This document shows, piece after piece, positions 1-64,000 of a DNA stretch of 64,000 nt (positions within the stretch are counted from its first letter, which is position 1; each line of letters begins with the position of its first letter). The position numbers and the translations under genes are program-made. Origin of the DNA: Rhodosorus marinus CCMP1338 (taxonomy: Eukaryota; Plantae; Rhodophyta); contig JAMWBK010000006.1 of assembly GCA_029953675.1 (NCBI GenBank), forward strand, positions 2,108,001 to 2,172,000, given 5' to 3'. Under the pieces are notes generated by a model. That model ran no database searches, had not been told where the DNA came from, and saw only the letters and a list, made by a program, of their open reading frames with translations.

Positions 1-728
1 GGTCGTGATCTTTTGCACCTCGAACTCTGTATAGTACTCTTCCAACGATGTTGTCCTCGTGGACTGGGCCGAATTGTCGACTGAAAGTGAAGCCACTTAC
101 GAATTAGTTCCCATCTGAAACGCTCGCTAGACCAGAATCTGAAACGCTCGCTAGACCAGAATCTGAAATGCTTTCAATGCTTGGCTTCACATCGCACCTG
201 TCTGGTTCCTTGCTTAGTTTATTGTCCCGTAGGACCCAGTATTCGTTATTCAAGGTGTAACTCTCCAGATCCGGGTCATCGGACACCATTTCGTCTCCGT
301 GTACTGCCATAATCCTTCTTACGTATTTCCTATCTTCCTTTGTCGGATCTCTCACAACGACGACATCGCCCTTAAATACTCGAGTATTGGGCATTTTCAT
401 TCTCCGAATAATTAGCTGAAGGAGGTGATCAGGGGAAAAAGCGAAATAGCAAAATCCAGCAACGCTTTCAGCATCAACGTGAAGTGACCGGAAGTCAACA
501 CATGAGCACTATGTGTACCTTGTCCCCGCTCTCCCCATGTTTGATGCGGGGGTTGAGAGTAGGCGACATTGAATTCCCCTTCATGACACTTAAAAACGTG
601 AGTGGTCTCTCCATATCCTCCTCGATCGTTTTCACCAGCGCCCAGAAGTTCTCGGGATTCGGCTTTTGGTAGGCGACGCTCCTAGCCGAGGCCATTACTC
701 TCAATGCCCAGTATCCTAAAGAAGTCAT
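1..728 (-). CDS. Peptidase S26/IMP-like mitochondrial inner membrane protease family protein (3' end runs off the window)
   Basis: Three exons (728-519, 415-198, 80-<1) joined by GT-AG introns give MTSLGYW...GNSMSPTLNP...GDK|LIIRRMKMPNTRVFKGDVVVVRDP...YVRRIMAVHGD...WVLRDN...EPDS|RQFGPVHEDNIVGRVLY. These match the S26 boxes GxSMxPTL and DSRxFGPV. Confidence 0.8.
114..168. repeat. 24-bp tandem repeat (2.3 copies) inside intron 2 of the IMP-like gene
   Basis: tctgaaacgctcgctagaccagaa at 114-137 and 138-161, plus a partial copy at 162-168. Confidence 0.95.
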
Positions 729-2242
729 GCCTCATCCAGAAACAAAAAGAAACATAAGCTCTCCAAAATCAACGCAAACGAATAAAATAGACAAACGAAA
801 GAGCACTTCGTTTCCCCTCGAAGAGTTCTAAACCGTTTCGGTATTCTATCCACCAAGCCACCCTCCCCTCTCCAGAAGAATGTGGGACGTCCCATTGAGT
901 GTCTCACACCAAGTGAACCGTTTCCAGCCTGGGAGCCTTGGATCCATTGGAGTAGGATCTCTACAGTGGCTTTGAGGTATCTAAAGACATCTTTGGAGCC
1001 ACGAAGAGTCGTACAAACGTTCAATCCCATCCCACATAGATGTGCGCGCAGGATCGCGATACTGGTTTACTCTGATAGCTAACCGCTGTAGAGTTTGACG
1101 AGGACCGCTCCTCCTTGAGCTCGCTCGAAGCACTGGAGCGACTCTTGAAGTTTTACGTGGGTTAATTGCTTATACTATGCTCCGTTTTCTGCCTGTATTT
1201 GAACATGATTGTGCCTCGACTGCCACTGAGGGCGAACCTGGCGTTAAACTGACAAATGCTCCGAGGTTGTTGAAGTAGCGATCTGACCACCATATCAGTA
1301 CAGTCATACAGGGCGAGCGGAATCTGTAAGGAACGGTCACAATGGACAACGCAAAAAAACCCTGACCTTCGAATAGGCGCACAATCCAGCCGGATCGCAA
1401 GATCGCTTCGGCCACGGATGCACAAGAGATGAACAATAAACGCAGCGGATTCGTGCACCGGAGAGTCGAATTATAGGTCTTTTATCTTTTTCATTGAAGA
1501 GCCTGTTGCACAGAGCCGCAAAGCCTCGCCAAGGAGGGAGCTGATCGCCTCGAAACCGAAGCGTTTCGTTTTTCGGAATAAGCACCGCCCATGAACAGCG
1601 GGTAACAGTACTGGCATCTTATGAGTACTATAGTTCAATTCAGAACCATCAACTACAACTATGACATCCCCGATCCTCTCTCAAGTCTGCAAACCCCAAC
1701 TCCACCCCAGCATGCACCAAACGCGCCTAACACTATTAACAAAAATTCCAAAATTCAATATTATCTCGTACACCGTTGGTCAAAGCTCTTTTGAATAAAT
1801 ATTATTTATTAACGTAACCTCCCAAATTGTATTTTTAGTTTTATTATAGGTAAATGTTTTTAGAAATAATTTATTCATATGCTCATTTGATTTAAATCGT
1901 GGTCAAAAATCAAAAAAAAATAAATGCGTTTCCGGTGTCAACGTTTAACATCCATTCTTGATGTTAGACACGGATCGGTTTTGGTATGTACAGAGCGGAT
2001 CTGTAGTAGTCCGGGGAAGGTGAGCTTGTTTAGGAGGAAGGGGGGAGAAGAGAGAGCGCTGAGGGGCGGGGGGGCTGGTGTAGATTGGATAGAGAAAGGT
2101 TTACCATTTAGCGTAGGCGCAGACGAACGGTTTGTGTTATAATCTTTGACGAAAGTTTTGTCAGTCTCGATACTCTTTGGAATCGACTTTTGAGCATTTG
2201 GGATTGGAGAAGGGGGTGTATTGTCTTGGAGGTTGAGCTAGG

Positions 2243-3571
2243 ATGGTACTGGTAACTCGCTTAGGAGGCGTTTCTAGGTTAGTGGGTCGTGTTGGGGCTG
2301 TGAACGGATCCAGATGGATTCATGGAACTGCTGCATTGGCGCAACAGGGGGTTGCGTACAATGAGAGGCTGTTTGGACACTTGGAGACTTCAGTGAACTC
2401 GTTTCCGATCTTGCACACGGGTGGTGTTCATCCTGTGCCCGTGACGTTGATGCCCGGAGAGGGCATTGGATTGGAGGTTGCAAACTCGATGATCAGAGTG
2501 TTTGAGGCCGCCGATGTCCCCGTGGAGTTTGAACGTTTTGAGTTTACTGATCTCGATGAGGGAGTGCCCGACGCGGTCGTCGCGAGCTTCCGGAAGAACG
2601 GCGTCGCCCTCAAGGGCCCCTTCAATACACCGGTAAAATCAAAGTCGAAGTCTATTAATATCATCCTGAGGACAACCTTCGATCTGTTCGCGAATGTCGT
2701 GCACTGTAAAAATATTCCCGGGGTGAAGACGCGCCACCCTGGAGTTGATGTGGTGGTCATTCGAGAGAATACGGAGGGTGAATACTCGGGCCTTGAACAC
2801 GAAACCGTTCCTGGTGTTGTGGAAAGCTTGAAGATCATTTCTCGTGAGAAATCCATTCGAATCGCAGAGTACGCATTCCAGTATGCAGAGAGGAACAATC
2901 GCAAGAAGGTTACTGCAGTGCACAAGGCCAACATCATGAAGCAAAGCGACGGGCTCTTCCTTCAGTGTTGCAAGGAGGTGGGTCTAATTCTCCGTGTAAG
3001 CTCTGTGGTCTCTTACACTAATCCCGATGAGTCATCCACTCTGTTAGGTTGCTGCGAAGTACCCATACATTGAATTTGACAACATGATTGTCGACAACAC
3101 GTGCATGCAGATGGCTTCGAAGCCCCAGCAGTTTGACGTTATGGTTATGCCAAATTTGTACGGGAACATTATCACAAATATTGCCTGCGGATTGGCCGGT
3201 GGGCAGGGACTGTTCCCCGGAGCGAATTTTTCTCCTACCGCGGCCATTTTCGAGCAGGCAACGAGGCACGCTGCGAAGTCGATTGGTGGAATGGACGTCG
3301 CCAATCCGTCGGCGACAATTCTTGCAGGGGTACTGAACCCGTTCCCTTTGAAGAGTCCTTTGACCTTAATGACTAACTCCGCATCTTGGTCTGTTTTATT
3401 GTATCAAAGGCAATGATGCTGCGATACCTCAAACTCAATGAGCAGGCTTCGGGTATAGAAACGGCTCTTTTGGAGGTTCTTCAGGACGGAAAAGTTCTCA
3501 CACCCGATTTGCCAGGCGGCAAGGCCAAGCTCTCTGATTTCACGAAGGCGGTGATTGCAAAATTAGACTGA
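2243..3571 (+). CDS. IDH1: NAD-dependent isocitrate dehydrogenase, regulatory (non-catalytic) subunit, mitochondrial
   Basis: Exons 2243-2977, 3048-3329, 3410-3571. Motifs [57 protein letters not shown]. Asn in place of the catalytic-subunit Asp residues (YGNIITN vs YGDIISD) indicates the regulatory type. Symbol follows yeast/plant nomenclature. Confidence 0.92.
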
Positions 3572-3798
3572 TCTCAACCGGTCTTGGAAAGTGGGAAAAT
3601 TCGTGATCTTCCTGGAGACCCTTCAAGCAATGGCACTCCACCCAAACGGTGTGCTCGTAGTATATTCTGCGCTCAGTTAAATTATGTTGTACACGTGAAA
3701 GTAGGTTGGAAATGATACTACATAGTTGATTCCGAGTGGTGAACTGCAGACGAACCCACAGCATCAGCTGATTTGAAAGCCTGTAGCGTGGCCGATGT

Positions 3799-5571
3799 TC
3801 AAACCACCCTATCAAAGCGTAGGACAACTTCCCGTAGATCGTCCGCAAGTGAACGAGCCTCAGTTTCTCCAACTGGACTTTCAACATAGATGCGGACCAA
3901 ATCCTCAGTCCCGCTGGGTCTGATGAAAGCACGAGTTCGAGCTGGCTGGCTGCCTACAAGAGAGTTAATAGCATCCTGAATTCCTGCTGGAGAGACCACT
4001 ACGAGCGGGATAAATACAAAGACAAAGCGGAAAGCGTTCTTCAGATGGTGAGCGGAAAAACTGACACTGGGCCCCGCGAGGCCTCCACCAAAGCTCAGCT
4101 GGTTCATTCTTCAGAAGTTCCCGACGAGATGCTCTCGTTGGCCTGGTATCATGTCCATGTGTGTGGATTCCGCGAGTCTCTTCTGCACCATATATGGAAA
4201 ACAAAATCCACGTCGGGCTTGACAGTGCACAACGAGAGCTTTCTGTCGGTCAACCTGGCTCATGGAAATAGAAAGCATATACGTACATTTCTGCTCGTCT
4301 GCATCCTCCGTCTGAAATTTGCTCTTATCTGACACTTTGACAACGGCGTTGCACGATGGGAAGCTACGGAAGATCCCGGTGAGCGAGGCAAAACCGCCTG
4401 ATGTTTGAGCGAACAGTGTCTCAAGCATGATGAGATTAGCGATTCCATCACCCACTGCCTGATTTGCTGTCTGCAAAGGATCAATAGTACCAGTGCTTTT
4501 TAGCAACGTCGTTGCCTGGTCGCTGAAGAGCACAGTCCCGTGTCCGTTGGGCTCCCAGTACGCTCCAATATCAAACTTCCTGGCTTCCTCTTCGAGGTGT
4601 TTCACACCCGTCTTCGCGCAGACAAGTTCAAGGGACGACATTGTTCGCAGATATGCTACACACGCGCCGTTGGTATACGCAGTGTAGACAGCACCGATTC
4701 TTAGGGTTTTGAGATCGTTCATCCCGTTGAGATGCCTCATAACAAAAGCCAGAATCTTGTCACCATCAACGAGCTCAAACAGATCGTCCTGAGAACGATA
4801 ATAGACCATTCTATCGGCATCACCATCCAGACTAGCGGATCGGTCAGCCGGGATGTGACCAACGGGTACGGTATTTTCTTTCTGAACATAATCAGCTCCG
4901 CAATTGAGGTTGATTCCCTTGTCTTTTCTGTCGTTGAATATGCTGATGCCAGATATTCTAGCCCTGCCGGCTATATCCTTGAGTGCCAACGCTCCGATCC
5001 CGTTTGCACAGTCTACAGACAGGCCCTGAATACCCGATGAGAGGGCAGAGGCCATCGCATCTCGGTATGCAGGCAGCGCTGAGCTGGAGTTCCTGCTCCT
5101 GACTATCCAATGAAGTTCAGGTGTAGTTACCTCTCCAACGTCGTGTACCTCGGAGTCGAATGCTGAGGCCCCAGCAAGTACCAACTCGGACAATTTGTGG
5201 CTGGATTCGCGAGTGTCACGTCCTACGACAACGACAGCCCTATTGCTTTGCTGCGATTCGGGAAAGCTTTTTAGAATCTCGTTCAAACTCTCAACCCCAT
5301 CCTCAGCGTTAACACACTTTTCAGCCAGTGCCTCCCAGCTTTGCGTCAGCATCCGGCCGTCCTGTTCGGTTATCTTCAGACCATTATCCCTCTCTGGATT
5401 ATGCGACGCCGTAACCATGACCCCTACCACCGATCCACCCAACACCTTCGATCTTAGACATGCAAGCGCACCACATCGCGCGAATGCCGGCTCCACAACC
5501 GACGCATCTCCTCGAAACCCGCCAGTCCCGTACCACAGAAAACGATCAGGCGTCCTCTTCAGACAATCCAT
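3799..5571 (-). CDS. PGM3: Phosphoacetylglucosamine mutase
   Basis: YGTGGFRG, VMVTASHNP (catalytic Ser), DGDADR metal loop, WEPNGHG sugar loop, FIRPSGTEDLVRIYVES phosphate loop. One intron at 4286-3999 restores EQK|LVSPAGIQDAIN. Confidence 0.95.
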
Positions 5572-6624
5572 CTTGCTTAACAACAGGATTATATCCTATC
5601 TATAACCACAGACGAACAAACAGAAAAAAAAAACAAGAAGAGTAAAACAAAATTTCGGGAGCAGCAAGAAAGGACTTTCCACAAAGCACGCTCCTTCCCA
5701 ACAAACCCGTCGCCTACCCAGAAGCGTTCCCAAGCGAAAGCAGCATAATACAAACAAGAAAGAAAATCAATGCGAAAGAGTCACCACCTATATCAGTCAT
5801 TATACATATCCTACCCTGCATTTTGCTCGGTTATAATCATTTATTTGGATTACTTTCTTGCCAATAGATTGATCTCATAGGTGACAATTAATTCTATCCA
5901 AAGTTTGTTCAATAAATGTGCCTTACTGTCACCTCCGAATTCGCTCTTTATTGTACTCAATCATTTATAGATGCTATAAACGAAATTATTTTGTATGTAT
6001 AGATTGAACATAGTATTGATGAGCATGACACTTAAGGAGCAATTGTCTGGTGATCGTTAATCAGGTTCCTGACACTGCTTTTGTGCGCTCGAGGCTTGCT
6101 GAGCATTGGGGGTCTGGAACGGAGCGGGACTTGTTGTGGGTTTTAGGAAAAATTCGCTACTTGAAAGCGAGAGGATAATAAAAGTGAAGATTTGATACGA
6201 AGCAACTGGGTTGCAATTGAGTAGTACTGACGAGCTTGTGGAATTTCTGTTTGATCTTGGGTTGCGTGGATGAACGGTTAGAGAACGGAGAGAGTGGTTT
6301 TTGTTCGGCGGGAGAGTGGTGGTCTCTGCGAGGTGAAAGCGTTCGTTGTGGAGCTCCCAGAAATCATTAATACAACATCCGTTTAAGTCTGTCAAGCAGA
6401 AGAAGTTCTCCTGCTCTCGTTGAACGCGAGGCACCATTCGGCAAATACGTCGTCGTCTTAACCGTGCAAGAGAGTGCTAGATCAACAGATTCAAGAAAGC
6501 ATCTTCTCTTATTTTGGAAGCCATGAATCAAGGCCACGCTGGTTGGTATTCAGACAAGTTCAGAGCCCATTTTCGCTCGGATCCAACGACCCCCTAATAA
6601 TCTCGCGTCGAGAATTTGGAGCTG

Positions 6625-6626
<2 letters not shown>

Positions 6627-6656
<30 letters not shown>
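6627..6656. repeat. (TC)15 microsatellite
   Basis: Direct read of the sequence just downstream of the ZIP gene stop codon. Confidence 0.95.
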
Positions 6657-6660
<4 letters not shown>

Positions 6661-6704
6661 GAATCTCATTGACATGGAGATATACAATATGAACAGAGTT
6701 CCGG

Positions 6705-8241
6705 CTACGTAAACTTGGCAAGCAAGCTCATCAAGGTGGCACTTAAACCGAATACAAAAACCCGTGGCCAGACAGGACTAAACTCTTCATCGCGCCTCAT
6801 GGCCTCCTGCGCTTGCTTCTTCATTTTTGCTTGCAGGGTAGGTAATTGGGCCTCAGTGTCATCAGTGCTACCGTTCGTATCTGAAGCCCCTCCTTCGTCC
6901 ATTACGTACAAAAGTGGTGTTGAAGAATGTGAGTTCAGTCTGAATGATCCTTTGCAAGTGAGGCATTCCGTGTGCGGCGTTCGAGGTTTTCCAGCTATGC
7001 ACAAAAGATACAAGTCACTTCGTGGACTCCGATCAGAATTAGGAAACACAAGACAGACCAATGCCCAAGTGGTCTTGTGAAGATCACGAGGGGAGAAAAG
7101 CAAAAGCAACAACCAAAGTGTATGAGTGAAAAACATCATCCTACCTTCTTTTCCATGGTTTGGGCGTTGAGGAAACTCCTCTGCAACAATTTCAACGAGT
7201 GAAACATAAATAAATATGCCGGCAGAAAATGCTGTGAGACTCCCTCGAATCAAGCTTGCCCCTTGGGACCCTTCGTCATACGCAGTTCCGAGATAAACTC
7301 CGAGGCAAGCTCCAATGGGTGTCATGACTGAAAATATTACAGCAATGGTGACCCTCTACGAATGTTGATGGTAAGTTCAAACGACGAAGCGATAACAGTT
7401 AGTAAACTTCCAGAACCGCAAATCCCCATGATTGTTGTAGCATACCGTTGATAAACCCAAGTGCTTCGCATTTCGTGCTAAACTCAATCCCAGGGCCAGC
7501 GCAGCGAAAAACTTATGGGCAATAATTGCCCATAGAATGGCGTAAAACTTCTCCGTGTATCGTGCGTTGGCACCCATTGCCAACCCTTCAAAGGCCGAGT
7601 GAAACGACAGCGCCCCGAACAGCATGTACATGACAAGAGTTTCGCTGGCGTTGTTTTGTGCAGGCCTGTCATCTGGGACGCCTGGCCTGCCGAATGGGAG
7701 GCATCGCTGAATCGCGTTCGATTGCACGAGCCTATCCAGAGCGAAAATTGTAAAGCACCCATACAACGCTAGTAAACCTCCAAGGGGATAGTCCCAACCC
7801 AGAGCGCTATCAAGCGCTTCGGACGCGTCCGGAAACATATGTACATAGCCAGCCGCGAGAAGTACACCAGCTGCAACGGCATTCCCATACCTGTCAAGCG
7901 ATTCCAAACTTTGATTAGATGTGACCTTTACATCGAACTCAACGAGTTGAGACATATTGGGAAAAGGTTCACGGGCGAAAAGATGCAAATAAATGCAGTT
8001 TCCATCCGGGCCCGAATTCCCCCCTCCTCTCAAGAAAGGCGAACAAGTTGTTCGCCAAAATAACGGGCTTCAACAAGCATTCATGCGGAGAGCACTTCTC
8101 TTACCGAAATAAATATTTCTCCGCTGAAGGTGACAGCTCCAGCCAAATTGGCATCAGGGCCCCCACCAGCGCTGTGATGAGCACGAAGAAGATTGGAGGT
8201 CCGGGACTCATCGCGCTCAGCTCTTGATCTAAACCAGTCAT
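6705..8241 (-). CDS. ZIP family (Zrt/Irt-like) zinc/iron transporter, multi-exon
   Basis: IFFVLITALVGALMP...FR|YGNAVAAGVLLAAGYVHMFPDA, ALSFHSAFEGLAMG (TM4 signature), IIAHKFFAALALG (TM5), MTPIG, AFSAGIFIYVSLVEIVAEEF. Intron 1 at 8104-7891. Start codon (8241 or 8211) is uncertain. Confidence 0.92.
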
Positions 8242-8263
8242 ACCTTAACGTCCATTAACAAAC

Positions 8264-8353
8264 CAATCCTACAAGAGAACCCTCGTCAGTAGCTGACAAC
8301 CCCAAACACAATCCTACAAGAGAACCCTCGTCAGTAGCTGACAACCCCAAACA
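8264..8353. repeat. Perfect 45-bp tandem duplication upstream of the ZIP start
   Basis: caatcctacaagagaaccctcgtcagtagctgacaaccccaaaca at 8264-8308 and 8309-8353. Confidence 0.95.
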
Positions 8354-9482
8354 ACCACCAAACAAAAACAAACACGACGCCACAGTCGTTTCGCAAGCCG
8401 TGGAAATGCAACCTCCGCTGCGTCTCTACCGCACAACAAATGTTAAATCAGCCAGCTTCTTTAAACTCTCGAAATGCGGTGCAATGTCGGAAACGGCTTC
8501 GTGCTTCTAAGACGGCTGGTTGGAAGACAAACCAATTTTTTCTCCTTTTCAATTCAAATCCCCCAAAAAATTCTCTGAGAGGTCTTCCATAAACGAGTCA
8601 ACGAGCAGGACGGAAAAGACGGCTGCGCTCAGGCATGAAAAGAGAACCAGCTTCAAACTGTTTATCGGTTCGCAAAAGATGCAGCGCACACTAGACTTAC
8701 TCCACAAAAGCACTTCAGATCTTGTTACCACGAGGCCAGTGGAACTAACTCCTTTGCTCGAACAAGTAAAACCAGCCGAAAACCAAAACGGATGGGAGAA
8801 GGGGGGAAAGCGAAGCCAAATGGTGATATTAGCAGCATTTCAAAGAGCTTATATATGTAGTCTACTTCGTTAGCGTTCTCCGAGAATGCATACATCATAC
8901 CAACGTATCCTCAAACAAACTGCGAACAGCTGTGCTCCAAAGTCTACATCACGGCACAGCTGTTGCGGAGTATGACGCGTGCAAGCAAATAATACGCATA
9001 ATAAAGACACGTGCAAGTAATTTATTGGAATGAAAAGGCTGAGAAAGACCGTAAGAGTAATTTATTGGAAAAAAAGGCTTAGAAAGACCTCAGCGGCGCG
9101 GGAGTAAGTAAAGGACACGTGCCGTTTCATGATTGCGTTAATAGGTATTCAAGATATGTTGAGTTCTATTTTAAGAAGTATCTGACCGCGGAATAATGAA
9201 AAGTATCTGCAACTTGTGTTGGTCGGGCTTGTGTGCGGTCAAAAAGCAGTTGGGACAGACTTTATGTCGAACGTATGTTGTGATGACTGGAAACATTTTC
9301 GCTGCCTGAAGCTGCATCTGTGCACGTGCCTTGGCTTTTTTCAGGAATATATCTGTCCATTCACGCTAGCGCAAGTTCGCACCTCCGCATGTGTGCAAAC
9401 GATGAGCACAAGCTTCTCCTAGGTGGTATCTATTAAAATTTCCCAAAATCCTATTTTCACCGATCTCAAGTTTTCAAAGAGT

Positions 9483-10479
9483 TCATTTGACTAGGCCGTA
9501 GTTCCTTTTCCTTGTAGCGAACCACCTAAAAGCTTCTGCGACCTCCTTCTCATCGAAATCAGGCCACAAGATGTCACTGAAGTACATCTCCGAGTAGGCG
9601 CTCTGCCACAGGAGAAAATTCGACAACCTCTTCTGTCCACCTGTTCTGATGATCAAGTCCGGATCGCCAACAGATTCACCTGTCCCACCAACAAACACCC
9701 AATGGTTTTTAGAGTTTCTAGGTCTCAGAAGCATTGGCCTGCGCGTCACAGAACAGAATCCAATGGAAAGCCAGGCAACTCACTTCGTAAATATTCATCG
9801 AACATTCGCTCGTCGACAGCCTCAGCATCTAGTTTACCCTCTCGAACATCGACAGCCAGCCTTCTTGCTGTGTCGGCGATCTCTGCTCGACCTCCGTAGT
9901 CAATTGCCATTGTAAGTTGGAGCCTATATTCATGAGGATTCTTATCTTTGGACGTCAGCTTCGTAACTATGTCCAAGCGCTTTCGTAAAAATTCTGGTAT
10001 GTGAACCGAACTTCCTATCCACTTCAACCTTACCAAAGGTTTCTCCTCAAGAATCTGGACGACCTCCTGCGAGTAATTTTAGGGCAGTTTGGATCACTCA
10101 GCGAACAGGAGCAGAATATTTTGCGCCTTCGGTAGGAATTTATGAGAGTACGTACTGAGATGAGCTCCATCAGTACGGAGATTTCCTTTGGGGAACGATT
10201 CATGTTCTCCGTCGAACATACGAAAACAGTTACCTGCGGTATCTCCAGCCGCATGCACAAGTTAACTACCTTTTCAAGCGTTCGAGATCCAGCTGAATGT
10301 CCTTCAGGCCTACTTAGCCCTCTTCCTTCGGCCCATCGACCGTTGCCATCCGGGATTAGGGCAACATGACCAGGCAACTGTGCCGAGTTCACCTCAATCT
10401 CATTGAGAGAGAACCTCTCACAGCAGCAAAGACTAGGCCTCCGTGAAGGTACTAACTTTGACTGTACAATAAATCCCAT
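9483..10479 (-). CDS. cis-prenyltransferase (undecaprenyl/dehydrodolichyl diphosphate synthase family), probably plastid-targeted
   Basis: [75 protein letters not shown], spread over several exons. The N-terminus [16 protein letters not shown] resembles a red-algal transit peptide. Confidence 0.92.
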
Positions 10480-11366
10480 TCCAGCCAGTCGGAACCATAA
10501 GATAGGCACGGTTCATTCCACCCGCCGCAGCATATCCCATCCACAACGGCCCGAGGCCGAGATTTGGATCCCAAACTGTTTCTTGAACAAGGTGGTCGGG
10601 GAGCTTGCCATCAAGCACCAAAACAAATGGCGGTGACGTTTCCGGATAATTATGATCCTTGAATACTAGTCTGTCGCGTGCCTCTATGTGGCACAACATC
10701 GACCAGGTCATAGCTCAACGAATGTAGTTCCTGCCTAAGATCAGACAAGGGGAGCTTAACCATCCACGATGGTTCAAAATATTGACAGTTTAAGCGTTAA
10801 AAATGACTTAACAGATTTTCAAATCATCTAAAACTCTTACATGACCCCATTCATCCTCATATCAGCGACAACCTCTTCTGGAGAACGACGTTGAAGCAAA
10901 ACGCTCATAAGCGTCACTCAGTCAAAAATCATACAGTACTTCATAAAATTTATTTAATTGTATATATTCTTACTTTTTGATTGAATAAGGTAGTGATACT
11001 TTTATTGACATCGCGTTGAGAAGGTGATGGTAGATTGAACGGATTTTGCACTTTCTTGGAACCAACAAATGGTGAGGGCGTGGTGAAGCGATGGGGGGTG
11101 TGGTGAAGCGATGGGGGATATGGTGTAGAATGGAAGCTGGTTATGAACAGAACGAACAGGAATGACCATCAACGGAAGTGGATTATTATCGTCTTTTCGA
11201 CTATAAAATCCTCTGAGCTTGATTTGTTTTGTTAGTTGTGCTAGGGTATTGTTGTTGCAGTGGTGAATTGCGCTTGAGTTGGAGGCTAAAAGCACCTTGG
11301 CTATGCTTGCGTAGCCTTGTCTTGCCTTGTGTAGTGCTCGTTTTCTTAGGCTTGGAGAGAAGAATC

Positions 11367-13229
11367 ATGGACGGCGGATATGTTAGAGCAGCCTTGACGG
11401 ATGCATATCAGATCACCATGGCGTATGGACACTGGAAGCATGGTCGGGCCGAGGAGAAGAGTGCTTTCGAGGTAATTTTTAGGAGAGGGCCTTTCGGGGG
11501 TCCGTTTGCAGTGTTCGCTGGCTTGGAGGACTTCCTAGAGTTTGTCGGCAAGTTTGCGTTCAACGATGGTGACCTTGCTTTTCTCATGAAGAACTACCCG
11601 GAAATGGATCGTAGCTTCTTCGACTGGCTCCGGAATGTAGATACGTCAAGAGTTGTGATACGGTCAGTCAAGGAGGGAACGGTTGTTTTTCCTATGGAAC
11701 CTCTGGTTACGGTTGAAGGTCCGCTGGCTGTGGTACAGCTTCTGGAGACAGCATTGCTTAATCTAACGAATTTTGCGTCGCTGGTTTGTACGAATGCGCT
11801 CCGACACCGGATCGTCGCCGGCCCAAAAGCAAACCTCGTTGAGTTTGGACTTCGACGCGCACAAGGACCAGATGGAGCAATGACAGCGAGTTTCTACTCG
11901 TACGCTGGAGGAGTTGATGCCACAAGCAACGTCCTTGCCTCCGAATTGTACGGGATCCCCCTCCGCGGAACTCACTCTCATTCCTACGTGCAGAGCTATT
12001 CAGGTGCTGTGTCCAGCCCCCTCAACACATGACTCACTGGCAGGAATACAGCCAAGAGCTTAAGGAGAACTTGCTCTAATTGTACACAGGAGAGGACCTT
12101 GCCAAAGTCAACGGCAACATAAAGACGCCATGCGGCGAGTCCCGGAGTCTTCTCGCTACGACTCTTGAGCATAGAAGGAGGCTCGGTTGGATGGAAACAA
12201 ACCATGGCGAGCTGGCGGCATTTGTATCCTATGCACAGGCTTTCCCTACAGGTTTCCTCGCTTTGGTAGACACCTACAATACATTGGGCAGTGGAATTCT
12301 GAACTTCATCATGGTAGGGATGGCGCTCGTTGATGCGGGATATTCCCCGGTTGGAGTTCGTCTGGATTCTGGAGACCTGGCGGAATTGTCGATTCTCGTC
12401 CGGGAAAAGTTGAAAGCGGTTGCGGCCGAGGACCCACGCTATGAAAAGCTAGCCAGGTGCACAATAATGGCGTCCGACAACATCAACGAGGAGAGTCTGC
12501 TGGAAATGAACGAACGTCATCATGAAATCAATTCGTTTGGTATCGGAACTAACCTGGTGACCTGTCAGGCTCAACCAGCGCTGGGTTAGTTCAGAGTCAG
12601 AAGAATAGGAGCCGCCCTTAACAGCTGCTTTTCCAACTTTCCCTGAAGGCCACTATTTTTGGCATGCGTTCATGTAGGTCTGGTGTTCAAGCTCGTGGAG
12701 ATCAACGACCGGCCCCGAATGAAGATCAGTGGTAGAAAGTCAACACTACCTTGTAAGAAGAGTATCATCAGAATGTACAATAGCTCGATTCCAAAGGTAC
12801 TGGACCTCATCGTGCTCTGCGATCAGCCATTGCCGAGGCTCGGAAAAGAGAGCACCTTCTATAGCCCTACAGATCTGAACGAAAAGTGAGTCGATTAAGC
12901 CACCGACCGTGTTCTTATCTGCGTTCATCAGTTCGCTCGAAAGCGAATAGTCTTACCAGGGTATCTACTGCTTCCGTGCTAGGATCATGTTCACACCAGA
13001 GAGCCTGGAACCACTGCTAAGCGTATCCTACGGTGGCACGGGCAGTGGAAGAAGTTTTGAAACAGCGGAGGAGACGCGATCGTGGCTGAGGTCGCAGCTT
13101 GAGGGGTCTGACATAATCTCCAAATCGATCAACGGCTCCTCAGAACCACATGTCGCTTTATCCTCGGAGTTGCGTGAGGTTGCTCTGCAGGTTATGAAGC
13201 AAGAACTAGGAACTGCAATCCAAGGCTAG
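11367..13229 (+). CDS. NAPRT: Nicotinate phosphoribosyltransferase, multi-exon
   Basis: LTDAYQITMAY, FRRGPFGG, EFGLRRAQGPDG, GTHSHSYVQSY, LVDTYN, GVRLDSGDLA, FGIGTNLVTCQAQPALG|LVFKLVEIN. Short GT-AG introns lie between the ORF-track pieces. Confidence 0.95.
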
Positions 13230-15686
13230 CCGCTGTCAATACGCCGCGCGCGCTGAGCCCGACATGGGAATGAACGGGTGTCCTGGTGGAAAAACGAGAA
13301 ATGTACAGTGGTGTCGTGCGGTGGAGACAAAATTTTGACCAGCTCGCCCAAAGATGAAGAGGAGGGGTCTACGGCTCCCGCTAGACCGAGAAAATGGCGC
13401 AAGGATGTCCGTTTCTGCCATTTTCGAGTAAAAGTGGGTGAGCCTGGGGAGCCTTCCTCGTTCTTCGAACGCGAAGCCCGGATTGACTTTTTCCGCAAGA
13501 GGCAAGACGACCAGGAGCGCCAGGTACCTAGAATGTACGTCAGGGGGGGCTAGCAAGACCTATCTTTGCTGAAGGTGAAGAGGTTGTATGTTGGTTGTTG
13601 CTTGGTTTTCGCTGGCTTCTAGCCATTAACACCATACTTCAACGGGAATCGAACCGGGGACTCACAGCACCAAATGAAATCAGAACGAGATGTGACAGAT
13701 AGATGAGAAATATTCATTATTTTTTTTATCCTCTCAAAGCCCGTCGGTAAGGAGTCCTCCCGCTAATGGTTTTCCAGTGGAATGTGGTTGAAAGGAAAAC
13801 CTAGTTGCGGGCTACTACGGGTTGAATATGTTCACAAGATTTAGATAATTTTAAATAATATTTGAAGTCCAATACTTCACAAAATTTCGTCCACCCCCCG
13901 CACGGGATGCACGGGATTGGTAATCAAAATGCACTCATTTTTGGTTGCTTCGGAACTCGAAGAGCGTTGGCGGTCGTTCAGACTCGTAATAATCCATGAG
14001 TTTGTTTTTTTTCCGGGGCGTACGACCGGGTACGAACACACTAGAAATTTTACCCCCCTTGATCATCCTGTTGTAATTGTCCGAACGGTCAGCTGACAAA
14101 AACAATTCTATTCACATGACATTAATATGTCCCCAAAGGTAACGTTTTCAGGAGTTCAACGGATGGAGCAAGAATTACTTATTTATGACGTTTAAATCAA
14201 TTAGTAATATCACGAAACTGTCGAAATCATTGCTTCCTCCAAACCCCCCCCCCTCCCCGCCCACACCTCCAGCTGTTTATGCGTCTGTCTCGTTGGATCG
14301 CGGTTGTCACCTAGGACAAGATACGGATCCAAAAAAATGACTTCTGAAGCAATAGATACGGCGTTGGAAAAAGCGGGGCTCTTGGCCATCTCGGTATATG
14401 GGCGAACAAGAAATCATCGATTTCTACCATTTCAGCCCGTGAACGAGAATTCTCCAACTTCTCTATCCCCCTAGCCCACCAACCACGAAAACATAAAGTA
14501 CTCACATTTTTATTTCGTTTTTCATGACAAGTTTTCCCATGTGGAGATGATTTCCAGTGTGGGTTTTTTTTTCATTAGAACTCCGGGCGTGCGTTTTTTT
14601 TTAGTACCGATGAGTAAGATTGACCCTTCAATTCTATTTCTCCGGAAACCGACGAATAAGAAAAGAAGAAGAAAAAATTAATTATTGAGAGAATACTTTG
14701 ATTTTATTTCATGTTTCACATTCTCCTGGCAAAAGGAACACTTGCCAATGAACATCGTCCCTTAGGCCCATATAAAATTACCATATTTCAATACATCTGT
14801 ATGGCAATCTACCCAAGGGTGGGCAGAAACGTCAATCCTTGGTATTCTCCCGGGAATCCGTAGTCCCCCCCCCCCTACAACAAAAAGACGTTGGAAGATG
14901 AAAAGAGTCATTCTAAATGGTGAAAAGATCTAAAACCAAATGAGAAACTGTTCGAAAGTGTGATATCGGAAGGGATGGGAGATTTAGGAGGCGGACAGGG
15001 GGTTAAAGATGTTTGGGAATTAATAAGGAATGTGGGTTTTGTAAAGACGGATTTTCACACTCCGTGAAGGGGGAAAAAATCAAGAATCTAGAGGGAGAAC
15101 GGAAGGAAGGGGGGTTAGGGGGTTAAGGATTATGCGTTGACGTGCCGTTTTTTCTATTTTTGAATGGTTTTGGAGGGTTCTTGAGTTCAGGTGGCGTTTG
15201 TGTTTAACGCCTTGGATTTCTCGTTATGTCGTTGACGCATGACACCCGTTTTCTTCCGATAATGCAGAAGTGGAGGAGAGGGGAGGGGAAGGGGGAGGGG
15301 TGAGCTTAGATTTGGGGATTACGGTTGTGGATGAGAGGAAAGAGTGAGGGGCTCGGGAGTGATGATGAGGAGCTAGGTTTTTGTTAGCTTCTCTTTGGTT
15401 AGTGGAGAGGTGTTTTCGGGGTGTGGGGGAAAGGGGGAAGCTTCAAGTCTTGGTATTTTGGTTTGTGAGGATCGGTGCGCTGTCCTTGACTTGGGACGTT
15501 TGTTTTCGGCTAGCCTGTTACGCTGGGGCTTTTAAAAGTATTTGTGTAGAGGGTTGAAGGGGTTTGTACCCCTTGCGTGCACGGTGGTAGGAGATTCGAG
15601 GCCGTGCTTTGCGGTCTGATTGCACCTGCGCCAGATCTGGAGGTGCGGGCGAGTGTCGTCTTCGTGGCGGTGCGTGTTCTTTGAGG

Positions 15687-17402
15687 ATGGGAAAGGGAAC
15701 CAATGGGAATCATCGGCATGGGACTCCGCGGAGAAGCGCGGGGCTTCCTCGTCGACTTGACGACGATTTTGTGCTTTCCTCTCCCAGCGCGAAGATCGGA
15801 TCCGTCCCTTGTCCAGCATATAAGGTAGATACCCCCATCAGAACAGTGGAGAAGATTGAGACACCACGTCGACAACTGGAGAAGATGGATAAGGTGGAGA
15901 GAGTGGAGGTCGCAAGGAGGCCGCAGAAGCGACAAAGGATCTCGTCGACAAAGCATAGCGCATTTTTTGAGTCCAGTTGGCCGCGGTCCTCCGCTGAGCT
16001 TTGGTCATGGGACCCGCTCGTTCATCATTTCGATGACATCTCGGAATACGACATGAAATTCTTGAGGTCTCCGCTTGTGCCTGAGACAGGAGGTCCTGAG
16101 AATGCGGAGACGCTAAAGAGGGTGCTGCCGTCTGGGAATGAACCACTGGGAAGACACTACTCCTGCGCTTGGCTAGTGGAAGACTCGAAGGAAGTGAACG
16201 GCACTCGAAGGGAACAGTACAGTGCAAACGCTCCCGTGGAGTTTGACAAGCCAATGCTTCCAGAGTATGTCTACACTTACGATCCCGCGACAAGCGTTTG
16301 CGAGGAACTCAATGGGAAGCGTGGCGATGATGGACGTGATCCTTTGGATGAGGCAAAACTAGAGGAGCGGAAAAGCTGCAAGATCAGGAGCTCCAGAGGA
16401 CGACCGCGTGTTCGGCCGCAGGTTACTGACTCCAGCGATCGCAGCGCTTGTAGACCGAAGACTCCTGCGTCTCCTGTCACAGATGGCTCGACATCGTGCG
16501 GGCTGCGATGCTGCTGCCCGGAAGAGAATTCGACGTCGCTCGTGTCCCACGTGAGTGTTGTAAGGCCAGGGAGAGCGCGGAGTGGGAATGAAAGCCCCGT
16601 GGTAGGATCAGTGATTGCAAATCCACCCCACTTGACCAGATCTCATTCGCTTCAAAGTAAGTCAACGTCAACGAGTTTGGTCAAGACGTGGCGAAAACAA
16701 TCATCGTCAACGCCGACAACATACAACGTTAAGCTTGTACTTTGTGGTACTGGTAGAGACTTCAACTTGGAAGCTTCATACGAAGCCTCGATTAGGTTGA
16801 GAACGGGAAGGATATCTTCTGGCAAAACTGATAAGCCCGTCGAAGGGTTTGCTGAGGATTTAATTGACTACAAATTCTCCACTCCTGGGGCAGAAGCTGA
16901 TCGGGATGAACTGCAAGAAGAAATCAAGAGACTGCGGAGGGATCTGTTGGCTGCCGGAAAGGCTCACAAGCCACTCAGGGATCGGCTCCGGATGAAGGCT
17001 AAGAAAGAGGTTTCGCGGTCGGAGAGGACTCGCAAACTTGTTGAAGAGGAGCGGTCAATAATTGAGGAGCTTCAGAAGCTGAAGCAGGCAAGAGCGCGAG
17101 TGGATAAGAACAAGGAAACAGCGTTGCCTAGGCTTGAATTTGACAGTCCCACGCATAGCGGAGGCAGGCACTCCCCTTACAAAATGAAGAAGAGAAGGGG
17201 CCCCTCTCGGTTAACCACGAAGTACCTTCAGGAGTTTTTTGAGTTGAAAAAGCTACGCGATGATCTGCGTAGGATACAAAACTTGGCGGACTTGTGCTAC
17301 CAGAAGGAGCTCGTCAGCCGGGAGGCGACGGAAACTTTGTTTCAAACGTTGAAGGCGCGGATGAAGACTGCATGCAATCCCGAGCTGTTCGAACCTCAAT
17401 AA
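15687..17402 (+). CDS. ADA3: Transcriptional adaptor ADA3/NGG1-like (SAGA/ATAC HAT module)
   Basis: Single ORF. PLGRHYSCAWLVED resembles TADA3 PLGKHYSQRWAQED. The C-terminal DELQEEIKRLRRDL...LRMKAKKEVSRSE helix resembles the TADA3 coiled coil. Similarity is recalled, not searched. Confidence 0.72.
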   Translation: MGKGTNGNHRHGTPRRSAGLPRRLDDDFVLSSPSAKIGSVPCPAYKVDTPIRTVEKIETPRRQLEKMDKVERVEVARRPQKRQRISSTKHSAFFESSWPRSSAELWSWDPLVHHFDDISEYDMKFLRSPLVPETGGPENAETLKRVLPSGNEPLGRHYSCAWLVEDSKEVNGTRREQYSANAPVEFDKPMLPEYVYTYDPATSVCEELNGKRGDDGRDPLDEAKLEERKSCKIRSSRGRPRVRPQVTDSSDRSACRPKTPASPVTDGSTSCGLRCCCPEENSTSLVSHVSVVRPGRARSGNESPVVGSVIANPPHLTRSHSLQSKSTSTSLVKTWRKQSSSTPTTYNVKLVLCGTGRDFNLEASYEASIRLRTGRISSGKTDKPVEGFAEDLIDYKFSTPGAEADRDELQEEIKRLRRDLLAAGKAHKPLRDRLRMKAKKEVSRSERTRKLVEEERSIIEELQKLKQARARVDKNKETALPRLEFDSPTHSGGRHSPYKMKKRRGPSRLTTKYLQEFFELKKLRDDLRRIQNLADLCYQKELVSREATETLFQTLKARMKTACNPELFEPQ

Positions 17403-17568
17403 GCGGATGCCCGGCGTCCGTGACCCAGAATTCGGAAAGTTACCATCAAAGCATAGTTGTAAATACCAAACAGTCGACGTGCTGTGGACTAGGATGCCCG
17501 GCGCTTCCTAATTCCTTTTGTTCATTTTAATAAAAAAGTACCTAAACTGACAAATTGTGAGAGTGAGC

Positions 17569-18354
17569 CTAGAGCTTATGATCCCACCACTTTCCCAGTT
17601 CTTCTCCTGTTAGAGTCACGTCATCGTAGTAGCCACGATCGAACTCTTTATCCTTCTCGGCTCTCAACAGTTCGATATCGAAGACCGCAACATTGTTACC
17701 TGTTGACGCCACGAAAAAGTACAAAGTCAACAAGGCAAACGCAAACAGACATAAGCAGCTGGGAAGGAATATATTCCTTGCATAGGCGAGCTTACCATCT
17801 CGTAACTTAGTCTTCATGCTCTTCCTGGCCAAAAGCCAATCAGGAAGTGGGCCAAGATCTGGGCCAACATACCCAAAGACGGGGGGTACCACAACACGTC
17901 GTCTGCCGCCGACTTTCATGGTATGCACTGCTTCTTCAACGCCCTGTACGGTAAACCCACCTCCATGCTTGAATAAATACGGCTCTTTGCGAAACTCGGA
18001 CCCATCAACCTTGATCAACCTCTCGCCTGCCTCAACGGCATAAGTCGTGTAATTTATCCACACAATATCTCCCCACTTAGGCTCATTTCCAGTTCCCTCC
18101 CGGAAATCCACGTACCGTATCCCTGACTTCAAAGTCCTCATCACCGGTGCTTTACTCCCCTGATTCTCCTCACCCCAGGCAGGCATCCCACCACCTTGCT
18201 GCACCAACCATCCACCAACAACTCCACCCAAACCGGTGAGAAGCTCCCGCCTCGTCAGCCCACCATCCTCCGCAACAGCAGGGCAGGCAACGCTCCTACC
18301 CATTTTCGTGCCAGGAGCAAGATTTGCTCCGATATTGACAAACCCTACACTCAT
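17569..18354 (-). CDS. FKBP-type peptidyl-prolyl isomerase, thylakoid-lumen targeted
   Basis: SGIRYVDFREGTG, GVEEAVHTMKVGGRRRVVVPPVFGY, VAVFDIELL. Bipartite leader with a twin-arginine motif TRRELL. One intron near 17790-17700. Confidence 0.9.
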   Translation of the reverse strand: MSVGFVNIGANLAPGTKMGRSVACPAVAEDGGLTRRELLTGLGGVVGGWLVQQGGGMPAWGEENQGSKAPVMRTLKSGIRYVDFREGTGNEPKWGDIVWINYTTYAVEAGERLIKVDGSEFRKEPYLFKHGGGFTVQGVEEAVHTMKVGGRRRVVVPPVFGYVGPDLGPLPDWLLARKSMKTKLRDGKLAYARNIFLPSCLCLFAFALLTLYFFVASTGNNVAVFDIELLRAEKDKEFDRGYYDDVTLTGEELGKWWDHKL

Positions 18355-19170
18355 TTTATAAAGTATTCCAAAAACAACTCCAACCAAAACCCCCAGCTAC
18401 TCTACTAAACACTCTTCAGCTCGCTCTACCATCCTCAGCTCGTAAACAGATTTTTGTCGACGACCAGAACCACAACCACCATGACCCAGACCACGGCCAT
18501 TCTCACTGCTTCACAATCTCTCCCGATCTTTAGAGATAGTATCCGACCGCGGAACCTCCACTGCTTCCGCAATATCGTGGTGGAAGGCGACGATCCCGAA
18601 GGAACCGTTTTCCAGCTAGCTCTGCTGGTTGACAACAAAGCTGTTCCTGTGGGTGGATTGTACGTCAGGTTGAAGAGGAACTAGAGGTTTTCGCTGATCC
18701 ATCGAACCGCTCATCTGTTGGGTAAAGCTCATTTAACTGAACTGAATCGTGCCGGAGGGAATGGACAAGCCTAGGCACTGGACATAGTGGTTGGAGACAT
18801 GAGAACATCGTTCTTAGTTCGATGACCTACCGGACAGCTTTGCTGCGTCTCGTAGTCCTTGTCGATTTCGCTGCTTACAAGCTAGAGCAATAGGGAGATC
18901 GTGGTCCTTCGTTCTGGACACACAGGACGAAGGACGACGAGGTTGTTGTAGCACACAAGAGCGTTGTTTCTCTGAAGTAGGACGCTTCCATTTGGACACA
19001 CTAGTGCCGGATCTCCCTGATCTTATCCTGCGAACCAACTGAATGACAACCTCACAGCGGACTGGCTCCAGTCGGTTGGATGTGATTGCCAAGCTTGAGA
19101 ACGGATTACGAGGTGGTCCACGGCCCCGCAGTAAGTCTTCAAAAATGAGAAAACTAGATTGTCGACAGTG

Positions 19171-20114
19171 CTACTTTACTAGAGACAAAGTTAGATCTGC
19201 TTCAACAGCAAGCTTACCAGCCACATATCCCCTTTAGAACGGATGGGATCAAAGAGTTCAGTGTTGGATAGAAGGAGCTTGGAGAAAGAATGCATTCTTT
19301 CGAGAGTTGTCACTTACTTGGTTGCAAACTTGGCGATGCCAAACCTCTGTTTGAAGTTGGTGACTTTTGATTCCAGCACTAGCGTATCTCCAGGAGTGAT
19401 GGGACGGCGGAACTTGACCTTGTCGATGCCAGCGAAGAAGAACGCTTTGATGTCCTCCTTGTTCTCCGTGAGAGGAGGTTGCAACAGTAGAATACCGCTC
19501 AACTGAAAGTAGAAGAACACAGGAGAGCTGGCTAAGGAGACTACCATTATCCGCTAGTGGATTCGTACTGAAAGTTCTACCTGAGCCAGTGCCTCGATCA
19601 TCATAACACCAGGAAAGATCGGATTTTCTGGAAAATGACCAGTGAACTGAGGCTCATTGAAAGTAACATTCTTAATCCCTACGATGCTTTCTCCACCAAC
19701 GAGGTCAACGACTCTATCGACGAGAAGGAACGGGTATCTGCATTGGGTTAATGTAAGCAAACAAGACGTCAGTTCCTTTGGTCAGCACTATGCCCATCCT
19801 GAGGGTTTACTCCCGATCGTACCTATGTGGTAGCTCCTTCAGGACATCAAGAGGTCCTAGGACAGTTTCCGCCGCTACAGTAAAAAAGTCTCAAAATGAG
19901 TTCTTCTCATACAAAAATACAAAATTAAGACAGAAACACCAAGAGCTGGCGAGAAACACATACCAGCGGGGTTGCTCGAAATTTCGATGCCTTTCCATAC
20001 CACAGGAGCGTCCTCCTGGTATCGAATTGTTCCTACCCTCCTCGGACATACGGCACGCACGCCCGTGGTCGCGGTGCTGATCGATCCTTTCCCATTCACA
20101 CAAAATCCTAACAT
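19171..20114 (-). CDS. fabZ: 3-hydroxyacyl-ACP dehydratase, plastid FAS II
   Basis: [41 protein letters not shown]|[23 protein letters not shown]. The last exon reads [19 protein letters not shown]. Transit-like N-terminus MLGFCV. Confidence 0.95.
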
Positions 20115-21641
20115 ATCTCAACTACCAACCGCCCCGAAGTAAAGACCAAGCAGAGTCTCAGTACCTATTCACACCCTTCCAAACCTTGTTATACCCTGCC
20201 TTCTCAAAACAGACTTTTTCCAGTACAGAATCCTGATGGTCAACAAGTACATCGACCCGCGCGATTCCCATCGGCTAGGGTTTTCCATCGAAAGTATCGA
20301 TCTCGTTGGATCACCGTCAAAATTCGGTTAATCAACGTAGATCTCAGAAACTGGTTCCGTGAGAAGGTGGGACAAGGGTGTCTAGCAGCAGCAGGACAGT
20401 GTGGTGAGGATTTGTTGATTGAAATATGTTGATAAGGCCAATTAAGTTCCGCACACTGATGAAGAGACGCTGGCCACCACCCAGTATCGATCCCGCTTGA
20501 TCAGAGAAAAAGTGCGCACGTGGGACAAGGATGTGTATAGCACGGCAGTGCGGAGAGGATCTATAAAGTGAAGTATGTCTACACGCCCAGTGTAGTTCTG
20601 GGCTCCGATGAGGAGGGGCTGGGTGTTTCCAGTACCCGATCTTTGTTAACTATTTCCGGTTTGGTCGATCTGCGTTGATGACACGCTGATGCCGTGACGA
20701 GGGAACGCGGAAGTTGACGAATTGCTACAACCGTGTACTCGGAGTGCTTGTTACATATGGAAATCTCGCATGGTTCTGCGCACTGAATGGTCAGCGTTAG
20801 TCAGCCTCCGAATCGGCTTGTTTATGTCGATCACAGAGAATGCTTCAATTTCAATGTGGGCAGGAGTTTGAGGACTAGCAGGAGACCATCAAGAGCATTT
20901 ACTGCATCCGTCAGTAGAGTTCGCCTGTTGATGAGTAGGGCCTGGCCTGGGTGTATTAGGCAAGGGCTCCGATCCGTCCGACACCATCACCAGATATCGC
21001 CCATTCCACAGCTTACCACCATTTTAGCCCATGATCAGTCCAAATTTTTGGTGAAAAGTCTACCAAATACAACAGTACCAGCTCAAAATTTAAACTACAC
21101 ATGAGTTAAGATCCATAATTAAACCTTTAAATCTTTTATTTGAACACCTCCAGGCCTAACCTACTCCTATCTATTATGCCACGAATCTTAACAGATTTCT
21201 TGAATATAGAAACCTGACCAATAAAATCTATTTAGAAGAAATAAAAAAGCCATTTATTCTTGATTTTGATAATATCTTCTAGATTTAGATAATATGAGGT
21301 TTCTACATTCTTCCATGCTGGATATTTTGCTTTTGTGTTTTGTGAAAACATTTATGGGTACGGAGTCATCCCATCTGGCACTGATGGAAAGCGCGTTTTG
21401 GGAGATGAGCATATGAGAGTTGATGGCGTTGCGAAAGGTCGGTGGGAAGGGGGAAGTGGGGCGGGAAGAGGGGGGGGGTTAGACTTTGAGCATGGTAAAG
21501 TATTAGGAGGCAGCATCGGATTGAAGTGAATTTGATTTGAAAACTGTGTAGTTCTTGTTGTTTTGGAGGGGAGTTTTCACGGTTTTTCGTTGAAGAGGGA
21601 GTGCTTTTGTGCTGTTTTTTTGTTTGCTTTGTTGAGGAAGT

Positions 21642-22305
21642 ATGAATCCCGGTACGCAGGATTGGGCCCCGACGGTCCTAGGAACTAACAACAGGCGACC
21701 CTCAAAGGCGAGCATGAATCAAGCTGCGAGGGATGGAAAGGTTGAAACTGAGAAGAAATGTGAGCGTTGCCACTTGTCACGATTTGTTCGCTCCCCGTGG
21801 AGACTGAGGCCTTGCCGTTGAGATAGCTAAGTTTTTGTGAATTTTGATTACTGGTCTTAGATGGAGCCGGAGGAAACAAGAAGGGCTCCGACGCAAATAT
21901 GGCTAAGCTGGATGCGGAAACTGAAGATTTCCACCGTAAGCGTTGTGAAAAGAAATGATGAACTTGGGAGTAGTGACCGACCTCCTCACTCATAACTTGA
22001 ATTGTTGGCGATGTGTAGATAAGAAAGTGTCGTCTTCCATGGCACAGGACATTCAGAAGGCACGCCTTAGCAAGAAGATGACTCAGGCGCAGCTTGCGCA
22101 GAGAATAAATGAGAAGCCGCAGATTATCAACGACTATGAGGCTGGGAGGGCGATACCGAACCAGCAGGTAAGTCACCGGGCTCGTGGCCCGCTTCTGGCT
22201 TGGGGGTAGCGCGAATACTGACATTCAGCTCCGCGCGTCCCTACTAAGATCATCGGCAAAATTGAAAGAGCACTGGGCGTGAAGTTGCGAGGGAAGAAGA
22301 AGTGA
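21642..22305 (+). CDS. MBF1: Multiprotein bridging factor 1
   Basis: Four exons: MNPGTQDWAPTVL...VETEKK|...NMAKLDAETEDFH|...IQKARLSKKMTQAQLAQRINEKPQIINDYEAGRAIPNQQ|IIGKIERALGVKLRGKKK*. Confidence 0.95.
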
Positions 22306-23312
22306 TAGCGCATACATGCGTTGCTTCGCACATACGACGCAGCATCGGCTCCCGGAGGATTGTCCGTGCTTTTACGATGTTGTAAAAGTGTAAGAGCATC
22401 AGGAGCCTTTTCCTTTCAATTTAGTGATGAGCGATTAGCACTTAATATACATATAGTTGGTTGAAGTAAAAACCCTACTTCAACGTCAATGCTTTCATGC
22501 ATGTAATGCATAAGAGCGAGCTTCCACATCAACGGAGAGGGCAGCTGTGGTCGCCATATGGGAAACCGCAGGCAGTTAACCGCAGTAATCGTCCTCTGTG
22601 GGTCAGCTACCTTGACAAAACAGAAACAGATTGCTATTCAGAACGAACTCTCTCTTAAATCGGAGAAGGTCGACTACAAAGCAGGCAACTCGGATCTGTT
22701 TAGGCTTGAACTCTCTAGTCATTCGTCGATCAGTTTTCATAAAACGTCCGCCTTCCAAAATTACTTCAATGGTGTTAACGACCTCGCTCAGGTTTGCTCA
22801 CAGCGGTTCTCGTTGAAGACCATAAATGGAACATGAAAGCGAGGATCACCTTGAACTCGATTTTCTGTCACATGGCGGACCGCTCTTCAAGAAAACCGCA
22901 TCCTCCTCAATTGCTTCGTTGAGTCTGCCCTTGTCGGTCGAAACTCTTGTTAAGGAAGATGGTGGATGGGAATCTCAAAGCAAGAGAAGCAGATCACCTA
23001 ATGAAAATTTGCCCTTTCTAGCATAACGCAGGCCTTTCTTCCAAAAAAAAAGAAAGCAGCCTTCTGCTCCAAATCACTCAATGGAGTTCAGCTCTCGCCC
23101 AGGCCTATGGAACAGTACGGTTGGTGAAGAGAACGGCTCGCTCAGCCTCTGCGAGCAACGCTATCGTTTGTGAACAAGCTGTTCAGACTCTCAAAAGCGA
23201 AGAGAGGCAATCCACCCCAAAACAAGCATCTAAACTCACGTCATGTCTTCTCACATTACGTCAATGCGGTTCACCTCTCCGGACAGGCCTTGTGTGAGTA
23301 AACAGTTTTAAC

Positions 23313-23463
23313 TCTCTGGGAAGTGCTCAGAATAGCTACCACCTCACTGGAAAGAGTAGACCGAAAAGTAGCCCAGCTCAAGCGGAGCTCTTAAGCGATA
23401 GTTGGTAGAAGCTCTCTTACCCAGGCCCGACTGACTTTGCATCGCGTTCATCAAGCTTTCGAC
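23313..23463. repeat. Diverged ~150-nt element, copy 1 (upstream of NDUFS6)
   Basis: Aligns end to end with 24111-24254: gggaagtgctca...ggaaagag...ccgaaaag...cccagctc...taagcgatag...gaagctctcttac...gactga...cgttcatcaagcttt. Confidence 0.9.
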
Positions 23464-23748
23464 AATTTGTAGATCGAGAGACCGCAAGAGGATGATGGAA
23501 ATAATTATGTATAAGTGTTCTATGACGGGATGGTTTTGAGGATGGTGGCTAGTCAGAGTATGTTCTAGGAGCCCTTTAAGGTTTTGTGGAGAATGATGAG
23601 AGAGAGAGAGAGAGAGTGAGGGAGGCTTGGAGTGAAGTGGGGTTGTGTGCATAGGGTGTGGTCATTTTATTTTTTCTTTTCGGGTTGAGGAATTTTTGGG
23701 GGGTTTGCAAAAGGTTAGGTTTCAGGTTGCTTGGGTTGGTTTTTTGAG

Positions 23749-24444
23749 ATGGCGAGTGGTAGGCTTGGAGGGGGGTATCGAATACTATTGAGTGCTGTTC
23801 GGTCTGGTTCAGTACGGTCTGGGTCTGCTCGTGACAAGAGCTTTGGTTTGGCTCGTGTTTCGATGTCGACTTTGCACACCCCTCTGGGAAGCGTTCCTGA
23901 GGGGACGAGTCGCGAGGAGGTGAGGTCGAAGTGGCATAGCAACGCTATGGATTTGGTCGATGAAATTAAGCCTGTTGCTGTGGAAGGGAGAGTTGCTACA
24001 TGTGATGGGGGTAAGTTTGAAAACTAAAAAAGGTCAAACCTCGCAAAAGTATTCTCCTCCTGTTTCCATTCCGATTTCGAAGCGCCATCCCGTTCTTGCT
24101 TTTGCTTTACCTCCGGGAAGTGCTCAAAATAGCTGCGACTCTGCCTGGAAAGAGCAGGCCGAAAAGCAGCCCAGCTCCAGGTGTAAGCGATAGCTGGTTG
24201 AAGCTCTCTTACACAGTTTGGACTGAGTTGCCTCACGTTCATCAAGCTTTGGACTCAGCTGATTTATTGATTGAGGCACCCTGGATTCTCGTCTAAGACC
24301 CGTTTGCTAATCCTATTCTGATATGTACTCCTTTGAAAAGGTGGAGGCGCTTTGGGACATCCGATCGAATATATCAAGCTGGACAACCCCTATCCATCGG
24401 TTTGCAAGTACTGTGGCAACCGGTTTGTACAAAAGCATCATTAA
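23749..24444 (+). CDS. NDUFS6: NADH:ubiquinone oxidoreductase 13-kDa subunit (zf-CHCC)
   Basis: Exon 1 (23749-24010) ends in PVAVEGRVATCDG. Exon 2 (24341-24444) reads GGGALGHPIEYIKLDNPYPSVCKYCGNRF, completing the C-H-C-C zinc site. The intron is 330 nt. Confidence 0.93.
24111..24254. repeat. Diverged ~150-nt element, copy 2 (inside the NDUFS6 intron); candidate structured ncRNA
   Basis: Paralogue of 23313-23463. See findings. Confidence 0.9.
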
Positions 24445-24950
24445 AAGTAACTCAGGAGATGCCCAGATTTGATGGCACTGAGGCTGTGGCCATGGTAGTG
24501 CCCAGCGGTGGCCGGAATTGTGTGTGGTGTGTAGTTACGACGCAGTTCTATAGCTCTAAAGCAACTCTGCTGTGCTTTTTAAGAAAGAAGGAACGATCCA
24601 CACGGATCCTAATAAAGCTTAAGGATTTTTGAAATTGTTTTCGTCCTTCAGAGCGTTTGCTCCTGCAGCTGCTTTTGGGCTCTCGCGGTGGAAGGGGACC
24701 GCTTTGTCTTCCACATAAGCGGGGGACCGATTTGTTGTTTGATGCTTTTCAGGCTTCGGAACCGATTCGGGAGGCAGCAGTGGAGGAACTCAATTGAGGT
24801 TGCGACTTTGCTTATTCATTGCCTTCTAACCCTACTAGTACGGTATTCATCCTTTCAGATAATGACTAAACGCACTGGCAACCTATTTCTGATGTTGAAT
24901 TTCAAGATACAGCTTAATCGCACACTAAAAAAGCACTGAACCGGGCGTGT

Positions 24951-25685
24951 TTAGAAGGGGCCCATCGGCTTGAGGTTGGTGAGCTGCTCGATGACTGGGG
25001 TCTTGAACACCCAGTTCTGATGAATGAATCCTCCAATGGCGATCATGGCCAGTCTGCCGTTCACAATCTCATTGGCCTGGTATTTCTTGAAAGCGGCGGG
25101 GTCCTTGCCAAGTCCCAACGGATCGAAGCCGAACGCTCCAGGGGTTCGGCCCTTGTCCTCGACCTGCTCAGCGTAAGTGACCTTACCCTGGTGGGTAATG
25201 AACTCGCAGATTCCACAGAAAAGGAAGATCTGCATCAAACCCTCCTTCGGCACCTGGTTGAAAGCGTCAGTTGCCAGTCTGTTCGAGAACACATCTCCAG
25301 GCAGATGTACGAACTCCTGGACGATGAATCCGAGCGTGGCAAGCATGCAAATACGTCCGTGCTTGATCTCAGACTCCTGGAGCCATTTGGGGTCAAGCTT
25401 CTCGGTGAGGAGCAACGGATCGAACCTGTATTAAACAATATTCAACAAGACCAACAGAAACGTATCAGGACATAATTCAGAACTAACTTCATTCTCCCAA
25501 AGTATCAAATCAAATCATGCTTACCCAACGTCGGCAGCTCCCATCGTTCCGTCGCAAGCCTTCGGCCTGTCCAAGAACGGCAGAGAAGGGGACTTCTCAG
25601 CCATCATGGTGACGGAGCGCCCGCTGGAAGTCGTGGCCTTGGTGGCCTTGGTCAATCTGAACGCAGTTGTCGACACGAACGCCAT
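24951..25685 (-). CDS. Lhcr: Red-algal light-harvesting chlorophyll a-binding protein (PSI antenna, Lhcr family)
   Basis: MAFVSTT transit peptide, G|FDPL, ESEIKHGRICMLA (helix 1 ExxHxR), FGFDPLGL, NEIVNGRLAMIA (helix 3). Intron at 25524-25426. Confidence 0.96.
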
Positions 25686-26973
25686 TTCTCCTCTAGATAG
25701 TATCAAAAGACAAAAGTAGAAACAGGAATCCAACCACAACAAACCCCTATTCCACACTCTCACTCCCGCGTTCCACCAGCAGCTCCCCAGCCAGCAACCC
25801 AAATCCACATCCCCTTTTTAAGACGATACTTCACACCGCCTGCTTTTTCACCTAAATTGGTCATCAAAAATTTTCAACCAGTCGAAAGAATCTCTGCCAT
25901 TCCGCACGAGAACTGCAAACCATTCACATTCCCCCACCCCCCTTCCCCATGTTCCTTTCAAATCGCTTGAATCCTCCTACCCAAAAATTGGATCTATCTA
26001 AATCCTCGATTATTTTCCTACAATTCAAAAGAACACCATGTCGAACACAATAAACAATCCGGAAGTCCAAGGTTTTCAGTTCCGTTGTCAACAAAAAACC
26101 ATATGCATTTTAAGGGGGGGAAAATGGGTGCTTTTTAGGGTTCATGCCGATGGCGCATGCCGTTTCACCCCTTCGCAATGTTACCCCTTTATAAAATTCC
26201 TTGTAAGATGGTCTACGGATTAACTGTTTGAAGCTCTTCAACTTTTGTTCCGTTTAGTTTACCCCTTTAGCATGTACGCTTAAATTGTACAAATTACCAG
26301 CTAACCCCCTAGGATAGAGTAGTATATCCGAATGCAAACAGTTCCAATATTTTGCATTGGGATCGGAAGGGAAAGAGAGCTCTGAGGGCGAGAAGCATCA
26401 GGATGCGAAAACAAACACCCGCGCGCCAAATAAACCCCTGAAAAGTCCACTTTCCTCGAAAAATATCCCAGACTGATGGTTTTCCCAAGGGGTATGTGCG
26501 TGAGATTAAACAGGTATGGCCAAATTAGTCCTGAAATTTTATATTTTTTGCCCCTTGCTTAGGATTTTCCTGTTCCGCTATTGCTCGGATAGGGGGGGGG
26601 AAGCAACCAGAAATTGACCCCCTCACCCCCCTCTTCCCCGCCCCTGCGAGATTCGCATTCTTCAAGATCGAGAAGATCCCAAATCGAGCTCTCAAGGACA
26701 ATAAAAAGAAACAAAAAACAAATAAAACAATAGAATTCAATCTTTTCATGATCGACAATGTCCCCCCACCTAGAAAAACCTGAAAGGATGCTTCAACGTA
26801 TATACGAGGAGGAAACTTATTAAATGGTAGTTAGATCGTAACTATCCATACAACACGCGGCGGTAGTTGATTGGTTATATCAAATATCAATACGACAGTG
26901 TGTCTTTTCGAGTAAGGACAGCCTGTCCGTTCTTTGTCTAAACATATGAGAACCCCCCGAGAGATCTCACAAA

Positions 26974-27321
26974 ACACGTCCCAAGTGTATGCCCCCCCTG
27001 GGTACCGTCTCAATTATTCCAGAATTCAAGGTTTACTTTCCTCCTAATTACTCCCTAATATAGGTATTTTATCCCAAAACTAACTTTCGTTTTTCTAATT
27101 CTGGTTCTTCTTCCTTACTTGTTTCTTCTCTACCTTAAAGCTAACCTCGTAAGGGTCGGGGATTCCATCGTATTTAGGCACTACTTCATCGGGATGTGCA
27201 ATACCGCCGAGACTAAAAGAAGTGTTGTACGTCCATAGATTCTGGTACAGCCCGAGCATAATTTAGCTCAGAAACGGATATTCTGGAAGGTTGAAGTTGC
27301 TTGGAAGGGTAAGACATCACA
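26974..27321 (-). repeat. 3' LTR (clearly alignable part)
   Basis: Aligns with ~28820-29177. On the minus strand it begins TGTGATG, immediately after the purine tract GGTGGGAGGGA (PPT-like, 27322-27332). Confidence 0.8.
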
Positions 27322-28693
27322 TCCCTCCCACCGAAGAGGCGCGGGGTCGGGCAGATTCAGCAGCGCGATGAAAATTAGTGTAGTATCGAATCTGCTTCTT
27401 CGTACTAGCAGTTTGTGGCAACTTATGAGCCGCGAACCATCGAGCATCGGCTACAGTTTCTCCATCAAAGTAAACCAGGTACTCGCTGGTGTGTCTGGTT
27501 TCAGCCGATGTCGAAGTACTGACGTGATTATTCCGGTCGGTGATTCCGTCGTGAAATGCCCAAACTGGGCATTCGGCAACATTATCGTGGACTCCTGTAA
27601 TTTCCTCAGCAGGGAAACGTGGAAAGTTGGATGCATATCCATCTCAGCGGGTAACGTTCGCGTGTAAGCAACAGCATTCACCTTACGTGCGACCTTGAAA
27701 GGTCCGATGTACCGGGGTCTGAAAGGTTTCGGGTCGCGTAGCGGCAGGTTTGTTGTCGATAATAACACCACTTCGACAGTGGAAAACTCCGGGTCACGCC
27801 TACCTGCATCATATCGTACTTTCTGCACTTGCTTAGCATAAAGCATATTATTCCGCGCTTCCGTGTATTGATCGTGTTGATGCCGTAGCAAAACTTCAGC
27901 TGCGTCAGGAAGAGGAGAAAGGGTAGCCTCCTCGGCACGTGGTACAGTTAATGTCCCTGGTAGGTCGAGATTGCGCCAAAAGTTCAAAAGGTGAGTACTT
28001 CGTCGCTTAGAGATTTGAGTGTTGCACACCAGCTCCGTCATGGGTAGATCCGAGGCCCAGGTTGCTTGGATACTCAGTTTGTCCATCCGTCTGGGGATGG
28101 TACGCAGTACTCATGTTGGTTTTTACCCAATCAGGGCGCCTTTTCAGCGACAGTGTCGGCGTTTCCTACTGCGCTCTCCTTTTAACTGCTGTATGGTAGG
28201 AGGTGCCGACTTCGAGACAACCGGATACCTGTCTGGATTTCCCCAACAGACCCGTTGAGCATGTCCCTTTTTACCGCAATAATCGCAGTCAACGTTGGCT
28301 TAGTTCCGTTTCTGCAAGGCTTGTGTTCCGGGTTGATAAGCTGTGACCAGATCTGGTACCTCGGCTTACAGTGGTTTGGGGCTTTGCTTTTCTCGGAATT
28401 TGACAGGGTTGATAAGGTGGTCACGAACGGGTGGGGGGGAGTTTAGGGAGGCGCCTGCGCCTGACCTTGCTTTCTCTCCCCTTTTGGGGGTTATGGCGAG
28501 CTTTCGATGGAGCGACTGAGGGTTTATGAGCTATGACCGTTTTGGTTCGGATGAGGTGGAACTAGTGGAGCCCTGACCACTGTGGCAAAAAACAAGGGAG
28601 GGCGCTTACGATGGCGAGAGAGTTCTGCGTGGTGGGTGATGACGTATTCGTTACCGTAAACTTATCCTCGATCTTTTCGATCCCGAGTACCAG

Positions 28694-29177
28694 TGTGAAT
28701 GAGGTAGGAGACCTGGCATTGCGGATGGCGAGCCAGCTGGCAGGCTGATGATCACGAGACGTGCAGGATATATAAGACACGAGATGTGCAGGAGTTATTA
28801 CGCGAGATGGGGACCAGCTAACACGTCCCAAATGTCCACCTGGGTACTGTCCTCAATTAATCCAGAATTCAAGGTTTACTTCCTTCCTAATTACTCTCTA
28901 ATTAGGTAGTTTATCCCAAAGCTAACTTTCCTTTTCTAACTCTGTTTGTTCTTTCTTGTTTCTTCTCTGCGTACAAGGGATCCCCGAAAACATCAGGGAT
29001 TTCATCGTATTTACCGTGCGCCAACATTTATACCCTTACCTCATCGGAATGCGCAATACCGCCGAGACTAAAATAAGTGTCCTACCTCCATAGATTCTGG
29101 CACAGCCTGAGCATAATTTAGCTCAGAAACGGATATTGCTGGAAGGTTGAACTTGGTTGCAAGGCTCAGTCGTCACG
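28694..29177 (-). repeat. 5' LTR with adjacent PBS-like sequence
   Basis: The minus strand ends ...CACA at 28694. One base later comes TGGTACTCGGG (28692-28682), a TGG-starting PBS-like motif. The 5' end reads CGTGACG versus TGTGATG in the other LTR. Confidence 0.75.
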
Positions 29178-30429
29178 GCGCGTGGTGATGCAGAGTCGGG
29201 ACTCTCCTTCTCTTTTTCCAAATCTGCACTTATTCTTATGAAAGAAAAACTGCGGAAAACGGCCCTGACGTTATCCTCCCGAAATGAAGTAGCATGAAAA
29301 ATGGGAGAAAATTGATGGATTGACGGCAGGAGGGGAATATTCTCGAGGTCCTTGTTTTTTTGGTTTGTGTTTTCGTCGATAACCCCGGTTTCGTCTAGGA
29401 CGTGAAGTGTAAGCTATAGGTTGTTTTTTTTTTTGGGGGGGGGGGTTGTTCAGCTCTTCTAAATATTGAATTATTATTACAGAAAATCATGTTTTCGCTT
29501 GAAACCACCCGTTCAACGTGGAATATGAATTGGCAGTCAACTAAGTTCTGTGAAATTGATTTACTGGGCAAATCCAGAGGGGGTCTTCAGCGTTTAGGCA
29601 TAGGTCAGTTGACGAAAAAAAAGAAAAGTCGCAGCTAGGAAAAAAAGTCTAAAACTATTCCGAAAGTCAAGAAAAACGAACGCAAGTTCTTCTCTCTCTC
29701 TCCCCCCCCCTTAGACAAATAGGACGTGTGAAGAATTTTGACAACCCCAAAGGGGGTGGAGAAAGATGAAAAACACTTCTAGCTAAGAAAACCTGCTTTT
29801 TTGTGACGTACTTTCTTCAACTAAACCACACCATGCGCTTTTGACGAATTTTAGATGGACAACACTATTTTTTTCATTTTTATTGCGAGTTGAACTAGAG
29901 AGGTGTCTGAGACCTTTCGGATTTTTACAGTGATTTGTTGGGCCCTGGAATGATGATTTGTATTTTGGTTCTTTTTTGAAAGGTTTCGGAAAGGGAGTTT
30001 TATTTGAGGCACGTTTCTGGCTCTTGTGGAGGGACTCAAATAAGTTAGTTTCCTTCGGTTTAGAAGGTTTACTAACTGGGGCTTCGCATACAGGACAGGG
30101 CGTGCCGTACCGATTGCGACGGGGACTGAAACGTTGTGGGTTGGTTAGGTTCTGTTTACAGCGGAGACAGTTCAGGCTGAGGGTCCGGTGAGCTACGTTG
30201 AAAATCCTTTGAAAAATCCTTTCGGGTACCTTTTGCATTTCACGCGTTGCAACAGTGGGTGGCGGTAGGTAGTTCATGTATAAAGGCGTTGCGTGTTGGT
30301 AGAGAGAGCCTTGGCTGTTTGATCGTTTGTCTGGAGTCGCTCAAGCTGATTGTTCTGTGGGACATCATTGTGATCGTTTAGGAGTTGTTTACGTTGTTTT
30401 TCGTGACAAGCACGTTTGACACCTGAGAA

Positions 30430-30991
30430 ATGCGGAGTACAACTCAGGATTTATCGGACGAGAAGGTGAAGGAGTTTCGGGAAGCGTTTGCCCTCTTCGA
30501 CAAGGACAGGGATGGATCGATAACGATTGATGAACTGGGAGGTGTTATGCGATCGCTCGACTCGACTCCATCCGAAGAAGTGCTCAGGATGATGATCAGT
30601 GAGGTCGACGCAGATGGAAATGGCAGTATCGACTTTGCCGAGTTCTTGACGCTCATGGCCAGAAAGATGAAGCAGTCGGACGGTCAGGATGAAATTCTTG
30701 AGGCGTTCAAAGTCTTTGACAAGGATGGGAGTGGCAAAATATCCGCAGAGGAGTTGCGAAATGTACTTCTGAAGCTGGGAGAAAATTTGACTAGTGAAGA
30801 GGTCAGTTCAGCTAGATGCATCCACTTTCACATGGAACCTCTCTCGCACCCCTTGTTTGCTGATGATTTACCCTGTTTGCCCGTGTGAATTCTGTTTACA
30901 GGCTACTGACTTGATAAAGGCAGCGGATTTGAACGGGGATGGGGAAATTGACTATGAAGAGTTTGTAAAGATGATGGGATACTCAACGTGA
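30430..30991 (+). CDS. Calmodulin or calmodulin-like protein, four EF-hands
   Basis: Loops [48 protein letters not shown]. Intron at 30802-30901. Visibly diverged from canonical CaM in the linker and helix residues. Confidence 0.93.
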
Positions 30992-33900
30992 AATTTTCTT
31001 GATTGCCTGTTGGAGAACTACAACTACGCGTTTCTTCTATTTTTTTTCCTCATTGGACGGATCTCGGAGAATCAGTTGCGGCTGCCATACCCTGCGCTCC
31101 AGGTTTCGGTGATTGTATACCTGGGATCTCACCCATTGGGTGTGCAGCCCCGAGTCCTATGAATACCGGCAACTCACTTCTAGAGCCAAGTTGATAAAAT
31201 ATTGCTTATAAACACCGTCTCGGTCGTGGCTGGCCTACCGTGATGAACGGCCAAATTCGTGGCTTTTCGCTTTTTTAACCCTGGGCCCTGACGCTTGGGT
31301 GATGGAAAGCCCGTGCCATGGCGCCCCCCGGGATTCTTCGGTAGTATCTGTTATAGGTCTGGATGACTTGTGCGCAAGGACACGGTTTCTGGAGCAGCAT
31401 AAGAATTGCTAGCATGCGTTGCCTCCGCTGGCAGTCGTTGCTTGCTGCTGAATCTTCTGCAGTTGCGACTAGGCCTTCAAACGAGCACATGCCGGATCTA
31501 GTTGTGAGAAACTGCAATGTGTATCACCGGCGCTCCTTCAGGCGACTGCCCTCGAAGGTGATGAGCTGAGCAGGACCTTTGCGTCGATTAGTTTGGTAGA
31601 TTGAGGCTTTAGGGGTAGGTTGTTCTGAAGGTCCCACATCTCTGAACCTCCGGAGCTCGAACCCCATATGATCAACACCGCCCACACGCCGAAGCAGGAA
31701 CTATTTCCACGCGCAAGTCCCTCAAATCTCGCCAGCGTTCGTGTTCCAAATATCAGCAGAAGCCACAAATTCGAAAATGGCTGGCTTAAGCCCAATATAT
31801 GGCCCGGAGGGCGAGTCGGAGAGAAATCGAGTTCCAACTTTCAGCCGTAGGATGGTTCTGCAAGATAGTCGACTAGGGTTTCCTCTCGTAGTGAAAACTT
31901 TGGAAGACAGTCCATTGGGGTTTCCACTAGTAGTGAAAAGTTTCCAGAACCGCTCTGTCGCGCTGGAAACGAAGTCTTTTTGCGCAGAACGTACACCAGA
32001 CGCCTTAGCAACCCGCAGATAGTCTTGGTGTGAGATGGGCTCCTAACCAGGTGTATTGCGTACCAAAGAGGGTTTCAACTAGGAAATCCGATATGCAAGT
32101 GGCAGTGGACTTCTCCTACCACACTCCCAAGGATCTTTGGCTTCGAAAGCATGGATCCAGGATCCAGTTGGTTTGCGCTTTGGAGCTGAGTTGAGATGGT
32201 ATATATTTGTATTTGTTGCTTTCAAAACGGGGCTGTCCCGGAGATTCTCTTGTAAGCCCCCCCGAAGTCTGTGCTGGGGCTCGCCATTCCAAGCGCCTCA
32301 GGTAATCTCCACCGCCACTGCTACTGCAACCGAGCTGTGATTTTGATTAGGTGCTTCGATCGTGTTTATCGTGTTCCATTCATCCAGTGGTTTTGATATT
32401 GGACCAAGGGGTCGCAATCGATCCGAGGAACTCATTGCGGTTACGATTGGAGCTTTGATTTCTCTGTTAGATCTGCCTTCTATCATCCGCCAAATTCACA
32501 TTGCGATGTGTTGTGCTGAGACATGAGCCTGCTGACTCGCAAATCGACTTCCGCTGTATCCGGACACAAGTAGCCCTGATAGGACAATACTCTAACAGAA
32601 ACCCCTAGCAAGATTTTCTGATGACCACTGATCTCAAATCAATGTTGTGAACAGTCCCAAAAAAGCATCCTAATCGCATAGGGCATTTTAGTGAAACAAC
32701 TCCTCTAGTCACAAAACCCCAATCGCGTTCAGTTGTTGAGCAAACGTCCAAGTCTTACTATTCCAGGAACCAAATTTCAGGCCAGACCATTGGAGGTTTT
32801 AGTCCTATCCAACCCTTCCCCCCCATCAATATCCCAAAGCTTTCCCTCTCAGCCGCAGGTTGCAAGATCCCTTTTCTTCATCAGGCCTATAATTAACAAG
32901 CAAAAAACGGAATTCAAGCAACCAACAAAAAGCTCAACACCGACAGACCAGATCCGCGACTAGTGCAGCCCCTCACCTTCTCCTTCCCGTTCCCCCCCTT
33001 CCCCTCCCCGAAAAAAACAAATCCCCTTTTCCATCAGCGGATGAAAACTAGCCTGAGGAAAATCCTTCTCATCGCATTGGGTAAGAAGCTCTAAACCAAA
33101 AAAACTCGACAAATCATAATATTATTATTCCTACAAAGGGGGTTCTGGAAACCTTCAAGAAAAATAAGGGAAAGAGGAAACGCGGGGAAGATACCAGAAC
33201 TTCATAAAATATTCGTAATATGAAAAGTCTTAACCTCTAACAATAAAAGAAAAAAAGGATCTTCAGAATAGATTTATTGAAGAATGGAAATTTATTTTCA
33301 GGATAGGTTTGATGGATAATCCTTTTTAGGGTATAATATTAATGAATTATATTTATATTTTCTACGTGAAACAGTTGAGGGTGGCCCTAAAAAAAAAGGG
33401 GACTTTCTTTTTTTTTTGTTGGCTGGGGGTGGTGGTTCGGGGGGGATTGGGGTTTTGCCCGCTCAAGATTTTTTTGTTTTTTTAAGTTACATTCAGCAAG
33501 CACGTTTGGTGGAAATTCTTTCCACTCTGAGTGGCTACTCATTCACATTTCCTGTAGAATCTTCGGCGAACAAAAAATACACACACCGTCGGCCTCACAT
33601 TAAGAATTTATCCAAAAATATCCGAATGGCTGTATAATTGTATTGAAAATCAAGTACGTTTCGTTCTCTAAACACCCCCAACCTCCTCCTCAAACATTCT
33701 GAACCTGCTACCCCTTTTACCATAGAGTCCAACTTTTTCGTAATCTGGAATTTTAGGTGATAGTACTCTATATTTACGGTATCCTATTAAACATTGGATT
33801 AAAGTAGTAAATTAAACGGAAATAGTTCTTTATTTAGAGATAGTTCTACTTCTATCTAGTCGCTGGTGCACAGTTGTGTTCTCCGAGGCGGTAGGTTTGA

Positions 33901-34355
33901 AGTTTCGGAAATGAGTGGAGATGTTTCAAGTAAGATTTAACTTTTGCTCGCGTTTTTAGTTCTTTTTTCTTTTATTTTTGTTGTATAGTGGTGGCTTGTG
34001 TGGAAATGGTGGGAGGGAGGAGTCTGCAGGGAGGGGGGTGGAGGTGGGGTAAACAATTTAACGGTGGTCGCGCACAATTTTTATGTGCGGTGTTGGGTAC
34101 TGTGAAAATCATTAGTTGGGAAAGGTAAACGGAATCGAAGAATACACAGGGAGGGAGTGTGTATATGTAAAGGGAAATGCTTGTTGGGTTGTCCAACGCG
34201 TTACTGTGTGAGGGGCGAAGGTCCTTTTTTGTCGTAGAGTGGTTTTTGTACGGAATGAGGGAGGTGGTTTCGGTTTCTGCGTGAGAAGGAGAAGAGATTG
34301 CCGTGGCGATTTGTTGTTTTGGTTTTGTAGTTCTGCATTGGGGCAGAGGATTGGG

Positions 34356-35409
34356 ATGGAGAGGAGCGAGGAAAGGATGGGAGTGAAAATGAAGAGGGAG
34401 GACAAGATGGAAAAGTCGGACGAGAAGATGGAGAGCGTAACGCCTCCAGGGGAATTGAGGACGGGGTGGTATCGGGATGTTCAAGCTTCGCTGAATGGAG
34501 ATTCGCCTATGTATGGGAAGTCTGAGGGCGGTATTGCCCAACCGTCCGCCATGCTCAGAGGAAACATGGTAGGATCGGAGCCAGTTGTGGTGATGCCAGG
34601 GTACGCTTCTGCCGCAGGTAACCCTCAAGCTCCCTCCGCTTTTGAAATGCTCATCGAGCAGCAAAAAGTAAGCGCACCACTTAAGTTAAAACCGAGCACA
34701 ATATCCGTGACGGCTGACGACAATCTCTCTCCCTACCTGCTTGTTCGCTTACAAAGTTGAATCAGCATCTGCAGAGGGAACTTTCCAAAGTCCGTTACGA
34801 GGTGGAGAAACTGAGGGAAGCACTTCATGAATACGAATGTGAGAGGCAACAAAAGGAGGCTCCTCGAGCACAGACCAGATATTGGACGCCCGAAGAGCAT
34901 GAAAGGTTAGTGCCATGGATAATAGAGCGTTCTGTTCTCTCCGGATTGCTGTGGAAAGCAGGGCCCTAGTGTAGGCCGCGTTGACTCTAGCTGCTATTTG
35001 AACTGTTATTTGAACTGAACGGAGCATCTGCATGCTCTCCCAACCACGCAGGTTTATTGATGCGGTGAGGAAGTTCGGCGCGAAGGATGTCCGTTCGGTC
35101 GCATCGTATGTGGGGACTAGGAACGCCACCCAGGTCCGCACTCATGCCCAAAAGTATTTCCTGAAGATGCAGAGGGAAGGAAAAGGCAACCCTATTCAGA
35201 AGAACAGGAGGCGGTGTATGAGTGAAGGCGACTTGACAAAGGTGGTGGAGCGGAGGCAAAGCAAAGAAAGCCGGGGGGATGATGGCGAGGCTTCGGAGAG
35301 CATGCTCTCTAGGATCAACCCGAGTCCGTTAAGCAAGCAACCCTCCGGTATTGACCTGCTTTCAGTTGCTGCTGAAGCGGTCAAGAATGAGGAAAAATCG
35401 ACCCGGTAG
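34356..35409 (+). CDS. 1R-Myb (SHAQKYF class) transcription factor with an upstream coiled coil
   Basis: Spliced domain YWTPEEHE|RFIDAVRKFGAKDVRSVASYVGTRNATQVRTHAQKYFLKMQR. Two introns. Confidence 0.92.
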
Positions 35410-37420
35410 AGGCCGCCGGACGCACTGGTTTCTCTATTCCGCGGGACAGCATTGTTGAACGCTTGTAAGATGTACAGAGATCATACACACACATATAATT
35501 ATCTATTTGGGATCGGGCCATTTAATGATAGAAGGGGGCGCGCACGATTTGACGCAGATGAACATGCGTCAGGCCTCGAATTGGAATTGCACTTGGGCAA
35601 GAGTGCTCTCTGTTCTTGTTGATCGTAATAGTTTTCCTGAATCGCTGGGGGCCCTAAGACATGCAGATATGAACAAAACTAAAACTGCAGGAAGCATTGG
35701 CGACGCTTGTCGGGTTGCCATTATGGATCTAAAATTTGCCCATGGACCTCGAATTGTCCCTTTTCCCAACAGCTCGTCCGTCTCTCTCTCGAGAACACAA
35801 AGCTACCATATGTGAGTTTATCCGAGCCCGATTGCTGTGTGCAAGCAGAAGGCTGCCTATTCGTTCTTACTCGCTCACAAGTCCGTTTACTAACGGCACG
35901 GCTGTCAATCAAGAAGAACACTCGACAGGCAACGGTATGACTTCTGCACAAAAGAACATGACCGCATCCATCCCACTCACGAAACCGTAGGCCAACCTCC
36001 CCCAATTCCGGTGCACCACCGCAACCTCCCTGCTAATCGAAACCAGGTCAAAGCTCCAATCAATTGGAGAACAAAGATTAAAGTCTAATTCAAGAAAAGA
36101 TCTATTCTAAATCTTGCCGCTTCCAATACGACATTAGTCCGATGAAGACTTCATTCCAGCCATGTATCCTAAAATTCTACAAAATCGGGGTGCGGGGAGA
36201 GGGGGGGGGGGGCCTTACGACCTTTCCCGAACACGTCGACGAAGTGTACGAGGTACTAAAGAATACTTATTCTTAAGTATTCTCAAGTATTCGTTCTGGG
36301 AAAGGGTCTGCTAAATCGGAATGCAGACTTTTCACCGAAATCTCCTGTATGTCATAGGTGTCCGGAACTGTGCTTCTCTGTCATTTTTGCCCTCAAGTGA
36401 TCCTCGGAGTCAAAAGGGGTGTGAGATGCTCTCATCTGTGTCTATCTCTCCGGACCTCATCAAGATTCTTATTGCCTCCTGAGTTTGGATGTGTTAGCCT
36501 TCTGTGCCAAGTCTTAAGGGATACAGTATATCTCCCCATGACCGAGAGATGTCTCTTTGTAGTCCGTAAATCAGTTTCTAAAAAAGACCCCAGGCTGCGC
36601 TATGAACGTGATCAGCATGACGAGTTTGTGGAAACATTTTTCAATTATGTGATCAGCATGACTAAGTTAATAGCGCCGAATCTCAAGTAATATGTGTTGT
36701 TGAGCGTCAACAGCGTCCCGTAGTCCGGTTGGGGTCTTTTCAGACCCCCAAACAGACTCCTTCCGTCAACGAGGGTTATTCCAATCTTCGGGATTCTTGT
36801 CAGGCCCTTGAAGGCGTCCTCGACAGTGGAGCCACCGACCTCACGTGGTCACACGTGGTTGGTGGCACCACTGTCTAGGAAGAAGTGTGTTGTGTTTTCC
36901 GTGTCCTTCACGATAACGGCGTGGAATTTCTTTGTGATCTGCTCTTCTGGTTCGGGACATTCGTTCTTGAAGTGCCCACACTGACCACAATTGGAACCTG
37001 TGATGTCAGCAATTCCAGAGAGCTATTAAGGGGAAAAGGCTGACATTTAGGTGGTCGGAAATTGGGAAAAAAAGGGGGAAAAAGTAAAGAATAAACCCTA
37101 CAAAGAGCTCCGACAAAGTAATAGCTAAATGGGGAAAAAGCAGAGGAGAAACCCACCTGGAAACTGTTACCGTCCAACAATGTTTTTATGGACAACTGTC
37201 TGCTGAACGGCTTGCCCTAAATTTTGGGAATGTTTCCTAATTTAGAGTGATTCTTTCGAAATAATGGAAGGGAGATTTTTTTTTTTCTTGGTTGCTTCGG
37301 TCGTGTGAGATTGATGAAAGTGTATCCAAGTTCTGAGTCGATGAGGGGAAGTCGACAAGGAGGTCACTATAGTGTATATGATGAGCAATCTGTGTTAGAA
37401 CATTTATATTCTGGCAGGAG

Positions 37421-38613
37421 ATGGCTTGTGGATTTTTGGTTTCCGTGAGCGCCAGCCCGCATCAGAAAAGGAGAAATGTTCGCGTGCGTGAATCCAGCGA
37501 CTCTCAGCGGGTGGCACTGACCCTGGAGTATGATGGTACGGATTTCCATGGCTGGGAACGGAAACCGGACGTCCCTACGATACAGGTAAGGACGATGCCT
37601 TGCGGTTATCTCGTGGGGTGGCGTAGAGGTGTTCAGCCTGGAAGAGTTGCGTCTTGTGGGTTTCGGGTGATTGCTCACTGTCTATGGACGTTTGCCTAGG
37701 AGACAGTGGAGAATGCCTTGGAGCTAGTCCTCGATGGGCCGTATTCAATTCGTGCTTCGAGCAGGACCGATGCGGGAACTCACGCAGTTGGACAAGTTTG
37801 CCACTTCAACTTACCTGCTGGAGTCAATGCGGACAGGTGCGTGTCGGCTTTTCCTTTATGTACAATTCGCAGACGCAATGCGCACGAACTGACGAAATTT
37901 GATTTTTCGATCAATCACTGATCACGGGACGATCGCAAGGAACTGGAGGTCTATCTTGAACAATCGCCTACATGATGCTGTGAAGGTGACGAACTCGGCC
38001 CTGGTTCCTTCGAAATTCCATGCCAGGCATAGCGCTGTTTCGCGGAAGTATAGGTATTCGATACTCACCGACCCTCGGCCGAGCGCCTTTCTGGGACGAT
38101 TTGCGTGGCACTACTATCAGAGTCCGCTGGACGTGAAACTCATGAACGAGGCAGCGAAGCTTTTGATCGATGAAGATATAAACATCGGGGCTTTCCGGAA
38201 AGCTGGATGTACATCAGACTCGCACCTGGTGTCAGTTTCGCAAGCTACCACGGTGAGAAGAAGGGACGAGCTAATTGAGATTGAGATAACTGCGAACAGG
38301 TATCCCTAGGCATTCCTGTGGTCGACTTTGTAATTTGAAATGGCCGGCTCAATGAACGGCTGCCCTTTCGTACAGGTTTGTCTATGGAATGATGCGGCTT
38401 CTCGTTGCTGCACTAGTTGACGTTGGAAAGGGCGCTATGTCCGTTCAAAGATTCCGTGAAATCCTGACATCCAACGAACGGGAGGCGATCAAGACTTCGG
38501 CACCGGCAAGGGGCCTCTGCCTGCTGCATGTGGAGTACCCAGAAAAGCTTACACCATACCCGCAACGAAAAGCCAAGTCCATCCTCTTGGGTCTTAGCGA
38601 TGTAGTCTACTAG
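37421..38613 (+). CDS. truA: tRNA pseudouridine(38-40) synthase, probably organelle-targeted
   Basis: ALTLEYDGTDFHGW, ASSRTDAGTHAVGQVCHF (catalytic Asp), FHARHSA, KYRY, ITANR|FVYGMMRLLV, SAPARGLCL. Three introns. Confidence 0.95.
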
Positions 38614-38824
38614 GGGCGTCGAAAAAAAAAACGACGATTACTACGGGGCTGGCACAAACACGTGAGAGCAAACCCTCTTGATATGAATTTAGTTAATATG
38701 TGCTGCAGGTCGAAGATGCTTTCCACAAATGCCGCTTGCAAAGCAAGCGGTCCAGTTTCGAGTATTCAGGACACACGCTGCATCTCAATTATAAATTATT
38801 CCCCGGTTCTGAAGAGCTTGATTA

Positions 38825-39423
38825 TCACAGGAAAGGGCTTGGGTTGTCCTTGGAGAGCAGTCTCGACTTCCTCAATACAAGATCAGTAAGATAGCCAACG
38901 TCGACGCCGACGGGATCCACAGTCTGGGAAGTGCCGTCCACTGTACAAGAAAAAAGGAAATGAATCCACCGTCAACCACAAGCACTGGCCAGCGCGTAAA
39001 ATCTAAGATCCCATTCAGTACTCACTGTAGTCAATCCTAATCTCTGGAGGATCCTGGCCCTCTAAGATGTCAACTTTTACTTCTAACTGCGGATTGGATA
39101 ACCGCATCGGAGCAGAAGACACATACTTCAGAAACGCCCTTTTTGAACCGAAAACAAGAGCGAACGGACAAAACATGAGACAAAAGGTCAGATCCAGAAA
39201 CCAGAACAACCTTTTCAAGCCTTGCAGCAGAAGAGGCAAAGAAAATTCAATCTAAACAAACACAAGAACAGCAAAAAAAATAGCTTCAAGATGCCTCCAC
39301 TTACTTTGCAGACCTCGCCTGTGAATGAAAAGGGTTAAACCTAATCTCAACATTCTTCATCGCACCAGCCAATTGAGTTGATGCTTCCTCTATCACCTTC
39401 AACGTTCTACCTAACTTGCCCAT
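38825..39423 (-). CDS. MRPL53: Mitochondrial ribosomal protein mL53-like
   Basis: Three exons: ...KNVEIRFNPFHSQARSAK|AFLKYV...EVKVDILEGQDPPEIRIDY|...DGTSQTVDP...YLTDLVLRKSRLL*. Matches the recalled mL53/MrpL44 pattern VxVRFNPF...ARxxL...PxxxVxYxD. Confidence 0.7.
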
Positions 39424-40535
39424 TTTAGCTTATATCTATCCAAACCTCATATCAATCACATTGATCCCCTCAATGCTACACACCTAAAACTCCCTTCACC
39501 TTCCCCAAAACATCCTGCAGAAGATCAGACCCCCAAACGCTCATTCCCCACCGCATCCCAGTCGCCCCCCCCAAAAAAAACACTTCAGGGTTACCTTCTG
39601 CTGAAACCAAAAATACGGTCCATAATTACTGAATAGTAAAATAAAATAAACTGTACAATGCGATAAAAAGAAAGATAATACACTTTGCACTTCAAATCGA
39701 TCAATCAATATTTAACCAATTGAAGAACCGAACTAAAATTTAATGACTGCTATCGTGTTTTGGTAATTTTAGGCAACTTCGGGAGATGTGATAACCAGTG
39801 CGCTTGCTGACCTGTGGTTTCGGGGAAGGGTTTGAATAGCAGTTGGGGAGGTAAGGGATCAGAGTGATGGTTACCCTACATTTCACTTCCGATATCAATG
39901 TCGGATGCTAATTTTCTACGCTAATAAGCTGAGATAATGGCGTTTTTATCCTCCCCGAACCCACCGTTTCCACGTTCTAACCATCGGGAAAAGCTTTGGG
40001 TGTCGAAGGGAGGGGGGGGGCATGATGATCACGACCGACCTCTCTCAACTTGTTGAGTTGGTGACGAGGATGGGTCTAGTTATTGTATTTCATGTCCCAA
40101 ACCTTAAACGCTAGAACCGTCTTGCAAAAAAATTCCATAGACCGTCTCGTCTTTCTTCCTGAACAAAGCAAAATCCAAAAACCTAGCTCAAATCTGTCAG
40201 CGTGCATTTCCAGTTGGAAGTGAATGAGCAGAAAATAGTCTTCAAGAAAGGACTTTTTCGCTCTCTGAGCAAACGAAACTTTGGTTGGAATGGGGCGGAG
40301 GGAAGGTGTTGGTCAGGTGGAGTGAAGAAGATTGGTGTCCCCCATTTCAAGTCTTAGTTTGGTCATAAGTGGTTAGTTTATTAGAAGCTTAGCAGAGTTT
40401 GTTTTGGGGTGTGGGTGTTGGGGGTGTTGGGGGTGTGAAGACGACGGGAGCTTTTGAATGTGTTGGGAGGGAGGGATTTGGGTTAGGTTTTTTTGTTTTT
40501 TTTGAAGTGGGTTTCGGAAGTGGTCTTGGAGAGGA

Positions 40536-42150
40536 ATGGGGTGCACTGTGAGTGCCTGTGCGAGTGAGTTTGTTACTCCTTCAGTGGTTTGGTTAATGTG
40601 CTTTTCAGATATTAAGGTGTTTTTTTTTTGTGGCGTGTTTTGTTCGAGAATAGAGCTTTGCAAAAAGGGCGATGGCCCGGAGCTGGATGAGGAGGAGAAG
40701 ATTCGGACGTCGGAAGATTTTCATGGTTTGAGGTTACACTGTGAGTATCGCAAGCTTGATAAACCAGCTTGATTGCGCTTGAGCGTTTTTCAGGGTTTGC
40801 GTAGCCGTTGTCAGTTGCTAATTCATTGTTTGGACATTTGCAGTTTATCGAATTAGGCAGCAGGAGAGTCCCACCTTGATACCCATCCTACGGCCTGCCT
40901 TCGTGATTACATTCTATTATATACTCTTCTCCGTATTTTTGGCTGTGGGTATCGTCCTTATCATCCACAGCGGTCAGGTAAGTATTTACATCAAGTCATA
41001 ACTTGGACACGTCTAAATGTTCAAGTCGTCGAGCTGCTGCCAAAACGATAGCAGCTGGATCTTGGTTGGCATGTGGCAACTTTGTTGAGAGCCCTCGACC
41101 AGTAACTAACTCTACGATGTTTTTTCGTGCAGATTGTGTCGCTCGATGATGTGAGATACGACAACATTGATTCTTGTAACGTGGGAGACACGTCAGACGG
41201 CACGACAAACAATTGTCAGGTCGAAATCGAAGTCACGGAGACCTTGAAGGCCCCGTTTTATGTTTACTATGGTCTGACCAATTACCATCAAAACCATAGG
41301 CGATATGTTTCGTCCAGAAGCTCACAGCAACTCGCGGGAGAAGAGCAAACTGATGCACAACTCAGCTCGTGTGAACCAATCCTGTTCTTCGCCAACGGTA
41401 CTGTAATCATTCCATGTGGTCTCACCGCATGGAGTCGATTCAACGGTACGCTTCCTTCGCTCAATCCGTACCTACCGTGTTTACCAAGGACTCGATTGTA
41501 CTGACTCTGCTTTTGTCATCTGAAAATTTGGCAGATACTTTCTCTTTCTGTAAAGATCCGGGATGTGAGAATCAAATCGACTGGACGGATCAGGGTATTG
41601 CGTGGGAAACAGATGAAGACGTAGCCTTCCAACCTGGTCCGTGGACGGACGCGCAGAACGAGCTAATCAACAGCCCGGATTTCATTGTTTGGATGCGATT
41701 GGCGTCGTTTGACACGTTCACCAAACTCTACAGAATCGTGAATGAAGACCTTTCTCCTGGAACGTATTTCATGGACATTGGCTCGAGTAGGATCACCATC
41801 ACAGCGTTAGCACCCCGGCTTTGCCCTTTCTATTCTAACCCCAATTTGCCCTTCCACGATGAATAGATTACCCTGTGAGTGGCTACGACGGCACGAAGTT
41901 CATCGCGATCACAGAAACTTCTTGGTTCGGAACCAGGAAGACATCTCTTGGTATAATCTATCTGTCCATATGTGGGTGTCTTTTTGTGATAGCCACTGCG
42001 CTACTACTTCGCCACCTCATCAAGCCGAGGAGACTCGCGTATGAAGATCTCAACTTGGTGAAAGAATACCTTGTGAAAACCGTGGATATTGGAGATGAGG
42101 AGGTGAAACAGAAAGCCCTCGGCCAACAAAGCAATGCTGTGAATACATAA
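40536..42150 (+). CDS. CDC50: CDC50/LEM3/ALIS P4-ATPase (flippase) beta subunit, multi-exon
   Basis: YRIRQQ, VYYGLTNYHQNHRRYVSSRSSQQLAG, PCGLTAWSRFN|DTF, GIAWETD, FIVWMRLAS, SWFGTRKTSLGIIYL. The first exon is uncertain. Confidence 0.92.
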
Positions 42151-42889
42151 GCGATAAGGTTCTCGAGAGCTTACTGGGAATCGGGAACCAGGCAAACCTG
42201 TACAGCCATGCTGGACGAGCAGGTCCCGGTTTGCAAACGACAGAGGCTCGACGTGGACGTTGGACCTGCAATCGGATCGGACCGAGTCTCTAAGCGGAAA
42301 TGAACAGGAAGCCAAATTCTTGCAGTGTCAACTCTTTACTTGCGATTACTTGGAAATATTGAACGTCTTGATGCTTTGCCATCCTCTTGAAGAACGTATG
42401 ATTACAACCTGGACTATCCCGAGACTCTCTCTATGAATAATGATAGGCAAGGTTAGGCACCGTTAAATTTTTATCGAGAATGATGCGAGCGGCTTCAGTG
42501 TGCCACGCAAGTCCCCTACGATGAAATCGCAACACAATTCGGTTGTAGAATACATTTGGACGAAGCGTTAATTCTCAGCAGGCAGACAAACGAGTGGAAG
42601 AAGGCGCACCTTTGCCCAAAGGTGGAAACATCGATATTTGATTACATGAATCCTAGCAGACTCTGATACCGCTACAGACTTGGCCTAATGACAATGCTCT
42701 AGGTAGTACTCGCCAACTGTCTTGTTCCGGGGAAGCCTGTCGTTCGTCATGCGGATAAATCGTCTACTAGTCAGGCAGAAGGCCACGTCGGTTACATGTC
42801 GTCTTCTTCTTCGAAAAGCATATCCGTCAAGTCAGGGTTCTCCATAGCTAAGATCTTGAAAAGGTCATCCTCATCGACATGATCGGAAT

Positions 42890-44050
42890 TGATCTGCTCG
42901 GGATGTAATCCATGTTCGAATTTTATCGTCTTCATCCCCAAAACGCTTGTCGACTGCATCAAATCGTCCAAGTCATGTGCACTGACTACTTAGCTATCGA
43001 GAAGAACGCAAAAGGGCTGAACATGGTGTTCATCAAGATGATTGAAAAGATCCGTTGGTGGATGTCATCCACATTAGAACCTGCTCGTCTTCTTCCTCAA
43101 AAACAGCTTGCCGAGTACATCAAACGAGTCAAGTCTGCCTGCTTAGCTATCCAGAAGAACGCTGAGGGCTGAACAAGAGCGGCATCAAGATGATTGAATA
43201 GATCCGTTAGTGGGTGTCATCCACATTAGAACCTATTCGTCTTCTTCCTCAAAATCAGCTTGCAGACTAGATCAAATGAGTCAAGTCTTCCCGCTTATCT
43301 ATCCGGAAGAACGCTAAGGGCTGAACAAGAGCGACATCAAGATGATTGAAAAGATCGGTTGGTGGATTTCATCCACATTAGAACCGCTGCACATGATCGA
43401 CATCAAGACGATTGAAAAGATCCGTTGGTGGATGTCATCCACATTAGAACCCCGTCAAAAAAAGGCTTGTGGACTATATCAAATATGTCAAGTCATGTGT
43501 TCTGACTCCCTAGCTATCGAGTGGGCCGCGAAAAGGCTGAACATGGTCGTAATGAAGATGATTGAAAAGATCCGTTGCTGGAAGTCCTCCACATTAGAAC
43601 CCCATCATCTTCTTCCTCAAAAAAAAGCTTGTGGACTACATCAAATCACTCAAGTCAGGTATTCTCACTCCCTAGCTATCGAGTGGGACGCGAAAAGGCT
43701 GAACAACATGATCGTCATCTGAAGATGATTGAAAAGATCCGTCGGTGGATGTCATCCTCATTGGAACCCCATCATCTTCTTCCCCCCAAAAAAGCCAAGT
43801 CAGGTGTTCTCACTCCCTAGCTATCGAGTGGGACGCGAAAAGGCTGAACAACATGATCGTCATCTGAAGATGATTGAAAAGATCCGTCGGTGGATGTCAT
43901 CCTCATTCGAACCCCATCATCTTCTTCCCCGCAAAAAAGCCAAGTCAGGTGTTCTCACTCCCTAGCTATCGAGTGGGACGCGAAAGGCTGAACAACATGA
44001 TCGTCATTTGAAGATGATTGAAAAGATCCGTTAGTAGATGTCATCTACAT
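42890..44050. repeat. Degenerate tandem array of ~145-167-bp units (8 core copies plus a more diverged leading copy)
   Basis: The core atgattgaaaagatccg..gtggatgtcatccac recurs with starts at 43038, 43190, 43342, 43408, 43558, 43725, 43870 and 44014. Confidence 0.95.
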
Positions 44051-44437
44051 GGAGGTGAAGCCTCTGAAGTTGGGTGAGGGTTTTGAACGTGAGGATGGTG
44101 AGGAAACTCGGAGACTTTTATTTTTTGCGAGTATAGGGAACTGGGACCCTATGGTTATTTTCATGGGGGTTTACGATATGAGGGGAGGTGGGGGGGTGGG
44201 GTGGGGTGCGCTTGTGAGTAGTTTGGGATGAGAATGGAAAGGAGATTCGAGCTAGATTTTCTTGGAGTTGGGATGCCTGATAAGGTTGGTGAGGGGGAGT
44301 GAAGATCTGTCTCTAGTTGGCCCCCTCCGTTTATAGGGTTTTTGGGGGGGTATCGGGAGAAAAATCTCTTAGATTTAGAAATCGCGGTTTTTTGAGCAAT
44401 TGTCCGATTTTTTTGGTTTTGTTTGCTGTTTGTATGG

Positions 44438-45277
44438 ATGGATTCGGAGTGGAGTGAAAGCTCTTCGTTGCTGCAAGGACCGTTGAGATGGGGTGATTCA
44501 GTAGGGATTCAAGAGCAGAATTGGCGGGTATCTGCCGCTCAAGGAGCAGTGTGTATAGGCTTTGGATCTCTGGCTCTGTTCCTGCCTGGAATTACATTGG
44601 CATTTGCTACATACTTGTTTGCGATTTTCGCCATAACGCTTGGGATTGGGGAAGTGGTCGATTCTATAAGAGGTAGCTTGTAAGTGTCTTTCCATTCAGC
44701 AAACTAGTCCTTTTCCTAGTATTTTCTTTACGAAATCTAACAAGAAAGTCTCGCGGCCCCTGCTGCTTGGCTCAGCTTCCGTCCAAATAGGAATGGTGAT
44801 CAAAGCTCTTCCGAGGTGGTTCTGGAACCATGGCGCCGCTGGCTCCTTTTTCTCCTGGGATTGTTGCATCTTCTCATTGGCATAGGTGGTCTGATGTGGC
44901 CCGGTGTGACAGCGAATTTCATGTTGAATGTTGTAGCTGCCTGGGCAGTCCTCATTGGATGTACGGAGGTCCTAGTCGGATGCAACGCGCGAGATAGCAT
45001 AGGATGGGGCAATATCATCAACGGATTCGTCATGGTGATCTTAGGAGCGTTTCTCTACGCTGTATCACCGGCAGAGGGGATCTTAGCTTTGATTTGGGCG
45101 TTTGGCGTACTGGGTTTGATTGGAGGTTTCTCCCTCTTACTGAGCGCTGTTTGGACGAGAAGACGAGAGCTCCAAGAACTCAATTCTTCCTCGCAATCCT
45201 TGCAGAGTGAAGAGAGCGAAGGAATTGATCGATTATCGCAAAGAGATCAATCCGCTGTGAGAAATATTTACGTGTAA
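44438..45277 (+). CDS. HdeD/DUF308-like multi-pass membrane protein
   Basis: Exons 44438-44679 and 44791-45277. NWRVSAAQGAVCIGFGSLALFLPGITL...LFAIFAITLG...RWLLFLLGLLHLLIGIGGLMWPGVT...AAWAVLIGCTEV fits the repeated HdeD helix-pair pattern. Confidence 0.75.
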
Positions 45278-45429
45278 CATGATCCGGGTAGTATCTTATT
45301 TGTTTTAATTTGTGTGTTTTGTGTTTTTTCCACCTCGGGAGAAGGCCATCCCACCGATTTCGGCTTGTTCTCACACTAATTTACAGGCTCCGTGCACAGA
45401 TCTAGGAGCAAAGTTAACTGGTTTCTTTC

Positions 45430-46497
45430 CTATGATTCTGCCGTCTCTTGGCGTTCGTGAACATTTTCATCCTCTACTTGGCCGTTGATGCCGTGTTGAT
45501 CCAACTTGATGGAATCGAGAACTGTCTGCAACGCTATCCGTGAAGACAAGGAGAACAGCTTGCTCGAGTTCTCGAAGTATGACTCCGTCGGGTACACCAA
45601 ACGGGGCTGCGATTGATCCCAAACCTTGGACCTGGTCTCAATGACTGTTTACGGCAAAAGAGGTCAAGTAGTCAGCTAGCCTGCTGGAGTGGTGACGGTC
45701 ACTGGCTGTGACGAACGAGAGATAACAACGTGAACAGCAGAAAAATTCGTGCGAGTGAACGGGCTTACATCGATTTTTAGCATTTCGCGTCACCGCTCGG
45801 GCAAAGTCGTCTGTTCTCTTTGATGTGTGGACCGCGACATCGCGGTCGCTTACGAAGAGCATACCTTTCAAATGCGGAAAGTCCCTCCTATCGAAGAGTT
45901 CTCGCACGTAAGCGATCATCTCGTTACTCTTCAGGGAATAAACGCACAGCCAAGAAGGCAGAGATATTTTGTCAGTCGTTCTATTGCTACAACTTGTGAA
46001 ACCAAAAAGGCACGACGACTGAATAATGCCCAACGCGGGATTTTAGCAGGTCGATTTGCGCATACCTCATCAGGGATCTTTTCACCAGCTTCTCGGTGCC
46101 GATCAAGAACCACCAATCCACCAACCCTGAACCCAGCTTCGTACTTCTTCGCAGCCTCAAGTGCGTCGATCAATATCTGTTTGTCCTTGTTCACTTCAAC
46201 TCTTTCCAGAAATCCGAAGGAAGCGGCAACATCTCTCCTATTCAGTCAAAGAGTGGGAAACAGTTTCCCACGTTAGAATTCAGTGATTCACGGTAATCGT
46301 CCAGGGGCGGTTCTGTAGTTAAACTGAAAAACCTACTTCGAATCGCTCACGGCGATGCTCATGTTTTTCTTGGTAACGAGAACACCCGCAACTCTATCCG
46401 CGCCTTCCAATCTCTCCCAAAACGACCTCACACTCGTACAAACCAGTTTCCGTCTTCCGCTCGGTAGCCTTACAATATTCGGAAGTGAGCTTGCCAT
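45430..46497 (-). CDS. Highly divergent YqgF/RuvX-like RNase H-fold protein
   Basis: Four exons with good splice sites: ...RVAGVLVTKKNMSIAVSDSK|RDVAASFGFL...RVGGLVVL...PDE|SNEMIAYVRELF...HLK|VIETRSKVWDQ...LSSRIALQTVLDSIK. The order of strand and helix motifs matches YqgF. Confidence 0.5.
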
Positions 46498-47539
46498 TGT
46501 ATACTTAGGATCCGTTAAACCCCTCCCCCAGAAGACTCCAAGTCGTCACCCGCAAACACTTTTCCTGATTCCACCCTGACTTGCTCAATCCTGTCTAGCA
46601 TCACTACGATCACACCGCATACAAACCTCTACCCACCGATCTCCCAACTTCACGCTTCATCCGCCTTCCTAAGCTCCGTACTGAACTCTCACTGCCGCTG
46701 TGACCATAACGCAAAATTATCTCAACCTCTTCGGCCGCTGTCTCCTACATTCGTCACCCCAACTCTTTTCGAGGTTGATCGACCAAAACGCCACAGGGCG
46801 CCCACGACCGTCGATCTGTATTCCCGAAGCGCGCAAGCAGATTGCGATGAGAAAAAAATTCTCCAGCAGTGGTGATCGAGTATTTGAGAGAGTCTACTAA
46901 TGGAAGATGAGGATCTTCCCCTGTCATCTTCTCCACTAGACAACCAAAACTCTTCTCTGAAGTTCATCGGCTTGCAGCTACACAACGGCAAGTGCGCGGA
47001 CTAGCTGAAGAAGTGGTTGACGTCGCTGTGTGCCCTTAAGACAGGTAGCGATGAGAAGACTGGTCTCCAGCAAGAACATGCTGCTGGTTAGTTGAAAGGG
47101 TCAGCCAACCAACTAATGCGATCTCCGACCGTCGACTTCCCCACTAGTCAACCAGAACTATTCTGTAAGTTCATCAGCAAAAACGGATCCGCAGCCAGAC
47201 TAGGCGTTTGGAATAGTTGCTGACGTCGTTCTGGACGATCGCAACGGGCCAGAAAACTTTTTCTCTCTAGTAGTGATGACGAAGTAATTGAGAGTATCGA
47301 CAATGGCGATCTCTATCGGTCGTTTTCTCTACTAGTCAACTTGAGAACCGTCCAGCTGCTGGTTGCCAGAAGATCCCTGCGAAGAGGTTGGCAATGATTT
47401 GTTTTCCGTATTTGTTGGTCGAGAACGTCTCGGTCGGTGGAGTTCGGAAGAGGGTTGAAGGACTAGTTTGGAAGTCACTAGGATTGGAAAGTTTGGAACA
47501 CTGAGTGTTGAAAGCAACTAGGAGAGCTTTTCTTTGAAG

Positions 47540-48262
47540 ATGAGCGGAAAGAAAGAGATCTTGGTGAGGCGTGGAGGTCGAGGTCGTCTGTCGAATCTTG
47601 GGAGGGGCGATGTTGTGAAGGAGATTGTCGTGGAAGATGCGACTGGAGATGAAGCGAGCCCGGCGGACCACTCGAAGACGGTCGTACTTTTGTGCTCGGG
47701 AGTAGTTGTGTTGGCGTTTGTGCTTGGCTGGACAATGAGGTTGATCCTACTTGGAGTGGGTATTCTTAGGCCTGTGCTGCTGACGTCTTCCGCAATGAGC
47801 AGGAAAAAGCCAGAGGTAGAAGGCAGGTGGATGTTGTATTGGATGTTCTGCGGCCTTTTCTTCCTCGCAGAAACAGCGTGGGTTCATAATGTTCGGTAGG
47901 CTTTGCCAGAAAATTTCTGCTCAAACGGAATTTAAACGACCTTCAGCTTTCCTAAGAAAAACGTCGTTTATTCTTTGATTAGTTACGCATTTCTCTTCAC
48001 CGCGACGGAGATCGCCATACTCTTCCTTCTGTCCCAGAACGAAGCAAGGAATTCTGAGCTTATCTACTCATGGGTTCTGTCTCCAGTCACTGAGGAGTTC
48101 AAATTTCACGTGGAAACAGTCACATGCAAATGTTCTTCATATGTTGATCAGGTTTGGAGCGCATTCAGCGAAGTTACTATTGGCTCTGCGAAAGCCTTCT
48201 TCAGGTCCCTGGCCAGATCATCTAGGACGGTCAGCGATCGGCTAGACCAAGCTACTGGCTGA
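47540..48262 (+). CDS. HVA22/TB2-DP1/REEP family ER-shaping membrane protein
   Basis: LLGVGILRPVLLTSSAM...EGRWMLYWMFCGLFFLAE...|YAFLFTATEIAILFLLSQNEARNSELIYSWVLSP follows the YPAYASxKA...QWLxYW...E...GAxxIY pattern. Confidence 0.75.
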
Positions 48263-48515
48263 TGGTCTTTTGGTTATGCAATGTTTACGGTGGCTTTGTC
48301 TTATTTAATAACCGTCCAGTATATACGCAAAGTTATATAACTTTGCGTATTTCTGTATCTCTGTGTTTCCCGTGTTTCACCAATATATATTGTTGAAATG
48401 GAGCTTCGATCAAGCAATGGCAACCTCTTCCTCAAGCTGTACCGTGTTAGGTTCCACTTACATCCAGCACGGGTCTTCAAGAAATTTTTCGGCGAGGAGC
48501 TTTCTCTGGAAAAGC

Positions 48516-48902
48516 TCATCGGATGGATCTTATTGAACGAGATCCCATCGAGCGAGTATCTGTGGAAGCGGTATTCCATTCGCGTCCGCCTGAGTAACGT
48601 CGACGGCTCGAGCTGCTTTCCTGGCCTTCTCCTGCTCCAGTGACATACTGAGAAACCAAAACAGAGCAAAAGTCTCGTTAGTATATCGTCAAAGGGCTCT
48701 GGCTCTGAGCCTTCCGCGTTTTCCTTGAGGAGCTTACAATAGTTGTTACATCCTCCAGTGGGCTTCTTGAAGTTTCGCCGCTGCGAGTGAGTTTACCAGT
48801 TGGACATCTTACGGTGACAAGTTTCTTACTAGCTCCAGCTCCTGCCCCTGCCCGGAGTGGCACATAGTTCTCCTTCTCCCACTCGTCAACTACCTGAGCC
48901 AT
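48516..48902 (-). CDS. 98-aa protein with KEN box, D-box and C-terminal IR tail (candidate APC/C inhibitor)
   Basis: Exon 1 is 48902-48738. The 90-nt intron (GTAAGC...CTAAC...CAG) is 48737-48648. Exon 2 is 48647-48516. The product reads ...WEKENYVP...RSPLEDVTTI|Y...RSIRSIR*. Confidence 0.75.
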
Positions 48903-50225
48903 TGAAACAGGAATATCTCGAAAACCCGATCCAAATCAAGAAAAAGTCAATACCTAACGCCGCCGCACTCAACTCCCACCTGTAGGAATCTCCACGCGCA
49001 CAAGCAATCCAGATCCGTATCTGCAAGAGAGCCTGAGTTGACCCTGACGCGAGCAGGAGAAGGGAAAAACTCTGTCATTCCAAAACGAAGCACAAAGAGA
49101 AACCAACTCGCCAGTAAGAATTCAAATATTCAAAATATTCAATCCACAAGGAAGTTGTTTCAATCATTATTGATCCGCCCACGTTGGCCAATGACGACTA
49201 TTTCTATTTTATGAAGAAGTACCTAGTTTACAGATACTGTTTCCAAATACAGTCCACAATATTAATGTTGTACAAAACATGAAACCAAAATCTATGCTAT
49301 ACACTGATTTGGGGTTTCCCTTTCAGTATTCGCTGGTAGGTTTGGGAGGACTCTGGACTTTCCGGACCTGGTAGGCTTATGTCTCAGGTTGCCGCATCGG
49401 GGTTCCATTAAGGATCGCCTCATCGTAACTACTGTCTTGGATTTCGTCGCAGGAATCTTCTTCCGCCGTTTTTGGTGGTCCAGATGTACAGTCTGATTGT
49501 CCCCAATGCGGCGGGGGCCGGAGACCACCTTCACAGGTCAAGGAGTGATCCTCGCGCGCCTTGGCGGAGAGATCAGAATGATCACAGTAAGAGAAGATTC
49601 AAAGAGTCTACCGAGCAAGACTCTCTAATCACCCAACGACAAACTGTTCTCAACGAGAGGATTACGATCCCGGTCGAATAGGAATGGTTATAAACTCTGT
49701 ACACTTCGGTGAGCATTGGCCACAGATATGGACGAAGCGACTTGCGTACAGGATTTTCGGACCTGTTCTAAAAACAGCAGTAAACAAGCCAGGGCTCAGA
49801 TTTGCCCTACTTCGGAAGCATTGTCAGACCCGCCCTTTCAGATTTATGATCGAACATTGATCTTGGCTTTTGGCAAACCGCATCCATGTGTAGACGTCAG
49901 CATAAATGCTGTTCCTTCAGTTCATTGTACCTAGCAACACTTGGAAAAGCCAAGAATCAATTGTCCTGACTCTTAAACAGCGTGAATCCTATCTCCAAGC
50001 TCTCGAGCCGGGTTTGTGACCTCACGTGTACAGACGGGCGAGATGAAGATCCTCATCGATGACTTTTTCATTTGGGACGAGATTTTGGGTTAGGAATGTC
50101 GAGGAGCAGGAAAGCCGGCGCTTTTTTTTTCAAGTGATAGTTTAAGGGGATGCGGTAGGAAACCGGAGAAGACAGTGATTCTTCTCGAGCGTATTGACTT
50201 GCTGCATAGCATTGCTCGAAGCGAC

Positions 50226-51149
50226 ATGCTTGAGGTCCGGGCTGCCTCAGAGACCAGTAGTCTCGGCTTTCTTTCCGGTGGATTTCATTGCTTTGAGCGG
50301 GTGAGTTTTCAACGATTACGAGAATGCTGGTCTGATTTCAGATACAGAGATCTGACGTAGTCACAATCTTTGCTGTTGCTTTTCGTGTAGACTGCCTTAC
50401 CCAGCCGAGCAACCTCGAGATGCTGTCCTATGTGTTTGAATATTCGGAAGAATAAGCGTTCTGCAGGTAAAAATGGTAACCACGAGAGAACTGGGCCAGC
50501 GAAGCCAGTTTTTGGAGGGCTTCAAGGACGGTTTTTACCAGCGGATTCTGAGAACAGGCACAAGTCGGAGGAAGTAGACGAGCAGAATTTTGATATCCTC
50601 GGGGACGTCAGAGAAGGCCTCCCGAGCTCATACTTTGAGCTTCCGGAGGAAAAGAAATGGAACAAACGGGCTCAAGCTGCGAAGAAGAGATGGGCGGATC
50701 CTGAGTACAGAAAGAAGATGATGGAGAAGAGGAATCTGAAGAAGAAAAAAGGAAAAGAAGATGAGAAAAAAGATGGGGATGAAGTTGGTTCAATAGACTC
50801 CATATCACCTCCACCAGATGACGAGGTGCAGGTAAGCTCTGATGCACAGGCGCTTGCAAACAAGCTACGCAGCGAGAAACTTGAAAGCCACCACAGAGAC
50901 AAGACAAAGTGGATGGAGGAGAGGCTGGCATCTGGGGCGGAGCTCCGGGATCGTTTGAACAACGACGACTACAAGGCTAAAAGACAAGAGAAGCGCAAAC
51001 AAATGGCAATCGAACGGCATAGAAAAAGGAAGGACCTCGCATTTCGTGCAAGTGCTGCGGAAGGAACAGAGTTGGATTCCCCCAAGGATGTTGGAAATAC
51101 CAAAGGCACGAGTGGCGATAGCTCCAGATCCGGGGACAGAACAAGATGA
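50226..51149 (+). CDS. Basic Lys/Glu-rich protein, probably plastid-targeted, with a NUMOD3-like motif
   Basis: Exon MLEVRAASETSSLGFLSGGFHCFER plus an intron (~50301-50390) leads into the 239-aa ORF. RAQAAKKRWADPEYRKKM resembles the WxDPEYR motifs of plant NUMOD3-type plastid proteins. Confidence 0.5.
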
Positions 51150-53128
51150 TGGTCTTGAGCGTGGTGTAATCTGTACAATAGCAGTACCCTGTAACCGTGT
51201 AAAGAAACGCGACGATGTTCGCAAGATGAAGGTCGACTGTTTTGTTTCTTTATCGGATATCAGCGCCCGCTATCCGCTTTTGATGATAGCACAATTTCTG
51301 GTCGAGCTTTGTGAACATTTGAACACCTCGGAACCTGTCCAGCAGCAGTCAATCTTTCGTAGCGGGTATCTGAAACGCCGGCCCACGTGGTTCGGCCCAC
51401 GGTAGTCTACGAAGAGTATCATTTAACCAGCTTTCTTCACAAACGCGCAACCTATAAGCTTTCCAATGCCGACTAGGGTTCGGCTTTAGTCTCCCCCCCA
51501 TCAACCCTCAGACCATACTGCTACGCTGCCAAGGAGCTCTTAGGACGCAACCGCGTTCTTGGAATTTCGGAAGATTATTCCCTCCCCATGATCGAGAAAA
51601 AGAGACAGATTGCGACATTCCGAGTTCGTAGTCTTAACCCGTTCCAGTGCTGACGTACACGAGCACCTCCTCGCGATCGATCCGCTACCCTGACTACAAC
51701 CCGGTGGCAGACACACACAAACCAAATCTATGTGAACAATGTTGCACTGTTTTTTCGTAAACAAATAGACGACACTCCGCTGATCGCTTTGTGAAACAAT
51801 TTTGCTCGAAATTCATCTTTCAGCAACCAAAAAAGGATTTGTAGAAATTTTTGTGAGCGACTCAGTGACCCGTCCAATGGGAAAAGGCTTTGACAGTTTT
51901 ATAGACGAAAATTTAGCTCTACCCGCATTGTTTTCTTTACTTTTTTCTACGGTTAATCCAATTACCACACCGGATACATTTCATACATTTTTTATTTGAT
52001 ATTTCTTTCTCGTATTATCCAGTTTTAGTAAATTTACCTCCGCTCGTGTTTCTCAAACAAAAAGTTTATGAATTTGAAGTTTGTGTGTGGAGACTGTAAA
52101 CCATATGAGGGAAATTCATGACCAACCTGATTTTTTGACTTTATAGGACATAAATAGGACGAAACTAAATTCGAGGATGAATTTACTGTTCTATTTTAGG
52201 GCCGTGTCCTGTTCTTGTATCCAGGCCTTGGAATATGGGCGCTTACATATTGAGCAGTGTTTTAACCGGGGTAAAGACACCAACCTCACGCATCATTATA
52301 TCTTCTAAATTATTATCTAATCTACTGGATCCCAGCCAATCCTGATTTTACCCTCCTTAAAAAAAGTTTTCATATACATGACGCACTGATTTTTCTACCC
52401 CTTTACACAACTTTCAAAATGTGTCCACCCCATCAATTTCCCCATGCTCCGTCTCCCCCCCACCAAAAACGTGAACATTTACAGCCCAACAAAAACTGAA
52501 GAAGAAAAAACGATCAAAAAGTATAGCTGATTGTTCACCTCTTTGTACAAGTATTCTATTTCATCTAGATTGAGAACAAACCAGATTATACTAATATACA
52601 CAGATTTAGAAAAAGTGGTTTGTCGCCTCTCCCGATAAACCTAAAAAGCAAATCTGTATTCAGTATCTAGCCGTCATACCCTCAAAAATTAAGTATCTCG
52701 CGCCGACCTAAAAAGCGGCAAAATTAACGTTGTATACCTTGTTTTTTATTCAAATTTGCTCCCCTTTTTTTTTTCTTGAGCTTTTTTTATTGGTATGTGG
52801 AATTATACTTGGGGAGGAGAAAAGTCAGTAGGCTGTTTGGGCTGGTATGGCATTCTAGGATATTTATTTCCTGATGGGGAGCTAGGGTGGGGGAGTATGG
52901 GGATTGGGTTTGAAGAGGAGGATGGTGAATGTATTGGTAGAAGGATTGGATTGAGACTTATAATAATAGTTTAAATGTTGGATTTTGGGAAGGCTTGAGG
53001 GTTGGGGAGGAAGGCAGAAGGGGTTGAAGGTTGGGTAGCAAGGCAGAAGGGGTTGCTGGGTGGATTGAAGGAGGAAGGCTCTGGTTTTTTTGGGGGGTGT
53101 GGTTGGGTGGGGTGGGGTTTGCGGGGTG

Positions 53129-54619
53129 ATGGGTGAGGATCCAGCGAAGGGGGGAGGTGATATTGGTGGTGCTGATGGAGCTGGTGGAGATTCTGCTCAG
53201 CAGGGAGGAGCTGGAGGATACCCACCTCTAGATGCGAACTATGCGACATATAATGCGGGAGCTGACGGGAAGGAAGGGTACCCGACAGTAGATACGTCGG
53301 TTGGTGCTCAGGTCCCCAGTACAACGGGGGGGTATGGTGCGTCAAATCAGGGTACTGGGTACCCCGTAGGCACTGGGTATCCGGCGATAAATCCAACGGG
53401 CTATCCCGGCGCAGATCAAGCAACCGGTTATCCACCAGCTAACCAGGCAACCGGTTATCCGCCAGCTAATCAGCCAACTGGGTATCCACCGGCTGGTCAA
53501 GAAACTGTGTACCCAGAGGCAAATCAAGCAACTGGGTATCCTCCTGTAGGTGAAGAAGGTGGGTACCCAGCGTCGGGTGCAGCAGCAGGGTATCCGGCTC
53601 AACCTCAGGTTTATCCAAACTATGCAAATCTTGGATACGGAGACACCGCTGCTGTGGGTACGGGAGGGTATGAAACTAAAGCGATTCCCGGCCAGACTGC
53701 TGTTGATCCATCGCTGTATTACAAGGATGAGATAGCACCCGAGTCGGGTGTGAACGATGGGGATCTGGAGGAGAAGGGTGGTGTCTCTGTCAAACCAGCG
53801 GGGGGCGCAGGGGCCGCGGCAGGAGCGTTCTTCGTAGCAGCGCCACCTGAGGCCTATACGTATCAACAAGCAACGAATACTGAGTTTGGAAAGGGCGCGC
53901 CTGCTCCCGGTACAGTGGATATCGAGAGCGGACAGCCTGAGAATGAAGTGAATATCTCCCACTCAGGTGTGAGAAACGCGTTCCTGCGCAAGGTGTTCGC
54001 AATTGTTACAATACAGATTCTCATCACAACTGGGATATCATTGATGTGCGTTTACATCGTGCCGCTGAGGGAGTTTTGTGCAGATAACTGGTGGATTTGG
54101 CTCGTCTTCTTCTTTGCGGCTATGATCTGTCTCTTCATTCTTCAGTGGAAAAGACACAAACACCCTCAAAACTTGGTATGGCTGGGAATCTTTACAGTCA
54201 TTATGTCTTTTTTCGTCGGAACTATATGTGCGACCTACGCAGACAACGGATACGGATCCGCAATCGCGTATTCGTTTGTGTCGACTCTGGCGATTTTCAT
54301 AACCATAACTGCTTATTGCTGGTGGTCGAAGAAAGACTTCAGCTTCCTGTATGGATTCATCATCGCGTTCTTCATTGCGATTGTCATCGCATTTATTGTC
54401 ATCTGGTTTGTCGATCTCTTCGGAGATTTAAGTCGCTGGGCCTGGTTTGGTATCCAAATAGCGGGTGCGCTTCTTGTAACTGCAGTCCTCTTGTTTGACT
54501 GCTCCCAGATTGTGAACAAGTACCCAGTGGATGAGTACATTCAAGGAGCAATTTCGCTGTACGTGGACTTTATCAATCTGTTCCTCTGTCTGCTCGGAGC
54601 TTTCGGATCAGCAGGATAG
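53129..54619 (+). CDS. TMBIM/Bax inhibitor-1 family (lifeguard-like) protein with a long GYP-repeat N-terminus
   Basis: VRNAFLRKVFAIV, seven hydrophobic segments, KKDFSFL, and DEYIQGAISLYVDFINLFL. Single exon. Confidence 0.93.
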   Translation: MGEDPAKGGGDIGGADGAGGDSAQQGGAGGYPPLDANYATYNAGADGKEGYPTVDTSVGAQVPSTTGGYGASNQGTGYPVGTGYPAINPTGYPGADQATGYPPANQATGYPPANQPTGYPPAGQETVYPEANQATGYPPVGEEGGYPASGAAAGYPAQPQVYPNYANLGYGDTAAVGTGGYETKAIPGQTAVDPSLYYKDEIAPESGVNDGDLEEKGGVSVKPAGGAGAAAGAFFVAAPPEAYTYQQATNTEFGKGAPAPGTVDIESGQPENEVNISHSGVRNAFLRKVFAIVTIQILITTGISLMCVYIVPLREFCADNWWIWLVFFFAAMICLFILQWKRHKHPQNLVWLGIFTVIMSFFVGTICATYADNGYGSAIAYSFVSTLAIFITITAYCWWSKKDFSFLYGFIIAFFIAIVIAFIVIWFVDLFGDLSRWAWFGIQIAGALLVTAVLLFDCSQIVNKYPVDEYIQGAISLYVDFINLFLCLLGAFGSAG

Positions 54620-55101
54620 GACTTGTCCTCTATTTTTTGTTCGCGATTATTAGGCATGCTTTTTTTGGACCGCATCAGGTCTGTGTTCTTCGTTTTCGCG
54701 TTTTTTTGGAAGCGCCGCCAGCGGAAATAAAGGCACCGTTGCTCACACCAAAGCAGCCCTCAGCTTGCAGCAATCCAGGAAGCGAATGTTGGGTTTCAGA
54801 AAAAACATGCGTGTCCCAACAAACAAGTCAACCATCTGCTGGCTGAACGTTAGCTACTTTTATCGTCTTGCGATAAGGAAATTCTGTAACTACTAACTAA
54901 TAGTTGTGCTTGTTCACATAGCCACACCGCTCCAAAGAGCTCCTTAGATGATGGACTCTCGGCGGCCAGGGTAGCTTTAAACGAAGCAGCTTTTCCATCA
55001 ACCTCAGAGGCACCAGCAACATGCCTCGCAGTCTTCATTCGGCAGATTCTCATACGCTTTTGGCATTGGAATGGAGGCAAACACTGCACCAAGACAAAGG
55101 G

Positions 55102-56145
55102 CTATGCGGCGCTGGTTTTCCGATAGTTCAACATGGGGTCGACTAGTGTCGGCACAACAGCTCTGAGCTCTCCTGGTTTGTATGAGTAGTGGCCGTAATG
55201 CCTCAGCTCCTCATTCCGCAACGCACATTCTAGCACAGACAGGGTGTACGAGTCAGGTGAAACGAAGACAATATCGCATGCCTGGTACATCGTTTCAGTT
55301 TTGGATATAAGCTGTCTCATTCTGAGGAACACGTCGTGGATCGATTCTAGACAAAAGTGGGCAAAGATGAGCATTGTGTCAGGATAGTCCTGAGACTGGA
55401 CAAGTCTTCTCCAACAGACTCTGAGGTATAGGGCTACTACCATTGGGCGTTCCATCTTCTCCCAAGTCCATTCTTAGATAGTGATCCTTTTCATCGATCG
55501 AATTAATAATTGGTACAGCTTTCGTCGTCTCGACTCCCTCGTAGACTCCCATACCGCGACAGTCTAGGTACGAGTATTCTGGCACAAGGTTCTCTCGCCG
55601 CATGTTTAACCTTGTCATCAGGATTTCCGCAGTCTCGGAAGCCTTTGCATCGGTTCCCGTCCAGATCCAGAACTCACGATCCCCAAACGGCCCGATATTA
55701 TTCTTTTCTAACTTATCAGCGGCGTAGACAGCTTGATAGTGCCCCTTCTCCGTAAGACCGTTTTCAACGTTCAGCTTCTCAACAGGGTTCGTCTTTATCA
55801 CACCCAGAGCATCATATTTAGACTCTCCAGCTCTCATGAAATAATACCTAGCCAACGCGGTTCCAAATTAGTCCTATTCAGGTCAATCCAATTCTCAGAT
55901 CAACTTCTCACGTGCTCGTCCTACCTGTTCTCCAGTGGTGATCGCAGGGGCAGGAGTACCAATCCACGCGCTTCGGCTGGTTTGTTCGGAGTCAACAGCG
56001 TCAGAGCAAGAGCCCCAGAACCCGCCATAAAATCTCGCCGTGAGATCGAACATGTCCACGCGACTCTCGTCCTCTTCGCCACCGAGTTCCTAGAGCTCGG
56101 AAGTCGTACCTTCAAACTCGTTGTGAAGCAAACATCACCACCCAT
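55102..56145 (-). CDS. Histidine-phosphatase/PGM-superfamily-like plastid protein (similar to the recalled plant At5g62840 type)
   Basis: ARGL...NR|YYFMRAGES...NPVEK...GLTEKG...VPEYSYLDCRGMGVYEG...DGTPN|ESIHDVFLRMRQLISKTETMY...VSPDS...PGELR. The leader has a twin-arginine SRRDFM. Confidence 0.85.
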
Positions 56146-56564
56146 AGCTCTTCAAAAAAACTTCAACCCCCAACAACCTCTAGTCTCGACTTCTTACTCC
56201 TCCTCCTTCTCCTCCCCTCTCCCTCCCCAGAAATGAACCGCATCAAAAAAGCAAACCCCAAGAAATACCAAATATACTTACCAAAACCCTAATCCATCCA
56301 CCTCTTTCAACACCTTCCCCCCACCACCAGCCACCCGTTCCCTCCCTCTTCAAAATGACATTCCCCTTCCCCCCCCCCCAACCCATCCGATCCCGATTTT
56401 TTTTTCCTTATGTCAAAAACAAATCCTCATTTAGATCAAGAAAATGTGTTAACCGTTAAGATCATAACGTTTTTTTAACAAAACTGACTCTATTCCACGC
56501 ACACTCTCCAACCCGCCCCCTTTTTCACCTTCCCCCTCAAAAACAAACGAAAAAATACCAAAAG

Positions 56565-56695
56565 GGACTTTTTGCCGGATTTCGTGAGGAAATTGGAATT
56601 TCTTCGGCTGTGTGCGTGATTGACTTTTTTGCCGGATTTCGTGCGTGATTGACTTTGCCGGATTTCGTGAGGAAAAATTGGATTTTTCGGCTGCC
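56565..56695. repeat. Composite short direct repeats in a promoter/intergenic region
   Basis: gactt(tt)tgccggatttcgtg occurs three times. It is interleaved with two gaggaaa..ttgga.ttt.ttcggctg blocks and two gcgtgatt blocks. Confidence 0.9.
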
Positions 56696-58208
56696 TGTTT
56701 GCTCATCGGGTGGATATTTTTTTCACGGAAAAGTGGCGTTTTACAACAGAGAGGCGTTTTCGTATAATGATTGAATCTTGATTGATTTGGAGTTTTTGTC
56801 TGTTTGATTTCTAGGTTTGGTATTGAATAGTGATTATTTATGAGTATGACAGACTGTCGTTCTTAACCTATAGACAGCTGTTGGTCGCTCGATTCGGAAT
56901 GGGATTCAGAGGGAGGTAAAGGAAGCGGGAGGGGAGGGAGAGGGCAATGGAGGCGAAGGTAAAGGGGGAAGGGGGGGAATGAAATACTCTAGGAAAAACC
57001 GTCAAGTATGGATCGAAAAGGGGGAAGAATTCATAGCTGGTTGGCACTCTGAACTGGCAACTCCCTAGGACTTAGCAGCCCGTTTTATTCTCCGCTTAGA
57101 AGCTCGATGGAAGGGTTCCAGAAACTAGGGAAACTAGAGTTTTTTACAATATGCGATAACTTTATCAGTTTTGGCAGAGTGCCGTCTACCAGAAGACTTA
57201 GTACTAGACCTTCCACCCCCACGGAGTCGTTTATGATAAGTTGATATGGTCGGCCGCTGAAGACTGTTCGCGAAGCTGAAGTCGTAGCATCCGATGCTTG
57301 TGTTCAAGGGTTCATAGAGCACGAAATAAAAAAAAAACATACCCAAAGGGAAAGCAGAAAGTCTGGGACACGATGGCCCTAATACAATCCTACGAGCAGT
57401 CTAGAAACATTTCCAGGAGGCGAAAGAGGAGCTTGAGCCCACAACATGTCTCTTTCAACCGAACCGCAAACCATCCTTTCACGAACCGCTAGAAAGCACA
57501 GAACCCGTCAAACAGCATTCCACCTGCCCTTGAAAATCCACAGGACAAGCCCCAACCCAGAATTTTAGCCACAAATTGCCCAATAAAAAGAAAGAAACAG
57601 CAGAACTCCAGTGAGGAGTCTTCCGTTTACTCATCATCAGCAAGTCCATCCCTTCCGCCCCTCCCCCCCTCAGCACCAACTCACCCACCTCATAGTAACC
57701 CAACCTCTCCCCAAAGTCCCAAACCACAAATCAAACATCAATACCAGAAACTTACACTTTTTCAACTGACCAATCAAAAAATATCTTTATGAAAATTCAA
57801 TTCATAATACAACTGTACTATGTTTATTGGATATAATCAAAATCAACAACCAATCACAATATACTAAATATTTAATTGGATAAAGGTATATTTAATATCG
57901 TATTATTGGATTAAAAATATAATAATATAAACATTCTGTTGTCAAGGAGTATTTATTGGATGATTTATTTGTGTTTGTCCAATAATTGACAGTAATCGGT
58001 ATCTGGATTGCCTAGATTTGGATCGTATTGAAGAGATTTTCTTCCTGCGACGTTTGAGTTGGGATTTAAGGGATCGAGATGAAGCTGATTGGACTGGACG
58101 CAGAGAGGACGGAGGGTGGGAAGTGGCAGTGAAGGAATGAGTGAGGGAGGTGAAGGTATTGAAAAGGTCTTGTAGGAGAGTTGTGGTATCTGATAACCAG
58201 AAACCAGC

Positions 58209-58817
58209 ATGGGTTTTGTAGGTGTTGCTGGGGTTGGAGGGTATGGGCGCCGCAGTAGGAGTGTTTGTAGGAGGACACGAATTGTTGCGGTTGCAGTTGC
58301 TCCGAGGCAGATTGGTGATGACTACTGGATCGGTGGTAATGTAAGTGAAGAAGCTATATCTGAGCTGTCCCCAAAGTCAGTCATGCTTCTAAAGACATCG
58401 GCTGAGGAAGGTGTGACGGCGGAGGAGGTCCAGAAATTCTGCGTGGAGAAAGGAATTGACATGAAGTGGGTTCCTGTTGCTCCGAAGATGGTGAGGACCT
58501 CAAGCCTGCGAAGAGAAGCCTGTAGTTGATAGACGCTGTTGTCTGAATTGTAGGGTGGTTCCTGTCATCGCCTTTGTTTCCGGTGTCCGCAGGCTGACAG
58601 AGAGCTCGCTGATGAGATCGTAAACTTGCTTAGCGCTCAGGAAAAACCAGTTTTGATCGAGTGCGCATCTGGGGTCCGCGCCGGAGCAGCATTGTCCATA
58701 TACATGGCGAGAGAAAACGGTATGTCATTTGAAGAAATTCGAGAGCTGGCCGTTGAACAGGCAATGAACTGGCCAGAGGTACCCCCTCTGGCGAAGTGGG
58801 TATCTGAGTCAGTATGA
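58209..58817 (+). CDS. DUF442/TIGR01244 (Blh-type) PTP-fold protein, plastid-targeted
   Basis: MGFVG...transit peptide; PRQIGDDYWIGG...EKGIDMKWVPV|...EKPVLIECASGVRAGA, a CX4R loop. One intron at ~58492-58592. Confidence 0.72.
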
Positions 58818-59982
58818 CCGTAAGGATTATCACTGAAGGCGTGTGCATGTTGAGAACCTACTTTTGGCAAGCATAAGAAAACTATTTCAACATATGATAA
58901 AAATCTTTCGACTTTCAGATTCCACCCTTCTGACTATTTGCAGTTTAAGCACCACGACTTATTTCTAGACAAGCCGTCAGGCAAATCCAGTCTCCTCCAA
59001 ACTGGCTGCAGCTTATCGGTAAGAAGAGCATATGCCCACGGTTTAAATCTGGGAGATAAAACAGCACAATTTAGTGACCAGATCTGTAGGAGCTTCCTGC
59101 AGCGAAAGGGACGGAGAATAGTTGCGGGGGGAAGCGGGCGGGGTGGAGAACGCTATTGTGCGATTCGACTTTGCAGAGCAAGGGGAGGAGTGAAGAGGGT
59201 CTTCGTCAACGAATGGGTAAAAAAGGATGAGAGTACATCCCAGCGGGCGACTTATAGAGTGCGTGCTACTTCGGAACGCAGGGGCTCGATCCGCTTATAC
59301 CGGAAGAGGCCCTGCGATGTCCGAATCGCTGTCAATGGCTGACTCCCTTTTCTAGGCTCAGAGAGCTGATCTATCGCGCTTTTGATTGCGATTTGGGCAC
59401 CTGTGGCCTGTACATTGCACGCGGATGCTGCAAGAGAGCTGAACCTGGAAAAAGGACTTTCTGACCCCCTTAACCAGTCCAGCATATGAAGATTCATCTA
59501 CAAGGACACGATCCTGGTGTAGAAAGTCCTCAGTACATCAATAACCCACGGCGACATGCTTCGATATCAACTCGAAGTAGAATCCACATAGTCGCCTTCT
59601 GAAAAATCTGAAACGGCGGAATGCGTTGAAACAAAAGGGAAGATATACTCTTTGCTCATGAACCTGGTCCACGGCTTCGAACTCACGTTCAATCCCCACC
59701 GGCATACGCTTCGATTTCACAAAACTCGAAGTGGGATCCACAAAGTCGCCTTTTCAAGTTATGAAATGGCGCAAAAAAAAGAATGTATTGAAACTGAGCT
59801 CTTTGAAGCTTCCTGGGCAGGTAGTCTCACCTCAAAGAGCATCTGTAGTTTCCCATTCAGGCTAGTTTTCTTGTCTCTTTGCGATACCAAATCGTCGCAA
59901 GGCGACAACCAAATGGATAGATAGTATTCATCTTATCCTTTACAGCATCTATTAATTCAAGAGAATTTCCTACGTAATATAT

Positions 59983-61455
59983 TTAGTTCAGCTTTGATCT
60001 CCGTATGGATTCCGTCCTCAACTCCCGCATCACCGCGACCGTGTCCTTGCTAATTAAACCGTCGAGAATAAACCCTGGAATGGGTATGGAAGGCTTAAAC
60101 TCAAGTCGTAAATGCAAAATACTGCCTTTGGGATTCTCAGGGTCCTTCTCAGCAGACCAGTCGCAAGTGTACATCAAAAGCAGCTTCGATTCCAGAAGAA
60201 CGGTCTTCACCTCGAGCAGCTTATGGTCCACATGAGCCTCCAGAATCATTGGGTCCAGCTTCTTGAAGGTGAAGAAGTGATGCTTCTGGACAAGCTGGAT
60301 TAAAAAGTCGTTGTCGGCTACTGTATATTTGTTGTTCTGCGTCTTGTCCAGTATTTGAGAAAAGTCTATCTTTCCAGTGTAAGTATAGAGCCTATCCCAG
60401 TCCCTAAACGTGAAAATAAATTAACAACAGAGGTCAGCGGATGTTTTCCGATCAGCTACTTGATCGCAAGAATGACGCTCTTCAACCTACTTCACTACTT
60501 CGAAAGGCAGTTCCGCTCTTGTCGGGACGGAGACAGAAGAATCTACAATTCGAACACCACCCTTGACCTTCTTACATTTCGTTGAAACTGGTGCCCTGTC
60601 AGAGCTGGTATCTGGCGATGTTGGACCCGCGGTTATGAAGAACATGTTGGAGTCGTTCGGCGTCGTTTCCTTCGAGAGAGAAAGCTCCCCGGAGCTTGAG
60701 ACGGAGATGTATCCTTTGGGACAACTCAAGGCGTTGTAGTCGTTCACGTTTTCGACCTTGAACCACCCGAGTTTGCCCAAGGCAAGATCCGAGTTGGAAG
60801 TTCCGGTAAGAACCCGTCCGTTTCCTGCCAGAAATGAGGCCAAGCCAGTGAACGGGTTGTACTCCATGTACAGCATATCCTGTTCAGTTATCAATTCCTG
60901 CCTGGAACCATACTCCACTTTGCCACCCCTATATGCAACAAACCCAGGTTTCTTAGCCGATCGGAGCACCACGCATCTCCTCGGTTTTCTCGATTTCCAT
61001 CCCAACGCATGCAGAATCAGAACGGCCGAGCCTCCCTTTGCCTTTCTGGGTTCCGCACTGACCTTGCCATCCTCCTGAATTCTTAAATATCGACCATTTT
61101 TCCAGCTTTTCAGTTTCATTTCCCCTCCCCTGAATCCTTCCACTTCCCACAGAGCCAATTCAGACCTATCATCCTCCATGGACACCTCCCCATCCCGGAC
61201 GACAGTCAGATACTGGCCTCCATCTACTGCCTCAAAGCTCACCGCAGGGACGCGCGGATCCTCCGCCATCCGGAAGATCTCGTCATCCCTCTCCTTCTTG
61301 GGATCATCCCTCCTCGCAATAACTCCATTTCCACTCTTACAAACAACAAACCCATCTCCAGATCGAATCCTCACTGGACTCCAGCTTCCTTCATTCGATC
61401 CGCCTCCGAAACGAAACCCAGTCCATTTCTCAAATACTCTAAAGAAAGCCTCCAT
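59983..61455 (-). CDS. Fascin-like beta-trefoil plus C-terminal SRPBCC/polyketide-cyclase-like domain protein
   Basis: Repeats of the type VSFEAVDGGQYLTV, MKLKSWKNGRYLRI, ASFLAGNGRVLT, ALSCPKGYISV are fascin-type. After the intron (VVK|DWDRLYTYTGKIDFSQIL...ILHLRLEFKPSIPIPGFILDGLISKD...MRELR) the sequence is helix-grip type. Confidence 0.65.
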
Positions 61456-62594
61456 CTTCCAAACTCCAACAAACCCTAGCCAGTAAATCCGGCCGACCCA
61501 CACTAAAAAAAACTCCTTCACTGAAGTCCCATTCCAAAACCCTATTAACCTCTGCCCCGAAATAGAGTCTAGCCTGTCGACGCAGGCACTGGTAAACGAG
61601 TCTACCTCCTTACTCTATAATGTCCCTCTGAGCAAAGCGATGAATCACCCGATCCGACCCCTATTGCAAGCCATGACAAATACCACTGGATGATGGTGAG
61701 GGAGGTCAGCGGGAGAAACCTGGACCAGTTCACGCGCTTTTCAAGAAACTAGAGTGTATGGCGAGTCCATTTATGATGAATGTGATCTCGATGGAGGTCA
61801 ATCGCCGTCGAATTTGCTGGGCTGTGGAAAGCTGTTCGTGCAAGTCCAACGACAGCTACGCTCATTTTCCGAACGCCCTGAGATAACGGGTTTGGCGTAT
61901 TGGTCTGCGTGAGAGCAGGCTTCTGCTTTACTTTTTTTTTCACTCATTCACCCAATGGACCTCTCAGTGGTTTGCTTCTTCCTCAAGCAACACTTGCAGG
62001 GTCTTCATCCCGGTTTGTCGTCCTCGGATTTACTCGTTAAATTCATTCACATGTAGGCTACTTCGAAAGCTTTCCGAAGAGGAGTACCAGCTATATAGAT
62101 CAAGTGCCTGCTCATATGGATGGCCACATCCAGACCCCGTTGAGCAGCTGCGCGTGCTCTGATGCCTCTTCGATGCACTTCTCCACGAAAGACAACAACG
62201 AAGTAGTCAAGTTCCAAGGCCTAGCTTTGGCACTGACCCGTTCCGGAAAGGAGTACGGACAGTCCTCTGACCCCTTGCTCGTCGACGGGTCCCATTGACC
62301 TGGTGCTTCACAGAGTATGTCACAGGTGACGAACTCCCGGAGTCTTCTTGGCGACTAGATGCTCGCCCGAAACCGAACCGAAGGAAACCTCTTGATTCTG
62401 TTTGTCGTTTCGGCACAATTCCAGTCTGAGATTGCCTCAAGACAATGCGCAGCCATGAACTCGCACATAGCTTGGTCGCAAGAGCTTCAAGCGTCATAGC
62501 AGGCTTGGCCCAAGACAAGTCCCATCCTCTCACTCCTCTGATTTATCAGCTAGTGCAAACGTCTCGTTAGGGATTCGTTCACGCTTCGATTACT

Positions 62595-63862
62595 TCACAG
62601 GCTTTTCTGGGACTTCATTTGCCGAAACCGAGCAGCGGCACAGCTCTGATAATCCAGAGGCGATGAGCAGCTCTCAACCAGCTCCAACTCAACTGCTACA
62701 GCCTTCAAACAAGCCTGGACTCTATCCATCCCTCCTTCGGTCAAGAACTCCGCAAAGCGCTCGGCGATTGCCTGTCTTCTCTTCAAATCAATAGCAACCA
62801 CGAACGTGCAGAGCGTCAGTGGTTTTGGACCAGGGATGCAGGGCAGCTAGAGCACTGCTAGAGTCACTTTGGTATCCAAACCGTACATACCTTCCATGGG
62901 ACGGGGGAGTTTTGGCGCAAGTCAACAATTGGGACAATCTTGCCTTCATCACTCTTCCGAACACCGGCGATCTGCCCACTGGTCTGCACACAAGTTCACA
63001 TGCGTTTTGAGTGTTCCTTCGGCTTCTCTTGATCCTTGCGGGTTGTCTATCTATTAATTACAGCTCTTTTTGTTTCTGGTACCTCAGCGCTCTCTGGGTT
63101 TGGCGATACCGAACTCGTCCGAGTTTGAGAATCGGCAACCGTAGTGCTTCCTTCTGTTGATGTGTTCTTCGGAGTCGCTTCCTCTGTGACGTGGACCAGT
63201 TCAATGTCCACTTGTGCTTGTTGAGGATTGTCAGATTGTTGCTGCGGAGAATCCGGCTTGGCCTCGGGGTCTCCTCGGTTTTCCACCGGCTCATGTAATT
63301 TGTCTTGGCGTGCGTTGGGGAAGACTTCAGCGGACGGAGGATTAGACGCCACAGAGGGCACCCCCTGTTGGTCTCCAGTTGGTGTTTCGTGCTTGTCATC
63401 CGCAACAGGATTGTCGCTTTGTATATCTGTTTTGATATCCTGTTCCACTGCCTTGCTGTGATCTTGATCTTCTTCATCAGTGGAGATTCTCGCTGTGGTC
63501 GAATGTAGAAAAAAAACACGACCTCTGAGCAAAAAGTGAGCCACATGTGATGACCAAGATCTTCGCTTGCGCTTACGTTTCTTGGCAAGAGCTTGCGCGT
63601 CCCTATCGTCCAATTCTGTACTGTCAGCTGTCCTCTTCTGTGAGGTTGAATCCTCCACCACCTGTGCTTCGCTTTTACCGTCCTTGTCGACGTCCATTCC
63701 GACAGTTTCACTCAGCGCAGCAGATTTCGCCACTGGCGGACCCTCAGGAGCGACAGATGGCGATGGTAGATTTGGATCTTCTTGCGGACGCTTTTCATGG
63801 TCTTGTCTTTCAGCTGTACCATCTTGGTCAACAGCTTCGGGCTGCAGAGTTCGATCATCCAT
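62595..63862 (-). CDS. Low-complexity acidic nuclear protein with a basic NLS and a small C-terminal helical domain (KIX-like?)
   Basis: KKRKRKRR NLS. Splicing AKRA|TSGQ...SPVPWK|RRQAIAERFAEFL...AVELELV...DYQSCAAARFRQMKSQ uses canonical sites in matching phase. The 5' end may extend beyond the window. Confidence 0.5.
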
Positions 63863-64000
63863 CGTCCTCTTCGGGGGCTTTTGAGGTCGTCTGTCCTTTG
63901 GATTCTTCTCAAGCAGAGTGGGAAAACTCAAACATGTAAGTTCATACGTAGGTTACCGCTTAGGTCGCTTCAGGGAGGATAGGTAGCAATCAAACATACC

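Follow-up and report, generated by a model that had tools for sequence, protein, structure and literature searches.

The NDUFS6 locus and its intron

The locus lies on contig JAMWBK010000006.1 of the Rhodosorus marinus assembly GCA_029953675.1, within the 64,000-nucleotide stretch of DNA analysed here, which we refer to as the window. The annotated NDUFS6 gene spans 23749–24444, with MBF1 upstream and a light-harvesting protein (LHC) gene downstream on the opposite strand as its neighbours in the annotation. Joining the two exons (Table 1) yields a product of 121 amino acids with a zf-CHCC domain (PF10276), and the only intron interrupts the codon run CDGG|GG.

Table 1. Features of the NDUFS6 locus (positions are those of the window).
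Feature	Position	Strand	Description	Basis
Repeat copy 1 (core)	23313–23463		Intergenic, with MBF1 ~1 kb upstream and the NDUFS6 ATG 286 nt downstream	blastn, nhmmer and alignments; outside all annotated genes
NDUFS6 exon 1	23749–24010	+	Between the two repeat copies	Spliced translation 100% identical to R. marinus NDN08_000897
NDUFS6 intron (single)	24011–24340	+	330 nt, GTAAGT...AAAAG (GT..AG), phase 1	
Repeat copy 2 (core)	24111–24254		Same orientation as copy 1, in the NDUFS6 intron	blastn, alignments and intron borders
NDUFS6 exon 2 with stop codon	24341–24444	+		Spliced frame and annotation

R. marinus is intron-rich for a red alga, with 24,821 introns and 8,392 genes in a genome of 31.2 Mb, 15% of which is repeats (PMC10250338). 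The four other R. marinus introns that we mapped for comparison, one in the neighbouring LHC gene and three in an LHC paralogue on another contig, are about 82–99 nt long, and against these the NDUFS6 intron is oversized, as the initial annotation of this DNA had remarked. While that annotation was also right to place one copy of a repeat inside the intron, the copy does not fill most of it: copy 2 makes up 44% of the intron (53% if its limits are extended, see below), i.e. about half. Without the repeat, the intron would measure about 146–186 nt.

A diverged direct repeat flanks NDUFS6 exon 1

The two copies are direct repeats, 797 bp apart, on either side of NDUFS6 exon 1. That they align end to end had been read by eye, and blastn within the 64-kb window bears this out, with 79.5% identity over 151 columns (E 3e-32). 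In a global alignment, 120 columns match and 23 carry substitutions, with no strong excess of transitions (10 as compared to 13 transversions), and the 9 gap columns stem from 3 indels. The count of roughly 25 differences made by eye was thus a fair one. The longest run identical in both copies is 15 nt, which is near what we estimate for 80% identity over 150 nt. The G+C content of the repeat is 51–53%, as compared to 47.5% in the window and 49% genome-wide (PMC10250338).

Weak similarity reaches beyond the cores to about 23303–23486 for copy 1 and 24100–24283 for copy 2, giving a total repeat length of ~150–180 bases. As judged by alignment, homology ends ~10–20 nt past the core on either side and the flanks farther out are unrelated, which rules out a larger tandem duplication. 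Copy 1 occupies −436 to −286 relative to the NDUFS6 ATG. In the intron, the core of copy 2 is separated from the 5′ splice site by 100 nt and from the 3′ splice site by 86 nt. With the extended limits these distances shrink to 89 nt and 57 nt, and the repeat-free ends keep GTAAGT, the branch-like motifs CTAAT and CTGAT, and the terminal AG.

Two further observations concern the fine structure of the copies. The segments 23347–23372 and 24145–24170 differ by T/C in two nearby AG(T/C)AG motifs and by a complementary A/G in GCT(A/G)C, making three coordinated changes between the copies, which may be due to chance. Copy 1 is, furthermore, bracketed by splice-like signals, GTGAGT at 23294 and CTGAC ~40 nt before a TAG at 23470–23472, which would define a 179-nt intron (23294–23472), possibly in an unannotated 5′ UTR of NDUFS6; these signals are absent from copy 2.

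Other repeats in the window

The only other non-tandem repeat in the window is a pair of LTR-like direct repeats of ~350 bp each (26973–27320 and 28820–29176, 79% identical), flanking a degenerate integrase/chromodomain open reading frame (ORF) on the minus strand (27451–28086), the annotated 131-aa product of which carries PF24626. We take the pair and its ORF to be the remnant of an old LTR retroelement, similar in divergence to the NDUFS6 repeat pair; the ORF has no paralogues among the annotated proteins. A 1.1-kb tandem array (42940–44050), downstream of a gene ending near 42150, is built of units of about 145–152 nt with an internal 66-nt sub-repeat. Its units are 87–96% alike within sub-arrays, and it has no long ORF and no Rfam match. 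The array is satellite-like, and its unit is nucleosome-sized. Finally, a 45-nt unit is perfectly duplicated in tandem at 8264–8353.

No significant evidence for a conserved RNA fold

The initial annotation had proposed that the repeat may represent a structured RNA family, on the strength of apparent compensatory pairings between the copies and of an H-type pseudoknot, and had named searches of Rfam and RNAalifold as checks. At the gathering score, Rfam 15 yielded no family in the whole 64-kb window. When the threshold was relaxed to E≤10, nothing was found in either repeat copy on a 4-kb slice, and a 221-nt slice per copy gave chance-level matches only (E 2.9–9.7), none of them common to both. 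A tRNA scan was likewise negative. Neither copy, on either strand, folds with a minimum free energy better than that of its dinucleotide shuffles (z of +1.90 and −0.24 for the two copies on the plus strand, +0.68 and −0.52 on the minus strand), and the minimum-energy folds of copy 1 and copy 2 differ. The RNAalifold consensus is weak, at −21.85 kcal/mol over 183 columns, and is equal on both strands.

The stems that had been quoted (GCTAC/GTAGC and others) are all present where they had been reported and can pair in both copies: the three-helix model of the initial annotation allows 17 of 17 pairs in each, with two double changes and one G-U/G-C change; the model was picked after both sequences had been seen. 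Apparent compensatory changes between two sequences arise easily by chance. To gauge this we used a null in which one copy is mutated at random, with substitutions matched to the real ones in number and type. A stem of 5 bp or more that can form in both sequences and includes a double change arose at least once in 46% of the simulated twins on the plus strand and in 69% on the minus strand; the observed compensatory changes are within the range of random substitutions. Two compensatory pairs in the RNAalifold consensus, the number observed, have a p of 0.2–0.28 under this null, and the consensus energy has a p of 0.08–0.88. The covariation term gave p 0.03–0.16, with the plus strand at a marginal 0.03–0.07 from two sequences only. 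Rfam, the shuffle z-scores, the differing folds and the random-substitution null all fail to support a structured RNA, pseudoknot included; two sequences provide no significant evidence for a conserved fold.

Box C/D- and H/ACA-like motifs

The minus strand of both copies carries UUGAUGA (TCATCAA on the plus strand, at 23448–23454 and 24239–24245), and a box D-like CUGA is found in copy 1 only (minus strand, 23327–23330), where copy 2 has UUGA (24124–24127); in both respects the motifs are where they had been read. The heptamer starts with U and not with the purine of the box C consensus RUGAUGA, and we estimate the chance of meeting such a 6-mer in a 150-nt stretch at about 7%, both strands counted. 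The motifs are antisense to the plus-strand host gene NDUFS6, and no UGAUGA occurs on the sense strand. The terminal stem would consist of 2 bp (GC/GC), a 2×2 mismatch and then 2 bp in copy 1 or 1 bp in copy 2, and no C′/D′ boxes were found in either copy. Of the 12 nt beside box D, 4 are not the same in the two copies (GGUGGUAGCUAUU versus AGUCGCAGCUAUU), which argues against a common guide. With its motifs antisense, box D lost in copy 2, no terminal stem to speak of, no internal boxes and a differing putative guide, the repeat does not have the anatomy of a box C/D snoRNA. Neither strand contains an H box (ANANNA) or a terminal ACA common to both copies, and the sole H/ACA match in Rfam is a 23-nt fragment in copy 2 only (E 9.2).

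Coding capacity, transposon hallmarks and copy number

As an alternative to RNA, the initial annotation had considered a decayed coding or transposable-element fragment, pointing to four synonymous differences in one plus-strand frame. These differences are real (AGC/AGT three times and AGG/AGA once), and the coordinated AG(T/C)AG changes noted above are the same as its AGT/AGC changes. The other differences in this frame are mostly non-synonymous, and in copy 1 the frame is broken by one stop codon and two frameshifting indels. No ORF over either copy has a match in Pfam. When the 66-aa ORF that runs over copy 2 on the plus strand was compared with 1.84 billion representative proteins, the only matches were two spurious translated tandem repeats, and none of the ORFs over the repeat is present in a collection of 15 billion proteins. 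The protein searches, together with the broken frame, leave the coding reading without support.

The hallmarks that had been named for a small mobile element, i.e. target-site duplications, terminal inverted repeats, many copies and a transposon protein, were not found either, copies having been sought in 85 kb. The longest match is 4–5 nt for target-site duplications and 5 nt for terminal inverted repeats, in both cases at or below the shuffle mean, and the copies have no A-rich tail or poly(A) and no tRNA-derived head. No third copy was detected in the 64-kb window (blastn at word size 7; nhmmer --max) or in a second R. marinus locus of 20.9 kb on another contig, which was reached through the LHC paralogue, and these two loci have no repeat of any kind in common. 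Scanned as patterns, the conserved blocks of the repeat gave zero matches in metagenome contigs (two blocks), viral contigs and prokaryotic genomes. The R. marinus DNA covered by the copy search amounts to 0.27% of the 31.2-Mb genome, which may leave room for a dispersed family with as many as a few hundred members. Reading the pair as a TRIM or LTR element is rejected since the ‘internal’ region between the direct repeats is the conserved exon 1 of NDUFS6 and LTR termini are absent.

The NDUFS6 intron in other algae

In a related alga (Logan SRR22824290, locus L003, 2168 nt), the convergent NDUFS6–LHC pair is kept, with features at 2004–2099 on the minus strand and 1183–1746 on the plus strand. 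NDUFS6 exon 2 is 81% identical to that of R. marinus and the intron is at the same phase-1 codon position. It is covered for 47 nt before the contig runs into Illumina adapter sequence (TACACGACGCTCTTCCGATCT), and the last 21 nt of the contig are therefore not genomic. Over these 47 nt of intron, the alignment to R. marinus does not exceed that of shuffles (p 0.4). In a probable red alga (Logan SRR23274243, locus L004, 575–793; P0019), NDUFS6 has no intron at CDGG|GG, and the intron is thus not universal; an LHC gene lies ~2.6 kb from NDUFS6 in this alga and synteny is partial, since RPN13 sits between the two. Since the related alga has an intron at the same position, the NDUFS6 intron itself probably existed before the repeat was inserted.

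Discussion

A segment of ~150–180 bp is present twice at this locus, once upstream of NDUFS6 and once inside its intron, and bears no signature of an RNA gene, a coding sequence or a transposon in the searches described above. Non-functional repeated DNA fits these data better than a structured RNA does, and accounts for the oversized intron: insertion of the repeat explains how the intron of a housekeeping gene comes to be three to four times the usual length, with copy 2 roughly doubling it. As to whether the inserted sequence was mobile DNA or a one-off local duplication, we place the one-off event first and a dispersed family second.

Our tentative first choice is that non-coding DNA was duplicated here once, long ago and over a short distance. 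We lean towards it because only two copies exist in the 85 kb covered, because they are close to each other and in the same orientation, and because they show neither transposon termini nor any sign of constraint. A single copying event would have placed the segment ~0.8 kb away without inverting it, most likely during double-strand-break repair or replication template switching, as a by-product (a templated or ‘filler’ insertion). Copy 2 would be the derived one, inserted mid-way in an NDUFS6 intron that was already present and that grew from ~150–185 nt to 330 nt, while the splice sites and the likely branch region were left untouched. Both copies would then have drifted neutrally to about 80% identity, neither of them coding for protein or for a structured RNA. 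Repair-type copying, its direction and neutrality are inferred; the mechanism can no longer be read from the sequence itself, since at ~20% divergence microhomology or short target-site duplications would be eroded.

A low- or medium-copy family of unclassified repeats is a serious rival, because thousands of such fragments exist in this genome and 0.27% of it has been read. The copies would in that case be full or partial copies of an old, non-autonomous mobile element from a short interspersed family, inserted independently or by a local hop, and we regard this as possible, if less probable than the one-off duplication. The published RepeatMasker table lists 6757 unclassified elements (1.26 Mb, mean 186 bp), or ~14 expected per 64 kb if evenly spread (PMC10250338); the ~150–180 bp repeat fits this size class, and its insertion would account for the oversized intron equally well. 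Against such a family stand the missing target-site duplications, terminal inverted repeats, poly(A) and tRNA-like features, the scarcity of DNA transposons (0.03% of the genome) and SINEs (0%) in R. marinus (PMC10250338), the failure to find a third copy in 85 kb or any repeat common to the window and the second locus, and the arrangement of the pair, since by our estimate two members placed at random in 64 kb would fall as close as 0.8 kb and in the same orientation in ~2.5% of cases.

The remaining readings assign the repeat a function or a foreign origin. A lineage-specific small non-coding RNA gene with two paralogues, either an atypically long box C/D-like RNA on the minus strand or an RNA of the plus strand that would be released from the NDUFS6 intron and from a possible 5′-UTR intron farther upstream, is unlikely in our judgement. 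It could draw on the minus-strand motifs, UUGAUGA towards one end of each copy and, in copy 1, CUGA towards the other, on the three helices pairable in both copies with their two double changes, on the marginal plus-strand covariation term, on the 63–86 nt between the end of copy 2 and the 3′ splice site, a distance that is typical of intronic snoRNAs, and on the splice-like signals that bracket copy 1 (GTGAGT, CTGAC and TAG). It is, however, at odds with the lack of any Rfam family even at E≤10, where the chance matches differ between the copies, with folding energies no better than those of shuffles and different minimum-energy folds, with the ease with which random substitutions produce compensatory stems, and with boxes that are antisense to the host intron and closed by a weak terminal stem, with UUGA in place of box D in copy 2, no C′/D′ boxes and no conserved H or ACA boxes. 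As no test shows the pair to be an RNA gene, it has the appearance of an ordinary old duplication. We hold it to be improbable that the two copies form a duplicated cis-regulatory module, with an enhancer or promoter element upstream of NDUFS6 and a second, intronic copy both kept for transcription: their positions relative to the ATG and in the sole intron would suit this role, but the longest identical run is at chance level for 80% identity, and 150 nt at this identity with indels show no sign of constraint. The reading that strikes us as the most improbable is an origin from organelle DNA (NUMT or NUPT), for example from the constant, non-coding part of the mitochondrial minicircles, which would have entered the nuclear genome twice or been duplicated once there. 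NUMTs are unusually abundant in R. marinus and come mostly from non-coding DNA, but the G+C content of the repeat is near the nuclear average whereas that of the minicircles is markedly raised (PMC10250338). A bolder and likewise improbable idea is that the repeat is a ~150-nt lineage-specific non-coding RNA or introner-like mobile sequence of stylonematophycean red algae, with its copies residing in introns (for copy 1, the possible 179-nt 5′-UTR intron) and more of them elsewhere in the genome. If true, a family of intronic copies or a discrete small RNA would bear on the almost unexplored small RNAs of red algae and on mechanisms of intron gain.

Like the intronic box C/D snoRNAs, copy 2 is located in an intron at a snoRNA-like distance from the 3′ splice site, with UGAUGA and, in copy 1, CUGA near opposite ends of the minus strand; unlike them, the repeat has its boxes ~120 nt apart, as compared to a usual total length of 60–120 nt, and it lacks an Rfam match as well as thermodynamic or covariation support. 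Introner elements are repeats that create spliceosomal introns and are known from Micromonas, Aureococcus, dinoflagellates and fungi. The NDUFS6 repeat resembles them in being located inside an unusually long intron of an intron-rich red alga, but copy 2 sits mid-intron and provides neither splice site, the remaining intron sequence matches neither the flanks of copy 1 nor anything in the window, and the same-position intron in the related alga suggests that the intron probably predates the insertion. With the unclassified short repeats of R. marinus (the RepeatModeler class ‘Unknown’) the repeat shares its size class (mean 186 bp), its non-coding nature and its position in or near genes (PMC10250338); it differs from them in that multi-copy membership was not seen in 85 kb, and it carries no hallmark of a transposon class. 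As compared to templated (‘filler DNA’) insertions and short-range dispersed duplications, the repeat is at the long end for filler DNA with its ~150–180 bp, and its junctions are ~20% diverged, so that the defining microhomologies are no longer visible and the mechanism is a putative one. In other respects it resembles them: a nearby sequence is present a second time a few hundred bases off, without transposon termini, a target-site duplication or coding capacity, and the landing site is tolerant DNA, here an intron.

Follow-up and report, generated by a model that had tools for sequence, protein, structure and literature searches.

A conserved, spliced microprotein gene overlooked in Rhodosorus marinus, a red alga, encodes a candidate APC/C regulator with a KEN box, a D-box and a C-terminal Ile-Arg

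Inhibitors of the APC/C that consist of little more than short binding motifs are already known, namely Mes1, Acm1 and the OSD1/UVI4 proteins. Mes1 of Schizosaccharomyces pombe, a meiotic inhibitor and at the same time a competitive substrate of the APC/C, is a very small and domain-less protein of about 100 amino acids. It acts through a KEN box and a D-box, both of which bind coactivators (PMC3084671), and these motifs are followed by a C-terminal MR, in the order KEN, D-box, [M]R (PMC3406007). The land-plant inhibitors OSD1/GIG1 and UVI4/PYM, which are 216-292 amino acids long, have in common the order GxEN or KEN, D-box and a two-residue tail ending in Arg, and the D-box of OSD1 (residues 104-110) is essential for binding of CCS52A1. 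Acm1 of Saccharomyces cerevisiae, a pseudosubstrate inhibitor of Cdh1, is disordered, places a KEN box with Pro at +3 and a high-affinity D-box on one propeller, and carries a CDK site that overlaps a degron (PMC3690534); it furthermore needs an A (ABBA) motif and has no IR or MR tail. Inhibitors of the Mes1, Acm1 and OSD1/UVI4 types are apparently evolutionarily unrelated (PMC3406007). Tails of this kind are also present on the APC/C itself. The APC3 dimer is the binding site for the IR tails of the coactivators and of APC10, tails which Nek2A imitates with its MR, and an IR tail can also be accepted by the C-box site on APC8, which is related to the APC3 pocket (PMC5717348); the fission-yeast coactivators, for example, end in ...TLIR and ...MKIR. 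Finally, securin and plant PATRONUS are small, fast-evolving and disordered proteins in which an N-terminal KEN (or DEN) is followed by a D-box and which elude homology searches (PMC3195147); an IR tail is not a feature of securin.

The nuclear gene described here lies in a 64-kb window, by which we mean the whole stretch of DNA that was analysed, from contig JAMWBK010000006.1 of the CCMP1338 assembly GCA_029953675.1. The host is indeed a red alga, as the initial annotation of this DNA had taken it to be, namely Rhodosorus marinus of the class Stylonematophyceae. An isocitrate-dehydrogenase-like open reading frame of the window matches NDN08_000888 of this species, on a contig of 2,472,615 bp, with 100% identity, and the assembly was recognised by an exact record of the neighbouring Bax1-I protein; a neighbouring frame of 239 amino acids had no such record. 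Its assembly comprises 31.2 Mb with 8392 genes and 24,821 introns and was annotated by BRAKER trained on RNA-seq (PMC10250338). Conversion of the annotated neighbours to window coordinates (Table 1) places no called gene between 48262 and 50226 in the public annotation of GCA_029953675.1, and neither the 98-aa protein nor the open reading frame of its first exon is present in a collection of 5.8 billion proteins. The microprotein gene is therefore unannotated, and the suspicion that a product of this size had been missed by annotation was well founded.

On re-reading, the two-exon model put forward in the initial annotation proved correct in every sequence detail, that is in its coordinates, in the signals of its 90-nt intron and in its 98-aa product, to which the joined exons translate identically. 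Between the splice sites listed in Table 1 the intron has a CTAAC branch site at 48681-48677, 29 nt ahead of the acceptor, and then a pyrimidine tract. It is also true that the mechanical list of open reading frames carries exon 1 alone, read through into the intron as a frame of 74 amino acids (48678-48902). The first in-frame stop 5' of the start codon is a TGA at 48938, and because the 5' leader contains no ATG in either of the two species checked, neither in the window nor in the relative described below, the microprotein starts at the first AUG of the transcript.

Table 1. Features of the microprotein gene and its annotated neighbours in window coordinates.
Feature	Position	Strand	Basis or remark
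Start codon ATG	48902-48900	-	sequence
Coding exon 1, residues 1-55 (MAQVVDEWEKENYV...RSPLEDVTTI)	48738..48902	-	translation; ends ...ACT ATT (Thr54 Ile55) at 48738
Spliceosomal intron, 90 nt	48648..48737	-	GTAAGC donor 48737-48732, CAG acceptor 48650-48648
Coding exon 2, residues 56-98 and TGA (YVTGAGEGQESSSSRRRYSGGREWNTASTDTRSMGSRSIRSIR, then stop)	48516..48647	-	resumes with TAT at 48647
Stop codon TGA	48518-48516	-	preceded by ...ATC CGA (48524-48519)
KEN box codons K10 E11 N12, context EKENYVP	48867..48875	-	Pro at +3
D-box codons R46-I55, RSPLEDVTTI	48738..48767	-	final codon abuts exon 1 border exactly
C-terminal Ile-Arg (IR tail) codons, residues 97-98	48519..48524	-	stop directly after
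5' UTR, at least 133 nt	48903..49035	-	alignment to orthologous transcript L001
3' UTR, length uncertain	47321..48515	-	L001 alignment; antisense through convergent HVA22-like gene
Segment TTIYVTGAGEGQESSSSR			within the 98-aa protein of Rhodosorus marinus
Annotated gene, 235 aa	45430-46497	-	public annotation
Annotated gene, 211 aa, HVA22/TB2/DP1-like	47540-48262	+	public annotation; intron 47896-47982
Annotated gene, 277 aa	50226-51149	+	public annotation

A word-indexed search of the 5.8-billion-protein collection returned as its sole matches two proteins, P0001 (94 aa) and P0002 (67 aa), from one MMETSP transcriptome (JGI 3300017118). P0001 shares 81% amino-acid identity with the window protein over the full length. 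Its transcript (L001, 1739 nt) aligns collinearly with the window in two blocks, nucleotides 1-289 with 49035-48738 and nucleotides 290-1635 with 48647-47321, and skips precisely the predicted intron 48737-48648, so that the junction proposed from the splice signals is the one used in the orthologue. A second transcript, L002 (1832 nt), is collinear with the window and keeps an intron of 93 nt with identical GTAAGC, CTAAC and CAG signals; an intron-retained isoform is thus also present in the relative, and the intron differs between the species by indels of 2 nt and 1 nt. From the GT-AG polarity it follows that the transcript corresponds to the minus strand of the window. Since the final 30 nt of exon 1 encode the D-box, the intron-retained isoform would keep the KEN box and the D-box and lose the IR tail; the peptide that retention would add is not conserved between P0002 and the 74-aa frame of the window. 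Both transcripts run on for about 1.2 kb past the stop, antisense across the whole HVA22-like gene, whose intron is unspliced in them. MMETSP assemblies are unstranded, and overlapping convergent mRNAs can therefore be fused by the assembler. The long antisense stretch may belong to a genuine, extended 3' UTR, or it may have arisen when two convergent mRNAs were joined in the assembly.

The comparison between the window and L001 also reveals how the frame has evolved. With 19 synonymous changes at about 70 sites and 19 non-synonymous changes at about 212 sites, dN/dS is 0.28 (Fisher p = 4e-4), or 0.34 in exon 1 and 0.23 in exon 2; dS (0.34) is the same as in the neighbouring HVA22-like gene, for which dN/dS is 0.18. 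Substitutions at codon positions 1, 2 and 3 number 11, 8 and 20, respectively, and thus show an excess at the third position. The coding sequence contains only two indels, each of 6 nt and both in exon 1, exon 2 having none, and frame-breaking indels (1, 1, 2, 1, 4, 3 and 7 nt) start two bases past the stop (48514), where the sequence is 82-85% identical between window and relative and conserved as much as the coding sequence. The frame closes with tcc atc cga tga in the window and with tca att cga taa in the orthologue, so that Ser96 and Ile97 have changed synonymously and the stop codon differs in identity (tga versus taa) but not in position. By virtue of these synonymous changes and of the changed stop codon at an unchanged position, the exact IR terminus can be said to be maintained, and the frame including this terminus, as it had been proposed, is under purifying selection. 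Two other open reading frames, one of 122 amino acids (48301-48669, minus strand) and one of 81 amino acids (48398-48643, plus strand), were rejected as coding frames, as both are broken in the relative by 1-nt indels just past the microprotein stop. Given that the orthologue splices the intron, that dN/dS is 0.28, that indels come in units of 6 nt, and that the frame begins at the first AUG and ends at a conserved position, we are highly confident that the locus is a genuine gene that codes for protein and has the two-exon structure described.

The encoded protein is basic (net charge +5) and rich in Ser, Gly, Arg and Thr, with 14 Ser and 12 Arg, and 76% of its residues are disorder-promoting. 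Lysine occurs four times, at K10 within the KEN box and at K26, K27 and K37. AlphaFold2, run on an input alignment of two rows, gave a mean pLDDT of 46.9 and a pTM of 0.13 with no residue above 70, and a short helix at residues 7-12 of low confidence; as modelled, the microprotein is intrinsically disordered. No family was found at E <= 0.1 in a Pfam scan and no match at E <= 10 in a sequence search of the PDB, and HMMER, searching 1.84 billion representative proteins exhaustively with a profile, detected no homologue beyond P0001 and P0002. The third match of the latter search, a bacterial repeat protein of 1259 amino acids (P0123), was dismissed as spurious, being matched via its low-complexity repeats. 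A scan of JGI metagenome contigs with a back-translated pattern, in a collection evidently without the MMETSP sample, produced 504 pattern matches, none of which was confirmed. As far as is detectable from these searches, the family is confined to Rhodosorus-like algae, and because other red algae yielded no homologue its function, if real, would be lineage-restricted. A motif scan of the protein found no ABBA, Mad2-interaction, C-box, RVxF, PIP, TEK or securin-type [DE][IVL]E motif; a Cy-like KKL[VL] motif and a basophilic RRY[ST] site are conserved in both species.

The three motifs named in the initial annotation are all present, and all lie in predicted disorder, a setting in which such motifs can work. 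KEN comes first, then the D-box and then the [I/M]R tail, an arrangement that functions in OSD1 and has been described for Mes1 (PMC3406007). For the KEN box, D or N is preferred at -1 and Pro at +3 (PMC3690534). The window protein has E at -1 and Pro at +3, and P0001 keeps the KEN itself with Q at +3. The substrate consensus of the D-box is RLPLGDISN and the tightest-binding peptide of natural residues is RAPLSDITN; Pro is favourable at position 3, as is an aliphatic residue at position 7, Val being the weakest of I, L and V at the latter position in peptide binding, and Asn9 and the residues following it contact APC10 (PMC12401543). RSPLEDVTT fits this consensus at positions 1, 3, 4, 6, 7 and 8 and has Thr instead of Asn at position 9. 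Its positions 2-3 form an S/T-P minimal CDK site within the D-box. The D-box of the orthologue, RTPLADVTTI, differs at x positions only, and the codons for P48 and T53 have changed synonymously.

How often would such a combination arise by chance? Among 2,000,000 shuffles of the protein's own composition, KEN occurred in 0.68%, RxxLxx[ILVM] in 6.8% and an [IML]R terminus in 1.0%, and all three together in a fraction of 4e-6, which falls to 5e-7 if D-box position 6 has to be acidic; these frequencies have to be read in the light of the pattern having been defined after the sequence was seen. None of the 197 six-frame ATG open reading frames of at least 50 amino acids in the 64-kb window carries all three motifs. 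If average amino-acid frequencies are assumed, chance alone is estimated to give about one protein among 8392 of typical length that contains KEN, RxxLxx[ILVM] and [IML]R-COOH in this order. The triad nevertheless appears to stand above this chance background, as all of it is found in a fold-less protein of 98 residues that contains nothing else, and as the D-box fits the extended consensus. Conservation of the motifs in the single orthologue carries no weight, since at 81% background identity all nine critical residues would be kept with p ~0.15.

The initial annotation had gone further and likened the protein to pseudosubstrate regulators of the UVI4/OSD1 or Mes1/Acm1 type, pointing out that RSPLEDVTTI is strikingly close to RTPLRDITHI. 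The plant motifs had been quoted correctly, Arabidopsis OSD1 reading GRENM ... RTPLRDITHI ... TMR-COOH (Fig. S1, PMC3406007). We rebuilt the alignment of 17 OSD1/UVI4 sequences from this figure, with which every sequence length agrees. With the corresponding profile HMM the window protein reaches 3.3 bits and P0001 4.7 bits, scores that are equalled or exceeded by 76 and 23 of 2000 shuffles, respectively; hhalign assigns a probability of 6%, with a single-comparison P of 0.006 for the D-box block. Both methods align ten columns only, RSPLEDVTTI to RtPLrDITai, and of the conserved family blocks other than the D-box (MPEARDR, LPSWYP, AIERRR, EKKLLNSI and RTLMSMR; in longer form LPSWYPRTPLRDIT..AIERRR and EKKLLNSI..VEK) none occurs in the microprotein. 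The RxxLxx[LIVM] of the family is found (RSPLEDV, residues 46-52; RTPLADV in the orthologue), as is a GxEN/KEN N-terminal to it in both species, but the terminal residues are Ile-Arg in both species whereas all 17 family members end in MR or LR within ...LMSMR. As the profile matches the ten-residue D-box and nothing else, the protein does not belong to the OSD1/UVI4 family. The closeness of the two D-boxes is real, both sequences having been given correctly, yet it largely reflects that both are near the general optimum, since the consensus, the best binder and the D-box of the cyclin TAM (RAPLGDITN in the mutagenic primers of PMC3406007) all look alike. What likeness there is to OSD1/UVI4 would, on this comparison, be one of motif architecture only, as is the case with Mes1.

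Set beside the known systems, the algal protein resembles Mes1 in being very small and domain-less and in its motif order, a likeness by description and not by sequence. Its tail is IR where that of Mes1 is MR, and any likeness between the two would be convergent because they come from different eukaryotic supergroups. With OSD1/UVI4 it shares, apart from the motif order, a D-box of the R[ST]PLxD[IV]T type with an S/T-P inside and a residue other than Asn at position 9 (H, A or S in OSD1/UVI4), but KEN and D-box are 33 residues apart as compared to about 20 in OSD1, the protein is less than half as long and ends in IR instead of MR, and homology is not detectable. Like Acm1 it is predicted to be disordered and has a potential CDK site overlapping a degron; different from Acm1, which is longer, neither the algal protein nor its orthologue has a match to the ABBA pattern [FILV]x[ILV][FHY]x[DE]. 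The tail would correspond to the [I/M]-Arg-COOH that CDC20/CDH1, APC10 and Nek2A present to the TPR pocket of APC3 or to the C-box site of APC8 (PMC5717348), except that the known tails are located on folded subunits or on a dimeric kinase substrate whereas that of the algal protein, whose binding we infer, is located on a disordered chain of 98 residues. In contrast to securin, the protein lacks a recognisable separase-binding segment in the 43 residues past its D-box. If functional, it would add to the motif-only APC/C inhibitors a non-homologous variant of about the size of Mes1 with an IR and not an MR tail.

These features suggest how the protein might work if its function is carried by short linear motifs. 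The KEN box (residues 10-12) would bind to the top face of the WD40 propeller of a CDC20/CDH1-type coactivator and the near-optimal D-box (residues 46-54) would enter the blade-1/7 groove of the same propeller, while the free C-terminal Ile-Arg would occupy the APC3 TPR pocket or the related APC8 C-box site, a pocket that normally takes the IR tails of coactivator and APC10. Both CDC20 and CDH1 are present in red algae (PMC11231608). By docking at three points the protein would compete with high avidity, as a (pseudo)substrate of the Mes1/OSD1 type, and with the degron receptors occupied, cyclin-type substrates would be destroyed later, until the inhibitor is displaced, phosphorylated or ubiquitinated. 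Thr in place of the APC10-contacting Asn at D-box position 9 would make for poor engagement of APC10, the S/T-P inside the D-box (R-[ST]-P-L) could serve as a CDK-operated switch, and intron retention would provide a form with KEN box and D-box but without the IR tail. An inhibitor would fit better than a plain substrate because position 9 of the D-box is not Asn and because no other activity-bearing part is apparent. Then again, the loss of Pro at +3 of the KEN box in the relative (Q), the E at -1, the missing Asn9 and the Val at position 7 would all speak against the inhibitor reading. We therefore regard a Mes1/OSD1-like competitive (pseudo)substrate inhibitor of the APC/C as a plausible but tentative assignment. 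Still less secure, and on balance doubtful, is the more far-reaching claim that the protein would be the smallest known three-point pseudosubstrate inhibitor of the APC/C, the first regulator of the APC/C to be identified in red algae, and the third independent invention of the combination of KEN, D-box and [I/M]R-COOH after Mes1 and OSD1/UVI4.

But does a protein with these motifs have to act on the APC/C at all? It is quite possible that it does not and that the gene encodes a lineage-specific orphan microprotein, for instance a nucleic-acid-binding or nucleolar Arg/Ser-rich peptide, in which the motifs are fortuitous. Its coding status is solid, yet only short motifs tie the protein to the APC/C, its homologue is confined to one close relative whose motif conservation is uninformative, and a composition rich in Arg and Ser raises the odds of RxxL and xR-COOH. 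What speaks against fortuitous motifs is the rarity of the triad among shuffles of just this composition, a D-box that agrees with the extended consensus at six positions and thus beyond its R and L, and an exact C-terminus that has been preserved through synonymous changes and an altered stop codon. Alternatively, though in our view rather improbably, the protein might be a substrate of the APC/C and not an inhibitor. It would then be a small cell-cycle effector whose destruction takes place at anaphase/G1, for example a separase binder like securin or an inhibitor of CDK-cyclin complexes like SIAMESE. Substrates classically have an N-terminal KEN with a D-box after it, and securin has its KEN near residue 10 and its D-box near residue 60. 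The conserved Cy-like motif and basophilic site would suit such an effector, and tail-bearing substrates such as Nek2A are known (PMC5717348). Furthermore, typical CDK inhibitors are undetectable by BLAST in red algae according to a study that makes no mention of UVI4 or securin (PMC11231608), and securin homologues have been found in animals and fungi only (PMC3195147). Nevertheless, no second functional region is recognisable after the D-box, the motif scan found neither an ABBA nor a Mad2-binding motif nor the securin-type pseudosubstrate [DE][IVL]E (a crude proxy), the lack of any Pfam family at the threshold used includes the lack of a securin match, and of the few lysines one lies inside the KEN box.

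Two further readings concern the nature and the ancestry of the gene. If the transcript were in the main a natural antisense RNA against the convergent HVA22-like gene, non-coding and with the 98-codon frame incidental, this would account for the extent of L001 and L002 across that gene with its intron unspliced and for the conservation of the region past the stop on a par with the coding sequence. We regard such a non-coding RNA as very improbable in view of the low dN/dS, the restriction of indels in the coding sequence to multiples of three, the first AUG and the conserved stop position, and the convergent mRNAs may in any case have been fused by the assembler. Hardly credible, finally, is that the protein is a highly divergent true homologue of the land-plant OSD1/UVI4 proteins, inherited from the archaeplastid ancestor. 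The shared motif order, a D-box block that is identical in 6 of 10 positions to RSPLRDITS[IV] of rice and sorghum, and the single-comparison P of hhalign for this block could be taken to point in that direction, but the HMM scores fall inside the shuffle distribution, the low hhalign probability comes with nothing aligned outside the D-box and with all other family blocks absent, the protein has 98 residues as compared to 216-292, and the exhaustive profile search of 1.84 billion proteins returned no plant protein. Taken together, we have a well-supported new gene and, judged by its motifs, a reasonable functional hypothesis, according to which the gene product is a plausible regulator or substrate of the APC/C.

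Whatever its function, the locus exemplifies a gene for a microprotein, conserved and spliced, that was overlooked by an annotation trained on RNA-seq. Cell-cycle inhibitors and securins evolve too fast for homology searches outside animals, fungi and land plants, and in red algae no APC/C inhibitor or securin has been identified so far (PMC11231608, PMC3195147). If validated, the candidate inhibitor would offer red-algal cell-cycle research a first handle on the control of the APC/C and would provide a minimal natural scaffold for studies of three-point docking to the APC/C. It would also strengthen the case for the KEN, D-box and tail architecture as a recurrent, convergent solution, and regulated retention of the intron that follows directly upon the D-box could toggle between tailed and tail-less forms of the protein.

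In the related alga whose transcriptome (MMETSP) encodes an orthologue of the microprotein, spliced and intron-retained isoforms of the microprotein transcript are found side by side (contigs L001 and L002, respectively, in the table below). Because the final residue of the microprotein D-box is encoded by the last codon of exon 1, the product of the retained-intron isoform keeps both the KEN box and the D-box and continues into a short, non-conserved tail without the C-terminal IR. The D-box is also abutted by an ExxR tetrapeptide, ETSR (residues 43-46; window 48765-48776, minus strand), with the Arg common to both motifs. ExxR is the minimal separase-site pattern and ETSR is conserved in the relative; the match may well be due to chance.

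Upstream of the gene, about 90-100 nt before the point where the homologous transcript starts, lies a tandem GATTGAATATTTTGAATATTTGAATTC (49121-49143, minus strand), in which TTTGAA occurs twice and ATTGAA once. These hexamers resemble CHR elements, which control G2/M genes in animals.

Elsewhere in the window, the annotated Bax1-I (TMBIM-type) protein (53129-54619, plus strand) is extended at its N terminus, ahead of the membrane domain, by some 280 residues of degenerate, GYP-rich repeats of the [AP]NQ[AP]TGYPP type. For the longest ORF of the window (15609-17402, plus strand; 597 aa) no Pfam match was found at E <= 0.1. The ORF at 27451-28086 (minus strand) matches Pfam PF24626, the Tf2-1-like SH3 domain, at E = 1e-14; it is probably part of a broken-up integrase gene from a retrotransposon of the Ty3/Gypsy type.

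Past the microprotein stop, the relative's transcript contigs run on for about 1.2 kb, antisense across the entire convergent HVA22/TB2/DP1-like gene, whose 87-nt intron (47896-47982, GTAGGC...TAG) is unspliced in these contigs. Two readings fit this extension: the 3' UTR may be long and serve as a natural antisense transcript, or the assembler may have fused two convergent mRNAs that overlap.

Features of the microprotein transcript and its convergent neighbour
Feature	Window	Strand	Details
Retained intron	48648-48737 (equivalent)	-	L002 nt 290-382
Contig extension beyond microprotein stop	47321-48515	-	L001 nt 420-1635
HVA22/TB2/DP1-like gene	47540-48262	+	convergent to microprotein gene

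Over the first ~150 nt after the stop (48358-48515, minus strand) the window and the relative share 82-85% identity, which exceeds the synonymous-site identity of about 73% (pS 0.27) between the same two species and suggests that either the 3' UTR or the 3' end of the HVA22-like mRNA, which overlaps it, is under constraint.
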